Program-made: the position numbers and the translations under genes
Source: Candidatus Latescibacterota bacterium
GTDB taxonomy: Bacteria; Latescibacterota; UBA2968; GCA-2709665
Direction of reading: 5' to 3'
DNA length: 64,000 nucleotides
Assembly: GCA_965226795.1 (NCBI GenBank)
Contig: CBDDDZ010000005.1
Coordinates: 2,208,001-2,272,000, forward strand
The notes under the pieces: model-generated
What the model was told of the DNA's origin: nothing
Seen by the model: the letters and a program-made list of their open reading frames with translations, nothing else
Database searches by the model: none
Part shown: piece after piece, positions 1 through 64,000 of the stretch
How positions within the stretch are numbered: position 1 is the first letter of the stretch
Layout: each line of letters begins with the position of its first letter

Positions 1-282
1 TTCAATAATGTGCTCGACGATGAGATTGTTGGCCGCATCCGCTAAAACTGGCAGACAGCGATGAAACCCATCGAAGACAGCGGGTCTCATGGCTGACCAA
101 TCAATTTCACCGCTTCGAATTCGTTCCATCGGCAGGGCGTTTGAATCGCGAAGGTGGTCAAACGAAAAGTGCCAGAATGGGATTGGTAGCGATTGTTGTA
201 GCTGGCGGGCAAGCGTCGACTTCCCGGAACTCGACGCGCCGTTGATGAGGATGATTTTCCCTGGTTCACGAGTGATATCCAT
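1..282 (-). CDS. Chloramphenicol phosphotransferase (CPT)-like P-loop kinase, runs off the window edge
   Basis: Not in the ORF track. Manual translation from ATG at 282: MDITREPGKIILINGASSSGKSTLARQLQQSLPIPFWHFSFDHLRDSNALPMERIRSGEIDWSAMRPAVFDGFHRCLPVLADAANNLIVEHIIE; Walker A NGASSSGKS typical of the CPT family. Confidence 0.8.
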   Translation of the reverse strand, partial: MDITREPGKIILINGASSSGKSTLARQLQQSLPIPFWHFSFDHLRDSNALPMERIRSGEIDWSAMRPAVFDGFHRCLPVLADAANNLIVEHIIE

Positions 283-432
283 GACGTGTCTATTGACCTA
301 ATCACCAGCCCTGCAAAGAGAGATCGCCGTACTAACTCAGACTGATGAGCGAGTTCAGTTTTACCACGTTCTCATTACATATTGGCACAGAGGGGATGCG
401 TTCAAGCGATTCCTCGAACAAAAACTCGAAAA

Positions 433-1010
433 GGTGGAGCAGACATTCTTGTCTGCTCACATGCATCAAACCGAAACCTCAGAATCTTGAATCCGGGCAC
501 GCCACACCTCGCCGGCGTCTCCCCCACCGGAAAAGGGACGGCGCCATTGATTGGATCACCTTTTGCCTCGCTGACGCGATCACCGGGACAAACGCCGCGC
601 CTTTCAGGATGCGCGTAAGCTGTGGCTCAAGCGGCACCGCGAACCGTGGACGGACGCCGAGTGGAAATGCATCTGTCACACGTGCGCCCACACTCTGAGG
701 AAGCCGGCAGGCTGACGAAGCCTCCGTCCGAATTCGTTAGCGAAGGCTTCTGCCACATTTACAATGGAATGGACGGGAGATTCTTCGACTGCGCTCAGAA
801 TGACAGGGCGGGGGATCATCAGAACTGTCATGCTGAGGAAACCGTCAGGCTGACGAAGCATCTCCTGCTCGCGTCGGATGATGCCCGGGCGTTTATCTTT
901 GGACCCGGCCTGCCAGGCAGCACATCCGTTCCCTCTCATGCGGCGGCATCCATCAGCCTTCAGCAGACAGCAAGACAATGAAAAGGGCAGACAGGAATGT
1001 CTGCCCCACC
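433..1010. repeat. Cluster of REP-like palindromic repeats
   Basis: GGTGGAGCAGACATTCTTGTCTGC (~433-456) and inverted partner GGGCAGACAGGAATGTCTGCCCCACC (~985-1010); GAGATTCTTCGACTGCGCTCAGAATGACA (~777-805) facing TGTCATGCTGAGG...GACGAAGCATCTC (~826-864); partial direct copy at ~695-724. Confidence 0.7.
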
Positions 1011-1097
1011 TTCACACACACTCCCTCGACGGCTCGACAAGCCATTGTGCGGGGGTGGAGATGGTCGATTCGCGAATAAAGCAGCCTGAGCCATGGT

Positions 1098-1496
1098 CTA
1101 CACGAATACTGAGGGCGAGACGCCAAATCGCCTGGACAAAGCACGTATCTGTCGGATGTTCAGCTCTCGCTTACCGCTCAGAATCTCCGAAACCACCCCT
1201 TGCGAACCCACCTCCGGCAAATCCGACTGAGTCAAATCATGCTCCTCCATGAGAAGTCGGAGTGGATCTGCACCCTCCAAGTCGGGCATGGAATGGTTTT
1301 GTTCTTCCCACGCGTGGACAACGGTGCCCAGCGTATCGAGCAGGGAATAAAGCGGATGCCGCTCATCAGTGCCCACTTCATCGATCAGGCTGTTGAGCCG
1401 CTTCAGGGCCAAGTCGTATTCCCGCTCGTTCCGGATCTTGAGTAACGCACTCACTTGCGTCCAGGATCGCTGAAGTTGGGTAGCAATAATACTCAT
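1098..1496 (-). CDS. higA: HigA-type antitoxin (C-terminal XRE HTH)
   Basis: IRNEREYDLAL...LMEEHDLTQSDLPEVGSQGVVSEILSGKRELNIRQIRALSRRF; start overlaps the higB remnant stop (ATGA). Confidence 0.85.
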   Translation of the reverse strand: MSIIATQLQRSWTQVSALLKIRNEREYDLALKRLNSLIDEVGTDERHPLYSLLDTLGTVVHAWEEQNHSMPDLEGADPLRLLMEEHDLTQSDLPEVGSQGVVSEILSGKRELNIRQIRALSRRFGVSPSVFV

Positions 1497-1645
1497 ATCC
1501 TCCATCCTCCACGGTCATAGGCCTGGTGTGTAAGTACATCACGGATGTATACTTTGCCCCGATTGAAGTGAATAGAGACAATCAGGCGGTACTTGTTGCC
1601 GGCGATGTTAAACACGACGAATTCTCCGACTTTATCGGCCGAAGG
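1493..1645 (-). pseudogene. higB: HigB toxin, C-terminal half only
   Basis: Manual translation PSADKVGEFVVFNIAGNKYRLIVSIHFNRGKVYIRDVLTHQAYDRGGWRI*; N-terminus missing. Confidence 0.8.
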
Positions 1646-1750
1646 CGGGCCGCCGTACGCCAAGGCGCCCCTTTGACAACCCTTCGACAGGCTCAGGACA
1701 AGGCTCAGGATAAACTCCGCGGCGCAGCGCCCGTGAATCGCGTGTTAAGC
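1646..1750 (-). other. Degenerate attC-like site interrupted by a nested CCCTTCGACAGGCTCAGG repeat
   Basis: R'' GCTTAAC (+ strand GTTAAGC 1744-1750); GCCAAGGCGCC...GCGGCGCAGCGC segments shared with the attC at 2910-3001; R' lost. Confidence 0.55.
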
Positions 1751-1802
1751 GCTGCTACGGCGCGGGGTGGTTATGGTCTTCCTCGCCCGGCCGAGAGCAC
1801 GC

Positions 1803-2186
1803 TCAAATATCTATCCGATAGTCCAACCTGGCTTCGTCCCCTGTCATGCCGCGGAAACCCCAATTACCGGCCGGAGTCTCGAAGCGCGTGATCTCCAGGT
1901 CAATCGGTGCAATCCCCAAATTCTCCCCTATTCGCTCAAACAAAAGGTGGATCAGTTTCTTCCTGACTTCTGCTGAACGTCCCTCCATTAGAGAGATCTC
2001 TATCACCGTGTACGCATCCGTACGTCCCTCCGGATAGTAGAAGTCTTCAGCATCCATTGGGATGAAGCGATGTGCTCGTTTATCGGTCGGAAATGAAAGG
2101 GCGTCAACCATACATGTGTTGATCACATCGGATAGCTTCGCCTTTATCGGATCCAGATTTTGCCTCAGGCCGTAGACTCGAATCAT
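1803..2186 (-). CDS. Tautomerase-family protein (gene cassette)
   Basis: MIRVYGLR...DRTDAYTVIEISLMEGRSAEVRKKL-type region, DLEITRFETPAGNWG; GGAG RBS upstream of ATG 2186. Confidence 0.8.
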   Translation of the reverse strand: MIRVYGLRQNLDPIKAKLSDVINTCMVDALSFPTDKRAHRFIPMDAEDFYYPEGRTDAYTVIEISLMEGRSAEVRKKLIHLLFERIGENLGIAPIDLEITRFETPAGNWGFRGMTGDEARLDYRIDI

Positions 2187-2263
2187 GCGGGTTCTCCGTT
2201 CCGGCGAATATGACGGCCTAATTCGCGACGCCTGCGTGTTTGGTATATCGATGCCGCACTTGC

Positions 2264-2348
2264 ACATAACGTTCCTGGCACCCACGAACTTGCCGGAGGC
2301 AAGTTGGGCGAGGGGTGTATACCCCGAGCCGCAGACGGCTTGTTAGGC
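2264..2348 (-). other. attC-like recombination site (85 bp)
   Basis: Minus strand R'' GCCTAAC (contains the GNAT stop) ... R' GTTATGT; internal hairpins AACTTGCC-GGA-GGCAAGTT and GGGGT-GTAT-ACCCC. Confidence 0.75.
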
Positions 2349-2873
2349 GTAGCCGCCCCTTACGTCTTCGCGCGTGATTCGATAGGCCAGTCTATCCCTG
2401 TCCTCCCACAAGAAGCGTTTCCAGAAACGGAATTCGCACTTCTCTGATAGGCCAACCGACTTTTGATTTCCAGGCATAATGACGCCCACTATTTCCGCCA
2501 GTGCGAGGTTGTCAAAGCCATACTGCACAACAGATCTCATCACTTCAGTTCCGTATCCCTTGCGCCACTCAGATCTTCTTAGGGCACAACCTATGTTGAC
2601 TTCGGGCATATTGGAGATGTAATGAAGGCCGCAGAAGCCAATCAGATCACCAGACTCCTTCTCAATGACACCCCAGTCTCCAAACCCATGCGTATCCCAA
2701 TGTTCGTTGATCTCTACGATCCTCCCTCTCGTCTGCTGGACGTCCTTGTCCGGCCCAGGCCACCAGCGTTTCATAACATCTGGATCTCCTGTCGTCCTGT
2801 GGAGAGCGGGAGCGTCTGCTTCAGTCAGGTGTCGTAAGAGGAGTCGCTCTGTCCCAATAGTGGGCTTGTTCAC
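2343..2873 (-). CDS. GNAT N-acetyltransferase, RimJ/RimL family (gene cassette)
   Basis: IGTERLLLR, LIGFCGL, WRKGYGTE, PGNQKS motifs; probable GTG start at 2873. Confidence 0.85.
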   Translation of the reverse strand: MNKPTIGTERLLLRHLTEADAPALHRTTGDPDVMKRWWPGPDKDVQQTRGRIVEINEHWDTHGFGDWGVIEKESGDLIGFCGLHYISNMPEVNIGCALRRSEWRKGYGTEVMRSVVQYGFDNLALAEIVGVIMPGNQKSVGLSEKCEFRFWKRFLWEDRDRLAYRITREDVRGGYA

Positions 2874-2909
2874 ACTGTTAACTCTATTCAATTGAAGGTG
2901 GGAGGTTTC

Positions 2910-3001
2910 GCCTAACGTTTCGCCGGTTTGCGAACCCGCAAAGCGGGTTGCCGAAGGCCAAGGCGCCAGCGGCGGCGCAGCGCAATACCGCGCTGTTAGC
3001 G
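2910..3001 (-). other. attC-like recombination site (92 bp)
   Basis: R'' CGCTAAC ... R' GTTAGGC; stem CGGTATTGCG/CGCAAACCG with one extrahelical base; hairpin AACCCGC-AAA-GCGGGTT. Confidence 0.8.
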
Positions 3002-3038
3002 GACGTCGTATCTCGGTCGTGCCTTACTATGCAAACTA

Positions 3039-3647
3039 CTATTTCGACAGAAGCCTTTGCCAGCGATGACCTTCAGGATGCAGAACTTCCAACCCAGTCT
3101 CCAACCATCTCTTCGCCTCGGCGGACATCAGCGGCAGGCACGCTTCAAAGTCTAGTTCATCTTTCGAACGAGAATTCTTAGCTTTGTAAAGAAGTTGGAC
3201 CTCAATCCGTATACAGGGAACACGTCTATATGAAACGATCAAGTCTCCTCGTTGCCCGCCAATCAGTTTGCTGCGCCTACTGAACCACCTGTCGCCTTCG
3301 CTTTCAGTCAACATGATCTGAAGCTGCCACGCCTGTGCGCTGGTATGGCCCCATATGTCATGTATCCCGTAAGGCAAGTACTCTGATTCTGCCCATGGTC
3401 GCAATGAGCCAGGTGGATCAGCCGCGTACAGATGCCAATCTGAGAGCCAGCGCTGTACGTCGAGTTGTTGATCCCGGTACACTATGACGTCAATATCACC
3501 GTGGTCCCGGACGCGCTTTCCCACGAACTGCTCAACCGCATAGCCACCGGCGAGTCCCCACATGAAAGGAGCGTTGGCGAACAATTGCGTCAATTCCTGG
3601 ACTGATAAGGGTTGCCATTGGCTGTAGGGAATCCCAGGAGTGGTCAT
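3039..3647 (-). CDS. Nucleotidyltransferase, ANT(2'')/lincosamide NTase-like family (gene cassette)
   Basis: WGLAGGYAVE...RDHGDIDV motif; LLYKAK...KDELDF C-terminus. Confidence 0.8.
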   Translation of the reverse strand: MTTPGIPYSQWQPLSVQELTQLFANAPFMWGLAGGYAVEQFVGKRVRDHGDIDVIVYRDQQLDVQRWLSDWHLYAADPPGSLRPWAESEYLPYGIHDIWGHTSAQAWQLQIMLTESEGDRWFSRRSKLIGGQRGDLIVSYRRVPCIRIEVQLLYKAKNSRSKDELDFEACLPLMSAEAKRWLETGLEVLHPEGHRWQRLLSK

Positions 3648-3677
3648 GCAGTTCGCATCCTGCGCTTAAACGATGTC

Positions 3678-3758
3678 CGCTAACGTTCTGGCCGTGCCCG
3701 AACCGCGAAGCGGTTGCGCGAAGGGCGCAGCCCGTAGCCGGACACGGACGTGTTATAG
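3678..3758 (-). other. attC-like recombination site (81 bp)
   Basis: R'' CTATAAC ... R' GTTAGCG; stem CCGTGCCCG/CGGACACGG; hairpin AACCGC-GAA-GCGGTT. Confidence 0.8.
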
Positions 3759-3827
3759 GAAGTGCCAAACCTGTTTCCTTGGCACAGTAATCTCAATTCC
3801 GCGCACATCCTCGCCAAACAGCTCACC

Positions 3828-4511
3828 TCAATCCTCTTTACTGCTTTCCCCTTGCACTTCTACCAGCAAACGACCGAGATCAGGATACTCTCTGTGCGCG
3901 AACTGTCGAATCTCTTCCAATGGAGGAATAGACGTGGGCTTCTCCTTTGGAAGTGCCTTCAAGGCCGACGGAATACGTTCAGGGAAGGTTGCTAGGTGAA
4001 AGCCTCTTCGATTCTGCGCGAAATCAGTGAGAAGTTTACTGTCCTTAAACCTGCAATGTACCGGAAAGAGATACATGGCATCAGCCCGAAATGGACCGAA
4101 AATCTGTGCAACTGCTCCATCTGGAGGTTCTACCGCCGATGAGATTGAAAAAAGCCGCTGTAGGACTTCCTGTCCATGTTCACCTTGTACGTAGACGCGT
4201 CTGAGTGGGATCTCAGAACTATCTTGCGAGATGGCTGTGACGACCAAGAGCCCATATCCATTCAAACGGTGAAACTCCTTACTATCCTTTGGAAACGCAA
4301 TGTCGTGAAACCCAACTCGCGCAGCCACAGCTCCATATTTCTGGTAACGTAACGCGGACTCTGCAATGATTTTGTCAATCCGCGCACTACTCACAGGCTC
4401 AGAAGAGTAGCCAGTCCGCTCTCGAACGTGGAAATGGTCTTCAGCCCCTGTCCAAGCAAAGTCAGGAATATTCACCATCACAACTGCCAGTATTGCCAAT
4501 GATCGTGTCAT
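3828..4511 (-). CDS. Hypothetical exported protein (probable gene cassette)
   Basis: 227 aa ORF with hydrophobic N-terminus, followed by an attC-like site. Confidence 0.65.
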   Translation of the reverse strand: MTRSLAILAVVMVNIPDFAWTGAEDHFHVRERTGYSSEPVSSARIDKIIAESALRYQKYGAVAARVGFHDIAFPKDSKEFHRLNGYGLLVVTAISQDSSEIPLRRVYVQGEHGQEVLQRLFSISSAVEPPDGAVAQIFGPFRADAMYLFPVHCRFKDSKLLTDFAQNRRGFHLATFPERIPSALKALPKEKPTSIPPLEEIRQFAHREYPDLGRLLVEVQGESSKED

Positions 4512-4651
4512 CAGATGTACCCTACCTTATCGTCGAGTAACCTAACAGCCCGTTGAAAAAGTCCATCCGGGCTGCGTCCGGCCCTTGTGGCCGAATTACT
4601 GCGTTGCGCTCCCTCCCCGAATCCCCGATTCGACGCGGTCGCGCGCCTAGT

Positions 4652-6531
4652 CCTTAAACAAGCGTGATGGTGAGATTTTTCTGGTCCAAGAGACCGGAAA
4701 GGCCTACCGTTGTTGGAGATAGATGGATTGCGCTAGAAATCATCACTCCAACGCAGGAGACCTTTCCGGTGAAAAGAATATCGGTTGATGACAGCCGCAG
4801 GAACAGTGCTCGTCGCAAACGCAAAGTGGCCGCCCGCCACGGTCGAGCGGGCATTGGCAGGCGCAGCCCCGGCCCATGTTCAGCCCTGGCAAAGTGCACT
4901 ACGAGGTGGGCGCCTACACCGACGCGATGAGTTACGGAGGCATCGGCGCCGTGCATCGCCTGGTCACCAAGCTGGGACTGCCCAAGCGCATCGACGCGTC
5001 GCTGTCCCTGTTGAAGGTGCATCTGCCCTATCATGAGTCGGACCACGTGCTCAACATCGCTTACAACGTGTTGTGCGGCGGCACGCGCCTGGAGGATATC
5101 GAGCGTTTGCGACATGACGGGGCCTACATGAATGCCCTGGGTGCTCAGTTGATTCCCGATCCGACCACGGCGGGTGACTTTTGCCGACGCTTCTCGGAAC
5201 GGGACATCGTCGAACTGATGGCGTGCATCAACGCGGTGCGATCCTCCTTGTGGGCATCGCGTGGCCGCAAATTGCTTTGTGACATCACCTATATCGACGT
5301 GGACGGCACAAACGTGCCGACGTATGGAAAGCGCAAGAGGGGTATGGACATCTCTTACCAGGGCATCTGGGGCTACCATCCGCTGGTGATCTCACTGGCC
5401 AACACGAAGGAAGTGCTCTTCCTGGTCAACCGACCGGGGAATGTGCCCAGCCACACCGGTGCGGCACCCTGGATCGACGCGGCCTTGGCGCTGGTGCAGC
5501 CCCACGCCAAGCGCCTCTGTGTACGTGGCGACACCGACTTTTCCTTGACCCGACATTTTGATCGATGGGCCAAAAGCGTCGACTTCATCTTCGGGATGGA
5601 CGCCAACGCGACGATGCGTTCCCGTGCTGAGGCCCTCGACGAGGCACAATGGCAGCCCCTGCAACGCAAACCCCGTTATCACACCGTGACCGACCAGAAG
5701 CGGAAGCGCAATCAGCCCCACGAGAAACAGCGCATCGTCCGCAAACGGGCCTACGCCAACCTGGTCCTCAACCACGAACACGTGGCCGAGTTCAACTACC
5801 AACCCACGCGCTGTAAACGTGTGTATCGCGTCGTGGTCCTGCGCAAGAACATCAGTAAAATGAAGGGCGACCTTGTCCTGTTCGACGAATGCCGTTATTT
5901 CTTCTATATCACGACACGCACGGACGTAAGCCCCGCCGAGATCGTCGCCTGTGCCAACCAACGCTGCGATCAGGAGAACGTCATCGAGCAACTCAAAAAC
6001 GGCGTCAACGCCTTGCGCGTGCCCCTGTATGACCTGGTCAGCAACTGGGCCTACATGGTCATCGCCGCCCTGGCCTGGAACCTCAAATCCTGGTTTGCCA
6101 TGATGATGCACCGACACCTGGACCGACAGCAGTACGTCCGCATGGAATTCCGGCGCTTCATCCACAGCATCATCTTGATTCCCTGCCACGTCATCCAACG
6201 CGCGCACACCACCACGTTGCGCCTCATCGGCTATCAACCCACCCTCGATCGCCTCTTCAGCACCTGGCGTATCATTGAACGCACCGGATTTGGATAACAC
6301 CAATGCAGCACGACCGATGACACACACACGCCGCGCCATCCCCACACCCCTCAACGGACCGGTGTGTCCACCACGCGCCTGACCGCCACTTCGGATACTC
6401 AATTCACGATAGCGACCACGACAAACACCGCCCCAAAGATCATCCAAAACGCCAATTCCATATAAATCGACACCAACGCCTCACCACAAACACAGATCGA
6501 TGTGCCGCAAACGAAACTCGCTTATTTTAGG
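4652..6531 (+). mobile_element. IS1380-family insertion sequence
   Basis: TIRs CCTTAAACAAGCG / CGCTTATTTTAGG; CCTAGT direct repeats at 4646-4651 and 6532-6537. Confidence 0.9.
4876..6297 (+). CDS. IS1380-family DDE transposase
   Basis: YIDVDGT, GYHPL, VRGDTDF, RCDQENVIEQLK motifs; the true N-terminus may begin ~4769 in another frame. Confidence 0.9.
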   Translation: MFSPGKVHYEVGAYTDAMSYGGIGAVHRLVTKLGLPKRIDASLSLLKVHLPYHESDHVLNIAYNVLCGGTRLEDIERLRHDGAYMNALGAQLIPDPTTAGDFCRRFSERDIVELMACINAVRSSLWASRGRKLLCDITYIDVDGTNVPTYGKRKRGMDISYQGIWGYHPLVISLANTKEVLFLVNRPGNVPSHTGAAPWIDAALALVQPHAKRLCVRGDTDFSLTRHFDRWAKSVDFIFGMDANATMRSRAEALDEAQWQPLQRKPRYHTVTDQKRKRNQPHEKQRIVRKRAYANLVLNHEHVAEFNYQPTRCKRVYRVVVLRKNISKMKGDLVLFDECRYFFYITTRTDVSPAEIVACANQRCDQENVIEQLKNGVNALRVPLYDLVSNWAYMVIAALAWNLKSWFAMMMHRHLDRQQYVRMEFRRFIHSIILIPCHVIQRAHTTTLRLIGYQPTLDRLFSTWRIIERTGFG

Positions 6532-6946
6532 CCTAGTCTTCGGCCACAATGACTCGGCCTCGCCTGCAGAGCGACTTTTTCAACGGACTGCTAAACAGTT
6601 GGAGTGAGGAACAGGATCTATCGATTCGTGCTTCCGCTTATTTCGACTGGTACGAGGATAACAAAGGATAAAGCGATAGAAGGTTTTGTGAGCGATTGCC
6701 ACGGTGGTTGGACTCTGCCTTTGCGCCAGTTTTGCATAACTACGGCATTGGCGAACATGCACGGTAATGCGGGCCAGATCGGAGAATTCCCGGACATTCG
6801 GGAACATCACACATTGAAGCTTGAATCCCGAACATTTTCAATGATGCTTTCTTAAGTGCCATTATCTTAACCACATCGCCACCAATTTAAACCTGGCTCA
6901 ACGCTTCCAACATCATTCGGCACTCCTGCGCCCTTTAGACTGCTCT

Positions 6947-7351
6947 CTAATTTTTATGGGGAAATTGTCTCATTAATATAGGCACAGAGGGAAAGTCTAT
7001 CTGGGCTGTTCTTAAATTTCTTTTTCCGTTGTATGTGACAAAACGAGGAAGAATAGCCTGTACTCCACACAAAACATGATAGTGATTACTCAGATGTGAT
7101 AATTTTTCTAGCGTTTCGATCTCTCCCTTTGCTCCCGCATAAAATGAATTTCCTTTGTTTCTTTCGAATTGTTGGATCTTTCTTCTTTTTCTCCACTTTC
7201 TTATTCCTGCAAAAATCCCGTCATCTTTTGCATTGAGTTCATTTCTTAGTTTTCGATGTGCGTTTTCTATATCTTCGAATGTTTTCACAGGTTTAGGGTA
7301 CAAGTCCAAGAGCTGTTTTTCACTATCTGGCCTGCCATAGATTATCGCCAT
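6947..7351 (-). pseudogene. NERD (nuclease-related) domain protein, apparently truncated
   Basis: GAKGEIETLEKL...YHVLCGV...TAQIDF then similarity ends; AT-rich segment. Confidence 0.6.
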
Positions 7352-7582
7352 TGGACACACTCCAAGATTACAGAGTTCTCATAATCTAACCTGCGATTCG
7401 CACTCAGCCATCCCATCATTTGCACCATCCGTTCTGTTCGCGTTTATTTTTCTCTCCGCCGCAAAACTCCCGATACCACCCGTTGACAATCACCCGGCCA
7501 CACGACACGATGGGAGATTGCCGATAATGCCGCGCTCTCATTGCCCGCTAAAAGATCGCCAGTCCCCGAAATTGCGGCGTAT

Positions 7583-8128
7583 CTAGACCACGCCAAAGTC
7601 GGGGCGGGACAGGACGACCCATGAAGGCAGACCCAACTGTTTCCACAACGCAAAGGGTTCCAATTCGGAAATACGGCTCAAGAAGAGGCTCAGTACAGTC
7701 CCATGCGTGACAAGAGACATGTTTACCCGTGGAAAGCGGTCTGAAAATTCATATACGGCCTTCGAGAACCTGTCATGCGCTTGATCGGCAGTCTCATCTC
7801 CAAAAACCAGATCCGCAGGTCGCGCGAAAAAACGGCCGATTGATTGCTCAAATCGCTCCTTTTCCAGGAAGCCGACGTTGCTGCGGTCATGTTCGTGCAG
7901 CCCTTCAACGGCTTCTACCGGGATGTTCAGCACCCCGGCCGCAATTTCAGCCGTTTCCATGGCCTTGGGTTCGATGCTGCTGACAACCAGACCGAGATCA
8001 TATCTGTCCAATTTCTCACCAAGTATCCGCGAACGGACGGACCCTTCCTCGGAAAGATGCCATTTGTTGGCAGGAACGGCTGGATCGATATCCGGCAACG
8101 AGTGCTTCACGAGAACAAGCGTCTGCAT
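7583..8128 (-). CDS. Histidine phosphatase family protein
   Basis: MQTLVLVKHS, VSSIEPKAMETA, GLHEHDR, LVTHG. Confidence 0.85.
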   Translation of the reverse strand: MQTLVLVKHSLPDIDPAVPANKWHLSEEGSVRSRILGEKLDRYDLGLVVSSIEPKAMETAEIAAGVLNIPVEAVEGLHEHDRSNVGFLEKERFEQSIGRFFARPADLVFGDETADQAHDRFSKAVYEFSDRFPRVNMSLVTHGTVLSLFLSRISELEPFALWKQLGLPSWVVLSRPDFGVV

Positions 8129-8283
8129 TCTGGCGCGACGACTCCTTCCAGACATTGTTCGGGGACGTTTTCCTGGAGACGAGACACGACGGCAGATTGT
8201 CTCATCAGATTCAGGGCCTGCGACCGTTGCGCCGGAATTCCTTCGTCCAAATCCGACGGGTTTGATCATCCATGCTGGAGGCA

Positions 8284-8922
8284 CTAACGCCCTCCCCCTT
8301 GTAGCGCCTGCTGCACCTCGTTCCGTACACCCTTCCTCTTGTCGTTCGCTATCGACCGCACTGCCGCCAGAGCATCGGGTGTGCCGACTTTTCCTAAAGC
8401 CCTCGCCGCCTCGGCACGCGGGCCCTTTCGTGTATCTCTGAGTCGGGACGCGAGGAAGGGCACTGCCCTTGGGTCGCGAAACACGGCAAAGGCATGGACT
8501 ACGCCGGAAAGCGTCTCGAGGTCATCGGTATCCCCCAGGTCAAGCAGACGATCGAAACAGTCCATCCCAATCTCTCCAAGGATCCGGACGGCAAGATTCC
8601 TTGCGGTGGACGCTGCGTGTCGTACCGGATAAGAGTCACCCGCGTACCGAATGTAGTGAAACGCCACTTCTTCGGCCTCGTTTGCACGTTTGGCCACCCA
8701 ATTGCCGATATTTTGAAGTTCGTCATCTTTGCCGGGAAAATGGCGCATGGATGCCATTTCGATAGCCCCTCGCACGAGTTCATCCGTGGGAAGTCTGGGG
8801 AGAACAGCTCGCGCAAAGTTCGCGATTTCCGCCGTCTCCAGATCGGAATGGTTCGGCGATCGCAGGTCCTCTCCATGTGCAAGCACATCCGAAGGCCGCA
8901 GATGCCTCGCAGAAGCCATCAT
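8284..8922 (-). CDS. HEAT-repeat protein
   Basis: DPRAVPFLASRLRD...RAEAARALGKVGTP...VRNEVQQAL. Confidence 0.7.
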   Translation of the reverse strand: MMASARHLRPSDVLAHGEDLRSPNHSDLETAEIANFARAVLPRLPTDELVRGAIEMASMRHFPGKDDELQNIGNWVAKRANEAEEVAFHYIRYAGDSYPVRHAASTARNLAVRILGEIGMDCFDRLLDLGDTDDLETLSGVVHAFAVFRDPRAVPFLASRLRDTRKGPRAEAARALGKVGTPDALAAVRSIANDKRKGVRNEVQQALQGGGR

Positions 8923-9015
8923 TGTCGCGCGAGCCAGGGTCCGAAAAGCCTCAAAACGGTTGGCAAATAGAATAAGCGCGAACGCCGTACGAAGGCCTGT
9001 AGGATACGCAGGAAT

Positions 9016-9819
9016 CTATTTGTCAATGACTGCCTTCCAAATCAGGCGACGCTGGCGAACATCAAGTTTCCCCTGTTTTCCGTAACAGGAGAAAATGGCC
9101 CTCAGCGAGTCTTCCAGTTCCGAATAGGACGGCGTTTCATCAGGGTGCCGACCGAACGCGAGCGCCTCGTACAACCGCTTGGGGCCGTCCAGCACGGCTG
9201 GCACGTTGAAAGTCCAACAGCTGTGCAGTTCAATCCTTGCCTCCGCCAGGGACCGGGTAACCGTTTCCAACATCGAGTCCGGAAGGTGATGGTTTTCACG
9301 ATCGAATGGTTCGGGCAATGCGGTATTCCATTCCGGCACTGGAACTCGGCCCGACATGCAAAGCTGGATAAGTACGCCTCCGTTCCTCATAACCTGTTTC
9401 GCGTCAGCAATCCAGTGCACAGGCCCGCGCCTGGAGATGACCAAATCAAGAGAGTCGTCTCCAACGGGTATTCTCACCGTCCCCTGATTTGCCTTCATGC
9501 TTGAATCATGTACGAGGAATGTGACATTTTCCAGCCCGGCGTTGCTGGCATTTTCCTTCGCGGTTTCGATATATGTACTAACGCGATCGTACCCGGTAAA
9601 GCTCCGGCAAAACGGAGCAAGGCGAAGCGCGTCATCACCGTGCCCACAGCCCACGTCCATCACGTCCTTGTCAGTGCGCAGATGCTCCTTCACGAAATCC
9701 AGGTAAAAGGATTCCCCATCGTGGGCTCCGACCTCGACGTCTACTGTTGAGGAAGGGTAATCCTTCTGGTTCGTCGCAAGTTTCTCGTACCACTCCACGC
9801 TGTGCGGACGCGGACCCAT
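9016..9819 (-). CDS. Class I SAM-dependent methyltransferase
   Basis: VMDVGCGHG motif I; SLDLVISRRGP. Confidence 0.85.
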   Translation of the reverse strand: MGPRPHSVEWYEKLATNQKDYPSSTVDVEVGAHDGESFYLDFVKEHLRTDKDVMDVGCGHGDDALRLAPFCRSFTGYDRVSTYIETAKENASNAGLENVTFLVHDSSMKANQGTVRIPVGDDSLDLVISRRGPVHWIADAKQVMRNGGVLIQLCMSGRVPVPEWNTALPEPFDRENHHLPDSMLETVTRSLAEARIELHSCWTFNVPAVLDGPKRLYEALAFGRHPDETPSYSELEDSLRAIFSCYGKQGKLDVRQRRLIWKAVIDK

Positions 9820-10135
9820 CGGCTATATCCCTCAAACGAGAACAAGAGGATTGACGCCGCTTGTTCCGGGCGCTCTCGCAGGCTCGGATGTGCGGCCGTT
9901 CGGTCATCCTGGCAGGCAACAACCTCAGGCGTTAGCCCGCCCCGGATAAAGGCCAGAATACAAAGTGATCGGTCTCTGTCCAGGACTGGGAAAACAAGAA
10001 GCTATCCATTTACGCTTTACTTGATATGGAGTGTTTCGCCGTAATTTGACTGTGTTCGCTGTGTTCGCGATTTGCTGGGTTCGTGATTCTGACGGCCTAA
10101 AGCTGAATGCTGACAGCTTGTTTACAGACCAGGGC

Positions 10136-10411
10136 TTACTTCAGCTTCACTTCCAGTTCTTTACCCAATGCCCTGGCCGCTTTTCTAAGCGTTGACAACC
10201 GAACGTCTCCAGCACGGTTTTCCAGACGGGAAATCGCTGTCTTTTTTGTATGCATCAGCCTGGCGAGTTGCTCCTGCGTTAGGCCGGCCTCTACCCGGGC
10301 CTGCCGCAGCAAAACGCCGAATTCGAATTCCTTATACCCTTCCTCGAATCCTTCTGCGAATTCAGGATCGGACTTTTTCCGTCGCGCAATATACTTTTCT
10401 ACATCACTCAT
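10136..10411 (-). CDS. XRE-family HTH antitoxin
   Basis: DPEFAEGFEEGY...ARVEAGLTQEQLA...AISRLEN...TLRKAARALG. Confidence 0.85.
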   Translation of the reverse strand: MSDVEKYIARRKKSDPEFAEGFEEGYKEFEFGVLLRQARVEAGLTQEQLARLMHTKKTAISRLENRAGDVRLSTLRKAARALGKELEVKLK

Positions 10412-10770
10412 GATTCGCGCTCCCTGCTACGATTCAGGTAATCTCGCTTATAGGCTTCAGCTCTTTTGATCTCCCGGGGATCGGTCTTTTGGGTCTTCTT
10501 CAAGTATCCATGGGTGAGGATGAGTCGGTTTCCAGGTATGAAACAGCCAAGAAAAGAGACAGCTTCCCGACTGGTTTAAATCCTGCAATTCCAGTTATCC
10601 GCCGATCCTATCAGTATCCTAAAGAAATCCGACGGAATCCGGTCAATCCGGTCCATGAGTCTAGACACCCATAAGACCCTCTGAGTTTCGTTGGGAGCCA
10701 ACCTTCCAGACAAGCCCTCAACTGGATATTTTCGTTCTCTTGTTCGATTGAATTCAACATGCATTGTCAT
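10408..10770 (-). pseudogene. RelE/ParE-like (Gp49/DUF891-type) toxin pseudogene
   Basis: VEFNRT...YPVE...QRVLWV...NWNCRI* then LILTHGYLKKTQ / REIKRAEAYKRDYL; one internal stop plus a frameshift; directly upstream of the HTH antitoxin. Confidence 0.75.
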
Positions 10771-10877
10771 TTAAAAAGATAACATATGCGTTAACTTCAT
10801 TCAACGAAAAACCCTCCGCAGGCGATTTGAATTCTTCTGGCCGTGCGAAGGGTTGCGGTTCGGCGCGCATCTCTTAC

Positions 10878-11354
10878 TCATACGCCCACGTCAAATGGTT
10901 CAACCGGTGGTCCGTTCCTGGTTAGACTCTCCAGTAGAGAATGAAGATTGCGCGGCGAGAACGTCTCTTCGGACCTGCCGATGGCGTCGATAGACCACCA
11001 GCGGAACTCGCGGAAGGCCGATGCCTCGCCGGGAGCGGCCTTCGCGTCCATGACGGGTTCGAAGTACTCGGTATGTACGAGATAATAGAATTCGTCCTGG
11101 CTGTAGTCGCGGCCATCCCACGTGAATTCGCACTGTCTGGACCAGACGAGTTGTCCCGGAGAGATCCTCGTAGCACCAGTCTCCTCCGCGACCTCCCGAC
11201 GAAGCGCATCCTCATCAGACTCACCGGGTTCCAGGCCTCCACCGGGAGTCACCCAGAACTCACATCCAGACACGGGCTCCTGAATCCTCATCAGTAATAC
11301 ATGACGGTCCGGCGTCATCATCACCGCTCGTACAACTCTTCTTCTTATCACCAT
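10878..11354 (-). CDS. NUDIX hydrolase
   Basis: Nudix box PGGGLEPGESDEDALRREVAEETG. Confidence 0.9.
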   Translation of the reverse strand: MVIRRRVVRAVMMTPDRHVLLMRIQEPVSGCEFWVTPGGGLEPGESDEDALRREVAEETGATRISPGQLVWSRQCEFTWDGRDYSQDEFYYLVHTEYFEPVMDAKAAPGEASAFREFRWWSIDAIGRSEETFSPRNLHSLLESLTRNGPPVEPFDVGV

Positions 11355-11930
11355 GGCGCCCCGTCTACTCTTTTGTATAACCTCATTAGCTGTTTCGATT
11401 GACGGCGGGTCAGTCCGTCTCAGTTTCGATGATTCACTTCCCCAGCCTGTGACGGTCTGGCCGCGGTCCTAGGTGCCAACGCCTCTGCCGAGCGCCTGGC
11501 GCTGGAGGAGTGACATTCTCTCCCTGCTGCGGCATCCGGTCACCTTGCCAAGATCACAATACGGTTAATCACGATCACGGTTAGCGAAGCAGCGGTCTTC
11601 GGAACGACTCAATGCCCATTCATGTTTGGGAGAAAAGCGAAGAGGGGGGGCCGAGGTTCAGGAAGATCGAACAGCTACAGCCCCCAAGAAGCATGCCCTA
11701 AGTGCCGGAGACATAGAAATTTCCACCTTGGGAGCGCGGTTCTGCCTTTCACCGTCTATCGTGACGACGAAGCGATACTCCTGCTCCTGGCCGTAACTCT
11801 TCTCCTTGTCAAAGTAGTAAAGGATGCCCTGCTCCCTCAGGCGACCACAACTGTATTCCCGATGTACGGGAGGATGCTGGATGTCGTAGTACTTGACCGG
11901 TCCGTAGCAAACAGTTGCAGGTCGGCCTAG

Positions 11931-13627
11931 CCTGAAAAATTCACAAAAAAGGTAGTTTCCTTACCCAAGTCATTGTATTATATTGTGGTTACGCAAATAA
12001 CCATAACACAATGAAACAGGAGGAAACTACCGTGGGAGTTCAAGATACACATCACAGGGTGTCTTTCGCAAGTCTTTCTGGTAAGCCGGTAGAAGCCACC
12101 TTCGACGGAGGCATCCTGACCAGCGACAGCGGGGTGATGCTGCTTCGTGAGGTGGAGGCCAGAACCGGGATTTTGCATAGGATGGTTGCGGCGCTCACGG
12201 ATCGTCGACATCAAAGTTACGTACATCATCAGATGATGGATCTGGTCAAACAACGTGTGTTTCAGATGGCCTGTGGATATGAGGACGCGAACGATTGCAA
12301 TACGTTGCGCGAGGATCCCGGCTTCAAGGCGGCCTGTGATCGGTTGCCGCTTTCCGGTGCGGATCTGGCCAGTCAACCCACGATGAGTCGGTTCGAGAAC
12401 CGGATCAGCAGAACCGATTTGTATCGGATCGCCAAGGCCTTTGCGGATGTGTTTGTCGCCTCGTATGAGGAACCGCCCGAAGCCATTCTGTTGGATATCG
12501 ATGACACGGAAGACAAGGTGTATGGGTCTCAACAGTTGTCGTTGTTCAATGCGTATTTCAATGGCTATTGCTACCAGCCCCTGCATATCTATGAAGGCCA
12601 GACGGGCAAGTTGATCACGACGGTCTTGCGTCCTGGCAGGCGGCCCACGGGTAAAGAGATCGTCACCATTCTCAAACGGGTGATCGCCTACCTGCGCCGC
12701 GCCTGGCCCGACGTGGCGATCCTGTTGCGCGGCGATGCTCATTTTTCGTGTCCGGAAGTGCACGCGTTGTGTGAAGACCAGAATGTGTATTTTGTCCTCG
12801 GACAAAACGGCAACGCCAAACTGCTGCGCTCGGCACAGTCCTTGATAGACCAGGCCAAAACGCTGTATGCCGCTTCGGGAAAACCCGTGCGCCTTTATCG
12901 CTGTTGGGACTATCAGGCGAAAACCTGGGCTTGTCCACAACGCATCATCTGCAAGGCGGAAGTCACCCCGCAAGGAGACAATATCCGATTCGTGGTCACC
13001 AACCTAAAGCGCGCCCAACCGTCATTCATCTACAAAACCGCCTATTGCGCACGCGGCAGGATGGAAAACTTCATCAAGAATCACAAGACCTTTCTCCATT
13101 CCGATCGCACCTCTTGTCACATCTTCCAGGCCAATCACTTCCGTCTCTTTCTCCACAGCGCCGCCTATGTCCTGATGCACGCCTTGGCACAAACCGGGTT
13201 GCGCGGCACGAAGTGGACGAACGCACAGTTCAATACCCTGCAAAACCGTCTCTTGAAAGTCGCCGGGCGCGTTTGTGAGTTGAAAACAAAAATCAGGTTC
13301 CATCTGCCAACGGCGTTTCCACTCAAACACCTTTATCGCAAGATCCTCTACAACCTGGCAACGTGTGTTCCATAACGCATCGTCGAGCTGACCGCGCCTT
13401 CACGTTTGGACCGACACGACCAACAGCCACGGAGACGTCTGTGCTCTTGACAGCGGAATTCAGAGCAAGCTGACGCCACGGAGCAAACGTGCTGCCAGCA
13501 GGCGCCGCCGACACGGCCGGGACACGCCAAATCCGTCTCAGCCCGTGCTCTTTCGTTTCTCGTCTCACTCGGAAGCTCTTTCTGCTTCCTCATACTGCAT
13601 TCCGTGACGATTCATGAATAGGTCAGG
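11931..13627 (+). mobile_element. IS1380-family insertion sequence (second, distinct element)
   Basis: Imperfect TIRs CCTGAAAAATTCAC / ATGAATAGGTCAGG; CTAG duplication at 11927-11930 and 13628-13631. Confidence 0.9.
12011..13375 (+). CDS. IS1380-family DDE transposase
   Basis: FDGGILTSDSG, GYEDAND, LDIDDT, RGDAHF, YCARGRMENFIK. Confidence 0.92.
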   Translation: MKQEETTVGVQDTHHRVSFASLSGKPVEATFDGGILTSDSGVMLLREVEARTGILHRMVAALTDRRHQSYVHHQMMDLVKQRVFQMACGYEDANDCNTLREDPGFKAACDRLPLSGADLASQPTMSRFENRISRTDLYRIAKAFADVFVASYEEPPEAILLDIDDTEDKVYGSQQLSLFNAYFNGYCYQPLHIYEGQTGKLITTVLRPGRRPTGKEIVTILKRVIAYLRRAWPDVAILLRGDAHFSCPEVHALCEDQNVYFVLGQNGNAKLLRSAQSLIDQAKTLYAASGKPVRLYRCWDYQAKTWACPQRIICKAEVTPQGDNIRFVVTNLKRAQPSFIYKTAYCARGRMENFIKNHKTFLHSDRTSCHIFQANHFRLFLHSAAYVLMHALAQTGLRGTKWTNAQFNTLQNRLLKVAGRVCELKTKIRFHLPTAFPLKHLYRKILYNLATCVP

Positions 13628-14322
13628 CTAGATGCTTAGAAGCCTCCTTTTCCAAGACCAAGGCGAATTCGTCCGCGGACACCGCAAGAATGTTCATCCA
13701 CCAGTCCCGCTTGCAATCTCTAAGAAAGAGATGCGTAGTCTGATGGATTATGGCGGTTAGGTTTGATGGTTGGGAGAGTAGGCGGCCAACATCCTCTGAA
13801 GAAGGAATCTCTCCTTTGACAAAGGACATACACAGCAGGTACCCGGTATTGTACTGCATTCGAACCAGATCGTCGGCTGTAGGCAAGACAATCCATTGTC
13901 CGTCGTTCTGGAAACTCAACTCTGCTTTCAGAGTGGCCGTCGCTTCGTCGTTGTCTCTTCTTCCTTCCTCTTCGATCTCCCTGAAGTGCTGCGGCTCCCA
14001 CAGCAGCACGGACTTCGCTACTGGTTGGTCTGCTCCTCCCACCGGTCCGGCAAGTGGATACTCCCTCCCGGTGAATCGGACCAAGAAGAAGGGCTCAGCT
14101 GTCTCAAATGTTTGTATGGAAAAAACTGCCACAGTGCTGATCCCTCCCTTCCCGATCCCAATGCCGAAGTGGGATTCGGAGCCACGTCACCCAGCAGGAG
14201 GCCGCGCCTCCGTGATAAGGCCTTCTTGTCGAGGCTGAGGCCCCTCTTTGCAGGGCCTCAGCCTGCTCGTGAGACGATGGGGGCCACCTCCATCTTCTGA
14301 TCCTGTGATCCGTGGTGCGCCG

Positions 14323-14467
14323 TCAAGGAGATGACCGGTGCAGGTCCGCGTCCTCCACGGCCTCGTAGATCACGCCGCCCTCGACATTTCGTAGCATGGG
14401 CGCCCCCGTGAGGTAGCAGACCGTCGGCGCCACGTCGATGACGCGCACGTGTCGCGCGAGGCGTCCC
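14323..14467 (-). pseudogene. Diverged duplicate of the 3' end of the phosphodiesterase gene at 21045-22946
   Basis: RLARHVRVIDVAPTVCYLTGAPMLRNVEGGVIYEAVEDADLHR vs RLERQVRVIDVAPTICYLTGAPMPNDVEGGVIYEAVKDPDLHR; 14334-14467 is colinear with 21047-21180. Confidence 0.85.
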
Positions 14468-14645
14468 GATCCGGCACGACGTTTGGCCACTTCGGCCGAC
14501 CCCACTGAACAATATCCTCGCTGCGAAATGTACCGCGAGACCTCGGACTTCCGGGAGCCATAGACTTTGTATGGGATCTTGTCAAAGGAGCCGTCGCGCC
14601 CCTACCTAAACATAACTTTCTACATGAAAATGTCACCCTATCGAA

Positions 14646-16298
14646 CTAAAGGCGGTCTACCGACCAGTTTTCTTGTAGCCACTCGTCCCATCGACGCGCG
14701 AGGTCAATTTTGGCGGCGCGTACCGCATTAGCGTAGGAGGGTTGATCACGTCGGTCTGGTAACCTGAACGGTAAGCGCACTTTCGTAATCGCTTCCAGTG
14801 CTTCTATCCGGTTCCCAAAGTTCGCTACGCGATCATTCCGAGCGTCTTCTTCGAGACCGGCTGCGATTCTGCCGGCGAATTCTGGAAAAGTCATAATGCG
14901 GGCAAGGTCAAGGGACCCAATCCGGACATCAAGACTCACATCGCTAAAGAGAGCCTCGAGGGGCCTTCGACATTTGGACCAGAGATCCGAACGGACAGAT
15001 AACAGATACACGCCACCCATCCGTACGAGTGGTGAAGCATCTCGAAACGCCCTTAGTATGAATTCCGAATTCACCAAGGATGGTGGCGCGCCTGAAAGTG
15101 CGCACAGAGACGCGGCGCGGACTTCTGCTATGGAATGCTCTGTTTGCGCGCTAATTGTCCCCGCGGCCCAATATGGGAAATCATCACCAACAAAAGACAG
15201 GACTGCATCCTTGGCTTCATCGTGATTTGAACTCGCAAGACGGGCCAACCTGTGTTTCAGGGGCTTTTTCTTCCACAATGACCAGTTTTGGTATGGGGTG
15301 TTCATTGCCTCAGCGGCGGTCTGTGGTTTGCCTTCTGCCATAGCCCCGATGACCGACACCAAGCCAGCCCCCAGATCGGACCATTCCGGTTTCTTTTGAG
15401 ACGTGCCGATTATGGCAGATTTCATTTCATAGGCTGTCCAGCCCGGTTTAGCCTGCCAGAGACACGCGGCTGCACCAAGTAGGGCGGGCCCCGAAAAGGA
15501 TGTTCCCTTTGTGCGTCCGTAGAGGGGAGGAAGGTCCTGTGGCTCTCCGTTAAGATGGTCTTCGATATCCTCTTTTTTTGGGCGTGGCAGGATGATGTTC
15601 TCGGCGGGCGCCAAAATCTCCGGTATCCATTTCCCCTCGAACGTAGTTCCCCGGTTCCCTGGAAATATCCCGGCAAAATTCGGATCCCCATGCGGAGGTA
15701 TTACGACGCCTCCCGCGCAAAGGACGGACGGGGCCGCAGCTTCGGAAGTACCGCAAGTTTCGTCGGGCCGATTCCCAGATGCGGTAACGACAAGCAACCC
15801 TTCAGCAGCCAACTCCTCACAAAGAATGCACCGCGGGTCTGTTTGCCATGGATATATGCCAGCAACAATGTGACTCCTTAGCGCCGTTATTACGCCGCGA
15901 ATCTCGTACTTCCGCCAGTTAGCCCGAATCCATTCCAAAGCCCTGATTTGGGCTGATTCACCCTGACACCCAGGTTCGCCCGGATAACCCTTGACAAGGA
16001 ACAAATCGGCTTCCGGCGCCACACCCGTGTATAGGCCACCAGATTCGGCGCCCGAACCCCCAGCTGCCGCCGCGGCACATAGCGCATGCCAGCTTCCCGT
16101 CCACGTTCCCGGTTCGCTCTCAAATACCTCGGGCGGAGACTCTGACTCAACCGTTCTCCTGATCAGGTACGAAGTACGTCGGTCATTGGTAGTGATATCG
16201 GGATGGTTAGGAAAATCACTGTCGACAACTGCAATCCTTACGTTTCTGCCCGTGAGTTCACTAGGAACCTTAAGGAATTCCCGCAATGACGACCACAT
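14646..16298 (-). CDS. S8 (subtilisin-like) serine peptidase with C-terminal HEAT-like repeats
   Basis: IAVVDSD (Asp), WHALCAA (His), ASGN oxyanion, GTSFSGP (Ser); VRAASLCAL and DASPLVRMG repeats; no signal peptide. Confidence 0.85.
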   Translation of the reverse strand: MWSSLREFLKVPSELTGRNVRIAVVDSDFPNHPDITTNDRRTSYLIRRTVESESPPEVFESEPGTWTGSWHALCAAAAAGGSGAESGGLYTGVAPEADLFLVKGYPGEPGCQGESAQIRALEWIRANWRKYEIRGVITALRSHIVAGIYPWQTDPRCILCEELAAEGLLVVTASGNRPDETCGTSEAAAPSVLCAGGVVIPPHGDPNFAGIFPGNRGTTFEGKWIPEILAPAENIILPRPKKEDIEDHLNGEPQDLPPLYGRTKGTSFSGPALLGAAACLWQAKPGWTAYEMKSAIIGTSQKKPEWSDLGAGLVSVIGAMAEGKPQTAAEAMNTPYQNWSLWKKKPLKHRLARLASSNHDEAKDAVLSFVGDDFPYWAAGTISAQTEHSIAEVRAASLCALSGAPPSLVNSEFILRAFRDASPLVRMGGVYLLSVRSDLWSKCRRPLEALFSDVSLDVRIGSLDLARIMTFPEFAGRIAAGLEEDARNDRVANFGNRIEALEAITKVRLPFRLPDRRDQPSYANAVRAAKIDLARRWDEWLQENWSVDRL

Positions 16299-17096
16299 TT
16301 TCGTTCCCTTCTGTAAGGTCGATTATCACATCCCAAAGGTTGCAGCGGTCTTTGGCCACTACAAGCACTCTGTGATTTACAATCTCACGGTTGCATCCTG
16401 CTGTCCCATTGAAAAGTAGCCAAGTACACCTCAAGACTGCAAGAGTATCTACCAATTCGGCACGATCCTTCCGAATTCCCCTATTCTCGTAGTCCAATCC
16501 TGGATCAAGGACTTTGCAGTCGTAAATCCGTCTTCCGTAACGCTGGATAAGGTGGGTACCGCGTGGGCAAATCTTCCGGTGCCAACTGGTGTATCAGACG
16601 GGAAATATTCGTGCCAGCTCCAATTCCTGTTTTTCTGCGATACGACCTGAATCGAACGACATAATTTGACGATTGCAAACTACCTACTGAATATGCTATT
16701 TAAGTGTCTCAAAATCAAGTCCCCCCTCCCCCAATTCTGAATACCGAATTTGGCAACTGATCTGCAAAATTACCTGTTATTAAACATCTTATGAAAAAGA
16801 TAGAAAGACGCAGAATTCTTGTGAATTCCTATATGCAATGCATTGCACGAATTATGGTGGGACAGTTTGGAATTATCCGCAGGTGGAGGGTCGATTACAA
16901 TAGAATCTGCGAAATGCGGCGGGCGCGTTCAGGGAATTTGCGGGGGAACCGTGCAGGTCTAATGTGCGCTCGTCCGGTGTGGATCGAGGCACCGTTTATC
17001 CGAAGAATCCTGCAAGCAGGACTGATACACAATTCAATCCCGGATCAGGACAACGGTAGACACAGGAAAGTACCGATATGCGCCGCTCTCCCGAGT

Positions 17097-20280
<3,184 letters not shown>

Positions 20281-20687
20281 GACTTGCGTCCCAGTTTGAT
20301 CTGCTTGGCGACCCCGAGCAATGATAATTTCAGAAGACGATAGATTAAACCAAAAATATCAAAAACCGTGCCAAATTACCATGTACATATTTTTCAGGGA
20401 GTTATACAGTGGGGAGGATATCTCATTAATCTGAAGGTGTTCATTAATGATACAGTGATGTCCGAAAACGGACACTCGGGAGGTGCCGCGGTGGGTTTGC
20501 GGGAGATGGATGCCACGGTGCGTGTTCAGGGAACGTCGGCGTATTCGGCCGCTGAGTTCATTGCCGCCGTCAAGACGATGCCTGTCCCGAGTCGATTGGC
20601 GCGAGGTAGGGACTTCAAATGACACAGAAGGAGCGAAGGATCGCTCCTGATATTCCGGGGACGCCGGAATCCGGTGGGCTGAACATC

Positions 20688-21010
20688 CTATATCAGACCG
20701 AGGTCCTCATAGATGGCGCTGTTGGTCTCTCTATTGCGGACTTGATGGGCATCCTCTCCAGGTGTGCCGTTGAAAATGCATACGACAACCAGGCTCGCAT
20801 CGGGATCCACGAAGGCGATCGACGACTGGTAACCCGCATTTCCAAACGCGCGCGGAGAGGCGTATCGCCCGAACCCGTACGGAACCGACTCTTTGCCGTA
20901 GCTGTTCGAGTTGACATAGAATCCCAGTCCCATGTCCACGATATGACCCAGGACTTCGTCCTTCATGCCGGTTCGATGGCGGGCGGTGATCGCTTCAACG
21001 GTCCGGGGAA
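20688..21010 (-). pseudogene. Serine hydrolase (beta-lactamase family) C-terminal fragment
   Basis: PRTVEAITARHRTGM...GLGF...ASPRAFGNAG...FVDPDASLVV; N-terminal SxxK region absent. Confidence 0.7.
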
Positions 21011-21044
21011 GAAGAAGCCTCTTCCCTTTGAACTGACCGGGCGC

Positions 21045-22946
21045 CTACCGGTGCAGGTCCGGGTCCTTCACGGCCTCGTAGATCACCCCACCCTCGACGT
21101 CGTTCGGCATGGGCGCCCCCGTGAGGTAGCAGATCGTGGGCGCCACGTCGATGACGCGCACCTGGCGCTCGAGGCGCCCCCCGGAGCGCACACCGGCGCC
21201 GGCGGCGATGAAGGTCGAGTGTTGGCCGGCCATGCCGAAGGTCACCGAGGGGAGCTGTTTCCCGTGGGCGCCGTCGAACTCGGGGCGCAGGGCGTAGACC
21301 ACGTCACCCACGCGGTCCGACCACAGGTTCACCATCTCCGCGTCCTCCCGGGTGAGCGCGAGGGCGAAAGGACGCCGCCCCGTCTCCGGGTCCTCGTAGT
21401 CGTGTAGCGCCCGGATAATCTCCCGGCAAACGGCGTCGTAGTCCGCGGGATCGACGATACCGCCGGGCTCCCGCCCCTTCAGGTTCACGAAGATGTGCAC
21501 CAGGCCGACGTCGGCCGCCCGGGTGCGCGTCCAGTCGATGCACCGGTTGCGGCCGCGGCCCTCGTATTTCAGGAACCCGGCCTGCGCCAGCACCGCGGCG
21601 ACGTTGACGACGGTATGCTGCTGGGAGGTGCCGCCGTGATCGGAGACCACGAAGAAGGCGGTGTCGTCCCCCGCCAGCCGGCGCAGGCGGCCAATCCAGC
21701 GGTCGATGGAGGCGTAGGTGCGCTCAACCCCTTCGCGGCAGCGCCTCTGCACCGCCGGCGGCGCCCCGGAGTGGGGATCGGCGGCGCGCAGGAAGAAGTG
21801 GCTGGTATAGTCCGAGGCGTGGGTCTCCGTCATCAGCAGGTCCCAGTCCCCGGAGCCGGCGAGGTGCTCGGCCACGTCGGCCAGGCGCTGGTGGTGGAAC
21901 TCGAGCAGTTCGAAGTAGGTGTCGTCGTCGATCAGGCCGAGGGCGTCGCGGCCCGGGTTCTGCAGGAAGTTGCCCACGTGCCGGTCGATGTCGCGGGCTA
22001 CGGAGGCGGGCTTCGTATAGCCGTCGGGCGGCCAGATCTGGGGGATAAAGAGCTCGAAGGCGTCGGCCTCCGGCGTCAGCGTGATCAGCTTGGCCCGCAC
22101 GTACCCGCGCACCTTCCGGCCGTCGATCTCGAAGCGGTCCAGCCACCACTCGCTCCACTCCCCCACTCCCAGGTCGGCCAGCGGCCGGGCGGCATCCTTC
22201 GACCGGCAGAGGCGCACCCGGTCGTAGCCGCCGGCTCCGCTGGCGTAGATCAGGGCGTGCAGCGGCACGGGGGCGCCCTCCCGGCCCCGGTTCATGCCCT
22301 CGCGGCCCCTCGCCAGGGGCTGGATGGTGAGGACCGCCTCCTTCGCCGGCCTCGTCGATTCGGGCGCTCCGGTCCAGCCCACAGCGTCGACCAGAGTCAC
22401 GGGGTCGAACTCGCGCACCCCCTGCAGGGCGCTCGGGTCCAGGCTCTCCGGGTCGCGCTGGGCCTCGAGCCGCCTCGGCGCCCACTTGCCGCCGACGAAA
22501 AGGTGATAGCCCGCCACCTGGTGGTGGTTGGAGACGCCGGGGCCGGTGCCCTCCACCTGTACCCCCGAGCGCACCGTGGGCGGCCACGACATCTCCCACT
22601 TTACGAGAATCGGCTTCCGGCCGCCACGCTCGAAGGCGTTCCAGATGTACTCCGAGCGCGACAGGGAGGTGTCGATGCCCCAGAGCGTTCGGTCCAGGGG
22701 CTCGCCCACGTGGCGGATGTTGAAGTCCAGGATTCCGTGTGTGCCCGGCCACGAGCCGGTGGACAGGGCCGTCCAGCCCGGCGGCGTGAGGGTTGGGAAG
22801 ACGCCGACCATGGGCCGCCAGACGCCCGCCTTCATCAGGGCGCGCACGTTGGGCATGTGGCCGGCATCGGCCATGTTCTTCACCAGCTCCATGCTGGCGC
22901 CGTCCATTCCGGCGACGATGGCGCGCCGGGCGCGAGCCGTACTCAT
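21045..22946 (-). CDS. Alkaline phosphatase superfamily protein (type I phosphodiesterase/nucleotide pyrophosphatase)
   Basis: VAGMDG, FPTLTPPGWTALSTG, VVSDHG, DVAPTI; visibly higher GC than neighbours. Confidence 0.9.
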   Translation of the reverse strand: MSTARARRAIVAGMDGASMELVKNMADAGHMPNVRALMKAGVWRPMVGVFPTLTPPGWTALSTGSWPGTHGILDFNIRHVGEPLDRTLWGIDTSLSRSEYIWNAFERGGRKPILVKWEMSWPPTVRSGVQVEGTGPGVSNHHQVAGYHLFVGGKWAPRRLEAQRDPESLDPSALQGVREFDPVTLVDAVGWTGAPESTRPAKEAVLTIQPLARGREGMNRGREGAPVPLHALIYASGAGGYDRVRLCRSKDAARPLADLGVGEWSEWWLDRFEIDGRKVRGYVRAKLITLTPEADAFELFIPQIWPPDGYTKPASVARDIDRHVGNFLQNPGRDALGLIDDDTYFELLEFHHQRLADVAEHLAGSGDWDLLMTETHASDYTSHFFLRAADPHSGAPPAVQRRCREGVERTYASIDRWIGRLRRLAGDDTAFFVVSDHGGTSQQHTVVNVAAVLAQAGFLKYEGRGRNRCIDWTRTRAADVGLVHIFVNLKGREPGGIVDPADYDAVCREIIRALHDYEDPETGRRPFALALTREDAEMVNLWSDRVGDVVYALRPEFDGAHGKQLPSVTFGMAGQHSTFIAAGAGVRSGGRLERQVRVIDVAPTICYLTGAPMPNDVEGGVIYEAVKDPDLHR

Positions 22947-22981
22947 GGGATCTCTCCTGACGTGTAAGTGAATGGGGCCCT

Positions 22982-24052
22982 TTATGGAAGACGTGGTATG
23001 ACTTCGTTCGCCATCAACGCCATCGAGCGCTTCATCTTCGCCTTGTCATCCCAGTCGTGGCCGATCATCAGCACCGTGCCGAAACCGCCGGTGACGTCGT
23101 ACAGCTCCTGCAGGCGCCTGGTTACCGTATCGGGACTGCCTACGATGGCAATCTCATCGATGATGTATTCGCGCGTAACGTCCGTATCGGACATCTCCGG
23201 ATTCATCTTCGGCAGATCCAGCATATTGGCGATTTCGAGCATGCCGCGAAGGTACACCAGCGAGTCGGCGAAGGCGCCGCCGAGGGCGTGCTCGCGAGCC
23301 TGGGCATCGGTCTCGCCGACGTAGATGCTGCGTGAAATCCGCCAGTCGCCCCGGTCCGGTTCGTCCCGCCCCCCTTCCACGGCCCCCTGGGAGTACATCT
23401 CCCAATGCCGTTTCACCTTGTGCGACGGCGCCATATTGATGCTGATCGGCAGAAACCCGCGCTTGCCGGCTGTGGTGGCCGCCATCGATTCCTCCTTCAC
23501 GATGCTCATGGCGATGGGTGGATGGGGCTTCTGATACGGCTTCAACACCTCCCCCAATCCGAGCTCCGGGACCTTCTCCGTCATCGCGACGTTCCAGAAA
23601 TCCCCCTTGAACTCGAACGGGCCGTCTTCGGTCCACAGTTTCAGGACGATGTCCATCGCCTCGAGGTTCATCAGCCCCTGGGTGCGCGGATCAGGCAGAT
23701 CGAACAGCGGCCAGTCGGTCGGTACGCCCCCCTGCCCGAAGCCGACGTTGATGCGTCCCCGGGACAGGTGATCGAGATAGGCGAGTCGGACCGCCACGTT
23801 CGCCGGGTGATGCTGCGTCATGATGGTGACCCCCGTGCCCAGACGGATCCTCTCCGTCTGCGGCAGGACGTGGGCGATGAACAGATCGTTGGCGGGAATC
23901 GGCTCCCACATCGCGGTATGGTGCTGGCCGACCCAGGCCTCGGCGAATCCGAGCTCCTCGGCCCACAGCACGCACTCGATATCTTCTTCGAATGTCTGGG
24001 TGCGGTTCTTTTGCGGCGGATGCAGTGGCATCATGAACGTTCCGATTTTCAT
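22982..24052 (-). CDS. LLM-class flavin-dependent oxidoreductase (luciferase-like)
   Basis: MKIGTFMMPLHPP, AWVGQHH, IRLGTGV, DHLSRGR, PYQKPHPPI. Confidence 0.9.
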   Translation of the reverse strand: MKIGTFMMPLHPPQKNRTQTFEEDIECVLWAEELGFAEAWVGQHHTAMWEPIPANDLFIAHVLPQTERIRLGTGVTIMTQHHPANVAVRLAYLDHLSRGRINVGFGQGGVPTDWPLFDLPDPRTQGLMNLEAMDIVLKLWTEDGPFEFKGDFWNVAMTEKVPELGLGEVLKPYQKPHPPIAMSIVKEESMAATTAGKRGFLPISINMAPSHKVKRHWEMYSQGAVEGGRDEPDRGDWRISRSIYVGETDAQAREHALGGAFADSLVYLRGMLEIANMLDLPKMNPEMSDTDVTREYIIDEIAIVGSPDTVTRRLQELYDVTGGFGTVLMIGHDWDDKAKMKRSMALMANEVIPRLP

Positions 24053-24171
24053 TTTTTCGTTCTCCCGAACAACCTGAACCCATTGCCTGTTGTAGTCCTC
24101 TTCTTCATTCACCGTCTACAACTTCGTGCAGACCGCAGTCCTCTTATTCCTTATGCGGCCGCTTTCCCGAC

Positions 24172-25065
24172 TCACTGATTGTCCCTATCGACAGTGTCAG
24201 CTCCTGGCGTTCTCAGACTCTCGAACACAGCGGCGGACAGGATGATCAGGCCGCCGATGATTTCCCTGCCGGACGGAATTGCAGCCAGGAAGATCACTGC
24301 GATAATCACACCGTAGACTGTCTCCAGCGCCAGGGTAATCCCGACAACCTTGCCGGAAAGGTGCCGCTGGCTGTTGACGAAGAGAATCCGTGCAAATCCG
24401 GTCAGCACCACCCCCAGCACCACCACGAGCAGGATGTCCCTGGTACCGGGCATTTCGAAAAGGGTTTCATCGTAAAGCATGAATGGCAGAAGCAGCAGGC
24501 CGGCGATGCCCATTTCATAGGCTGAGATGTCCCAGCTATTGTATCTGTCGATAATTCGTTTCTTGCGCAGCAGGATGATGAACGGGAGCATCGCTCCGGA
24601 GGCAACGCCGTAGATTGCCCCCTGAAAATTCGCATTGGACAAATCGAAATCCGGCGCAAGACAGTAGACACCAATCATTACTGCGACTGCACTGGCGAAG
24701 TCTATGGCCCGGAGTCTGACGTTGAAGAAAAAGCTCTCCAGAAACACCATGAGCACCGGGTACGTATACGTCGTCACCAGGCCGATCGCTACCGTTGATA
24801 CCTTTATCGATTGGAAGAAGAGCACCCAATGTATAGAAAGCAGGCCCGCGATCGCGGCAAAGGTACCAAAGTCGCTCCAACTCCTGACGGGCACGTGGCT
24901 CTTGAGACGTCTTGCGACAACGATAAGGACGATCGCTGCCAGAGACGTCCTCCAGAAGACAATCTGGTACGGGTCGAGGTCGACTGCCTTTCCGAAGGGT
25001 GCGATGAATCCATACAGGAGGGTCGCAACGTGCACCTCGGCGAGCGCACGGGACCTACCTGTCAT
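24172..25065 (-). CDS. DMT/EamA-family transporter
   Basis: About 10 hydrophobic segments, two EamA repeats. Confidence 0.85.
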   Translation of the reverse strand: MTGRSRALAEVHVATLLYGFIAPFGKAVDLDPYQIVFWRTSLAAIVLIVVARRLKSHVPVRSWSDFGTFAAIAGLLSIHWVLFFQSIKVSTVAIGLVTTYTYPVLMVFLESFFFNVRLRAIDFASAVAVMIGVYCLAPDFDLSNANFQGAIYGVASGAMLPFIILLRKKRIIDRYNSWDISAYEMGIAGLLLLPFMLYDETLFEMPGTRDILLVVVLGVVLTGFARILFVNSQRHLSGKVVGITLALETVYGVIIAVIFLAAIPSGREIIGGLIILSAAVFESLRTPGADTVDRDNQ

Positions 25066-25942
25066 CTGTCAGGCTCGATGGCGGGCGAGGACGTTGACGA
25101 TTTCGCGGCATTCCTTTTCGATCCCTGGTTGAAAAGGGATTTATACACCTGAGTGACCCTTTAATATTAACCTGAATGATTCGTAACTCCCTGACAAACG
25201 AGGAGGTTACATATGACGATACTTGAACTGACGAACATGTTTCCAGATGATAAAGAGGCTTCGGAATGGATAGCCAAGGTGAGATGGCGATATGGGGTGC
25301 AATACCCTCGCTGTTCGGGGTCCGATATCCATGAGGGAACTAAGCATCACACAATGCCCTACCGTTGTCGCATTTGTCGAAGGTACTTCTGCGTCAAGAC
25401 CGACACAGTGATGAAAGGTTTTCTGTTGGGTCCTCAGGTGTGGGCGGTAGCCGCATATTTGATATTACAGTACACATCAAGGGTGTTCCGAGTACTTGTG
25501 TGGCGAAGTATCTGGGAGTCACGCAGAAGACGGCATGGTTCCTGATGCATCGCAGACGAACAGCGTGGTCACGGAGGCAAGGCTTTTTCACTGGGTTCGT
25601 AGAAGTCGATGAAACATATCCCGGCGGGAAAGAAAAAAACAAGCATGCTTGTAAGAAGATGAAGGCGGGGCGGGGTACAGTAGGCAAGATCCCTGTCGTT
25701 GGAGCGCTGGATAGAGAGACCCACACAGTAGATGCGACGGCCATCCAGAATGCGGACGGCCCGACGCTAAGACGCTTCGTATACCGGCACGCCCGACTGA
25801 AGGCAACGGTCTATACTGACGATGCTTCGGCGTATACCAGTCTGACGCACGTTACGCACAAGAGCGCCAAGCATTCGGCAAAGCAGTATGTAGAAGGGCG
25901 GTGCACACCAACGGCATTGAGTCATTGCGGCGCAGACTCCTA

Positions 25943-27122
25943 GTGTTATGTCCCTAAAATAACTTGATTAATTATTGAAGTTGTCCTATGTTCTCTCTAA
26001 ACATTTTTGCACCTTTCAATAAAGGAGAGAGCCATGGGACGTGGTCGCCCTCGGAAGCCGATTGTGTTGAGTGCTGAGGTCCGTGAGGAACTGACGTCAC
26101 TTTCACGGTCTCGTACGTTGTCGCATGGTCTCGTGCGACGTGCCAATATCATCTTGATGAGCGTCGAAGGTCTCAGTAACCGTGTGATTGCCCAAAAAGT
26201 CGGGCTGAGCCAGCAGAGTGTCATCACCTGGCGTAACCGCTTTCTCCAGCAGGGGTTAGTGGGTCTGTATGATGAACGCCGTTCGGGCAGACCACGCACC
26301 GTCGAGGCCGAGGAGATCACCGCACTGATCCGGAAGACGCTCACCACAAAACCCGAAGATGGCAGCACCCAATGGACGTGTCGATCCATCGCTGTCGAAA
26401 CGAAGATATCCAAATCCGAGGTGCAACGTATCTGGTCCACATTGGGGATTGCGCCACACCGGCAGAAGCACTTCAAGCTATCCAACGATCCCTTCTTCAC
26501 TGAAAAAGTGCACGACATCGTCGGACTGTATCTGGACCCACCCGATTGTGCGATGGTGCTTTGTGTCGACGAGAAAAGCCAGACGCAGGCGTTGGAACGT
26601 ACCCAACCGCTTTTGCCGATGGGGCTGGGATACGTGGAGGGCGTGACGCACGATTACGTCCGCCACGGTACCACGACGTTGTTCGCCGCCCTGGACATTG
26701 CCTCAGGCGAGGTTTTGACGCAATGCAAGCGCAGGCACCGCCACCAGGAGTTTTTACAGTTTCTCAACCACATCGACCAAAACATACCTGAAGATCTCGA
26801 TGTACACTTAATCGTCGACAACTATTGTACGCACAAACACACCAAGGTGAAACGATGGCTTTCAAAAAGACCCAGATACCACCTTCACTTTACCCCCACA
26901 TACGCATCCTGGCTCAACCAAGTCGAGATCTGGTTCAATATCATCACACAGAAAGCCATCAGGCGGGGCTCCTTCAGATCCGTGAGAGAACTCATCGACA
27001 GAATCCAAACCTTCACCGACAACTACAACAAGACGTCGAAGCCATTCGTCTGGACCGCCACCGCAGTATCCATCCTCCAGAAAATCGAACGATTATGTAA
27101 ATCTATTTCTGGGACATGACAC
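25943..27122 (+). mobile_element. IS630-family insertion sequence
   Basis: TIRs GTGTTATGTCCC / GGGACATGACAC; TA duplication within CTAG (25941-25942, 27123-27124). Confidence 0.9.
26007..27119 (+). CDS. IS630-family transposase
   Basis: N-terminal HTHs, [36 protein letters not shown]. Confidence 0.93.
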
Positions 27123-27585
27123 TAGGCGTTGCTTAAAGGAGGGTATATGAGCACTTACCACAAAATGAGTTTGAAGCATCGCAACCGACACATTCAGGAA
27201 TTTTCGGGCCGGCACAATGGGAAGTGGCCCCTGTATGGTGCCGCAAAGCTGAAGGCGGTCTTCGCTGGCATGGTGGAAGAACGTCTTTCCTATGCTCAAC
27301 TGGTCGGAGGTGAATCATGATTCTTCGAGGTAGTTCGATGCCTGACGAAAAGTGGAAAATAAATGGCACGAGAATGCTTCAACATTTGCTTTCTCGCGCC
27401 GCGAAAGATTCCCATTGTCTTTTAGAAGAACTTCTATGCTCTCCTGAAAACGACTCAGGAAGAGCGAGGCGGGACTTAAGGCGTTATTGCGTTGGTTTAT
27501 ATTATAGACTCCTTGGGCGATGGAAGTCAAAATGATGGCCAAGGATGGGGAAACGTCTTTGTGTCCCATTCAACTACTCCTGGAT

Positions 27586-29340
27586 TTATTTCCCGAAGGC
27601 AGTGGTGAAAATGAGGAAGTCGCTGAAGCCTATCGCTCCGTCTTCATCCAAATCAAATCGTTCTTCATATTCGGCTTCGTCTTCCGTGGTCCCAAATACA
27701 TCAACAAACATCAAAAAATCTACAAAATCCACTTTGCCGTCGCCATCGAAGTCTGGTGTGGGCTTGGCTTGTTCTTGGGTTCTTGCTAATATTGTTGCAT
27801 TTTCCAGCTTGACATCGGCGTTGTAATCGTAGATTTGTTGCCATTCAGCAATTGCTTTTATGAGGGTTATCTCCGTGGAGTGGAATTTTTCAAGCGTCTT
27901 AAAATCCAACGTTAAAAACAATCCACCTTCTTTTGGCGCAGGGACTGGCCAGAACCATCCTCCATCATCAACATAGCCTGGCAAAATATCCATTACGAAA
28001 ACTCGCCGACCTTCTTCCGGTTTTCGAAAATCAACGTCTACTTTCGCCACGCCTTCCAACGCATCACCAACTATATAATACGCGGGCGACACTTGGGTAT
28101 AGTCATATTCGAAAGACAACCTAAAGCGACCCATGTCTTTTATGTCTTCTGCGAAAATTTGCACCGCAAAGCTATCTTCCGGCTCCACAATTACCGTTGT
28201 ACCCTTCTGGTTTCTTGGGCCTATGTCTGCGTCTAAAGAGAATTTGAGATTTTCAGGAGCTTCTATGGCCACATCCAACCAGAAATGTTCGTCTTTGAAA
28301 TTGCCGTGTGTATCAATGACTCGGACAAATATATCGTGGGTATCCAGATCCAATAGGGTCTCGTTTGGTGATGAGGGGACGATGCCGTTATATGCCCATC
28401 GAACATTGATCTGAGATACGCTTGGAAGGCGAAGATAGTCTTGAACTTCCAGTTGGCCATACGCCACAGAATTTTGATCCGTTGTTTTCACAAACAAAAA
28501 AGCTTGGTGCAGCAGTCCGCCGCGCGCGCTGATAGCAATGTCAACATAGTGTCGGGCGCTCCCGCGCTTGTAATAGCGGCCTTCTACAAGCTTCGCGTCA
28601 AGACCTACCAAGCTTAAGGAAGAGTTAGGATTGAAATAGGGATGCGTCGAAAGGTAATCAGCGTTACACTCGGATATTTTCTCTACGTTGTTTCCATAGG
28701 ACATGATGAAGGCATTATCATGGAAATTGTGTTCCAAGCAGAAGGCATGACCTAACTCATGGGCGACCACGAAAAAAGCGAACTCCGATGGAAGAAACAA
28801 AAAGCCTCTGTTTTTGTTGAAAGCACCTGCGACGCCACCGACTGCTACGCCCTGATCCTTTAGAATACGGCTTCCGTTTTCAATTACGACAAAGTATATG
28901 TTTGTGGCCTCAAAATCAAAAACCTGCGCTACTTCGATATATATAGAATCAAGGACACTCGGGACATAATGGGCGTTTGGAAAATTTCCTGTGAATTGAT
29001 GAACTAAAGGGTTTCCACTATCGTCCCTTTCAATTTGGAATTCTCTGTTTTGGTGCCCGTGCGCTTTCAGACTTTTGGTGTAAAACGCTTGGGTGCGTTG
29101 TATTGTGGTTTTCATGCAATCCACAACAGCTTGCCTGAATGCGCGATCAGACGGCGTGAAGTATATCATACGTACCGTTTTGGGTGGTCCTGACTTGAAT
29201 ACGGCGGCTCGTTTATTCGCCGCCGTCAGTTCCCCAAGGCTTTGCAGCCGTTCTGTATCGAGTCGGATACATCGTTCGCGTCCAGATAAGTCCGTAACTA
29301 AAATGACCAAGAAAAACAGAACCGTCTTGAACAATGTCAT
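27586..29340 (-). CDS. Secreted zinc metallopeptidase with cohesin-like and C-terminal dockerin/EF-hand-like domains
   Basis: Signal-like N-terminus; AHELGHAFCLEH plus IMSY Met-turn; C-terminal DFDGDGKVDFVDF...FDLDEDGAIGFSDF. Confidence 0.8.
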   Translation of the reverse strand: MTLFKTVLFFLVILVTDLSGRERCIRLDTERLQSLGELTAANKRAAVFKSGPPKTVRMIYFTPSDRAFRQAVVDCMKTTIQRTQAFYTKSLKAHGHQNREFQIERDDSGNPLVHQFTGNFPNAHYVPSVLDSIYIEVAQVFDFEATNIYFVVIENGSRILKDQGVAVGGVAGAFNKNRGFLFLPSEFAFFVVAHELGHAFCLEHNFHDNAFIMSYGNNVEKISECNADYLSTHPYFNPNSSLSLVGLDAKLVEGRYYKRGSARHYVDIAISARGGLLHQAFLFVKTTDQNSVAYGQLEVQDYLRLPSVSQINVRWAYNGIVPSSPNETLLDLDTHDIFVRVIDTHGNFKDEHFWLDVAIEAPENLKFSLDADIGPRNQKGTTVIVEPEDSFAVQIFAEDIKDMGRFRLSFEYDYTQVSPAYYIVGDALEGVAKVDVDFRKPEEGRRVFVMDILPGYVDDGGWFWPVPAPKEGGLFLTLDFKTLEKFHSTEITLIKAIAEWQQIYDYNADVKLENATILARTQEQAKPTPDFDGDGKVDFVDFLMFVDVFGTTEDEAEYEERFDLDEDGAIGFSDFLIFTTAFGK

Positions 29341-29896
29341 TCCCTTTCTGTTCTGTGACGTGGTGGCCGTTGGCGCCCGCAAAGGGCGCCGGGCCTTGTC
29401 ACGCACCGCAAGGGAATACCGGAATTGTCCCGCTTATTCGGCCAAGTTGGGGTAGCTAATCCCAACCGTAGCTAGCCTTATTCGGGGGGAGGCCCGGCAC
29501 AATATATGACTTGCTGTGTGTGACGGGCGCATATTATGGCGATAAGGTTGAATGTCAAGAGTAAATTGAATTTACCATTTAGCGTCGGTAGATTTGCGAA
29601 ACTCCTCTAAGGAGGTGCGGAAATGACAGAAGAGAAGAAGGACTGTTCACAGATGCCAGAGATAATATCGGACACGCCAGAAAATCTCATGAGGATGCTG
29701 GTTAACACACCCCCGACGACTGAGCTGAATGCAAAACAAGAAGCCCAGCGTTGAAGCCTCAATGTAAGACTCTAACTTCGGCCCAGGCAGTTCGAATATA
29801 CCAGAAATGTTGCTGGCCGGTACACTCTTGACATTGAAGGGGTCTCTGTCGTTCTTTTGACTGTCTAGATAAATCGAATAAACACGAAGAATCGCG

Positions 29897-30130
29897 ATGC
29901 CTGAGCCATCTGTCATTAATGGCCTGGAAGAAAAGATCAGTCGTCTGACTCTGGATGAGCAATTGCAGCTGATTGAAAGAGTGAGTCACCGAATTCGGGT
30001 TGATATTACTGCGAATACTGACATCGATGCTCAATTGAGCAAAATGGCCGCCGATCCTGAAACTCAAAAGGAAATCCGGGAAATCGAGGACGAATTCTCC
30101 CCGACAGAGGGAGATGGGCTGGATGATTGA
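29897..30130 (+). CDS. Putative antitoxin upstream of a mazF remnant
   Basis: 77 aa ending MAADPETQKEIREIEDEF...DGL; stop overlaps the mazF start (TGATG). Confidence 0.65.
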   Translation: MPEPSVINGLEEKISRLTLDEQLQLIERVSHRIRVDITANTDIDAQLSKMAADPETQKEIREIEDEFSPTEGDGLDD

Positions 30131-30225
30131 TGGCAATAGTGCGAGGTGAAATATACTTCGTTAATCTAAATCCGGTGAAGGGGCGAGAGCAGTCGGGTCG
30201 CCGCGCAGTGCTGGTTCTGTCCACT
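30130..30225 (+). pseudogene. mazF: PemK/MazF toxin, N-terminal fragment
   Basis: MAIVRGEIYFVNLNPVKGREQSGRRAVLVLS, then similarity stops. Confidence 0.8.
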
Positions 30226-30352
30226 TCGAGAGCGTCACGAGAAGACACCAGGCTCGGTGTCATCGTGGCGTCTTTTTTCAGTTCATTTATAGCTCATTCG
30301 GCTGCCGTGGGTTTGGTTCGATTTCCAATTGCAGCCATCGCACGCTCCACAT

Positions 30353-31012
30353 TCACGTGTATATCCCGATCATCATCCGACGCACCTTTACCGACGCCTC
30401 CCCATCCGCGACCAGGGCCGTCCTGATCGCAGGAGCCAGCACCTGCCCGGCCGGAAAGCCCTCGGGACCGCAGGAAACGTAAGAATATCCCAGGTGCGCC
30501 TGCGCGGTCTTTGTTTCGCAATTGACGATAACCGCCAGGTCCAGGTCCTCGATCACGGTCCCCCTGTCGGAGAGATTCCCGTCGCCGCCTTCGGCGAAGA
30601 GCGTCCTCTTGCCCTCCGAAGACCCGTCCCGCAGCAGGAGTTCCACGCGGCCTGCCTGGCCCACGCCGGCATCGCCCGGGACCGCTTCGAGTTGAATTCC
30701 AACGGCGCCGTCAACCTGCGACACGAGGCCCAGGCCCAACTCCGCCGGTCCGTCCACCGTCACCCCGATCGCCTCCAACTCCAGCACCTTCACCACGGAC
30801 GTGCTCAGCGGGGACCCGGTCAGCGTCACGCCGTCGCCGGCAATTCCCCTGGCGATCATCGCATAGTGGCTTCCATAGGGATCGGTGTAGTCATACGCTG
30901 ACGCCGTGGACGATCCGGTCAGCGATTCCATCATCCACACCGGCAGGCCGTGCGTGAAATTGACCTCCTCGACCTCCGCGTGATACGTTGTACGCAACAA
31001 CCTTCGGTTCAT
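30353..31012 (-). CDS. Hypothetical protein
   Basis: 219 aa with GGAGG RBS, 55 bp downstream of the beta-propeller gene; no recognised motif. Confidence 0.65.
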   Translation of the reverse strand: MNRRLLRTTYHAEVEEVNFTHGLPVWMMESLTGSSTASAYDYTDPYGSHYAMIARGIAGDGVTLTGSPLSTSVVKVLELEAIGVTVDGPAELGLGLVSQVDGAVGIQLEAVPGDAGVGQAGRVELLLRDGSSEGKRTLFAEGGDGNLSDRGTVIEDLDLAVIVNCETKTAQAHLGYSYVSCGPEGFPAGQVLAPAIRTALVADGEASVKVRRMMIGIYT

Positions 31013-31066
31013 GGTTCCTCCCCCGGCATCCGGTCGCTCGATTTCTATGAGTCCCGCGTCTCGTTT

Positions 31067-31978
31067 CTACTTCCATTCCATCACCGCGGCGTTGATTCCG
31101 CCGCACAGAAGGTATAGCTTGTCCTCGTGGAAAACCGGAAAGGGCCAGTGGCCGGATTCCAGCACACAACCCATGTCCTCGTACGGACCCGTCACGTCCG
31201 AACCCTCCGAAAGCGCACCGGAAAGCCCTCGCTGATCGTTGAATAGCATCAGCCAGCGGTCCCACAGCCGCACGAGGATCGATGCAAACGGCCCCCGGCT
31301 GCCCGGTGTGTTCCCCAGCAGCGGTTTTTTAGACAGCCGCCAGTGGATCCCATCCTCGCTCATCGCCAGGCCCGCCACCGTCGTCACGCCGTCCGCCTGC
31401 GCGTTCCACCCGAGACCGTTCCCCTGAAACGTCCCGATGAACATGGGGCCGTCCTTGACCACCCGCACATAGCTCACGCTCTGACCGTACCAGTGGTTTT
31501 TTCGATTCGGATGTGTTGTCATTATGGGGAACACCTGCTGCTCGAAATGGATGCCGTCAGTTGAAGTCGCCAGCGCCGTCGGCTGCACGCCGGTCGGGTG
31601 TACTCCATGGAAATACATGTAGACCTCCCCGTTGTGCATTACGGCCGACGGAGAGGAGATGTGCTTCGTGAACGACGTCGCCGCGAGTTCCAGCACGGCC
31701 TGCCGCCACGTCCACGGCCCCAGCGGGTGCCCGGCCGTCGCGAGCCAGATTTCCGAGCCGTCGTGCGTCGCGACGTAAGCATAGTATGCATCGATCGGAT
31801 CCGGCAGCACGCCCGCCGTCGGAATTGCCGAGATGTACGTCGCGTCCTGCCCCGCGAATTCCTGATCGTCCGTCGCCGCCAGCACCGGATTTCCCTCGTA
31901 CTGAACCGCCTTCGGAAGATGGAACGACATCTGTCCCGCGGCGCTGGCCGCCGTGAACTGCAACGGAAAGGTCTTCAT
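31067..31978 (-). CDS. GH43/GH32-like five-bladed beta-propeller protein
   Basis: YEGNPVL, HPLGPWT, SSPS...VYMYFHG, ATSTDGIHF, SEDGIHW. Confidence 0.7.
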   Translation of the reverse strand: MKTFPLQFTAASAAGQMSFHLPKAVQYEGNPVLAATDDQEFAGQDATYISAIPTAGVLPDPIDAYYAYVATHDGSEIWLATAGHPLGPWTWRQAVLELAATSFTKHISSPSAVMHNGEVYMYFHGVHPTGVQPTALATSTDGIHFEQQVFPIMTTHPNRKNHWYGQSVSYVRVVKDGPMFIGTFQGNGLGWNAQADGVTTVAGLAMSEDGIHWRLSKKPLLGNTPGSRGPFASILVRLWDRWLMLFNDQRGLSGALSEGSDVTGPYEDMGCVLESGHWPFPVFHEDKLYLLCGGINAAVMEWK

Positions 31979-32009
31979 CTTGTCTCCTCACTGTATACGT
32001 TGTATACGC

Positions 32010-32664
32010 CTATCTGCCAGCAGTTCCATCCAATAGAAGCGCGTTGACCAGATCGTGAAAAGAATCGTAGATCTCACAGTCCGCGTCCCCAAACCGAAAC
32101 CTGTCCTGGTGCCCTTGCAATACGACAATCGGACGGCAGCCCACGGCGCGTGCCACCTCCACGTCATGGTCCGTGTCGCCTATGAATAGCGTCACGGATG
32201 GATCGAGATTGAAGTCGTCTATCAGATCGCGGCATCTCTGTTCTTTCGACGCAGCCAATCGATCGGAAAGCCCGTACACACCCTTGAAGTGTTCCTGAAT
32301 TCCGTGAATACGCACCCATGAAACGACCATTTCTTCTTCGGCAGCCGACAAAACGAACTGATCTATTCCATGTTTTTCCTGGAAATCCAGCGCCTCCGCG
32401 ATTCCTGGATTGAGTGAACACGATCCGATACCGGAGTGGTACACTCTGTGGAATTCGTCGGAAATGTCGCGTTGTTCTTCCCTGTCCAGGTCGAATCCCA
32501 GGTGGCGATAGTAATCGGATACGGGAAACCGGAAGATCCGCTTATGTTTCGCTTTGTCGATCGTCGGGAGTTTTCTTCTGTGCAACAGTTCGTTCATTGA
32601 GCGTGTCGCAAGTTGCACGTCATCCAGAATGGTGCCGTTGAAGTCCCAAATGACTGATTTCATT
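32010..32664 (-). CDS. HAD-family hydrolase
   Basis: MKSVIWDFNGTILDD, FVLSA, FIGDTDHD. Confidence 0.9.
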
Positions 32665-32814
32665 GCACTTTTATAAAGTTCCCGCACCTACGAAAAACAC
32701 ATCCGCTCATTGCATACAATCCCCGCCAGCCAACCGCACCAACGGGGATTTGCATACATAGCAAATTCGATTGTATTTAATCGAGTAAAGCGTCAGGACC
32801 TTTCACGTCAGGTG

Positions 32815-33054
32815 TCAGTCATCACCAACATCTTCAGAAAGCGCCGGTCTGTTTTCTCTGGTGACTCGAATCAGGAATCGCAATGCCGCGTTCACAGAAT
32901 CAGCGTCTGGAAAAACCTCTGCAACGTCAGGCTCCAATCGGACGACGTGCCTGCCAAAGTTCTTTCGCCCAGAACCAACCTTCCTCACCCGCAGGCTTTT
33001 CAAATCATACTCGGCCCGCGGTTCATCCTGCGTTGACACCTCAACCTTCGTCAT
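32815..33054 (-). CDS. Orphan BrnA-like antitoxin
   Basis: RAEYDL...VRLEPDVAEVFPDADSVNAALR; no toxin ORF adjacent. Confidence 0.6.
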   Translation of the reverse strand: MTKVEVSTQDEPRAEYDLKSLRVRKVGSGRKNFGRHVVRLEPDVAEVFPDADSVNAALRFLIRVTRENRPALSEDVGDD

Positions 33055-33210
33055 AAGACTCTCGCACCCTTCGGATTGCTAACCAAGCGCCAAGCTCATC
33101 TCACATTCCGCGGTACTCTCCTTACAATATAGCCGCGAAAACTGATGGCTGCAAGGTCGATCTGCTCGACCTGCGTTGAGGCGCCATTCCTCGGCAACGC
33201 AGTCAAACCG

Positions 33211-33354
33211 TCAGCCGTCGGCTTGCGTCTCGGTCGTTTTCCCTGGTTTCGAGAAGGTAAGCCGTTCTACAATCTGTCCCAAATCGTTGTTACACTATAT
33301 GGCGATCTGCGTTCGAATGGCATGAATTTCCTCAACGATCGGATCTTTCCACAT
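33211..33354 (-). pseudogene. Small TA-associated protein remnant (MWKDPIVEE type)
   Basis: MWKDPIVEEIHAIRTQIAI*CNNDL, internal TAG, GGAG RBS. Confidence 0.45.
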
Positions 33355-33468
33355 GATTACTCTCCTTTGGGGATTTCCAAGAATGGGCAGATCCTGAAAT
33401 TAGTTGAAATAACAGAGGCGTCCGTGACGAGAGGAACGTATAAAGCCTGGACTGAAAATCCAACTCAC

Positions 33469-34755
33469 TTACTTTGTCAAGTTCCTGAGAACTTCAATTC
33501 CCTTCTTCAAAATCTGATCCTCTGATTCGCTCCAGACTTCCGACACCGGATCGATTAACACCGAAGGGATATATTCGCTTCTTGACGATCCAACGAATTC
33601 TCGCGACGCCGAATCCCCCTTCAACGTGCCGTTGAAGATCTTCTGTTTGGTACACTGAAATCCAATTCCCGTATGGGGCATTCGCATCGTGTAGACCGAA
33701 CCCTCCAATCCTGCCATCTTCGTTCCGACGACAGTTGCTCTTTCGATGGCATCCAGGCTGATTGCCAGACCCTCACCCGCGCTTCCGGTCCAGCGGTTTA
33801 CCAGAATGACAACCGGGCGTTTATACTGCCACTCACCTCTTGGTTTGACACGGCTCAGAAATGGGTCTCCGTTTCGAGGCACGGTTCTCTGATAGACGCG
33901 TTCCCCATCGATCAGACGTCCGATAATTCCTTCAACAATCCTGGTATTACCGCCGCCGACTCTGCGCAGGTCAAGTATCAATCCGTCAGTTTCAGACAGA
34001 TCGTCGTGTGCGGAATCGAATAGCTCCAGCAGTCCAGTATCGGCCAGAGAACCATTGATGACCATGTATCCGATTCGGTGATCCAAAATTCAAAAATCGA
34101 GTCTCGATCGGTGTTGGGATTCATATGCGATATCAAACTGATCCGGAGGGATCGACATCCGCCTCGTTTCATGCTGGTGTCTCACGTCAATCGTCCTTGT
34201 CTGATTTCGATATCCCGCGAGCACTTTTCTTAGCGTCCAACTCTCTATTTCGTCGTTGATCTGAACAAAGGATCTGCCCATTCGTTTTCGGATAGCGTCT
34301 TCGTTCGGCATTCCATTGAAGCTAAGGATTTCCATCCCCGGACACAGACCCGCGGCATCGGCTGGGAACCCCGGTCGGATTCCCGTTATGATTGCTTTCC
34401 CGTCTTTCCATTCGGCCCGGATGTCGGTCCGCGACGGGACGATGTTCGGAGAAGATGCCGTATGCGTGTTCAAGTGAATGTGGTCGTCGTACAGTTCCTC
34501 AAGGACCGTCTCCAGCAACGCCACAAATTCCGATTTTGCGACAATCGATTGGATCTGCGGCCGGTAGATCTCTCTGACTCGATCCCAGTCTGTCCGCTTT
34601 TCGTCAAAATAGGCATAGTCCGTCCTGAACGTCTCCCACAGAAAATCGAAGTCCGCTTCATATTGTTCTGCACTCAGGTCGTTCTGTGCGAACGCAAGAG
34701 AATAGCTGAGGCAATTGAAAGTCAGAAGCGCGCAAAGGATCAACACAAAAAGCAT
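33469..34755 (-). pseudogene. S41-family peptidase with PDZ domain, frameshifted near 34090
   Basis: Signal peptide, DFDFLW...YAYF, PADAAGL; second frame LILDLR..GGG, TGSAGE, ATVVG. Confidence 0.8.
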
Positions 34756-34802
34756 AGGATATGGGCCTGTGTTTTGATGGTGCTGGGTGAGTATGGTCTT
34801 AA

Positions 34803-34905
34803 CCTGATTAATTCATGAATTGTCACGGATAGCGGTATCAGGAAGCAGAAACAGCTTCCGAGTGAAACGAGAAAGTGAAGTCGGCGCGAGGTTTGCGGGC
34901 TGACA
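34803..34905 (-). mobile_element. Isolated diverged right end of an IS1380 related to the element at 11931-13627
   Basis: CCTGATTAATTCATGAATTGTCACGGA...GGAAGCAGAAACAGCTTCCGAGTGAAACGAGAAA aligns with the reverse complement of ~13555-13627. Confidence 0.8.
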
Positions 34906-34949
34906 TGTTAGAAGAAGAACGACAGCTCTGGCGAGACCTGCGGGACCGA

Positions 34950-35192
34950 CCCCCTAACCCCCTTCCTGAGAGGAAGGGGGAACCGTGATCGGTTAATGAA
35001 CCGTTGGATTGGCTGAAGACGTTTCCATTGTTGAAAAAATCCCGGCGAAATATTGTAATAGGTCAGCGTGTTGCGATCGAGAAAGTGACGAGATGACATT
35101 CTCCGATCAATCAGAGCGTAAAAAAACAGTATTTACGCAACGCTTGGTTCAACTCCCCCTCTCCTCGCAGGAGAGGGGGCCGGGGGGAGAGG
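34950..35192. repeat. Inverted pair of GC-rich REP-like hairpins
   Basis: CCCCCTTCCT-GAG-AGGAAGGGGG (34958-34980) and CCCCCTCTCCT-CGC-AGGAGAGGGGG (35155-35179), with tails facing outward. Confidence 0.65.
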
Positions 35193-35487
35193 TCCTCACT
35201 AAAGACTCGCGAAAAGGATTCTGTGATGATTATCTTGAGCCCCCACGCCAGGTTGCTCCAGGTTCATTGTTATAAGGTTAATTAAGTAACCAGAATACAA
35301 TGACTTGGGTAAGGAAACTTCCTTTTTTGTGAATTAATGAGGTTTTTTGGCTGAAAATCGTCAAGCCACGTCGCCGTATTCGGCTCTTTCAGTGCCCGAT
35401 ACAGCGGGTGGTTGACAAGCCCGAATTCCAAGGGGGCGCAGAACGAAGATGAACGTTGGACGACACGGCGAAGGTGCCACGACCAAG

Positions 35488-36033
35488 TCAGTTCAGGAGT
35501 ATTGTGTCCCGGACCCGAAGGATTTCGCATTCCGTGAACATACTCTCTTGGTACGTCAATCTTACCCCTTCGCAGTAGTTGCACGAAGGCCCCCAGACTC
35601 CATGGTCCGCATCGGGAAGGCAACCGACCGCACTGGCTTCGACAAAACCTCCGTGAGAGATTACGAGAGCCCGGCCGCCTTCCGGGAGCGACCGGGCGAC
35701 GTCGCCGTGAAAAACGGCCAGTTCTCTGGCGAAGTTGGTGACGACGCTATCCGGATGTTGACGAATATAGGCAGAGAATCCGCCAAAGCCAGCGTCAAAA
35801 TTTATCTCCACGTCCGAAGGCATGGACGCCAGCAGTTCGACCTGATGGTCAACTGCAAATCCCATCGCAATACCGGTTTCGAATGCGCGCGGGACAGGAC
35901 TGGTATAGACCTTGTCGAATCTCGCCATTCCCGCGCCAACCCGCCTGGCGAGGTCGACGCCGGCCTGCGAGAGATGCTGACCGGGTTTCGTTCTCATGGC
36001 GTGTCGTCGATGCTCAATGAATCTGGCGGGCAT
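35488..36033 (-). CDS. Histidine phosphatase family protein
   Basis: EHRRHA, YTSPVPRAFET, VISHG. Confidence 0.8.
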   Translation of the reverse strand: MPARFIEHRRHAMRTKPGQHLSQAGVDLARRVGAGMARFDKVYTSPVPRAFETGIAMGFAVDHQVELLASMPSDVEINFDAGFGGFSAYIRQHPDSVVTNFARELAVFHGDVARSLPEGGRALVISHGGFVEASAVGCLPDADHGVWGPSCNYCEGVRLTYQESMFTECEILRVRDTILLN

Positions 36034-36168
36034 TCGCGGAACCTTGTTAGGAGACTGTTCTGTCGTCTGCGTCGCGCGGCGATTCAGCGCCCTCGTACCT
36101 CGATGGGCTTGCGCGAGGATTGGCCGGGAGCCCATCCGGGTGTGTTTTACGTAGTCGAAACGAACGCG

Positions 36169-36912
36169 TTACGTGACCGTGAAGATAGCGTCAGGCAACT
36201 CAGATAGGGATCCGATGGTGAGATCAAAATGGTCCAATCCCGCGCCGCCCACCTTGACCGTCTTTGCGCCAAGCTTCCTGGCGGCCAGAAGCGGGCTGTC
36301 GTCATCATCCACAACGATTGAAACTTCCGGCAAGGCCCCGACTTCCTTCAGAATCCTGGCGTGGAAAGTTCTGTGCCCCTTGTGATAGCCGACCAAATCA
36401 GATCCAAAGGGTTTACCTATCAGTTCACGTACATCCATTCCGGACAGCAAGGTCTCTATGACCCAGGAGGGATTGCCCGATGCGGTATGGATTTCGAAGT
36501 TTTTCGCCAGGGCCTTGATGGCCGTTCCGGATCCCGGAAAAACCGCATTGGTGTTCAGATACACGTTGGTGAGTGCGCGTTCGGCAGCGTCGACACGCTC
36601 CTCGAAAGTGCACGGCGCCTCGACTCCAACTTCATCACACAGTTGCAAGACCCACTCGGCATGGAGACGGTCCCACCATCGGGAAAGATTCAGTCTTCGC
36701 AATCCCAACGCCTCCCTGTACTCTTCGTTTCCGTTATTCCAGACCCACAGCCATAGCCTTTCCTGATGCTCAGCCCAGATATCGGTGTCTCCACCCAGCC
36801 ATTCGCTGAACGCGGCGCCAGCCAACCTGCTGCTCTCCGATTCCCATTTGGCGTTATCGAAGATCACCCCGTCAACATCCAGAAAGAGAAACCTGAGATC
36901 GTCCTGGCTCAT
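36169..36912 (-). CDS. HAD-family hydrolase
   Basis: FLDVDGV, TASGN, VVDDD. Confidence 0.85.
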   Translation of the reverse strand: MSQDDLRFLFLDVDGVIFDNAKWESESSRLAGAAFSEWLGGDTDIWAEHQERLWLWVWNNGNEEYREALGLRRLNLSRWWDRLHAEWVLQLCDEVGVEAPCTFEERVDAAERALTNVYLNTNAVFPGSGTAIKALAKNFEIHTASGNPSWVIETLLSGMDVRELIGKPFGSDLVGYHKGHRTFHARILKEVGALPEVSIVVDDDDSPLLAARKLGAKTVKVGGAGLDHFDLTIGSLSELPDAIFTVT

Positions 36913-36977
36913 TTTATCTCTCGTTTCGCATCGAAGCCACGAAGCAGTATGGTCATCACCAACGCGTCTAACACCTG

Positions 36978-37845
36978 TTAGCCCGCTTTTCGGAAGAACG
37001 CCATCAGATCTGCGCGCACCCGCGCGCTTCTGTGGACAACGCTGTGAGGTTCTTCCGGATACATCCGGAATTCGGCGCCGGGGATCTTCGTTGTCAGATC
37101 CTTGCCCCAATCCACGGGAACTTCCCGGTCCCTGGCTCCGTGAACCACAAGCGTGGGCGCCTCTATCCAACTGCATTCGACAGTTAAATCTCTGTCAAGG
37201 TACGCGTCACACGACCGCAACTGGGTCTCATACCACTGCACCCCTTCCGGCAGACTGGACTTGGCCACGAGCTTCCGGATTCGCGCTTCATATTCCGCCA
37301 GGGCGCCCCGCTCCTCCATCTCTTCTCGTTCCCACAGAACATCCGGAGAAAGTCCGACACCTTCCGGCCTGTTCTTCCACGCAGCTCCAGAACCCTGTTT
37401 ATAAAGGATCTCCAACTGTTCCCTGACAATTCGGGTAACCTGGTCTTCCTGTGGCCAGAGATCCGCTGCGGTACCGGCCAGTACCAGTGTCTTCACTTTC
37501 TCGGGGTGGAGCGTTGCAAACAGGATCGCAATCGGACCTCCCGCGGAGGAACCGATTACGTGTGCTCTTTCCATGTCGAGGTGGTCCAGCAGTTCGGACA
37601 GGTCGCGCCTGATTCGCGATGTCATAGCCGGATTCCGGACGGGAAGACAGCCAGCAGCCCCGGCGATCGCACATCACAAACCGGAATTCCGGCGTGAAAT
37701 CAATCTCCCAACCCCACTGGCCGCTCTGATCGGCACGGAGATGCATGTCGAGCGAAGGAAATCCCCCGTGGATGAACACGACAACGTCCCCCTCCCCCCG
37801 CACGTCGTAGAACAGCCTGAAGCCGTTTATGGTAGCATATGGCAT
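36978..37845 (-). pseudogene. Alpha/beta hydrolase, frameshifted near 37610
   Basis: VFIHGG, DRRGC in one frame; GSSAGG, VHGARD, H in the next. Confidence 0.8.
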
Positions 37846-37864
37846 GATCGTTCTCGCGATACCT

Positions 37865-38269
37865 TCACGACCTCCTGGTTTTCAGATGCCCGATGATCTT
37901 TCGATCCGCCTCGAATGCCATGTCCGCCGGCGGCTGCCCAAGAGGAAACAGCTCGACTTCAGCGGCATCGTCTCCGGCAACGAGGTCGCCCCCTTTTTCC
38001 TTGACGAAGAAATAGACGCCAACGACGCTGCGCTCCGGCGAGTGATGGGTCGAGAGCACGTCCAGGACGTCGCCGACTTCCACGTCCAGGCCCGTCTCTT
38101 CCCTGATCTCGCATCTCACGGCCGTTCGAACGTCCTCGCCAACCTCGACGTTACCGCAAGGGATACACCATTTGCCCCTGTATGCCCCGTATTTCCGCCG
38201 GACCAGAACGATTCGGTTACCCCTGAGAATCACCCCGGCGACGCCCGCTTTCACGAAATGCGACGGCAT
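37865..38269 (-). CDS. NUDIX hydrolase
   Basis: PCGNVEVGED...EIREETG; AGDDA. Confidence 0.85.
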   Translation of the reverse strand: MPSHFVKAGVAGVILRGNRIVLVRRKYGAYRGKWCIPCGNVEVGEDVRTAVRCEIREETGLDVEVGDVLDVLSTHHSPERSVVGVYFFVKEKGGDLVAGDDAAEVELFPLGQPPADMAFEADRKIIGHLKTRRS

Positions 38270-38276
38270 TGTTTTT

Positions 38277-38335
38277 ACCCTTCAACAGCCCTTCGCCGAC
38301 CCTTCGACAAGCTCAGGGAGCGGCTCAGGGCACGG
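38277..38335 (+). repeat. Nested CCCTTCGACA(A/G)GCTCAGG micro-repeat
   Basis: CCCTTCAACAG CCCTTCGCCGA CCCTTCGACAAGCTCAGGGA GCGGCTCAGGGCA; related copies at ~1668-1712, ~50661-50750 (inverted) and ~57444-57459. Confidence 0.8.
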
Positions 38336-38988
38336 TTGGAACGCTTCGTTACACGTCCTCCGCATTGGAATCCGGAAATATGCTTTGTGCATCGGGTGGC
38401 AACCGGCAGACATGTGTGAAAAAGGCCAACGATTTTTCAATATCCTCTGCCGGAAATCGATATCGATAGTGATTTCCGGCGGACTGCGCGGCCCGGACAA
38501 ACAACCCGTGTATTGCCAGCAGCGACTCCCGGATATCGTCGTAATCCGATCCGGAGTAGGTGCGCTCGAACTCCCGCCATTCCTCAGGTTCGAGGTGTTT
38601 CTCCAGGTTTTTACCTTCGCTGCCCAGCGATCTCTCGAATCCCTTCGTTCACCGGGATCCGGGAGATCCGGAATGAGACCGTCCTTGTCCAGCAGGACCC
38701 GGGTGAGGCTGTCGAACGGTCGACTCTCCAGCATCTCAACAGGCAAAAACGCCATGCGAGAATCAACGTTTTTCTAATCCGCCAACGAATCACTCGGTGC
38801 CAAATGGGTCAAGAACAGGAAAGCGAGCCAGTAGTGTAACGTTGGCAGAAGTCGCAGGTACGACAGTTCCCTCAGATTTCGAGATCAATGCGTAAATACA
38901 GTTCTCATAATAGTATGGCTCGTTCTTTCTGACCTACATCCCATCGGTTGGAGAAGCGCAATTGCTGACAAAATGGGGTTCTACGCTC

Positions 38989-39897
38989 TTATCCCGTCCC
39001 GACAAGAACGAGCCCTGCGAATACCACGACGACGCCAATGTACTTGGAAACATATGCGGGTTCTTTGAGAATGAGGATACCCAAAACAGTGCCCAAAGGA
39101 ACGCTGATCTGCCGAAATGCAACGACATAGCTTACGTTTGAGACAAAGGCGAGACTGATCAGAACCAAGGTATAAGTGGCAAACATGCCAGCCCCCGCCA
39201 GTAAGGCTAGGGATGGCCGCGTTTTCAGGATTTCCCGCACAACATTGCGACCACGATCTCGAAATAGAACCCACGTCCCCAGCCAGAGAGAGGTGGTGAG
39301 GCCTTCGAAAAAAGCGTATAACATCGTAGCCTGCCACGCTGCAATGGGAAGGGCGGAAGGTTCTCTCAGGCGTCGCAAAGCTTCGTCATCGATGATGGTA
39401 TAGCCCGCCGTTGCGAAGGCGGCCGACAACGCAAACAATACGGATGAATTCAAGTAGTTGCCAATTCGAAAATCGCCAAAGCTCTTCATGGGCAGGGCAA
39501 ACATCCCAACCAATACCAGTACAATCCCACAGATGCATTGTGCGCTGACCTGGTCCGATCGATTAAGAAAAAGTGTGACAATTATGACTATGATGATTGG
39601 AGAGGACCGTGCGATGGGATAGACTATGGAAAGGTCTCCCCTACGGTAGGCGTTAGCCAACCCGAGCATGTAGAGGGCCTGAACAAATCCTGTTGCGGCA
39701 AGCAACAGCCAAACTGAGGCAGGGAAGGCTGGAATTGCGGAACCGAACAGGACAAGCGTAGGCAACAAACACAGAAATCCAAATGTGTTGGCCAACAGAA
39801 AGAAGGCAGCGGACGGTTGTTCCCGCTTACCCAGCAGGTTCCAGCCTACGTGAGTGAAGGCCGAGATGAGAATCAGGACGACGGCGGTGAGGGTCAC
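38989..39897 (-). CDS. DMT/EamA-family transporter
   Basis: HVGWN, AYRRGDLSIVYPIAR, VSYVVAFRQ; multiple TM segments. Confidence 0.9.
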   Translation of the reverse strand: MTLTAVVLILISAFTHVGWNLLGKREQPSAAFFLLANTFGFLCLLPTLVLFGSAIPAFPASVWLLLAATGFVQALYMLGLANAYRRGDLSIVYPIARSSPIIIVIIVTLFLNRSDQVSAQCICGIVLVLVGMFALPMKSFGDFRIGNYLNSSVLFALSAAFATAGYTIIDDEALRRLREPSALPIAAWQATMLYAFFEGLTTSLWLGTWVLFRDRGRNVVREILKTRPSLALLAGAGMFATYTLVLISLAFVSNVSYVVAFRQISVPLGTVLGILILKEPAYVSKYIGVVVVFAGLVLVGTG

Positions 39898-40202
39898 GGC
39901 GACATTTTTCGAATTCTACGGTGATCTGTCTTCGTGGAAAATACGTATATTCGGTAGATAGACTCGACGGTTTCCAATCGCCACATTGGTAAACAGGTAC
40001 CCCTTACGTTCCCATCTGTTGTGAGACAATTGCCCACCTAAAATAGAGAACGACGGAGCGGGCGAACGAGCGTCGAACGGTGTTTGATGAATCAGGTCTT
40101 CCAAAGGCCCCAATAGAGACTCGGATCCTTTCGCTGTAGAATTACGGCAATCCTTTAGGCGGGTCAAATCCGATCTGCCGACCAGAGATGCTTGGAAGCC
40201 AA

Positions 40203-41132
40203 TCACACTCCGGCGGCGGCGATGAAGTTGCGAAATACGTCGCGATAATCAGGCTGCGAATCCGCCAGGTCAGGTTGCCACTGACGGGCAGCCATCCAAC
40301 CCAGCGCGATTTTCGTAGCAGTAACCAGTTCGGAACCCTCGAGGCTCCTGAGGCCTGCGGCGCGGCGTTTGACGGCCATTCTATGGACGAGACCCCGGTG
40401 GCCGGGACGATTCCTGTCTCCTGAATTCAAAACCTGGAGATAGGCCGGGTCCAGAATCCACGGTCGACGATTCGGGTGGATATCAATCAGAACCGCACGC
40501 GCGCCTTCCGAAGGCGGATCTCTCATCAAGCCGTTGCACAGGTGGAAGTCATCGAAGCAAGTTTCCGATCCACACTTCTCGAAGACGAAATCCCAATGGT
40601 CGTCGAGTCTAGATAAGAGCACGTCGGCGGATCCCGGACATTGCTGCCTGATCGCTCCCTCGAGCCAGCCGGCAACTTCGGTCTGTGTCGTGACATTCAA
40701 TGCAGGGTCGGAAATCAGCTTCGCCTGTTGATAGAAGCGAATCCCGGCGTCCAGAAACAATTCAAACTCCCTGCCGTTCCAGGCATCGCCCAAGGGCCCG
40801 TAAGGAATCGCTTCCGATGCCAGCCAATGCACGTCAATACTTCCCAGACGTGATCCTGCAGCATAGACGGCAGGCGCCAGGCCGGGAGCCAGGCGATGGA
40901 GTTCCCTGCACCAGAAATTTTCCCGCTCGCTGGTACCAACCTTGACAATGACGACAAGGCCTGTCTCCCGGTGCAAACCCCGGAGATGAACCGCGATCAA
41001 TCCGTATTCCTGGACGAAAAGCTCTATTTCACGCGCGATCAAAGTGATCTCTTCGGTTTTGTTGACGGCTTCGAGAATCGTGCGCAAGACCGCGTCCGAT
41101 CGCGATACCCGTCCATGGTCGAAGATTTCCAC
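40203..41132 (-). CDS. APH-like phosphotransferase
   Basis: VIVKVG, FDDFHLCNGL (Brenner-like), VLID. Confidence 0.65.
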   Translation of the reverse strand: MEIFDHGRVSRSDAVLRTILEAVNKTEEITLIAREIELFVQEYGLIAVHLRGLHRETGLVVIVKVGTSERENFWCRELHRLAPGLAPAVYAAGSRLGSIDVHWLASEAIPYGPLGDAWNGREFELFLDAGIRFYQQAKLISDPALNVTTQTEVAGWLEGAIRQQCPGSADVLLSRLDDHWDFVFEKCGSETCFDDFHLCNGLMRDPPSEGARAVLIDIHPNRRPWILDPAYLQVLNSGDRNRPGHRGLVHRMAVKRRAAGLRSLEGSELVTATKIALGWMAARQWQPDLADSQPDYRDVFRNFIAAAGV

Positions 41133-41229
41133 CGTTTCACTCCTGTCAAGTCCTGTCGTAGCTGGGACCGCTCGTCTCGGACGACCCCGCTCCAGGTTTT
41201 TTTCGTCTGATTGGTCCGGCGCGCGGGCA

Positions 41230-42321
41230 TCAGAAATGGTCCGGCGCCCAGAAGATAACCTCGCGGCGGGGGAACCAATCCTCCAGTTGGCGAGCTTCCC
41301 CGGCCTCCAGCGAGATCCCGCGGGCGCGAAGGATGGGTTCCAATTCGCGGCCAGAGGACTCGCCGAACAGAAGGCGACACATCAGATCGGCCGGCAGCCT
41401 TGGCGCCAACTCCGCCGCCTCGGGTACGGCCATGGCGATCAGCGAACCGAGGTCGAAGGGCAGGGCCATCATCGAGTTGTTGCCAGTGAGTCCCAGATCG
41501 GCGTCAGCGGCAGCAACCAGTGCGTCGACAAACGGGTGGCCATGGGGGATCTCGCCCTGGATCTGCATCACCCCGGCCTCAGCGCACGCGTCGAGCAGGC
41601 ACTGCACAAGGGCATCAAGGGCCGGGCCGCTCTCGTAAGCGACCTCATACACCCTGGCATGTTCGCCGTCGCTCTCCCAGTTGATATACCCGCAGAGTCC
41701 CACCGGGCCACGGACGACGGTAGTGGGCAGCACGCCCCGCACACGGGAGGGGGCGTAGTCCCAGTACGGACGCGGACGCAACAGGCTGCCGCTGCGACCG
41801 GCGTTGTGACGCTGATAGAGCGCTACCGTCTCCTCCAGGTCGCGGCTCTCGTCGAAAGGCAGAACCTCGAGTAGGGACCGGCCCGGCTGCGGAGGACGGC
41901 GCAACTCTGCGTGAAAACCCGTCAGCGGCACGCAACACCAGCCGAGGCGCCGGTAGAAGCGTGCCGGGATCATTGTGAACAGCAGACCCAGGTCGTAAGC
42001 ATCGTGGCGCATGTGCTCCGCCGCATGCTCCATCAGCCGCGTGGCTATGCCGCGTTCCCGGTAGTCCGGATGCGTGGTGACGCCGCCGATGCCGCCCATG
42101 CGGACGGGCGTGGCGCCAACGTGGACCCGGCGGTCCCAGATACGCAGCGTCGATACAATCCGGCTTCCGACAACGACGACGGGTGTCTGTGGCGGACTCC
42201 AGGTCGGATCGCCTTCAATGTAGCCTATGTAGCGCTCGCGGCCCCCGGGGTTGTGCACGGCGCAGAGCAGGTCGAGGAGCTCCTCGAGTTCCGACTCGCG
42301 GATGGGGCGAATCTCTTCCAT
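41230..42321 (-). CDS. Eis-like tandem GNAT acetyltransferase
   Basis: MGGIGGVTTHPDYRERGIA, FYRRLGW, second GNAT-like lobe. Confidence 0.85.
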   Translation of the reverse strand: MEEIRPIRESELEELLDLLCAVHNPGGRERYIGYIEGDPTWSPPQTPVVVVGSRIVSTLRIWDRRVHVGATPVRMGGIGGVTTHPDYRERGIATRLMEHAAEHMRHDAYDLGLLFTMIPARFYRRLGWCCVPLTGFHAELRRPPQPGRSLLEVLPFDESRDLEETVALYQRHNAGRSGSLLRPRPYWDYAPSRVRGVLPTTVVRGPVGLCGYINWESDGEHARVYEVAYESGPALDALVQCLLDACAEAGVMQIQGEIPHGHPFVDALVAAADADLGLTGNNSMMALPFDLGSLIAMAVPEAAELAPRLPADLMCRLLFGESSGRELEPILRARGISLEAGEARQLEDWFPRREVIFWAPDHF

Positions 42322-42373
42322 AGTATCCGTTTTAAACTAATGAGGGCAGCCGCCGCAGCGCGGTATCCTGCCG

Positions 42374-42584
42374 TCACCGATCGAATGCCAGCGACAATCC
42401 GTCAAATGCGACTCTGAACCCATGGCTGGCGGCATACCTGTCCAGTTCGTCGTGTTCCAGGTAGCCTTCGTGTGAAATGTGTGTCGCGTACACCTGCGCG
42501 CCTCGCGCCGGAGCAGGCCTGACACACGCAGAAAGGGTTTGGCATCGAAGGCGCGGCTGATGTGCCAAGAAAGGTGACTTGCAT
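42374..42584 (-). pseudogene. PhnP-like MBL-fold hydrolase with its centre deleted
   Basis: N-terminal MQVTFLGTSAAPSMPNPFCVCQAC directly followed by C-terminal ATHISH...VAFDGL. Confidence 0.7.
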
Positions 42585-42620
42585 CGTTTAACCAGTTTCC
42601 GTCGTGGTACATCGCGAAGC

Positions 42621-43523
42621 TCACGCCAGATGCTCCGTCCGCAGTTGCCGCGACCACTCAAAGTATTCGCCCAGCCGCACCAACTCGAATTCATCGACAA
42701 TGTCGGCGGCGGTGCGTTCCGCAGACTCGCTGTAGATCACCGAAGTGCCCACCTCCCCGGTCGTGACAATGCGCACGGCCTCGCCGTATCGCCGATGAAT
42801 ATCGTCGAACCTGGCCCGATTCTTGTCGAGGTGCACCACTTCATAGTCCAGATTGATGCGCGCCGTGGCCCAACTCTGATAGTTATTGCTCTCTGTCAGT
42901 GTGGTCCCCTGCGGATCGATAATGGTGCAGGGGGTTCCCCTGTACACCGAGCCGACGAAAAAGGCCTGCACGTCCAGAGCCCAGAAGTTCTGCACCAGCC
43001 CGCCGTGGTACATGGAACTGAAAAGCAGCAATTTGGGCTTGAGCTTTTTGTACTGGGCCCGTAATTCCCCAAAGTTCAGATCAAAACAGATCACCCCACC
43101 CACCGGCCCGAATTCGGTGCGGATCAGGGTCGCGCCCGGACCGGGACGAGTGCCGTGGTCGAACTCCGGGTAGACCGGAATGTATTTGCGGTAGATACCG
43201 GCCAATTCCCCCCGCCGATCGAGCAGCCCGAGGACATTGAAGACCGCCCCGCTCTTGCGCTCCTTCTCATGTACCGGCACGGTGATATAGCAGCTGTACT
43301 CCCGGGCCAGGCCGGCCAGAAGCTGAGTTGTCGGCCCCTCGGGCACTTCCTCGTCGCAGTTCCGGCAGATGGTCTCGGGCAGGACGATCAGATCGGGCGT
43401 GGTGGCCCGGGCGACCTGCCCCACCAGGTCCTCCAGATCCTTGTGGGTCTGCTTCATCACCTTCTGGTCGTCTCCGCTGATCGGAGCGTAAGAAATGCTC
43501 GATACGACGATATAATTGCTCAT
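42621..43523 (-). CDS. Carbon-nitrogen hydrolase (nitrilase family)
   Basis: DLIVLPE, YRK, ICFD (E-K-C triad). Confidence 0.9.
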   Translation of the reverse strand: MSNYIVVSSISYAPISGDDQKVMKQTHKDLEDLVGQVARATTPDLIVLPETICRNCDEEVPEGPTTQLLAGLAREYSCYITVPVHEKERKSGAVFNVLGLLDRRGELAGIYRKYIPVYPEFDHGTRPGPGATLIRTEFGPVGGVICFDLNFGELRAQYKKLKPKLLLFSSMYHGGLVQNFWALDVQAFFVGSVYRGTPCTIIDPQGTTLTESNNYQSWATARINLDYEVVHLDKNRARFDDIHRRYGEAVRIVTTGEVGTSVIYSESAERTAADIVDEFELVRLGEYFEWSRQLRTEHLA

Positions 43524-43585
43524 GGTTTTTCCCTTTCGAAAGTCGATCCGTGTGGCTTTAATTCCTTGCTCCGCCAGGGCGATCG

Positions 43586-43982
43586 TTATCCGTCCTGCTC
43601 GACAGCCAAACTCGAGCACCCTTCCGCCGGAGCCTCACGTGCGCCGACCCAGACCTCGTTTCCATCCGGATCGCGAACGCGAAATTCTGTCATGTCGTAG
43701 AATGTTACACCGATGGGATTGGGGTCGAAACCTGCGGCAATTAGGCGTTCTCGTACCGTTTCAATATCGCACGTATAGTAGTAAACGACTGTGGAAGCGT
43801 TCGATTCCTTGCGTATGGATCGGTCAATCATCATCTGGCAACCATGTTCGCCTTCCAGCAAGGCAATGGCCCCACTCGTCTCTGCGGCGGACGACCTGCA
43901 GACCCAGGCCTTGCGAGTAGAAGGCGATAGCCTGATCCAATTGGGTTATCGGAACCATCGAGGTGATACGATGTATGCCCAC
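43586..43982 (-). pseudogene. VOC/glyoxalase protein, frameshifted near 43870
   Basis: LDQAIAFY..GLG in one frame; YDMTEFRVRDPDGN in another. Confidence 0.75.
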
Positions 43983-44053
43983 AGTCTTGCCTCCCAACTG
44001 GTCATCGAACCGCGAAAATGCAGCCCCTCCCATGTATCTTTGTGATTCTCAAT

Positions 44054-44635
44054 TCACTGAACGAATTCAGGCATCAAGACCAGATTAGCTGTGGATCCAT
44101 TTGTCGCGATTAATGAGATATACGCAGCGTTCGGGCAATACATCGGTGTTGAATTCACCCGGTGCATGGCCCGGCGGTACGCGTTCCGTCTCCACGAATC
44201 CCAGCCGGCGGAGAAGACGCACGGACCGTCATTTGCAGCAACGCATCTGGCTTCAATCTCGTCTAGATCCAAATCCGAAAATCCGAAATCAAGCATCGCT
44301 CGAACAGCCTCAGTTGCAAAACCGTTCCCCCAGTGAGCGGGAGACAGTTCATAGCCAATGTCACCTCGCCGGCTACCGGGATTGTCTGTCCGCACCCCGC
44401 AGTCCCCCAGTAATGCTCCGCTCGAACGGTCTGTAATCGCCAACTGGAATTTGCATCTCGGCCTTTCCTGTGACCATCCGATGCATATGTCGACAAAGCA
44501 TTCACACTCCTCCCGACTATAGGCCGGCCGGTAGTAGAATTCCAGGTATCTCGGATCCTCCCTGAATTCCGCAATGGCGTCCACGTCCTGTTCGGTAAAC
44601 TCCCGCAGGCGCAGCCGTTCAGTCAGTTTTTCCAT
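44054..44635 (-). CDS. GNAT N-acetyltransferase (RimJ/RimL), probable frameshift near 44225
   Basis: TERLRLR, DIGYEL...WGNGFATEA; the expected RSVRLLRRLGF is in another frame. Confidence 0.8.
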   Translation of the reverse strand: MEKLTERLRLREFTEQDVDAIAEFREDPRYLEFYYRPAYSREECECFVDICIGWSQERPRCKFQLAITDRSSGALLGDCGVRTDNPGSRRGDIGYELSPAHWGNGFATEAVRAMLDFGFSDLDLDEIEARCVAANDGPCVFSAGWDSWRRNAYRRAMHRVNSTPMYCPNAAYISLIATNGSTANLVLMPEFVQ

Positions 44636-44767
44636 CCCAGAGGACCCGTTTGTAATTTTCTGCTAACGGGAGTCCGGCTTGGGACCCCGCGAATTCGGAG
44701 CAGCGAATGCCAGGAGGCCACGGAACGCCGAAATGGAAAGGCGAAGTCGCTCTTCGAGGAGATCAAA

Positions 44768-45295
44768 TCAACGAGCAGTCTGATAAGAATAATCGACACC
44801 CGCGTCAGAGAAAATCCTGGATAGTTCGGGCACAGAGTCGACCGGGATGAGTAGGATGCACCATCTCCGCAAGATCTCAGGCATCCCATATGATTCCGAA
44901 CCGATGGCTTCGACCGGTTCTCTCGAGATGTACTCGTTGCTGGGCGTCTTCGTGAAATGGCGATCCTCGAAAACATAGACATTGGCCTCGAACTCCATTA
45001 TCCGCCTCTCATCCTCCGTATTTACAAAGATGTAACATTTCTTGTCCGGATCGGTCTCTATTACGAGACACAAGAGCTTGCGCCTGGATGCTTCAGAGTT
45101 TCTGACCCTTATTCGATGTATTCTTGGGAACAGGTGAATTGAAATCTCTTCGAAACCGCCGGCATAGAGCAGGCAGTCCGGGATGTAGCCTGGTTTGGCC
45201 CGGGTACTGCTGCTCCGGAAATCACTGGTACGGTAGAATTTCGTTGGATTGAACACCATGCTCTTGCGGGGAGCAGTTACTTTGTATAGGAGCAT
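44768..45295 (-). CDS. Hypothetical protein
   Basis: 175 aa ORF, no recognised motif. Confidence 0.55.
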   Translation of the reverse strand: MLLYKVTAPRKSMVFNPTKFYRTSDFRSSSTRAKPGYIPDCLLYAGGFEEISIHLFPRIHRIRVRNSEASRRKLLCLVIETDPDKKCYIFVNTEDERRIMEFEANVYVFEDRHFTKTPSNEYISREPVEAIGSESYGMPEILRRWCILLIPVDSVPELSRIFSDAGVDYSYQTAR

Positions 45296-45845
45296 TGTAT
45301 CGACACCGATCTTGCAGCAGAATCAAGCCTAAGGCGATCTCGTACGTCCAACAGGGATACGCCGATACATTCCATTATTTCATATATTTGCCGAGCCTGG
45401 AATTTAGCCTGTACTCCTGGAAATGCGTATGATACAAGGTTCAGCAGGCAAGACAAGTGTTCAGAGCCTGGTGTTTCAACGGAGATTGAGTTCGTTATCA
45501 CGTTCCATTGTAGAGTGTTTCACCAATATCTCCGGACAATCCACCATCGACTTTGGCGAATCGATGGCGTCCCGTCTCAGCGCCGATCCACGGAAAGATC
45601 AGCTACAATCCATTCCTATTAGGAATATAAATTAGCGCCGTCAGCAGAATCCTGAATCGTTCGGGCATTCAGCGGACGCACGCCCGTGGCTGCGGCCAAA
45701 TGTGTCGCGTAGAGTGCAGGCCCGTGTCAGTTTCGTGTTTATTCTCCCGGTTTGCATGGGTGCTCCTATAGAATAGCCCGGGAGCCACGCCGCGCGTGCG
45801 GCACAGCGCATTGCGGCGGTGTTATACGCTGGAAGATACAGAAAC

Positions 45846-46319
45846 CTACCGGTTCAGCTCATCCTTCAATTCCATTCGTACAAATTCGAACTCGCCTCCG
45901 TTTGTCCGATTCATGTAGTGTTCGACTTCTTTGAAACCAACTCGTTGATATACCTTGATTGCCCGTTTGTTGAAAGCCGCAACCCGAAGCTGGATGGCTT
46001 TGGGAGAGAATCGAGATTGCGCGAAATCCAGGCCTGCGCGAACAAACGCCGCCCCTAAACCCTTCCCCGTCAGGTCGGGACGAAGTCCCAGACCGAAATC
46101 CACCACGGCGTCCGTGTTCTGGAACGCAAAGAACCCCACCAATTCGCCTGCGCTATCCCGAACAGCGAACATGGAGTCACCCCGGAGCGCGGGATCGAGA
46201 AGCTCCGCCAGATCTTCGGGATCCGCTTCAGGATCATAAAAGGCGTATTCGCCGTCGTAGTGCCAGGTAGCGATTCTCTCAGCAACAGATTGTTCCAATG
46301 GCTCAATATCGAATCGCAT
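45846..46319 (-). CDS. GNAT N-acetyltransferase
   Basis: GLGLRPDLTGKGLG, VAAFNKRAIKVYQRVGF. Confidence 0.9.
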   Translation of the reverse strand: MRFDIEPLEQSVAERIATWHYDGEYAFYDPEADPEDLAELLDPALRGDSMFAVRDSAGELVGFFAFQNTDAVVDFGLGLRPDLTGKGLGAAFVRAGLDFAQSRFSPKAIQLRVAAFNKRAIKVYQRVGFKEVEHYMNRTNGGEFEFVRMELKDELNR

Positions 46320-46358
46320 CTGATGATATCCGATGCTAACTGCGGATGGCAGTCAAGC

Positions 46359-46721
46359 CTACTTGGGGGTAGGGCTCGTGAAGGTCAGCTTATTCTCAAA
46401 TGGATCCATAAGCCTTAGCTCCGTAAAGCCCCATGCCTGGTCTATGGGCTCTTCCGTCATGTCGCTCTTTTTACCCTTTAGCTCTTCGAAGATATCGAGG
46501 ACGTTTTCGACTTGGAGCAGGGCTGCGCCAGGGCGGCCTGCCGGTTCGCCGAGATGCTCCGATAGATGAAGTGCAAGGCCGCCTCGCGTAACGCCCATAT
46601 AGACGGGGAAATCCACAGCGTGACGCCACTCAAAGTCGATTTTGAACCCCAAAAACCCGATATAATAGCTCTTTGCCACTTCATAATCGTCAATCCGGAG
46701 GATGGGGTAAGCGCGTTCCAT
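46359..46721 (-). CDS. VOC/glyoxalase (bleomycin-resistance-like) protein
   Basis: AYPILR, LGFKIDFEW, LHLSEH, WG..E...DPFENKL. Confidence 0.85.
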   Translation of the reverse strand: MERAYPILRIDDYEVAKSYYIGFLGFKIDFEWRHAVDFPVYMGVTRGGLALHLSEHLGEPAGRPGAALLQVENVLDIFEELKGKKSDMTEEPIDQAWGFTELRLMDPFENKLTFTSPTPK

Positions 46722-46767
46722 GACTATTTTTCTCCTCCTCTGAGGTGTAGATTTTCTTCGATTGACG

Positions 46768-48189
46768 TCAGTTCTGAGGATCGGGATGGACGTCGGAGGC
46801 CAACTCGCGCAACACGTCGACCGCCAGGAGCACGTCCTCCCTACGACAGTCGAACTGCCCGACCTGGAAGCGGATGACGAACTGCCCCTCGTGGATCGTA
46901 TGCGTCAGGTAGATCCGGCCATCGTCGTTCACCGAACGGAGCAGACGTTCGGTGGCTTCGCTGGCACTTTCGCCGACGGGGGCGTACTGGAAGGTGAAGA
47001 GCGACAGTCGACACTCCGTCGTCAGGCGGAATCCGTCCAGCGATGCGATTGCGGCGGCCGCCTCCTCGGCCCACGAGATATGGTCCCGGATGCGTTGGCG
47101 GAGGTCTTCGAGACCGTGAGCGCGGAGCAGAAACCAGAGCTTGAGGGCCCGGAACCTGCGCCCCAGGGGGATCGTCCACTCGCTATAGTTGGTAATCTCG
47201 GACTGGCCGAGTGTCTGGAGATAGTCCGGCCGAATGCCCAGGGTGCGGACCTGCGGTTCCGGGTCCGCGAGAAACTGGATCGAGCAGTCGAACTGAGCGC
47301 CGAGCCACTTGTGGGGATTGAAAACGATGCTGTCTGCGTTCTCGATCCCCGTCCACACCCCCCGTAGCTCGGGGCAGATCATCGCGGAACCGGCCCACGC
47401 CGCGTCGACGTGGACGTAGAGATCATACGCTCGCGCGACTTCGATGGCCTCGTGCAACCGGTCTGATGCGCCGATCGACGTGCCCCCGACACACAGTACC
47501 ACGCCGGCCGGGAGGAATCCCGCCGCGCGATCATCATCGATCGCTACGCGAAGCGCCTCCGGGTCGAGCGCGCCTGAACCGTCGGTCGGGACCTTGACGA
47601 GATTCCGCTGGCCGATCCCGGCGATCCGTACCGCCTTGTCGATGGACGAGTGGGTCTCCAGCGAGGCGTAGATCCTGAGTTGTTGCTCCCCCGCCATTCC
47701 GGAATCGGTTCCTCGCCAGCCGAGCGCGTGCTCCCGCATTGTCAGAACGGCGCAGAGATTCGCCGTCGTTGCCGTGTCCTGGATCACCCCCTGGAACCCT
47801 TCCGGCAGTCCGAGCGCCTGGCGCATCCAGTCGACCATGCGCGTCTCGATCTCCGTCGCCGCGGGCGAGGTCTGCCAGAGCATGCATTGGGCCGCCATGA
47901 CTGCCGTCAGGTTCTCGGCGACCATCGAAACCGGTGCGGCGCTGGCGGGGAAGTAGGCGAAAAAGCGCCGGTGTTGCCAGTGGGTCATGCCGTCCGGCAC
48001 GATGCGCTCGAAGTCGGCGAAGATCGTCTCCATGTCCACCGGCGCTTCAGGCGGCGCCGCGGGCAGCATCGCGGCGATCTCGCCGGGTCGGGTCTGCGCC
48101 CGGACCGGCCGCTCCTCCAACGTAGACAGATAGTCCGCGCCCCACCTTGCGGCACGTTCGGCCCATCGAAAATAATCTTCTCTTTTCAT
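46768..48189 (-). CDS. PLP-dependent aromatic L-amino-acid decarboxylase family
   Basis: MTHWQH..FFAYFP, SPAATEIE, HVDAAWAG, NPHKW, GRRFRALK. Confidence 0.92.
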   Translation of the reverse strand: MKREDYFRWAERAARWGADYLSTLEERPVRAQTRPGEIAAMLPAAPPEAPVDMETIFADFERIVPDGMTHWQHRRFFAYFPASAAPVSMVAENLTAVMAAQCMLWQTSPAATEIETRMVDWMRQALGLPEGFQGVIQDTATTANLCAVLTMREHALGWRGTDSGMAGEQQLRIYASLETHSSIDKAVRIAGIGQRNLVKVPTDGSGALDPEALRVAIDDDRAAGFLPAGVVLCVGGTSIGASDRLHEAIEVARAYDLYVHVDAAWAGSAMICPELRGVWTGIENADSIVFNPHKWLGAQFDCSIQFLADPEPQVRTLGIRPDYLQTLGQSEITNYSEWTIPLGRRFRALKLWFLLRAHGLEDLRQRIRDHISWAEEAAAAIASLDGFRLTTECRLSLFTFQYAPVGESASEATERLLRSVNDDGRIYLTHTIHEGQFVIRFQVGQFDCRREDVLLAVDVLRELASDVHPDPQN

Positions 48190-48511
48190 AAGACGGCGGG
48201 TACACCTCGCAATGTCGTCGTTGGGGAAGTTGTGTCCTTGTTTTCCGCTCTTCCAATATAACAAAATCGCTTCAAAACCACTATTCTTCGTAATTCCAAT
48301 TGCGGAAACGGACTTACAACGGGCAGATGTGCAAAATATGGGGTCCTGCGGGCATTGTTTGGACTGTCCTGTAGCGGACATGGTATAGAACTTGAAACAG
48401 GGACCGGGATTGTATAGCTTGATACCAGACCGGTTTCGCTCCGTCGCAGCGCCCGGGCCTGCTAAGCATTAGGTTGAAGTTCCACCTCCCCCCGACGTCC
48501 CCTATTCCCTT

Positions 48512-48610
48512 GTCCTTTTTCTTATTCGCGTAAGAAAAAGGACCAAAAAGAACCGCGCCTGCCTGCCGAGCACGACTCGGCGCAGGCAGGCCGCTCGGCG
48601 CGGAGCCGGT
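48512..48610. repeat. Intergenic hairpin repeat carrying an inserted CCTGCCTGCC...GCAGGCAGG palindrome
   Basis: GTCCTTTTTCTTA-TTCGCG-TAAGAAAAAGGAC hairpin; palindrome 48558-48590 also present inside the intron at 18999-19028. Confidence 0.65.
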
Positions 48611-49256
48611 TTTTCCGTGAATCTCGTCAGGGGCACAAATGGAAATTGGTTGCCCTGCGACCGCTGCGGGAACTACCTACCTACGGAGATGTACGGAATG
48701 ACACGGAAAAACCCCCAACACCCGGACTGTTCACGTGAGGGGTGAACCGCTCCTGTAAACAAAGTTATGTGCTTTCTCGTACCGTGATATTGCTGTTCGG
48801 ATCAGCGCGGAGAACCAACCTCAACCCGCGCAGCGGGTGACCTGTTGTTCCGAGGGTTTATGCGGAACAACCAGGGACGCCGGGTTCTGGCGTTCGAGGC
48901 TGATGGTGAGCGGCGCGAATTCTGCCGCGAACAAACCCACCTCTCCGCCACCGGCCGCCCGAGGGAAGAATTGCAATACGATGGTGATGCTGGACCTTAT
49001 AACGCGGAGAAACAACCTCCGCCCGCGTCCTGGTGTTTTCATCTCCCATTGAAGTCGTCGGACCGTGTCGCTAACCGGTGTCGGCTGAATACTGGCACGT
49101 AGCTGCCGATCGCAAGTTTTGATGTTTTGGCAAAAAACGACTGAGCTATATTGCCACCGCTATCGAAAAATTGCCACCGGTAAGCATAGCCCATAGAACA
49201 GAGATTACAGTCGCCGACTTCGTACAAGGACCCCCAATTATCGAGAGAAACTACCA

Positions 49257-50530
49257 ATGGATACACTTCCAATGCCTTCCCGTCCCGACCTTGCACAATA
49301 TGTGAAACGCTCCGAGGATCTTGTCAACTCGGCGCAGTCCGAAAATACCAGCGCGCTAAAGGAGTTCTGCAACGATTGGCTTGAGAAGATTGTCCGTATC
49401 TCCGGACCCGACCTGACGGATTTTATACAGGGCAGCTATCAGCGCGCCATCGGCGAAGTTGAAAAAGGCGCACGTGAAATGAAGGAGAAGGCGGGAAAGG
49501 GTGGCCGGGAATTCGGGCTTGCCGACGCGCAATTTCTCATTGCGCGGGCCCACAGTTTCGAGAGTTGGAACGCGTTTGCCGTCCACGTCGACCTTGCCTC
49601 GCGCGAGACTCCCGATGGGGCTGAGTTCGAGGTCACGGCCGATGCCGTGGCTGACGGGGATCTCCCGCAACTCGAGTCGCTGCTGCGCCGGAATCCGGCG
49701 TTGGCGCATGCCCGCTCCAATCGTGAACATCGGGCGACGCTGCTATATTACCTCGCCGCCAACGGCGTGGAGGACTTTCGCCAGCGGTCTCCCGCCAATG
49801 CGCCGGAGATCGCGCGGCTGCTGCTGGACGCCGGCGCCGAGGTGGATGCCCTGTGCGGGCCGGGTGAATCGGGAGACACGCCCATGTTGGCGCTGGTGAC
49901 GAGCGTTCATCCACACTATCGCGGCGTCGCGACCGAACTGATCGAGATATTCGTCAAGGCGGGTTCCAAAGTGGACGGGGTCAACGGGGACGGCGCGCCG
50001 GTACGCCTGGCCCTCAAGTTCGGATATCCCGAATCGGAAGCCGCCCTGGTGCGTCTCGGCGCAGAGGTTAAGACCGTCGCGATGGCCGCCGGTCTGGGCA
50101 GGCTGGAGCTGACGAGGGAATTCGTTGAAGAACGCGGCGTATCTGAGGCGGAGCAGGCAGCCTCGTTTGAAGATGCCTGTCGGTTCGGACGGACGGATAC
50201 CGCCGAATACCTTCTGGCAAAGGGCGCCGACGTGGACGGACAGGGCACGTGGAAGATGACAGGCCTGATGTGGGCAGCTTCCAAGGTCATATCGACACCA
50301 TGGCCATGATCCTCGGTCACGGTCCCTCGCTCGAATTGAGGAACGAGTTCGGAGGAACCGCGATGGGAACGGCCCTGCATTTCGCGATCAATTCGCCGAA
50401 CCCGGGGGCCGACCATTCGGCTGTGATCGACCTGCTCCTGAAGGCGGGAGTGAAGTTCGAGGGACCCAGGAAAGGAACCGGTGTCGCGAATCTGGACACC
50501 GTGCTTCGCAGGCACGGTCGGATTGACTAG
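49257..50530 (+). CDS. Ankyrin-repeat protein, frameshift near 50285
   Basis: N-terminal PSRPDL...LADAQFLIAR..SFESW domain; LLDAGAEVD, LLAKGADVD, TGLMWA; continues as GTAMGTALH...LLKAG in the next frame. Confidence 0.85.
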
Positions 50531-50690
50531 ACCCGCAATCCGTCCACAGGCATCATCGGAAGAAAATCAAGGCGCGGCCAGGACGGCTGCGCTTTTCTGT
50601 TGGTGAACGCGAATGGCATTGCCACGTAATGTTTGCCGATCTGAGAACCTCGAGCTCGGCCGCTGAGCCTGAACCCTGAGCCAGTTGCCC

Positions 50691-51119
50691 CTAAGGCCTG
50701 ACCTGAGCCGCCCCCTGAGCCTGTCGAAGGGTCGGCGAAGGGTGTTGAAGCGCGGCGAGCGGTTGCCGAATACCAGAGCACCAACGGCCCGCAGCGAAAT
50801 CCGCTCTGTCAAGGGACAGTTTACTCTTTCTGTGTGATTCCATTGCCTCCAAAAGCAAGTCGATCTTGTCGTCATAGTTGGCGACAAGCTTTGGAAGCGC
50901 CCGGAAATCGGCCAAGAAAAAATCGAAACGATCGAACAAAGATCCGTCCTCACCGGCTTCGCCATGACGCCAGATTTCTTCATCGGACGCCTCCACAGAC
51001 AGATGAAAGAACCAGCAGTCCTGTAGCTCATCGGTACCGCAATACCACATATCACGGGTATCCTGGTCCAGGAACCGCTCATAGGTACGAGAAATAGGAA
51101 TCGTGCCTCCCGGTTCCAT
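50691..51119 (-). CDS. Hypothetical protein, 3' end runs into the nested repeat
   Basis: GGAG RBS; terminal LRQAQG residues derive from the repeat. Confidence 0.45.
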   Translation of the reverse strand: MEPGGTIPISRTYERFLDQDTRDMWYCGTDELQDCWFFHLSVEASDEEIWRHGEAGEDGSLFDRFDFFLADFRALPKLVANYDDKIDLLLEAMESHRKSKLSLDRADFAAGRWCSGIRQPLAALQHPSPTLRQAQGAAQVRP

Positions 51120-51533
51120 TTTGTCTCCTTATCGTGCGTCATTCACTTCCATATTTTCCATTTTCACTTTGCAGTTGAATCGAACCGTCTCCCGCCAACG
51201 ACCCGACGGTATGGGTGCAAACGGCGGTTCAGACGGTCAACTTCGCAGCCTCCGACATCGCGTCGTCCGGAAGCAACTACATCAATTTCATCCTGGCCCT
51301 GACCCGTCCGGCGACACCTGAACCCACGGCGACGCCCGGCGTTCATTCCGTGGTCGTCGAGCCTCAATGGTATTACCCGGAGTTTGCACTGCATGCGACG
51401 GACGCGTGCAAGGACGAACCCATGCGCTCTGCGGATGAGGACGGTTGGGGCTATGACCTGGAAAACCGGACATCGTACGAGTACTCTCTTACCGTGAGTT
51501 CCCGTCGCCTTCCTGACTTTGCGAACGACATGC

Positions 51534-51562
51534 TTGACAATTCGCACATAATGCTTTATGCT
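51534..51562 (+). promoter_or_regulatory. Sigma70-type promoter of the four-gene operon
   Basis: TTGACA (51534-51539), 17 nt spacer, TATGCT (51557-51562); ~140 bp upstream of ATG 51703. Confidence 0.7.
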
Positions 51563-51702
51563 GAATTAACCACGCCACCACAGGGCTAAATTGGCTATTT
51601 TGATGACGAGGAACAGTGAGATGTTCCGGTCATGGCTGTGTTTACGCCACCGATTGATCATGTCGCTGGTTCGGCAGGTCTTTCAAACCCAGGAAACACG
51701 AT

Positions 51703-52503
51703 ATGGACAGTATCGAACAAGCATTTGACAACTCCGAAAATGCAGCGAAATCAGCCCTCCAATCCGCTACCAACCTGGTGAAGTTGTCCAGACGTCTGCA
51801 AAAGGCGGCCAAAGAGGGTAACATCGCTGTAATCAAGAAGTCCCGAGGCGGATTTAACGACGCCCTGGAGAACCTGACGCAGGTGGTGGCAGACGCTGTC
51901 CAATCCTGGCCCTATGGAGATGAAGAAGTGGAAGAATACCTCAAGGGTGGCTATACTGAGGAACTGCGTCGTGCCGCCTCGGAAATGGGCCTGGAAATCC
52001 ATGAACGGGACAAGCAGTTGATCTCACACCCGTCCACCTTGCGAATTTTAACCGAGGATGAGGCGGTCCGAATCGACAACAAGAAGATCTCGACCATTAA
52101 GCCGTCCTACCTGGTCGATCTGCTGATCGCGAATCAGAGGAAGCGCAGCCGCTTCTCGGCTAAACGCTTTCTGGAGGCCCTGTACAAAGTGTACTCGGAG
52201 CTTGTGAATGAAGATTCTTCGGACGGACTCATGACGGGCGGCTCCGGGCGCGTGGTACTTTTGGCCAGAATCTACAGGTTGTTCACGTCTCTGCCGGGCA
52301 GTGGACGAGATTATGCTCAAATTGACTTTGCCCGTGATCTTTACCAGTTGGAAACAAGCGGAGTCTCTAAGACGACGTCAGGCGCCAGTATATTCTTCCA
52401 CGCATCCACGGGAACCCGGGGCGCCAGAAACGTCTTCACCTTTGTCGGGCCGCACGGCCAGGACATCAAGTACTACGGCATTCGATTTACAAGGGATGAC
52501 TGA
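51703..52503 (+). CDS. Uncharacterised protein, first gene of the DUF2791/SNF2 operon
   Basis: 266 aa, AGGA RBS, helical N-terminus; stop overlaps next start (TGATG). Confidence 0.8.
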   Translation: MDSIEQAFDNSENAAKSALQSATNLVKLSRRLQKAAKEGNIAVIKKSRGGFNDALENLTQVVADAVQSWPYGDEEVEEYLKGGYTEELRRAASEMGLEIHERDKQLISHPSTLRILTEDEAVRIDNKKISTIKPSYLVDLLIANQRKRSRFSAKRFLEALYKVYSELVNEDSSDGLMTGGSGRVVLLARIYRLFTSLPGSGRDYAQIDFARDLYQLETSGVSKTTSGASIFFHASTGTRGARNVFTFVGPHGQDIKYYGIRFTRDD

Positions 52504-53471
52504 TGCACAACACAATCTCCATCTCTCTTAAGGACTGGCTGCAGGTTATTAACGAAGAGTACCTTTCGTCTTTCGTCCGTGGTGGCGGCGCGTCGATCAA
52601 ATTCGCAGTGCCATCAGACGAGGGGTCCAGGGCTGGTATGTACGAAAAAATGGAGGCCCATTGCCATGAGTTGGACTATCTTTTCATTAAACTGAACGCG
52701 GGTACAATGCGTGCCCATATGCCGCAGGACTTCTTTTTTATGATCGCCAGGCAAGTCGATTGGCGGCTATTGGCTCGCCGCATGATTTTGGGGATGGCCG
52801 CCGAGCAGGGCTACCAGATTGGTGGAATCCGCCCCGGCGTAGACGGCAACGTCTTCGACGCCATCGCGACAGTCAACGGTCTCGAATCGGAGTTCGTGCT
52901 CGGAAACCTGAGGCTGACGATACAGAACACTGTCTTCAAGAACACAAAGATGGCGAGAGATTTCCGGATGTGTATGAGCCATCTTTGCATGGAAGAATAC
53001 AGCCGTGGCGGGTATACTGGCGAGCCGCTCCTGGAGTGGCTGACGGGTGAGAACACGCGAATTAGTGGCGTCCGGCCCTTTTCCATCTACACCAGTATCA
53101 ATCGTAACACGGCCAGATACTTCATCGAATCGGCCCTCTACTGGATTCATCATGTGGGGCACTCCGGAACTGTAGTATTGTTTGACAACGCACGCGTAAC
53201 GGTGGCTAGAAATCCGAAGGACGATCTGCGCTACTACACCAGAGCCATGGCGATGGAACACTACGAGTTACTGCGGGAATTTATCGACGGCGTTGACCGG
53301 TTGACGAGCACGGTACTGGTGGTCGTAACCAACAACGACTTCCTCGACGACAGTGGCGATCGCAGGTCCCGAGGCTACGGGATATATGAGGCCCTGCGCA
53401 CCCGCGTGATGGACGATGTTCGCGATAGGAACAGGGTCAATCCGGTCGCATCCCTGGTGAGGCTGACATAG
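52503..53471 (+). CDS. DUF2791/BrxD-like P-loop protein with degenerate Walker motifs
   Basis: EEYLSSFVRGGGASIKF with no GxxGxGK; VVLFDN at Walker B; YELLREFID; YEALRTR. Confidence 0.7.
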   Translation: MHNTISISLKDWLQVINEEYLSSFVRGGGASIKFAVPSDEGSRAGMYEKMEAHCHELDYLFIKLNAGTMRAHMPQDFFFMIARQVDWRLLARRMILGMAAEQGYQIGGIRPGVDGNVFDAIATVNGLESEFVLGNLRLTIQNTVFKNTKMARDFRMCMSHLCMEEYSRGGYTGEPLLEWLTGENTRISGVRPFSIYTSINRNTARYFIESALYWIHHVGHSGTVVLFDNARVTVARNPKDDLRYYTRAMAMEHYELLREFIDGVDRLTSTVLVVVTNNDFLDDSGDRRSRGYGIYEALRTRVMDDVRDRNRVNPVASLVRLT

Positions 53472-53485
53472 GAAGGTGGAAGGCA

Positions 53486-54754
53486 GTGGCAGTTTGCGCC
53501 GATAAACACAAATTCGCCTCCAGGCGAGCCCTGGAGGCTCTCCGAAACGGCGTACCCAACAGGGACGCAGTGAAGATATTGGGCTGCAACCAGCCTGAGG
53601 CTGAAGATCAGTTCGAAGACATGTTGAACAGGGCTACAGAAGGCGTCGACCTTTCGTCCGGCACTTTCGGGATGCTGGTCTCCGGCGATTTCGGCTCCGG
53701 GAAGTCTCACCTGCTTACTCACCTGGAAGATCAGGCCCTTTCCCGGGGTTTCGTCTGTAGCAAGGTGACCATCAGCAAGGAGACGCCGCTATACGACTTG
53801 GGCAAGGTATTCAAGTCGGCCGTGGATAACGCCCAGATGCCCGACCGCACCGGCCGGTTGATGGAGGAACTGGGACAGGCGTTGAAGCCCGATTCACAAA
53901 AATACGCCGGTTTCTTTAAGTGGGCAAACGACTCCGGCTCTAACGGGCTGAGCCAGATGTTCCCCGCCAGTCTGCTCGTTCACGAACGGGCGGGCGACCT
54001 CGAGCTGAACAACGAGATAGAGAACTTCTGGGCGGGTGACAGAATTTACATTTCCCGGGTCAAGAATGGCCTCAGGCAGATAGGGCAAAAGCAGAGTTAC
54101 ACCTTCCGAGCGCCCAGGGCCGCCGACCTGCCGCCCCAGCGTCTCCGTTTCGCCGTCCAGCTGATCAAGGCTGCTGGTTACAAGGGCTGGGTGGTGCTGC
54201 TGGACGAGATCGAACTCGTCGGTTCGTACTCTCTCCTGCAGCGGGGAAGGTCTTACGCCGAGCTGGCTCGCTGGCTGGGACAGGCCGCCAGCGGGTCCTA
54301 TCCCGGGCTGAGAACCGTGGGTTCCGTCACCAACGATTTTGCTTCCGCAATCATCACGGATGGAAAAAAAGACCGCGACTACGTGGTACCAAAGTTGGAT
54401 AGTACGGATCGTTACGAAAGTTTGAAGGTAGACGCCGATACCGGTATGAGATTGCTCATACGAGGATGTTCGCCGTTGAATCAACCAACAGACGCGGACG
54501 TTCAACTGACCATGGAGAATCTACGGAGACTCTACGCCGACGCCTACGGCTGGGATGCTCCCCCGGTGCCAATAAGGGCCGGCGGCGCCGGGTATCAGAA
54601 CCGGATGCGCTACAAGGTCCGCGCCGCCATCAACGAATGGGATTTGATGCGGCGCTATCCCGATTACCAACCCAACACCGAGGGCGAGGAGTTCCGACAC
54701 CCCTATGCAGAGAACGCCGACCTCGAACGAGAGTCCCGGGACGACACTGATTAG
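53486..54754 (+). CDS. DUF2791/BrxD-like P-loop ATPase
   Basis: RRALEALRNGVP, GDFGSGKSH Walker A, ISKETPL, VVLLDEIE Walker B. Confidence 0.85.
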   Translation: MAVCADKHKFASRRALEALRNGVPNRDAVKILGCNQPEAEDQFEDMLNRATEGVDLSSGTFGMLVSGDFGSGKSHLLTHLEDQALSRGFVCSKVTISKETPLYDLGKVFKSAVDNAQMPDRTGRLMEELGQALKPDSQKYAGFFKWANDSGSNGLSQMFPASLLVHERAGDLELNNEIENFWAGDRIYISRVKNGLRQIGQKQSYTFRAPRAADLPPQRLRFAVQLIKAAGYKGWVVLLDEIELVGSYSLLQRGRSYAELARWLGQAASGSYPGLRTVGSVTNDFASAIITDGKKDRDYVVPKLDSTDRYESLKVDADTGMRLLIRGCSPLNQPTDADVQLTMENLRRLYADAYGWDAPPVPIRAGGAGYQNRMRYKVRAAINEWDLMRRYPDYQPNTEGEEFRHPYAENADLERESRDDTD

Positions 54755-54789
54755 AAGGCGACCATTTCTCCTTCCTGGGGTATACTGAA

Positions 54790-56922
54790 TTGCCGGAACT
54801 TTTTAATGAACTTAAATCGGTGAATACGGGATCCGGCGCGGTGGCCTGGCTGCGGTTCGTCGAAGAAAAGGGCGGTAAAGGCATACGGGCGGCGCTATTC
54901 CAGACGTCCGCACAGGGTGAACCACTGGACTTCTGCTTCACCCGGACGATTTGCTCGGGGTCTGGCGGACAACTGGCAATCGTCAACCCGGGTTTCTTGC
55001 TATCGCTGGTAAAATCACTACTCAGAGCTATCACTTCGGTGCCAACGTTGATACTCGCTCGGGCCGATGAAGTACCTCATGGATCGATCAACGAAGAAAT
55101 AAAGGTACAAGTACCCTTTTGCCGTATCGCAACATCCGGTGTTCGGCCCAATGGCGAATCGGACGACCCTTATAACGAAGGCTATGAATTGCTTTGGGTT
55201 ACTGAAAAACCCAATCCGGATACCGAAGCGAGCCAACTTCTCGTAAAGATACTGGACCGGGGCAATCCCGCTGAACCTTTCGAACGGGCGACTGCAGGAT
55301 TGGACGTGGCCTTTGGCGACGATCGGATTCACGCTGTCACCGACCTTTCGGGTTTGGCCGTTGTAGTGAGCTTATCTTCATTGCCCGAACTCCTTGGATA
55401 TCCAGCCAGTGATTACTCGGCAATTCGTGAGAATATCCATAAGGCAAGTTCAGGCCCACGACCCGACGTAACTCTGGCCGAACGTTTGTGGACCGTTCTG
55501 GCCAATCCGCCGGAACCTTCGCGAACGATCCCGCTGCATTGGGCCGGTGACTTGATGCCCTTCCAGCAGCAGGGTGTCCGGGCTTTGCTGGAAAACCGCC
55601 GGCTGCTGTTAGCCGACGACATGGGCCTGGGTAAAACCGTACAGGCGATCACAGCCTTACGGATTCTCCGGGCACGTCGCGAAATCAAATCGTGCTTGAT
55701 CACGGCTCCTGCAAGCGTGCTGAACCAGTGGCGGCGCGAAATCGAAAAGTGGGCGCCTGAGCTTTCCGCCATCATCATCCGTGGTTCGGTATCGGACCGC
55801 AGTTGGCAGTGGCATGCCGAGAAAGAAATAACACTCGTGAGTTACGATACTCTGAGGTCCGACTTCAGCACCCAATCTCTGGTGGGTCGCAAAAACTGGG
55901 ATGTGGTCGTAGCGGACGAGGCTCAGAGGATCAAGAACCGCAACGATACGAGCGATGCCCTGAAGGGGTTGAAAAGAAATCGCTCCTGGGCTCTGACCGG
56001 CACCCCTATGGAAAATCGCGAAGAGGAGCTGGCCTCGATACTGGAGTTCGTTGATTATGACCGCACTGGAGTGACAAAGCGGTACCGTCCAGGTGTGGAA
56101 TTGCAGAGGCGTCACCGTGAGTTGCAGGTTCGACGCAAAAAAGCGGAGGTCTTGAAAGACCTGCCTGTCAAGCAGGTCACGAAGGTAGACATCGAGTTGG
56201 GCTCCCGCCAACGCGAGAGCTACGATAAGGCCGAACAGGAGGGCATCGTCTACCTCAAGTCTCTTGGCGCGGAAGTCAACGTGCGGCACGTGCTTGAGCT
56301 CATCACTCGCTTGAAGCAAATCTGCAATGCCGACCCAAAGACCGGTGAATCCAGCAAATTAGCAGACATCAAGGACCGCGTGGACCAACTGGTAGCACAG
56401 GGACACAAGACGCTAATCTTTTCGCAGTACGTCAGCGAAACATCCGGCGTGGGGGCCGTGGCCAACCATTTGCGGGATTTCATTCCGCTTACCATCACCG
56501 GAGACTTGCCTCAGCAGGAGCGAGCCGAAATCATCGAACGATTCAAAACCTGCAGCGAACACAAAGTGTTGGTACTGTCGCTGCGGGCGGGCGGTCTGGG
56601 ATTGAACCTGCAGGAGGCGTCCTACGTGATTCACCTGGACCGTTGGTGGAACCCGGCCGTGGAAAGTCAAGCCGAAGACCGAAGCCACCGCATCGGCCAG
56701 ACGGTCAAAGTCAACGTCATCAAGTATTCCTGCATCGGAACCATTGAGGAGCGTATTGACGATATTCTGGAGAACAAACGGGAACTGTTTAACCAACTCA
56801 TCGACGATGTGTCGATGGATCTGTCCGCCCAGTTGAACAGTGATGAACTTTTCGGGCTGTTCGGACTAGAACGGCAGCTCGACTCGTGCTTTCATCATAA
56901 AAAAGGACCAATCCAAAACTAA
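54790..56922 (+). CDS. SNF2-family helicase/ATPase with an unknown N-terminal domain
   Basis: LADDMGLGKT, DEAQ, LTGTPMEN, LIFSQY, RAGGLGLNL, WWNPA, QAEDRSHRIGQ. Confidence 0.92.
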   Translation: MPELFNELKSVNTGSGAVAWLRFVEEKGGKGIRAALFQTSAQGEPLDFCFTRTICSGSGGQLAIVNPGFLLSLVKSLLRAITSVPTLILARADEVPHGSINEEIKVQVPFCRIATSGVRPNGESDDPYNEGYELLWVTEKPNPDTEASQLLVKILDRGNPAEPFERATAGLDVAFGDDRIHAVTDLSGLAVVVSLSSLPELLGYPASDYSAIRENIHKASSGPRPDVTLAERLWTVLANPPEPSRTIPLHWAGDLMPFQQQGVRALLENRRLLLADDMGLGKTVQAITALRILRARREIKSCLITAPASVLNQWRREIEKWAPELSAIIIRGSVSDRSWQWHAEKEITLVSYDTLRSDFSTQSLVGRKNWDVVVADEAQRIKNRNDTSDALKGLKRNRSWALTGTPMENREEELASILEFVDYDRTGVTKRYRPGVELQRRHRELQVRRKKAEVLKDLPVKQVTKVDIELGSRQRESYDKAEQEGIVYLKSLGAEVNVRHVLELITRLKQICNADPKTGESSKLADIKDRVDQLVAQGHKTLIFSQYVSETSGVGAVANHLRDFIPLTITGDLPQQERAEIIERFKTCSEHKVLVLSLRAGGLGLNLQEASYVIHLDRWWNPAVESQAEDRSHRIGQTVKVNVIKYSCIGTIEERIDDILENKRELFNQLIDDVSMDLSAQLNSDELFGLFGLERQLDSCFHHKKGPIQN

Positions 56923-57463
56923 TGTAGAGATGGGGCACAGCGTGATTCGAGCGGTGACCGAAATGCGCGAGACGCAAACCTGCCGCGTGTTTGCAGTTCC
57001 GTGGCAGGCAATCCACACGTGTCCGCGCCTTGCTGTGCCGATCTCGCGATGGCGCACAGTGTGATGCTCAACCCTGCCCTTCGGCCAACGCCCTTTTGCT
57101 GTCGTATATCTACCAATAGACGATATAATGCGATTCCCAGACCCTCGAGCCAAAAGGAGATCTCACATTGCAGGCTCCGACACCGCAAGACAAACTGGCC
57201 GAATTTGACGCCCGCTCGTCGCGGATCGAGGGGATTGTTGAGCCGATGGATGCACGATTGAACAGCCTGCAGCACGACCGATGACGAGCAAGGCCAACGT
57301 AATATTTTGTCCTGGATTCGATGGCTTTTAGGAATCCAGATTACAAGCTTGATCACGCTTGGCACGCTCATTTTGATCGAGCTTGGATAACCCCAACTGC
57401 GGGTTTCCAATTCCGCGAATATAGACCCGCGGCCTCATTGAAGCCCCTTCGACAAGCTCCTAA

Positions 57464-57623
57464 CAGTCCGTTGAAAAAGTCGCTCTGCAGGCGAGGCCGA
57501 GTCATTGTGGCCAAAGACAAGGCGCGCGACCGCGTCGAATCGGGGGATTCGGGGAGGGAGTGCAACGCAGTAATTCGGCCACAAGGGCCGGACGCAGCCC
57601 GGATGGACTTTTTCAACGGGCTG
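57464..57623. mobile_element. 160 bp MITE (intact copy 2, inverted relative to copy 1)
   Basis: TIRs CAGTCCGTTGAAAAAGTC / GACTTTTTCAACGGGCTG; CTAA duplication at 57460-57463 and 57624-57627. Confidence 0.92.
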
Positions 57624-57752
57624 CTAAGTGTCGGTACTGATGCATCCGTCAACGTTCGGCGTTGCTTCGCCATCTTCATTGTTCCCTATTTTCAAAAAAG
57701 GAAATAGTCTCACTATTATATGCACCGAGGGGTATTGCCTTCTATCCCGCAA

Positions 57753-58568
57753 TCATTCCTCCGATAAATCTGCCGCGATAACACTGAACGCGCCTTTCGG
57801 ATGCGTCTCATATTTGCCCTGTGTCAGCGCTCTTTCAAGTGCGGATTTCGCATTCTCGATAGGACGCAGGTTGTGACCGTTCAGGACAATCTCAAAGTCA
57901 TAATTTTCAAGGCGTACATACCTGCGTCTCATTTCGCTGGTACTGACTTCGCCATTCATCTGCAACCGGATCCCGCCTTCCTGAATCCAGTACGATACGG
58001 TCGCACCATCGAACCCTCCCCTCCGGGATTGTCCATATATCGTATCCGCGCAAATCAGGACCCGGGATGTCCTGGAAGCCCTCCACAATAGCCACATCTC
58101 ACCTCGTTTATCTCCTCACCAGATCGCGCGAATGTTCCCGGGAAGTAAATCGCCATCTCGATATAGTTCATCTGACTTCAGTCTGATGCGTGACCTGGCA
58201 GGGTCCAACTCCGGACCGTATACAGGTATCCTGAACCGTTTGCAGAACCACTCTACATCTCGTTCGTGGTTTGGACTCGTGCAGACGACAGCTTGAAATC
58301 GACCATCAGCATATTCCTTCAGGGCATTCAGAGCCTGTCTACCGATGGGCTGTATCGGATCAACCAGAATAGATCCATCGGATGTGGAAAGCAAATATGA
58401 CTGTTGAATGTCGTTATTGCCCCATGTCGTCCATCGAACCAGCCCTGGCTTTGGTTTTGTCCCGATCTCGACGAGAAACCTGGTGCCGTACTGAATAGGG
58501 GTCTCCACAGTTTTCCCCTTTCTCCAAAGCGACGTACCGGCGAAAAACAAAATTCCGAAGCTGTGCAA
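57753..58568 (-). pseudogene. MBL-fold hydrolase-like gene with one in-frame TGA (58116-58118)
   Basis: ILVDP, TSPNHERD, ...IRAIW*GDKRGE..., LICAD, LNGH; both ORFs share a frame. Confidence 0.65.
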
Positions 58569-58631
58569 TGAGCTTGGAAACTGCCAAATTGGATCTGTGC
58601 GACATCGGAAAGGGCTGTGCGGAGTTGGACT

Positions 58632-59015
58632 CTACTGTTGCATCATCTGGATGAGATTGCCGCACGTATCATCAAAGACCGCCAGGATAACGTCTTCCCA
58701 CTCCGTCGGCTCCATCGTAAATGTTACCCCGCGCGCCTTCAGTCGCTCAAACTCCGCATGAATATCGTCAACGCCAAAAGCCGTCGCGGCGATACCCTGT
58801 TCGAATATTCCTTTCTGGTATGCCTTCGCTACCGGATTCTCGTTCGGCTCGAGCAAAAGCTCAGTCCCGTCCTGGTCTTCGGGTGAAACGACGGTGAGCC
58901 ATTTGAACTCCCCGACGGGAACATCATGCTTTTTCACAAAACCAAGCGTTTCAGTATAGAACTTCAGGGCTTTGTCCTGGTCCTTCACAAATACACTATT
59001 GAGTATGATTTTCAT
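58632..59015 (-). CDS. VOC/glyoxalase family protein
   Basis: VKDQDKALKFYTETLGF, WLTVVSP, AVFDDTCGNLIQ. Confidence 0.92.
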   Translation of the reverse strand: MKIILNSVFVKDQDKALKFYTETLGFVKKHDVPVGEFKWLTVVSPEDQDGTELLLEPNENPVAKAYQKGIFEQGIAATAFGVDDIHAEFERLKARGVTFTMEPTEWEDVILAVFDDTCGNLIQMMQQ

Positions 59016-59097
59016 TTTGGTGTCACCCCGGTTTGGTGGTCCGTTTCAAGCGTGGGCGTCAAGCCCATTCTTGATGAATTTCCCCGCAGGTCGTTTT

Positions 59098-59898
59098 TCA
59101 CGCAGCCATGAAGTCGGCAAAAGTACATCCCTTTGGATGAAGGTAGTTGTACTTGAAGTACGACTTGAATCCGATTCTCCGGTAGACTGGTTCACCCATC
59201 GTCGAGGCCTGTCGTACGGCAATCCTGTACCCCAGTTGACGAGCGTCCTCCATCGGAGCCAGCGTCATCGTGGTTCCGATTCCCTGCCTTCGGTGCTCCG
59301 GCGAAACTTCCACCTGATACAGCCCGGCATCGCCCGATGACAGAAACATCATCGAAACTCCAACCGGCTCACCGTCAATTCTCCCCACATAAAGCTTAAC
59401 CATGGGCGACTGGATGAGAACCCTGAACATCTGGAATTCGAATAACGTGAAGAATGACAGCCATTCACGTAGTGCCCGGTCATCACTCACCCGCTCGATT
59501 CTGAGGTCGTCCGGGACCGGATGTCCCCCTTTCATCGTGTCCAATCTTATCGCCATCCATGGAGGATTGTGATCCATCGCCACGAATCCGTTGCTCAACA
59601 GATGCGCTCTCAGATTCTTCGGCTCTGCTTTCGGACCGAACTTCAGGAGCGGCGGAAGCTTCCTCTGCTCAATTTCCTCACGAATACGGTGTATGCGGCT
59701 CTCGAGAGTTTCGTCGCGGAAGCGAGGCTCGACGAGGTAGTTCGGCCACCACGGCTTGCCGATGACCGCGGTGAAGTCTTCCTCCCTCAAGATGGTTTTT
59801 CGGCCCACGGCGGCGGCAAAGAGGAACAGATCGATGTTGTTCTGCTCGATCGCAGCAGTGACTTGGAAATCCGAAAGGTCGTCCAACATAGAACACAT
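59098..59898 (-). CDS. GNAT N-acetyltransferase
   Basis: VSPEHRRQGIG, QASTMGEPVYRRIGF. Confidence 0.85.
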   Translation of the reverse strand: MCSMLDDLSDFQVTAAIEQNNIDLFLFAAAVGRKTILREEDFTAVIGKPWWPNYLVEPRFRDETLESRIHRIREEIEQRKLPPLLKFGPKAEPKNLRAHLLSNGFVAMDHNPPWMAIRLDTMKGGHPVPDDLRIERVSDDRALREWLSFFTLFEFQMFRVLIQSPMVKLYVGRIDGEPVGVSMMFLSSGDAGLYQVEVSPEHRRQGIGTTMTLAPMEDARQLGYRIAVRQASTMGEPVYRRIGFKSYFKYNYLHPKGCTFADFMAA

Positions 59899-59908
59899 CT
59901 ATAGAGCC

Positions 59909-60508
59909 TCAGCGCCTGATTTCGCTGCGGAGTTTCGATACCAAGACCTCGTCGACGTCCGCAAATCGACACAATTCCGAAAGCAAGGTCTCCACATTCT
60001 CATCCGAATACGCCAGCCCTGGTCGACCCAGTTTCTGGCAGGCGCTGGTCATGTAGTGGTGCGCATCCCTTTCGCCCCGCCTGGATCGCTTCACCGCCCA
60101 GACGATATTCCAGAACGCGGACGTGGCGACAGACCAGTCCGGAAACGGTGAAGGCCATTTCTGAAGGGCGTCCCGGTCTGACCTGATATCGAGTTCTATC
60201 CTCCAAGAGACGGGATAGTCATGAAAATTGATCCGTACGTTCTGTGCCATCCGGTCGTTTTTCTGCTGTGGATCATACCGGACGGAAAGTGGGCCGAAAT
60301 GTCCGTTCAGACACTCTGCTAAAGAATCGAAGAATCCCTGCGTGAGTTCAACCTGGACATTGACTTCGAGGTCGACGTCGCTGTAATTATCGACTTTCCC
60401 TGTGGCGAATGAACCGATGAAGGTGACATTTCCCGGCTCGAGATGCCTCCGCAGGGCGTCGCGTACTGCGTTTCCGAACTGATGTATCGTCATCAAGCGT
60501 TTACCCAA
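59909..60508 (-). CDS. Nucleotidyltransferase domain protein
   Basis: IGSFATGKVDNYSDVDL. Confidence 0.8.
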   Translation of the reverse strand: MGKRLMTIHQFGNAVRDALRRHLEPGNVTFIGSFATGKVDNYSDVDLEVNVQVELTQGFFDSLAECLNGHFGPLSVRYDPQQKNDRMAQNVRINFHDYPVSWRIELDIRSDRDALQKWPSPFPDWSVATSAFWNIVWAVKRSRRGERDAHHYMTSACQKLGRPGLAYSDENVETLLSELCRFADVDEVLVSKLRSEIRR

Positions 60509-60804
60509 TGCTTATTGCAGATGTGTTCCCTTCATTCAGGTGAGAACTGCAAACATCGACGATCTCATAATCGACAAATCCAAGGGTTTAGAATTGGACT
60601 CCAAAGACAGTGATGTGAGTTGATGAGGGTGGCAGGGGAAGATCCTTATGCCGTGTGGTGATGGGATTGTATAGCCAGGCCTACAGTGTGAGCTGGCGTA
60701 AACGAAACCTATCCCCACGGATGGAGGATGGCGGTGGAGTGATGGGGGAGTCGGTCAGGAAGGACCCGGTGAAGTGGATTCCCATGACGTAACGAAGCAT
60801 AGAT

Positions 60805-63229
60805 TCAAGGAGTTAGCGTCTGGACAATACGGAAACCGATGGTGTAGTACCGCCTCTCAACGGTGCCCCTGCCACGGATCGCGGAACGAAGGATCCAGGG
60901 CTTACCGCTCCACGCGCCGCCGCGCAAAATGTGACGCGAGCAATCGCCGCTCACCCAGGCGGTGCCGTCCGGCGGCGCGCCCAGGTAACTGGTGGTCCAG
61001 CAGTCCTGCACCCATTCAGATACGTTGCCGTGCATATCATGAAGGCCCCAGGCGTTTGCATTGAAGGAACCCACTGGAGCCGTACTGGCAAGCAACCCGT
61101 CCCACTGGCTTCCACAGCCATCGCAGTTAGCCCGGTTGTTCCCGATGTCATCCCCCCAGCTGTACCTCGTCGTCGTGCCCGCACGCGCCGCATATTCCCA
61201 CTCCGACTCGCTCGGCAATCGGTACCGTTTCGATCCCTCCATCTCGTTGAGCTTACTGATAAATACTTGCGCATCGTTCCACGAGACCTGCTCTACGGGG
61301 CAATCCGGGCACCCCTTGAAGTGTGACGGGTTGCTTGCCATTACGGCCTCCCACTGCGCCTGCGTCACCTCGTACTTCCCTATGTAAAATCCCTGGTGGA
61401 TGCGTACCTCATGCACCGGACCCTCGTCCGATTCACGATGCACCTCGGACGGAGGGGACCCCATTTGAAACGCCCCCGGCGCAATCCACACCATCTTCAG
61501 CGATGCGCCTCCCGGGAGGGTTACGGCGCCCATACCCAATACTTCTGCCTGTAACCGCCTTTTCCAACCCGTTTGCCCGGTCGAACACCCGCAGAGTCGC
61601 TGTCTGGCCGCTGTCCCCGACTGCAATCGCCCACGCCATCGCACCATCAACCGAATCTGACTCGATCGAGACGATTTCGCTATCACTCGACTCCCAGATA
61701 TACTGTGGAGTCTCGGTCCCGAGGTACGTCACGGCCCGAAGGCGCACCGTATCACCTTGGGCAATCCTCAGTTCCTGTAGCCCATCGGAATCGGAACAAG
61801 GGAATGAATTGACGAACACGCCCTGCCGCACCGAACAAAAGTTCCTGCTATTGAAGCCCCACCTGATCGCGGAATTCAGCTGGTTCCCCTTCACGCTCAA
61901 TGCCAGCGTATGATTCCTGTCTCCCCGCTTTGGACTCAGGTAATTTAACTGGTAAAAGCTGTCCACCAACAATCCGATCTCGGTCTGGATCTCGCTAAAC
62001 TGGCCGGCCAGTTCGCTGACATCGATGAGCTTGAAAAACCCAGCATTGCCAAGCTGCCGCAGAACCTCCGGGTCAATCTCGTCCCCCAAGCCGATTGTGT
62101 ATATATTCCTATCCCCTCGCGCCGAAAGCGCTTCTGCGAGGGTATGGGATCCCTGTGTGTCGCTACCATCGGTCAGCATGACCAGGAACCCCTTTTGGAC
62201 TTCGTCTGTCGTATAGATATCCGTCCACCGCTCCATTCCGGCAATTACACTACCGTACAGATTGGTGGTGGAAAAGCCCAGACGGATCTCCCGTATCGCG
62301 TTAATCAAAGCCCCGGCCTCGCTGGTGAAATCCTGCAAGAGCACCGGCGTTTCAGAGAATTCGTAAAGGGCGATCTCTTGATGCTCGGTCATGTTTTCCA
62401 CTAAAGTGATCGCCGCTTGCTTGATCTGCTGCAGGTGTTGCTTTACGCTCGTGCTGGTGTCGAGCATCAGAACCGTCTTCACCCGGTAGGTGCGGGGAGT
62501 CGCCTTCCACTTTTGAACGCGCAAAGCCGACTCGGCAGGCGAAACCGCCTGATCGTCCTCGCGCACTTCGAAATGGCCGGCGGTCAGAGATGTCACCCCC
62601 CTATTGTCGGAGTCGAGCACTTGGAATAGAACATTGACAAAGCTGGGCAATTCGGTCGTGATCTGGTGCCCGATCAAATTGAACCGGAATGCTACCACCC
62701 TTACGGTAATGGTCTCGGCGGCTGTCCCACGCCGCCCATCATCTACCGTGAACGTGATGCGGTGCGTGTCGCCTTCGCCGCTCGATGGGGTCCAGCGGAA
62801 GGTGTTCCCGGACAGCGACGAGGCCCCCGGATGCCCGTTCACACGGAAGGACAGGTCATCGTCGTCCGGATCGGAAGCGACAAGCGTTATGGTCAACGTA
62901 ACGCCCATTGGTACGCCCTGGTCGCCAATCCGCTCCAACACTGGCGGCTCGTTGGGAACGGCACTTTGACCAAAAAACCCGGCGAACGCCAAAAAATCTG
63001 AAAAATCCACCTGTCCGTCGCTATCCAGATCGTACTTCGCTTCGTATCCGTCATCGCCTCGACTGGTCCCAAATTTACCTGCGAACGACAGAAAATCGCT
63101 AAATCCGACTTGGCCGTTGTCATCAAAATCCGCATCCGCCGCGGTCTGGGCATAAACGAAAGCGATCCCTCCGAAAATAATTCCCATCACTACCAACAAT
63201 CCACCGACAGTACCCTTCGTGAATTTCAT
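60805..63229 (-). CDS. Secreted multidomain protein: dockerin/EF-hand, Ig-like, vWA, Ig-like, FGE-sulfatase (frameshift near 61550)
   Basis: Signal peptide; ADFDDNGQVGFSDF; VDDGR; LDTSTSV and LTDG (MIDAS); next frame FQMGS, YEVTQAQW, RLPSESEWEYAAR, NAWGLHDMHGNVSEW, RGGAW, GFR. Confidence 0.8.
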
Positions 63230-63559
63230 TGCTTTGTCCCCGCCGATTGGGGAATTCCCCATTCCTGATCGCACTCTACACGAACATTCAACTGTCCATC
63301 TCCAAACCTGTGGAAATTCCAATAAACGAAATTTCTATCAACTCTCACGATGCGCCCAGACCAACCCACAACAATCGGAAATATACCTATTCGGGACTAT
63401 TCTGATTGCTTTCTGACTTGAAACCTAGTTCTACGCAAGAAAACCTTCAATGGTGAGTGGCTGCGTCAACTTCCGATTATCGGCTTTCAATTTCCCGCTG
63501 CTCACGACACCCCAACTGTTGCCTGAAGTGGATTCTCCCTCCGTCGTCGAACAAAGCTA

Positions 63560-64000
63560 CTACCGGCGCTTCAGGAGGAATATCAGCTCGGGCGTATCCG
63601 GCCCTATCGGCTTTCGGTCAAACGATCCGTATTCTATCACGCTCTCAAGACCGACAGCGTAGAAAAGCGCTTTGAGGTGAGGATAGGTGTAGACGCTCAT
63701 CTTGAATGGCTCAGCTTCCTCGGATAGAACCTGATCATCCTCGCACAGCCGGAAAATGAAGGTGCCGGAAAAAACCAGATTGACCGGGTCGAACCCGTCC
63801 TTTACAAAGTACCGCCGGAGCACTCGATCCGTCCCATCCCGTGCCGGCCACTCCAGCTCCAGAAGTTCCTCGCCGGCGCCCGACACAAGCTTGTCGAAAC
63901 GGGGATTGAATACGTCAAACGCGAGGATCCCGCCATCCGCCAGGTGTCTCCGGGCGTTTTTCAGGGCCGCCAGTTGATCGTCTATCGTGTACATATGCTG
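63560..64000 (-). CDS. SAM-dependent methyltransferase, C-terminal part (starts beyond the window)
   Basis: QLAALKNARRHLADGGILAFDVFNP...YGSFD. Confidence 0.75.
   Translation of the reverse strand, partial: QHMYTIDDQLAALKNARRHLADGGILAFDVFNPRFDKLVSGAGEELLELEWPARDGTDRVLRRYFVKDGFDPVNLVFSGTFIFRLCEDDQVLSEEAEPFKMSVYTYPHLKALFYAVGLESVIEYGSFDRKPIGPDTPELIFLLKRR

Follow-up and report, generated by a model that had tools for sequence, protein, structure and literature searches.

What are BrxD-type ATPases doing outside BREX, as a tandem pair beside a SNF2 helicase? The question is raised by four genes in the window, the 64,000-nt stretch of Candidatus Latescibacterota bacterium DNA analysed here (GCA_965226795.1, contig CBDDDZ010000005.1, positions 2,208,001–2,272,000 of the forward strand). 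ORF1, ORF2 and ORF3 are referred to as A, B and C, and ORF4 is a fusion of D and E (Table 1). A sequence-only reading had described them as a compact, frameshift-free operon, and its details were exact: a TGATG overlap is followed by gaps of 14 and 35 bp, and all four plus-strand ORFs are uninterrupted. The accompanying statement that the operon runs against the local gene direction holds only in part: an ankyrin gene that ends ~1.2 kb upstream lies on the plus strand as well.

Table 1. Coordinates of the cassette and its features in the window
Feature	Position	Strand	Remarks
Cassette block	51503..56881	+	blastn vs L019-L024, L142; common to all same-genus carriers
Promoter, sigma-70-type, TTGACA-17-TATGCT	51534..51562	+	invariant in 6/6 genus copies
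ORF1 (A)	51703-52503	+	266 aa, uninterrupted
ORF2 (B)	52503-53471	+	322 aa, uninterrupted
Predicted arginine finger R301 codon (ORF2)	53403..53405	+	conserved in 80/81 homologues
ORF3 (C)	53486-54754	+	422 aa, uninterrupted
ORF4 (D-E fusion)	54790-56922	+	710 aa, TTG start, uninterrupted
EndoV/UvrC/PIWI-like RNase H-fold domain (ORF4 aa ~15-177)	54832..55320	+	fold matches
SNF2 motor core (ORF4 aa ~255-690)	55552..56859	+	all motifs intact

Together the four genes make up an insertion of 5.4 kb, which carries a conserved promoter of its own. The cassette is carried by 8 of 14 other genomes of the genus, and blastn comparison of the same-genus copies placed the start of the shared block at 51503–51506 in 5/6 and its end at 56881–56888 or later. 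The site is empty in 5/5 same-genus genomes without the cassette (G002, G004, G005, G006 and G009), and the overall distribution is patchy, indel-type and cross-phylum. Although TTGACA-17-TATGCT alone occurs at about chance level (4 sites found versus 3.5 expected), the two hexamers and their 17-nt distance do not change among 6/6 same-genus copies while the sequence of the spacer does, which upholds the earlier claim that the operon has its own promoter. RNA contigs from two studies start at 51579–51581, a weak hint that this promoter is used. A TATACT hexamer 5′ of ORF4 is not conserved, being kept in just 2/6 genus copies.

ORF2 (33.9 bits) and ORF3 (71 bits) both exceed the gathering cut-off of PF10923 (BrxC/BrxD, DUF2791; 22.2 bits), confirming the proposed tandem of DUF2791-like proteins; both (23.5 and 64.2 bits, respectively) fall below the cut-off of 350 for the BrxD equivalog NF033438. 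This is the only PF10923 locus in the whole genome. The first ATPase had been called defective and the second intact, and the motifs agree: ORF2 has no Walker A, has D228-N229 in place of Walker B and stops short of the lid, after strand 5, whereas ORF3 has Walker A (GDFGSGKS, G67–S74), Walker B (D240-E241) and lid helices (R375, R379). We conclude that, judged by motifs, ORF2 is a dead AAA+ core of the BrxD/SngB family, and that ORF3 is a BrxD-family AAA+ ATPase with complete motifs, predicted to be active. Across two homologue sets, Walker A was found in 0/81 and 0/51 B proteins and in 78/80 and 37/37 C proteins. The predicted arginine finger of B, which in ORF2 is R301 and in an alignment with a Shango-like ATPase falls on the R of its YEALQSR, was present in 80/81 and 49/51, and the finger position of C is variable, with no invariant arginine (R309 in 56/80). 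Because the Walker motifs and lid of ORF3 and the finger of ORF2 are complementary, this pattern suggests that the two proteins probably complete each other's active site as a split-site heteromer, and it fits the pseudo-ATPase/ATPase heteromer proposed previously. Aligned directly by hhalign, ORF2 and ORF3 are only weakly similar (probability 7.8).

ORF1 comprises a coiled-coil hairpin (residues 4–67), an alpha/beta middle domain (73–145) and a C-terminal domain of three helices and a beta-wing (153–264). We read the last of these as winged-helix-like from its predicted helix/strand pattern; fold searches gave no match for it. ORF1 matched nothing in Pfam, NCBIfam or PADLOC below E 0.07 and nothing by Foldseek below E 0.37; its fold search was filled by the coiled coil (1–72), with no fold for residues 73–264. 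Searches with ORF1 returned coiled-coil noise only from PDB sequences and unnamed clusters only, with no usable match, from the Atlas. No conserved catalytic-type motif was seen in ORF1, which the sequence-only reading had put forward as a candidate effector. The family is large, with 795 clusters at 50% identity, and PADLOC over 103 of its members gave two single-member matches only (Cas8g, E 3e-4; JetC, E 6e-3).

ORF4 consists of an EndoV-like domain, a variable linker and a SNF2 ATPase (PF00176, E 1.6e-46) that has all motifs and is complete, as had been stated. The ~250-aa N-terminus had been described as unknown; however, residues ~15–177 fold like Endonuclease V (Z 10.6 and rmsd 4.7 over 166 residues against 3ga2; Foldseek E 1.9e-5 to 6ozg), with top Z values common to EndoV, 2qh9, Argonautes and UvrC. 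The domain shares the RNase H-like fold of the Endonuclease V/UvrC/PIWI group. It shows no sequence similarity to Endonuclease V, including by hhalign against one EndoV. In 53/55 and 24/27 D domains the middle of strand 1, where EndoV has its first catalytic Asp, is occupied by Arg/Lys, in a register set from secondary structure and EndoV motifs. E94 and E162 are acidic in 54/55 and 53/55. The D domain is probably inactive as a nuclease, and an active nuclease in the SNF2 N-terminus was rejected as unlikely. The suggestion that this N-terminus is the effector also fares poorly, since it is probably inactive and entire clades that lack ORF4 still maintain ORF1-2-3 by selection. D is the fastest-evolving part (dN/dS 0.37); A, B, C and the SNF2 core lie at 0.11–0.19, the core itself at 0.11.

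The A-B-C order is found in 79/80 GTDB loci from eight phyla, with D-E following in 58, in line with the proposal of a stand-alone module of conserved gene order; no conserved neighbours were found beyond the four genes at the 80 loci. Among metagenome loci with a complete E, 23/24 have a five-gene order with D as a separate gene, and 27 stand-alone D proteins were found; a word-index search returned 7, an underestimate. The orthologous SNF2 protein carries a C-terminal Mrr nuclease in 16/24 complete relatives; all 16 have the motif D-G-[IV]-D-L...Q-C-K, and Mrr_cat matched 10/10 long E proteins scanned (E 1e-23 to 6e-27). None of the 81 loci in the window's clade has Mrr, and ORF4 ends at the point where the Mrr linker of the relatives starts. 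An Mrr remnant or adjoining Mrr gene was rejected, the single Mrr_cat match of the genome being an unrelated gene on another contig. The loci form an apparent reduction series of five genes with Mrr, five without Mrr, four with D-E fused, and three, D-E being absent from 19/80. The operon has no name in the libraries and open-access papers searched. We conclude that it is widespread among bacteria but unnamed, and that the window copy has no nuclease and is probably a trimmed form.

Shango is composed of a TerB-like protein (SngA), an ATPase (SngB) and a helicase (SngC), and we take locus L131 to be a local example. Like Shango, the cassette has an accessory protein, a PF10923-family ATPase and a helicase in a row, and ORF2 and ORF3 align to the Shango-like ATPase; unlike Shango, it has no TerB-like gene, its ATPase is split into two complementary genes and its helicase is of the SNF2 type. 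The SngB model matches the P-loop only (E 3e-6). In the eukaryotic ORC, an inactive subunit lends an arginine finger to an active ORC/Cdc6-clade AAA+ subunit, and the heteromer loads a helicase. We use the ORC as an analogy only, the one link by homology being the assignment of BrxD to the ORC/Cdc6 clade (PMC12839542), and, unlike in the ORC, the winged helix of the cassette, if any, is on a separate protein.

BrxD/SngB-type ATPases are components of Shango and of BREX types 2 and 6, and their role is uncharacterised; BrxHI is described as a Ski2-like helicase, and BrxD has been proposed to load or activate the helicase with which it is paired (PMC12839542). The cassette resembles BREX types 2 (Pgl) and 6 in placing an SF2 helicase immediately after a PF10923 ATPase of the ORC/Cdc6 clade, but it has two ATPase paralogues, one dead and truncated, a SNF2 rather than a Ski2/Lhr-like helicase, and no PglX, PglZ, PglW or BrxC. 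We rejected BREX acting in trans: the only PglZ match of the genome lies 440 kb away, next to a kinase-like gene, and is a 518-aa receiver-PglZ protein that reads as PorX-like. The best PADLOC match of ORF4 was ZorD (E 3e-84), at a score of 151 against a cut-off of 1500. ZorD of Zorya type I is a SNF2 protein with an Mrr-like nuclease (PMC11890865), a layout shared by E of the relatives; unlike Zorya, the cassette lacks ZorA, ZorB and ZorC, which were also absent from conserved clusters and neighbour scans, and the window copy lacks Mrr. Hma consists of HmaA (a Snf2-nuclease that protects via its nuclease), HmaB (a methylase) and HmaC (a DUF499 ATPase) (PMC11232893). As in Hma, the Snf2 helicase of the relatives bears a PD-(D/E)XK nuclease at its C-terminus and lies beside an ATPase; unlike Hma, there is no methylase and no DUF499 ATPase (none of the four ORFs matched the DUF1156 methylase or the DUF499 ATPase), and the nuclease is Mrr rather than NOV_C in the relatives and missing from the window copy. 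No described system in PADLOC 2.0, Pfam or NCBIfam matched in full. The sequence-only reading was thus correct that no described system matches completely and that BREX and Shango partners, a methylase and an evident nuclease are absent from the four ORFs.

The cassette probably serves in defence against foreign DNA. Strong though indirect evidence for this comes from the Mrr-bearing relatives, which often lie beside RM genes: of the nearest neighbours of the five-gene relatives, 20/102 are genes for RM, TA and related functions. By contrast, the expected defence-island association is weak in the window's clade and absent at the locus. Neighbour classes, tallied by eye, gave defence/TA genes as 38/296 near versus 13/150 distal neighbours (p=0.21); the excess was significant only over random genes of one genome (7/136; p=0.017). 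No defence genes were found in the cassette's own flanks within the window.

The reading that we favour, tentatively and at a little under even confidence, is that an unnamed five-gene A-B-C-D-E operon serves in surveillance of invading DNA and that the cassette is a derived version of it lacking the nuclease. B and C would be obligate partners in an AAA+ heteromer of the ORC/Cdc6 clade, with ATP bound by C and the arginine finger coming from B, such that hydrolysis would occur only at the B-C interface. A would supply a DNA-binding winged-helix domain in trans, and D, as a dead EndoV-like fold, may read unusual DNA (distorted, modified or forked). A-B-C would then load or license the SNF2 motor E on foreign DNA, which E of the relatives would cut with its Mrr domain. 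The effector step is missing in the window's clade, because 0/81 loci have the nuclease; E may instead block or strip invader DNA, or call a nuclease encoded elsewhere. Selection on A-B-C in six genomes without D-E is a poor fit with E as a needed effector, and the lack of matches to plasmids or phage contigs also speaks against this reading.

A sister family has an ORF1 homologue and both ATPase paralogues, but an Lhr-type helicase. It is possible, though doubtful, that A-B-C acts in its own right as an ORC-like heteromer for DNA recognition in bacteria, an AAA+ pair with a split active site whose DNA-binding domain sits on a new, separate protein. It would load interchangeable helicases (SNF2 with or without Mrr, or Lhr-type nuclease-helicases) and would still do a selected job without a nuclease and even without a helicase. 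An unlikely rival makes A-B-C itself the working defence unit, clamping invader DNA or arresting growth via triggered ATP hydrolysis, with D-E and Mrr as optional back-up. Consistent with this, the trio is the only invariant part, helicases are interchangeable in the sister systems, and A-B-C of six helicase-less Vicinamibacterales copies have dN/dS of 0.16–0.25 at dS ~0.2. Searches run without a positive control genome did not find D in 10/10 genomes that lack the helicase, and in five of these the closest SNF2 match reached 41%. However, ORF3 is broken in 4/19 helicase-less loci versus a broken core gene in 1/60 others (p=0.011), and none of A, B and C has a visible effector domain.

We regard as rather improbable a horizontally spread module for DNA repair or chromosome maintenance, in which D would sense damaged bases as EndoV does and SNF2 would clear stalled complexes. 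The EndoV/UvrC fold of D, the lack of a nuclease in the window's clade, mostly metabolic neighbours and the weak hint of steady transcription are compatible with such a role, and EndoV itself was found in only 1/41 related genomes. Nevertheless, the cassette is present in only 8 of 14 other genomes of the genus and is exchanged between phyla, D evolves fastest, and the relatives, set among RM genes, carry a restriction-type nuclease fusion. There is a small chance that the cassette is a disarmed remnant, slowly decaying after Mrr loss and doing little, as the step-wise reduction and the greater number of broken genes in three-gene forms might suggest; yet none of the four ORFs is disrupted and their dN/dS values lie well below 1, the promoter is conserved, and the clade without Mrr has spread in its own right to eight phyla. 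An addiction cassette or the TnsC-like targeting ATPase of a mobile element is very improbable: the insertion at an empty site, transposases at 16/296 near neighbours and a TnsC chain match at the weakest profile level (E 0.047) are outweighed by that match covering the P-loop only, by mobile genes not being enriched (p=0.23 and 0.33), by no transposase or integrase being conserved alongside the cassette, and by no match to PLSDB plasmids for ORF1, a distant ORF1 or ORF3, or to IMG/VR for ORF1.

The operon is of wider interest. It separates a BrxD-type ATPase from the BREX core and probably divides the active site between two genes, so the loader model is testable by one point mutation (R301) and simple deletions. 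Nature also supplies a series of forms (Mrr present, Mrr lost, D-E fused and D-E lost) in which to see how such a putative defence system goes on working once its nuclease is gone. The family is large and missing as a system from PADLOC 2.0, Pfam and NCBIfam. A PF10923 signal in sponge metagenomes has been read as Pgl enrichment (PMC5099237), and the cassette may explain part of it. If the ORC-like reading of A-B-C is true, the operon would represent a large unnamed system family, and would show the job of BrxD-type ATPases in BREX and Shango.

The four ORFs proposed by the sequence-only reading were all recovered on the forward strand without internal stops, in the compact spacing it described (a TGATG overlap, then gaps of 14 and 35 bp); its tandem DUF2791-like (PF10923, BrxD-family) pair, ORF2 and ORF3, and its complete SNF2 ATPase were likewise confirmed. 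We refer to ORF1, ORF2 and ORF3 as genes A, B and C, and to ORF4 as a fusion of D and E. The ORF1-ORF2 overlap is retained in 74 of 81 loci. Among the best 80 of 138 GTDB loci, the order ORF1-2-3 is kept in 79, the remaining locus reaching a contig edge; ORF4 follows as one fused gene in 50 and as two separate genes in 8, runs into a contig end in 2 and is absent from 19, and no conserved fifth gene was found. Judged by record titles, eight phyla are represented, and the closest relatives among the matches listed are from Candidatus Latescibacterota. ORF1 homologues number 411 at 90% clustering and 795 at 50% clustering.

Features of the cassette, its surroundings and compared loci (positions in the window unless a locus or contig is named)
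Feature	Position	Strand	Description
ORF1	51703-52503	+	no family
ORF2	52503-53471	+	above PF10923 cut-off
ORF3	53486-54754	+	above PF10923 cut-off
ORF4	54790-56922	+	full SNF2 ATPase
Ankyrin-repeat gene	49257-50530		split by one-base frameshift near 50280 (350 + 93 aa; 424 aa in L020)
Two small ORFs	50691-51589	-, +	142 aa (-) and 124 aa (+), between ankyrin gene and cassette
Short element	57461-57628		~168 bp, terminal inverted repeats
Sister system	L129 8161-17365; L130; L136		ORF1 homologue, two Walker A ATPases, ~1,900-aa Lhr + SF1 (AAA_11/12) helicase
Tandem BrxD-like pairs	L132 6819-11534; L133 6769-13037		follow a ~290-300-aa protein; second ATPase with extra N-terminal domain
Cassette in type I RM locus	L216 3978-15650		between hsdR and YgjP-like peptidase gene
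DUF433 pair	L184 7324-7967		small; inserted between C and D
Five-gene cluster	L046/L047 1238-9375		upstream of cassette
Shango-like locus	L131 7013-12841		same-genus genome G002, no cassette; ATPase + Lhr-type helicase
Gabija-like pair	L154 4184-8314 (window's genome, C5 ~1962800-1967000)		OLD-TOPRIM ATPase + UvrD helicase
Mrr_cat gene	window's genome, C4:483604-484650		only one in genome; beside AlbA-like gene

The two ATPases differ consistently. Walker A is present in none of 81 ORF2 proteins versus 78 of 80 ORF3 proteins; at Walker B, ORF2 has D228 in 75/81 and N229 in 70/81, and ORF3 has D240-E241 in 80/80. ORF2 ends 21-34 residues past its predicted arginine finger (R301, conserved in 80/81) in 74/81 loci, and so is without a lid. 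The ORF3 alignment extends through the lid, with R375 and R379 in 77/80, and no invariant arginine was found at its own finger position, the best candidate being R309 (56/80). Distant relatives are split in the same way (Walker A in 0/51 B and 37/37 C proteins; finger motif in 49/51 B). From these patterns we infer that ORF2 and ORF3 would bind each other, and that ORF3 would bind ATP but turn it over only on ORF2 docking.

In the AlphaFold model of ORF1 (pLDDT 85), residues 4-67 form a helical hairpin and residues 73-145 an alpha/beta domain, while three helices and a beta wing make up a last domain at 153-264. We read this last domain as winged-helix-like, though fold searches gave no confirmation. 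Conservation across 124 aligned sequences is mainly structural; it includes an F-A-R-D-L-Y helix, but invariant acidic or histidine residues nowhere form a cluster. ORF1 is a new protein family.

The ~250-aa SNF2 N-terminus, previously called unknown, did not stay so: the model of D (pLDDT 80) best matches Endonuclease V (Z 10.6, rmsd 4.7 over 166 residues; Foldseek E 1.9e-5), followed by Argonaute PIWI and UvrC domains. The middle of its first strand, where we take the first catalytic Asp of Endonuclease V to sit (register by secondary structure), is Arg or Lys in 53/55 proteins and in 24/27 stand-alone copies. We interpret D as a nucleic-acid-binding domain that is probably inactive, though E94 and E162 are conserved.

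Scanning JGI metagenomes with an alignment of more distant ORF1 proteins yielded 597 relatives; in the 80 retained, the operon consists of five genes in the order A-B-C-D-E. Ahead of 23 of 24 complete E genes, D stands alone as a gene of ~188 aa. Of the 24 E proteins, 16 (10/17 distinct at 95%) carry a C-terminal restriction endonuclease of the Mrr type, its catalytic pattern intact in all 16. A Pfam check found Mrr in 10/10 long E proteins and 0/5 short ones. Across the window's clade (81 loci), no frame encodes Mrr, and the window's ORF4 stop coincides with the start of the relatives' Mrr linker. An unrooted E-core tree of 51 rows, with 34 of them chosen from the GTDB set and the two sets coming from different queries, separates the window's clade from the metagenome set with support 100; within the latter, Mrr must have changed state three times or more. 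Mrr was likely lost, and the window copy is read as a reduced form. In L216, D is deleted and its first residues are joined to E.

Within the same phylum, a sister family combines an ORF1 homologue (E 1e-9) with two BrxD-like genes, both with Walker A, one matching ORF2 and the other ORF3. Its helicase is a 1,900-aa protein that joins an Lhr-type part to an SF1 helicase, and the stretch linking the two is possibly RecB/Cas4-like; the helicase is therefore exchangeable. Among the tandem BrxD-like pairs, that of L133 is preceded by a UvrD-like gene and followed by a broken helicase.

Could A-B-C itself be the working unit of defence? Ten genomes with three-gene loci yielded no D (a search run without a positive control), and in five of them the best SNF2 match was 41%. 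Six Vicinamibacterales three-gene copies gave dN/dS values of 0.25, 0.16 and 0.23 at dS ~0.2, which would indicate selection on the trio without D-E if the loss is ancestral to the six. On the other side, 4 of the 19 helicase-less loci have a broken ORF3, while the 60 other loci show a single broken core gene (p=0.011). We consider this reading unlikely.

Enrichment of defence genes beside the cassette is weak in this clade, reaching significance against one baseline and not the other. Among the three nearest genes per side (own gene calls, 296 of 308 clusters, families counted by eye; RM, TA, CRISPR and related families), defence-type neighbours occur in 38/296 near clusters versus 7/136 genes drawn at random from the window's genome (p=0.017), but versus 13/150 distal clusters (150 of 228) p=0.21. 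TA modules and Uma2 nucleases account for most near matches and may be no more than markers of insertion hot spots; the flanks of the window's cassette hold no defence genes. Type I or III RM genes adjoin the operon in L201, L216, L223 and L227, and five-gene relatives have 20/102 defence-type neighbours, a count without a matched baseline. A role in repair seems rather improbable. The five-gene cluster in L046/L047, with MZB (DUF1998-like) and UvrD-like genes, is conserved and possibly DISARM-like; the Shango-like locus includes a protein that we read as TerB-like.

The cassette is a discrete insertion. Of the 14 other genomes of the genus, 8 hold strong ORF2 matches; the ankyrin gene lies 7 to 8 kb from the downstream genes in the window and 10 to ~1,300 bp from them in G002, G004, G005, G006 and G009, which have no cassette. 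The block common to carriers is 51503-56881, with the promoter inside. That promoter (TTGACA-17-TATGCT) keeps its hexamers and spacing in 6/6 same-genus copies, although the lone pattern is not significant. Of four metatranscriptome assemblies (X1, X2, X3, X9; X2 and X3 from one study, X9 from another), X2 covers 51579-57459 with four overlapping contigs at depth 25-31, versus 0-2.4 over the ankyrin gene and beyond 57675; X3 resembles it. Contigs start at 51579 (X2), 51581 (X3), 51579 (X9) and 51496 (X1). As RNA-only contigs of a strain ~2% different, these hint weakly that the cassette promoter is used. The short element downstream looks like a MITE: the window's genome carries 20 near-full copies of it, five relatives have ~45-50 matches each, and its summed RNA depth is very high. 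At the ankyrin frameshift one RNA contig reads an additional base, so that the frameshift may reflect either a misassembly or a lesion of recent date. Neither small ORF has a Pfam match, most carriers are without them, and the 124-aa ORF, which overlaps the promoter, is doubtful as a gene.

Within the genus, Nei-Gojobori dN/dS is 0.17 for ORF1, 0.16 for ORF2 and ORF3, 0.37 for the ORF4 N-terminus and 0.11 for the SNF2 core, and a second estimate agrees. Decay is quite improbable. In a quick ORF3 tree (84 rows, midpoint root, fragments <380 aa left out), a Dehalococcoidia copy falls with the window's group (SH-aLRT 98), whereas another copy from the window's own genus groups with Alphaproteobacteria (95). 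These groupings, and ORF3 identities of 70-74% between phyla, suggest that the cassette spread horizontally and was then inherited vertically inside genera. No transposase enrichment was found beside the cassette and no plasmid or viral copies in PLSDB or IMG/VR; we regard a selfish or mobile role as very improbable.

The cassette appears to work similarly to the BrxD-BrxHI dyad (PMC12839542), Shango, and the ZorD-type (PMC11890865) and HmaA-type (PMC11232893) SNF2-nuclease effectors, but belongs to none of them. PADLOC 2.0 and NCBIfam gave only partial BrxD/SngB and generic SNF2 matches, far under equivalog cut-offs, so the earlier claim of no full match to a described system stands; no description of the operon was found in the open-licence literature searched. 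We conclude that the cassette is real, conserved and unnamed: apart from one protein family that is new, its parts are of familiar kinds, put together in a new way. The analysis establishes its anatomy, the motif split, the folds, the selection on it, its insertion and its spread. In our tentative model, to which we give somewhat less than an even chance, A-B-C would bind DNA as a split-site AAA+ complex that loads or licenses E, D would sense unusual DNA, and relatives would cut DNA through Mrr; the window copy would block or strip DNA, or use a nuclease in trans, for which the product of the genome's only Mrr_cat gene would be a speculative candidate. The predicted function of the cassette is probably defence.
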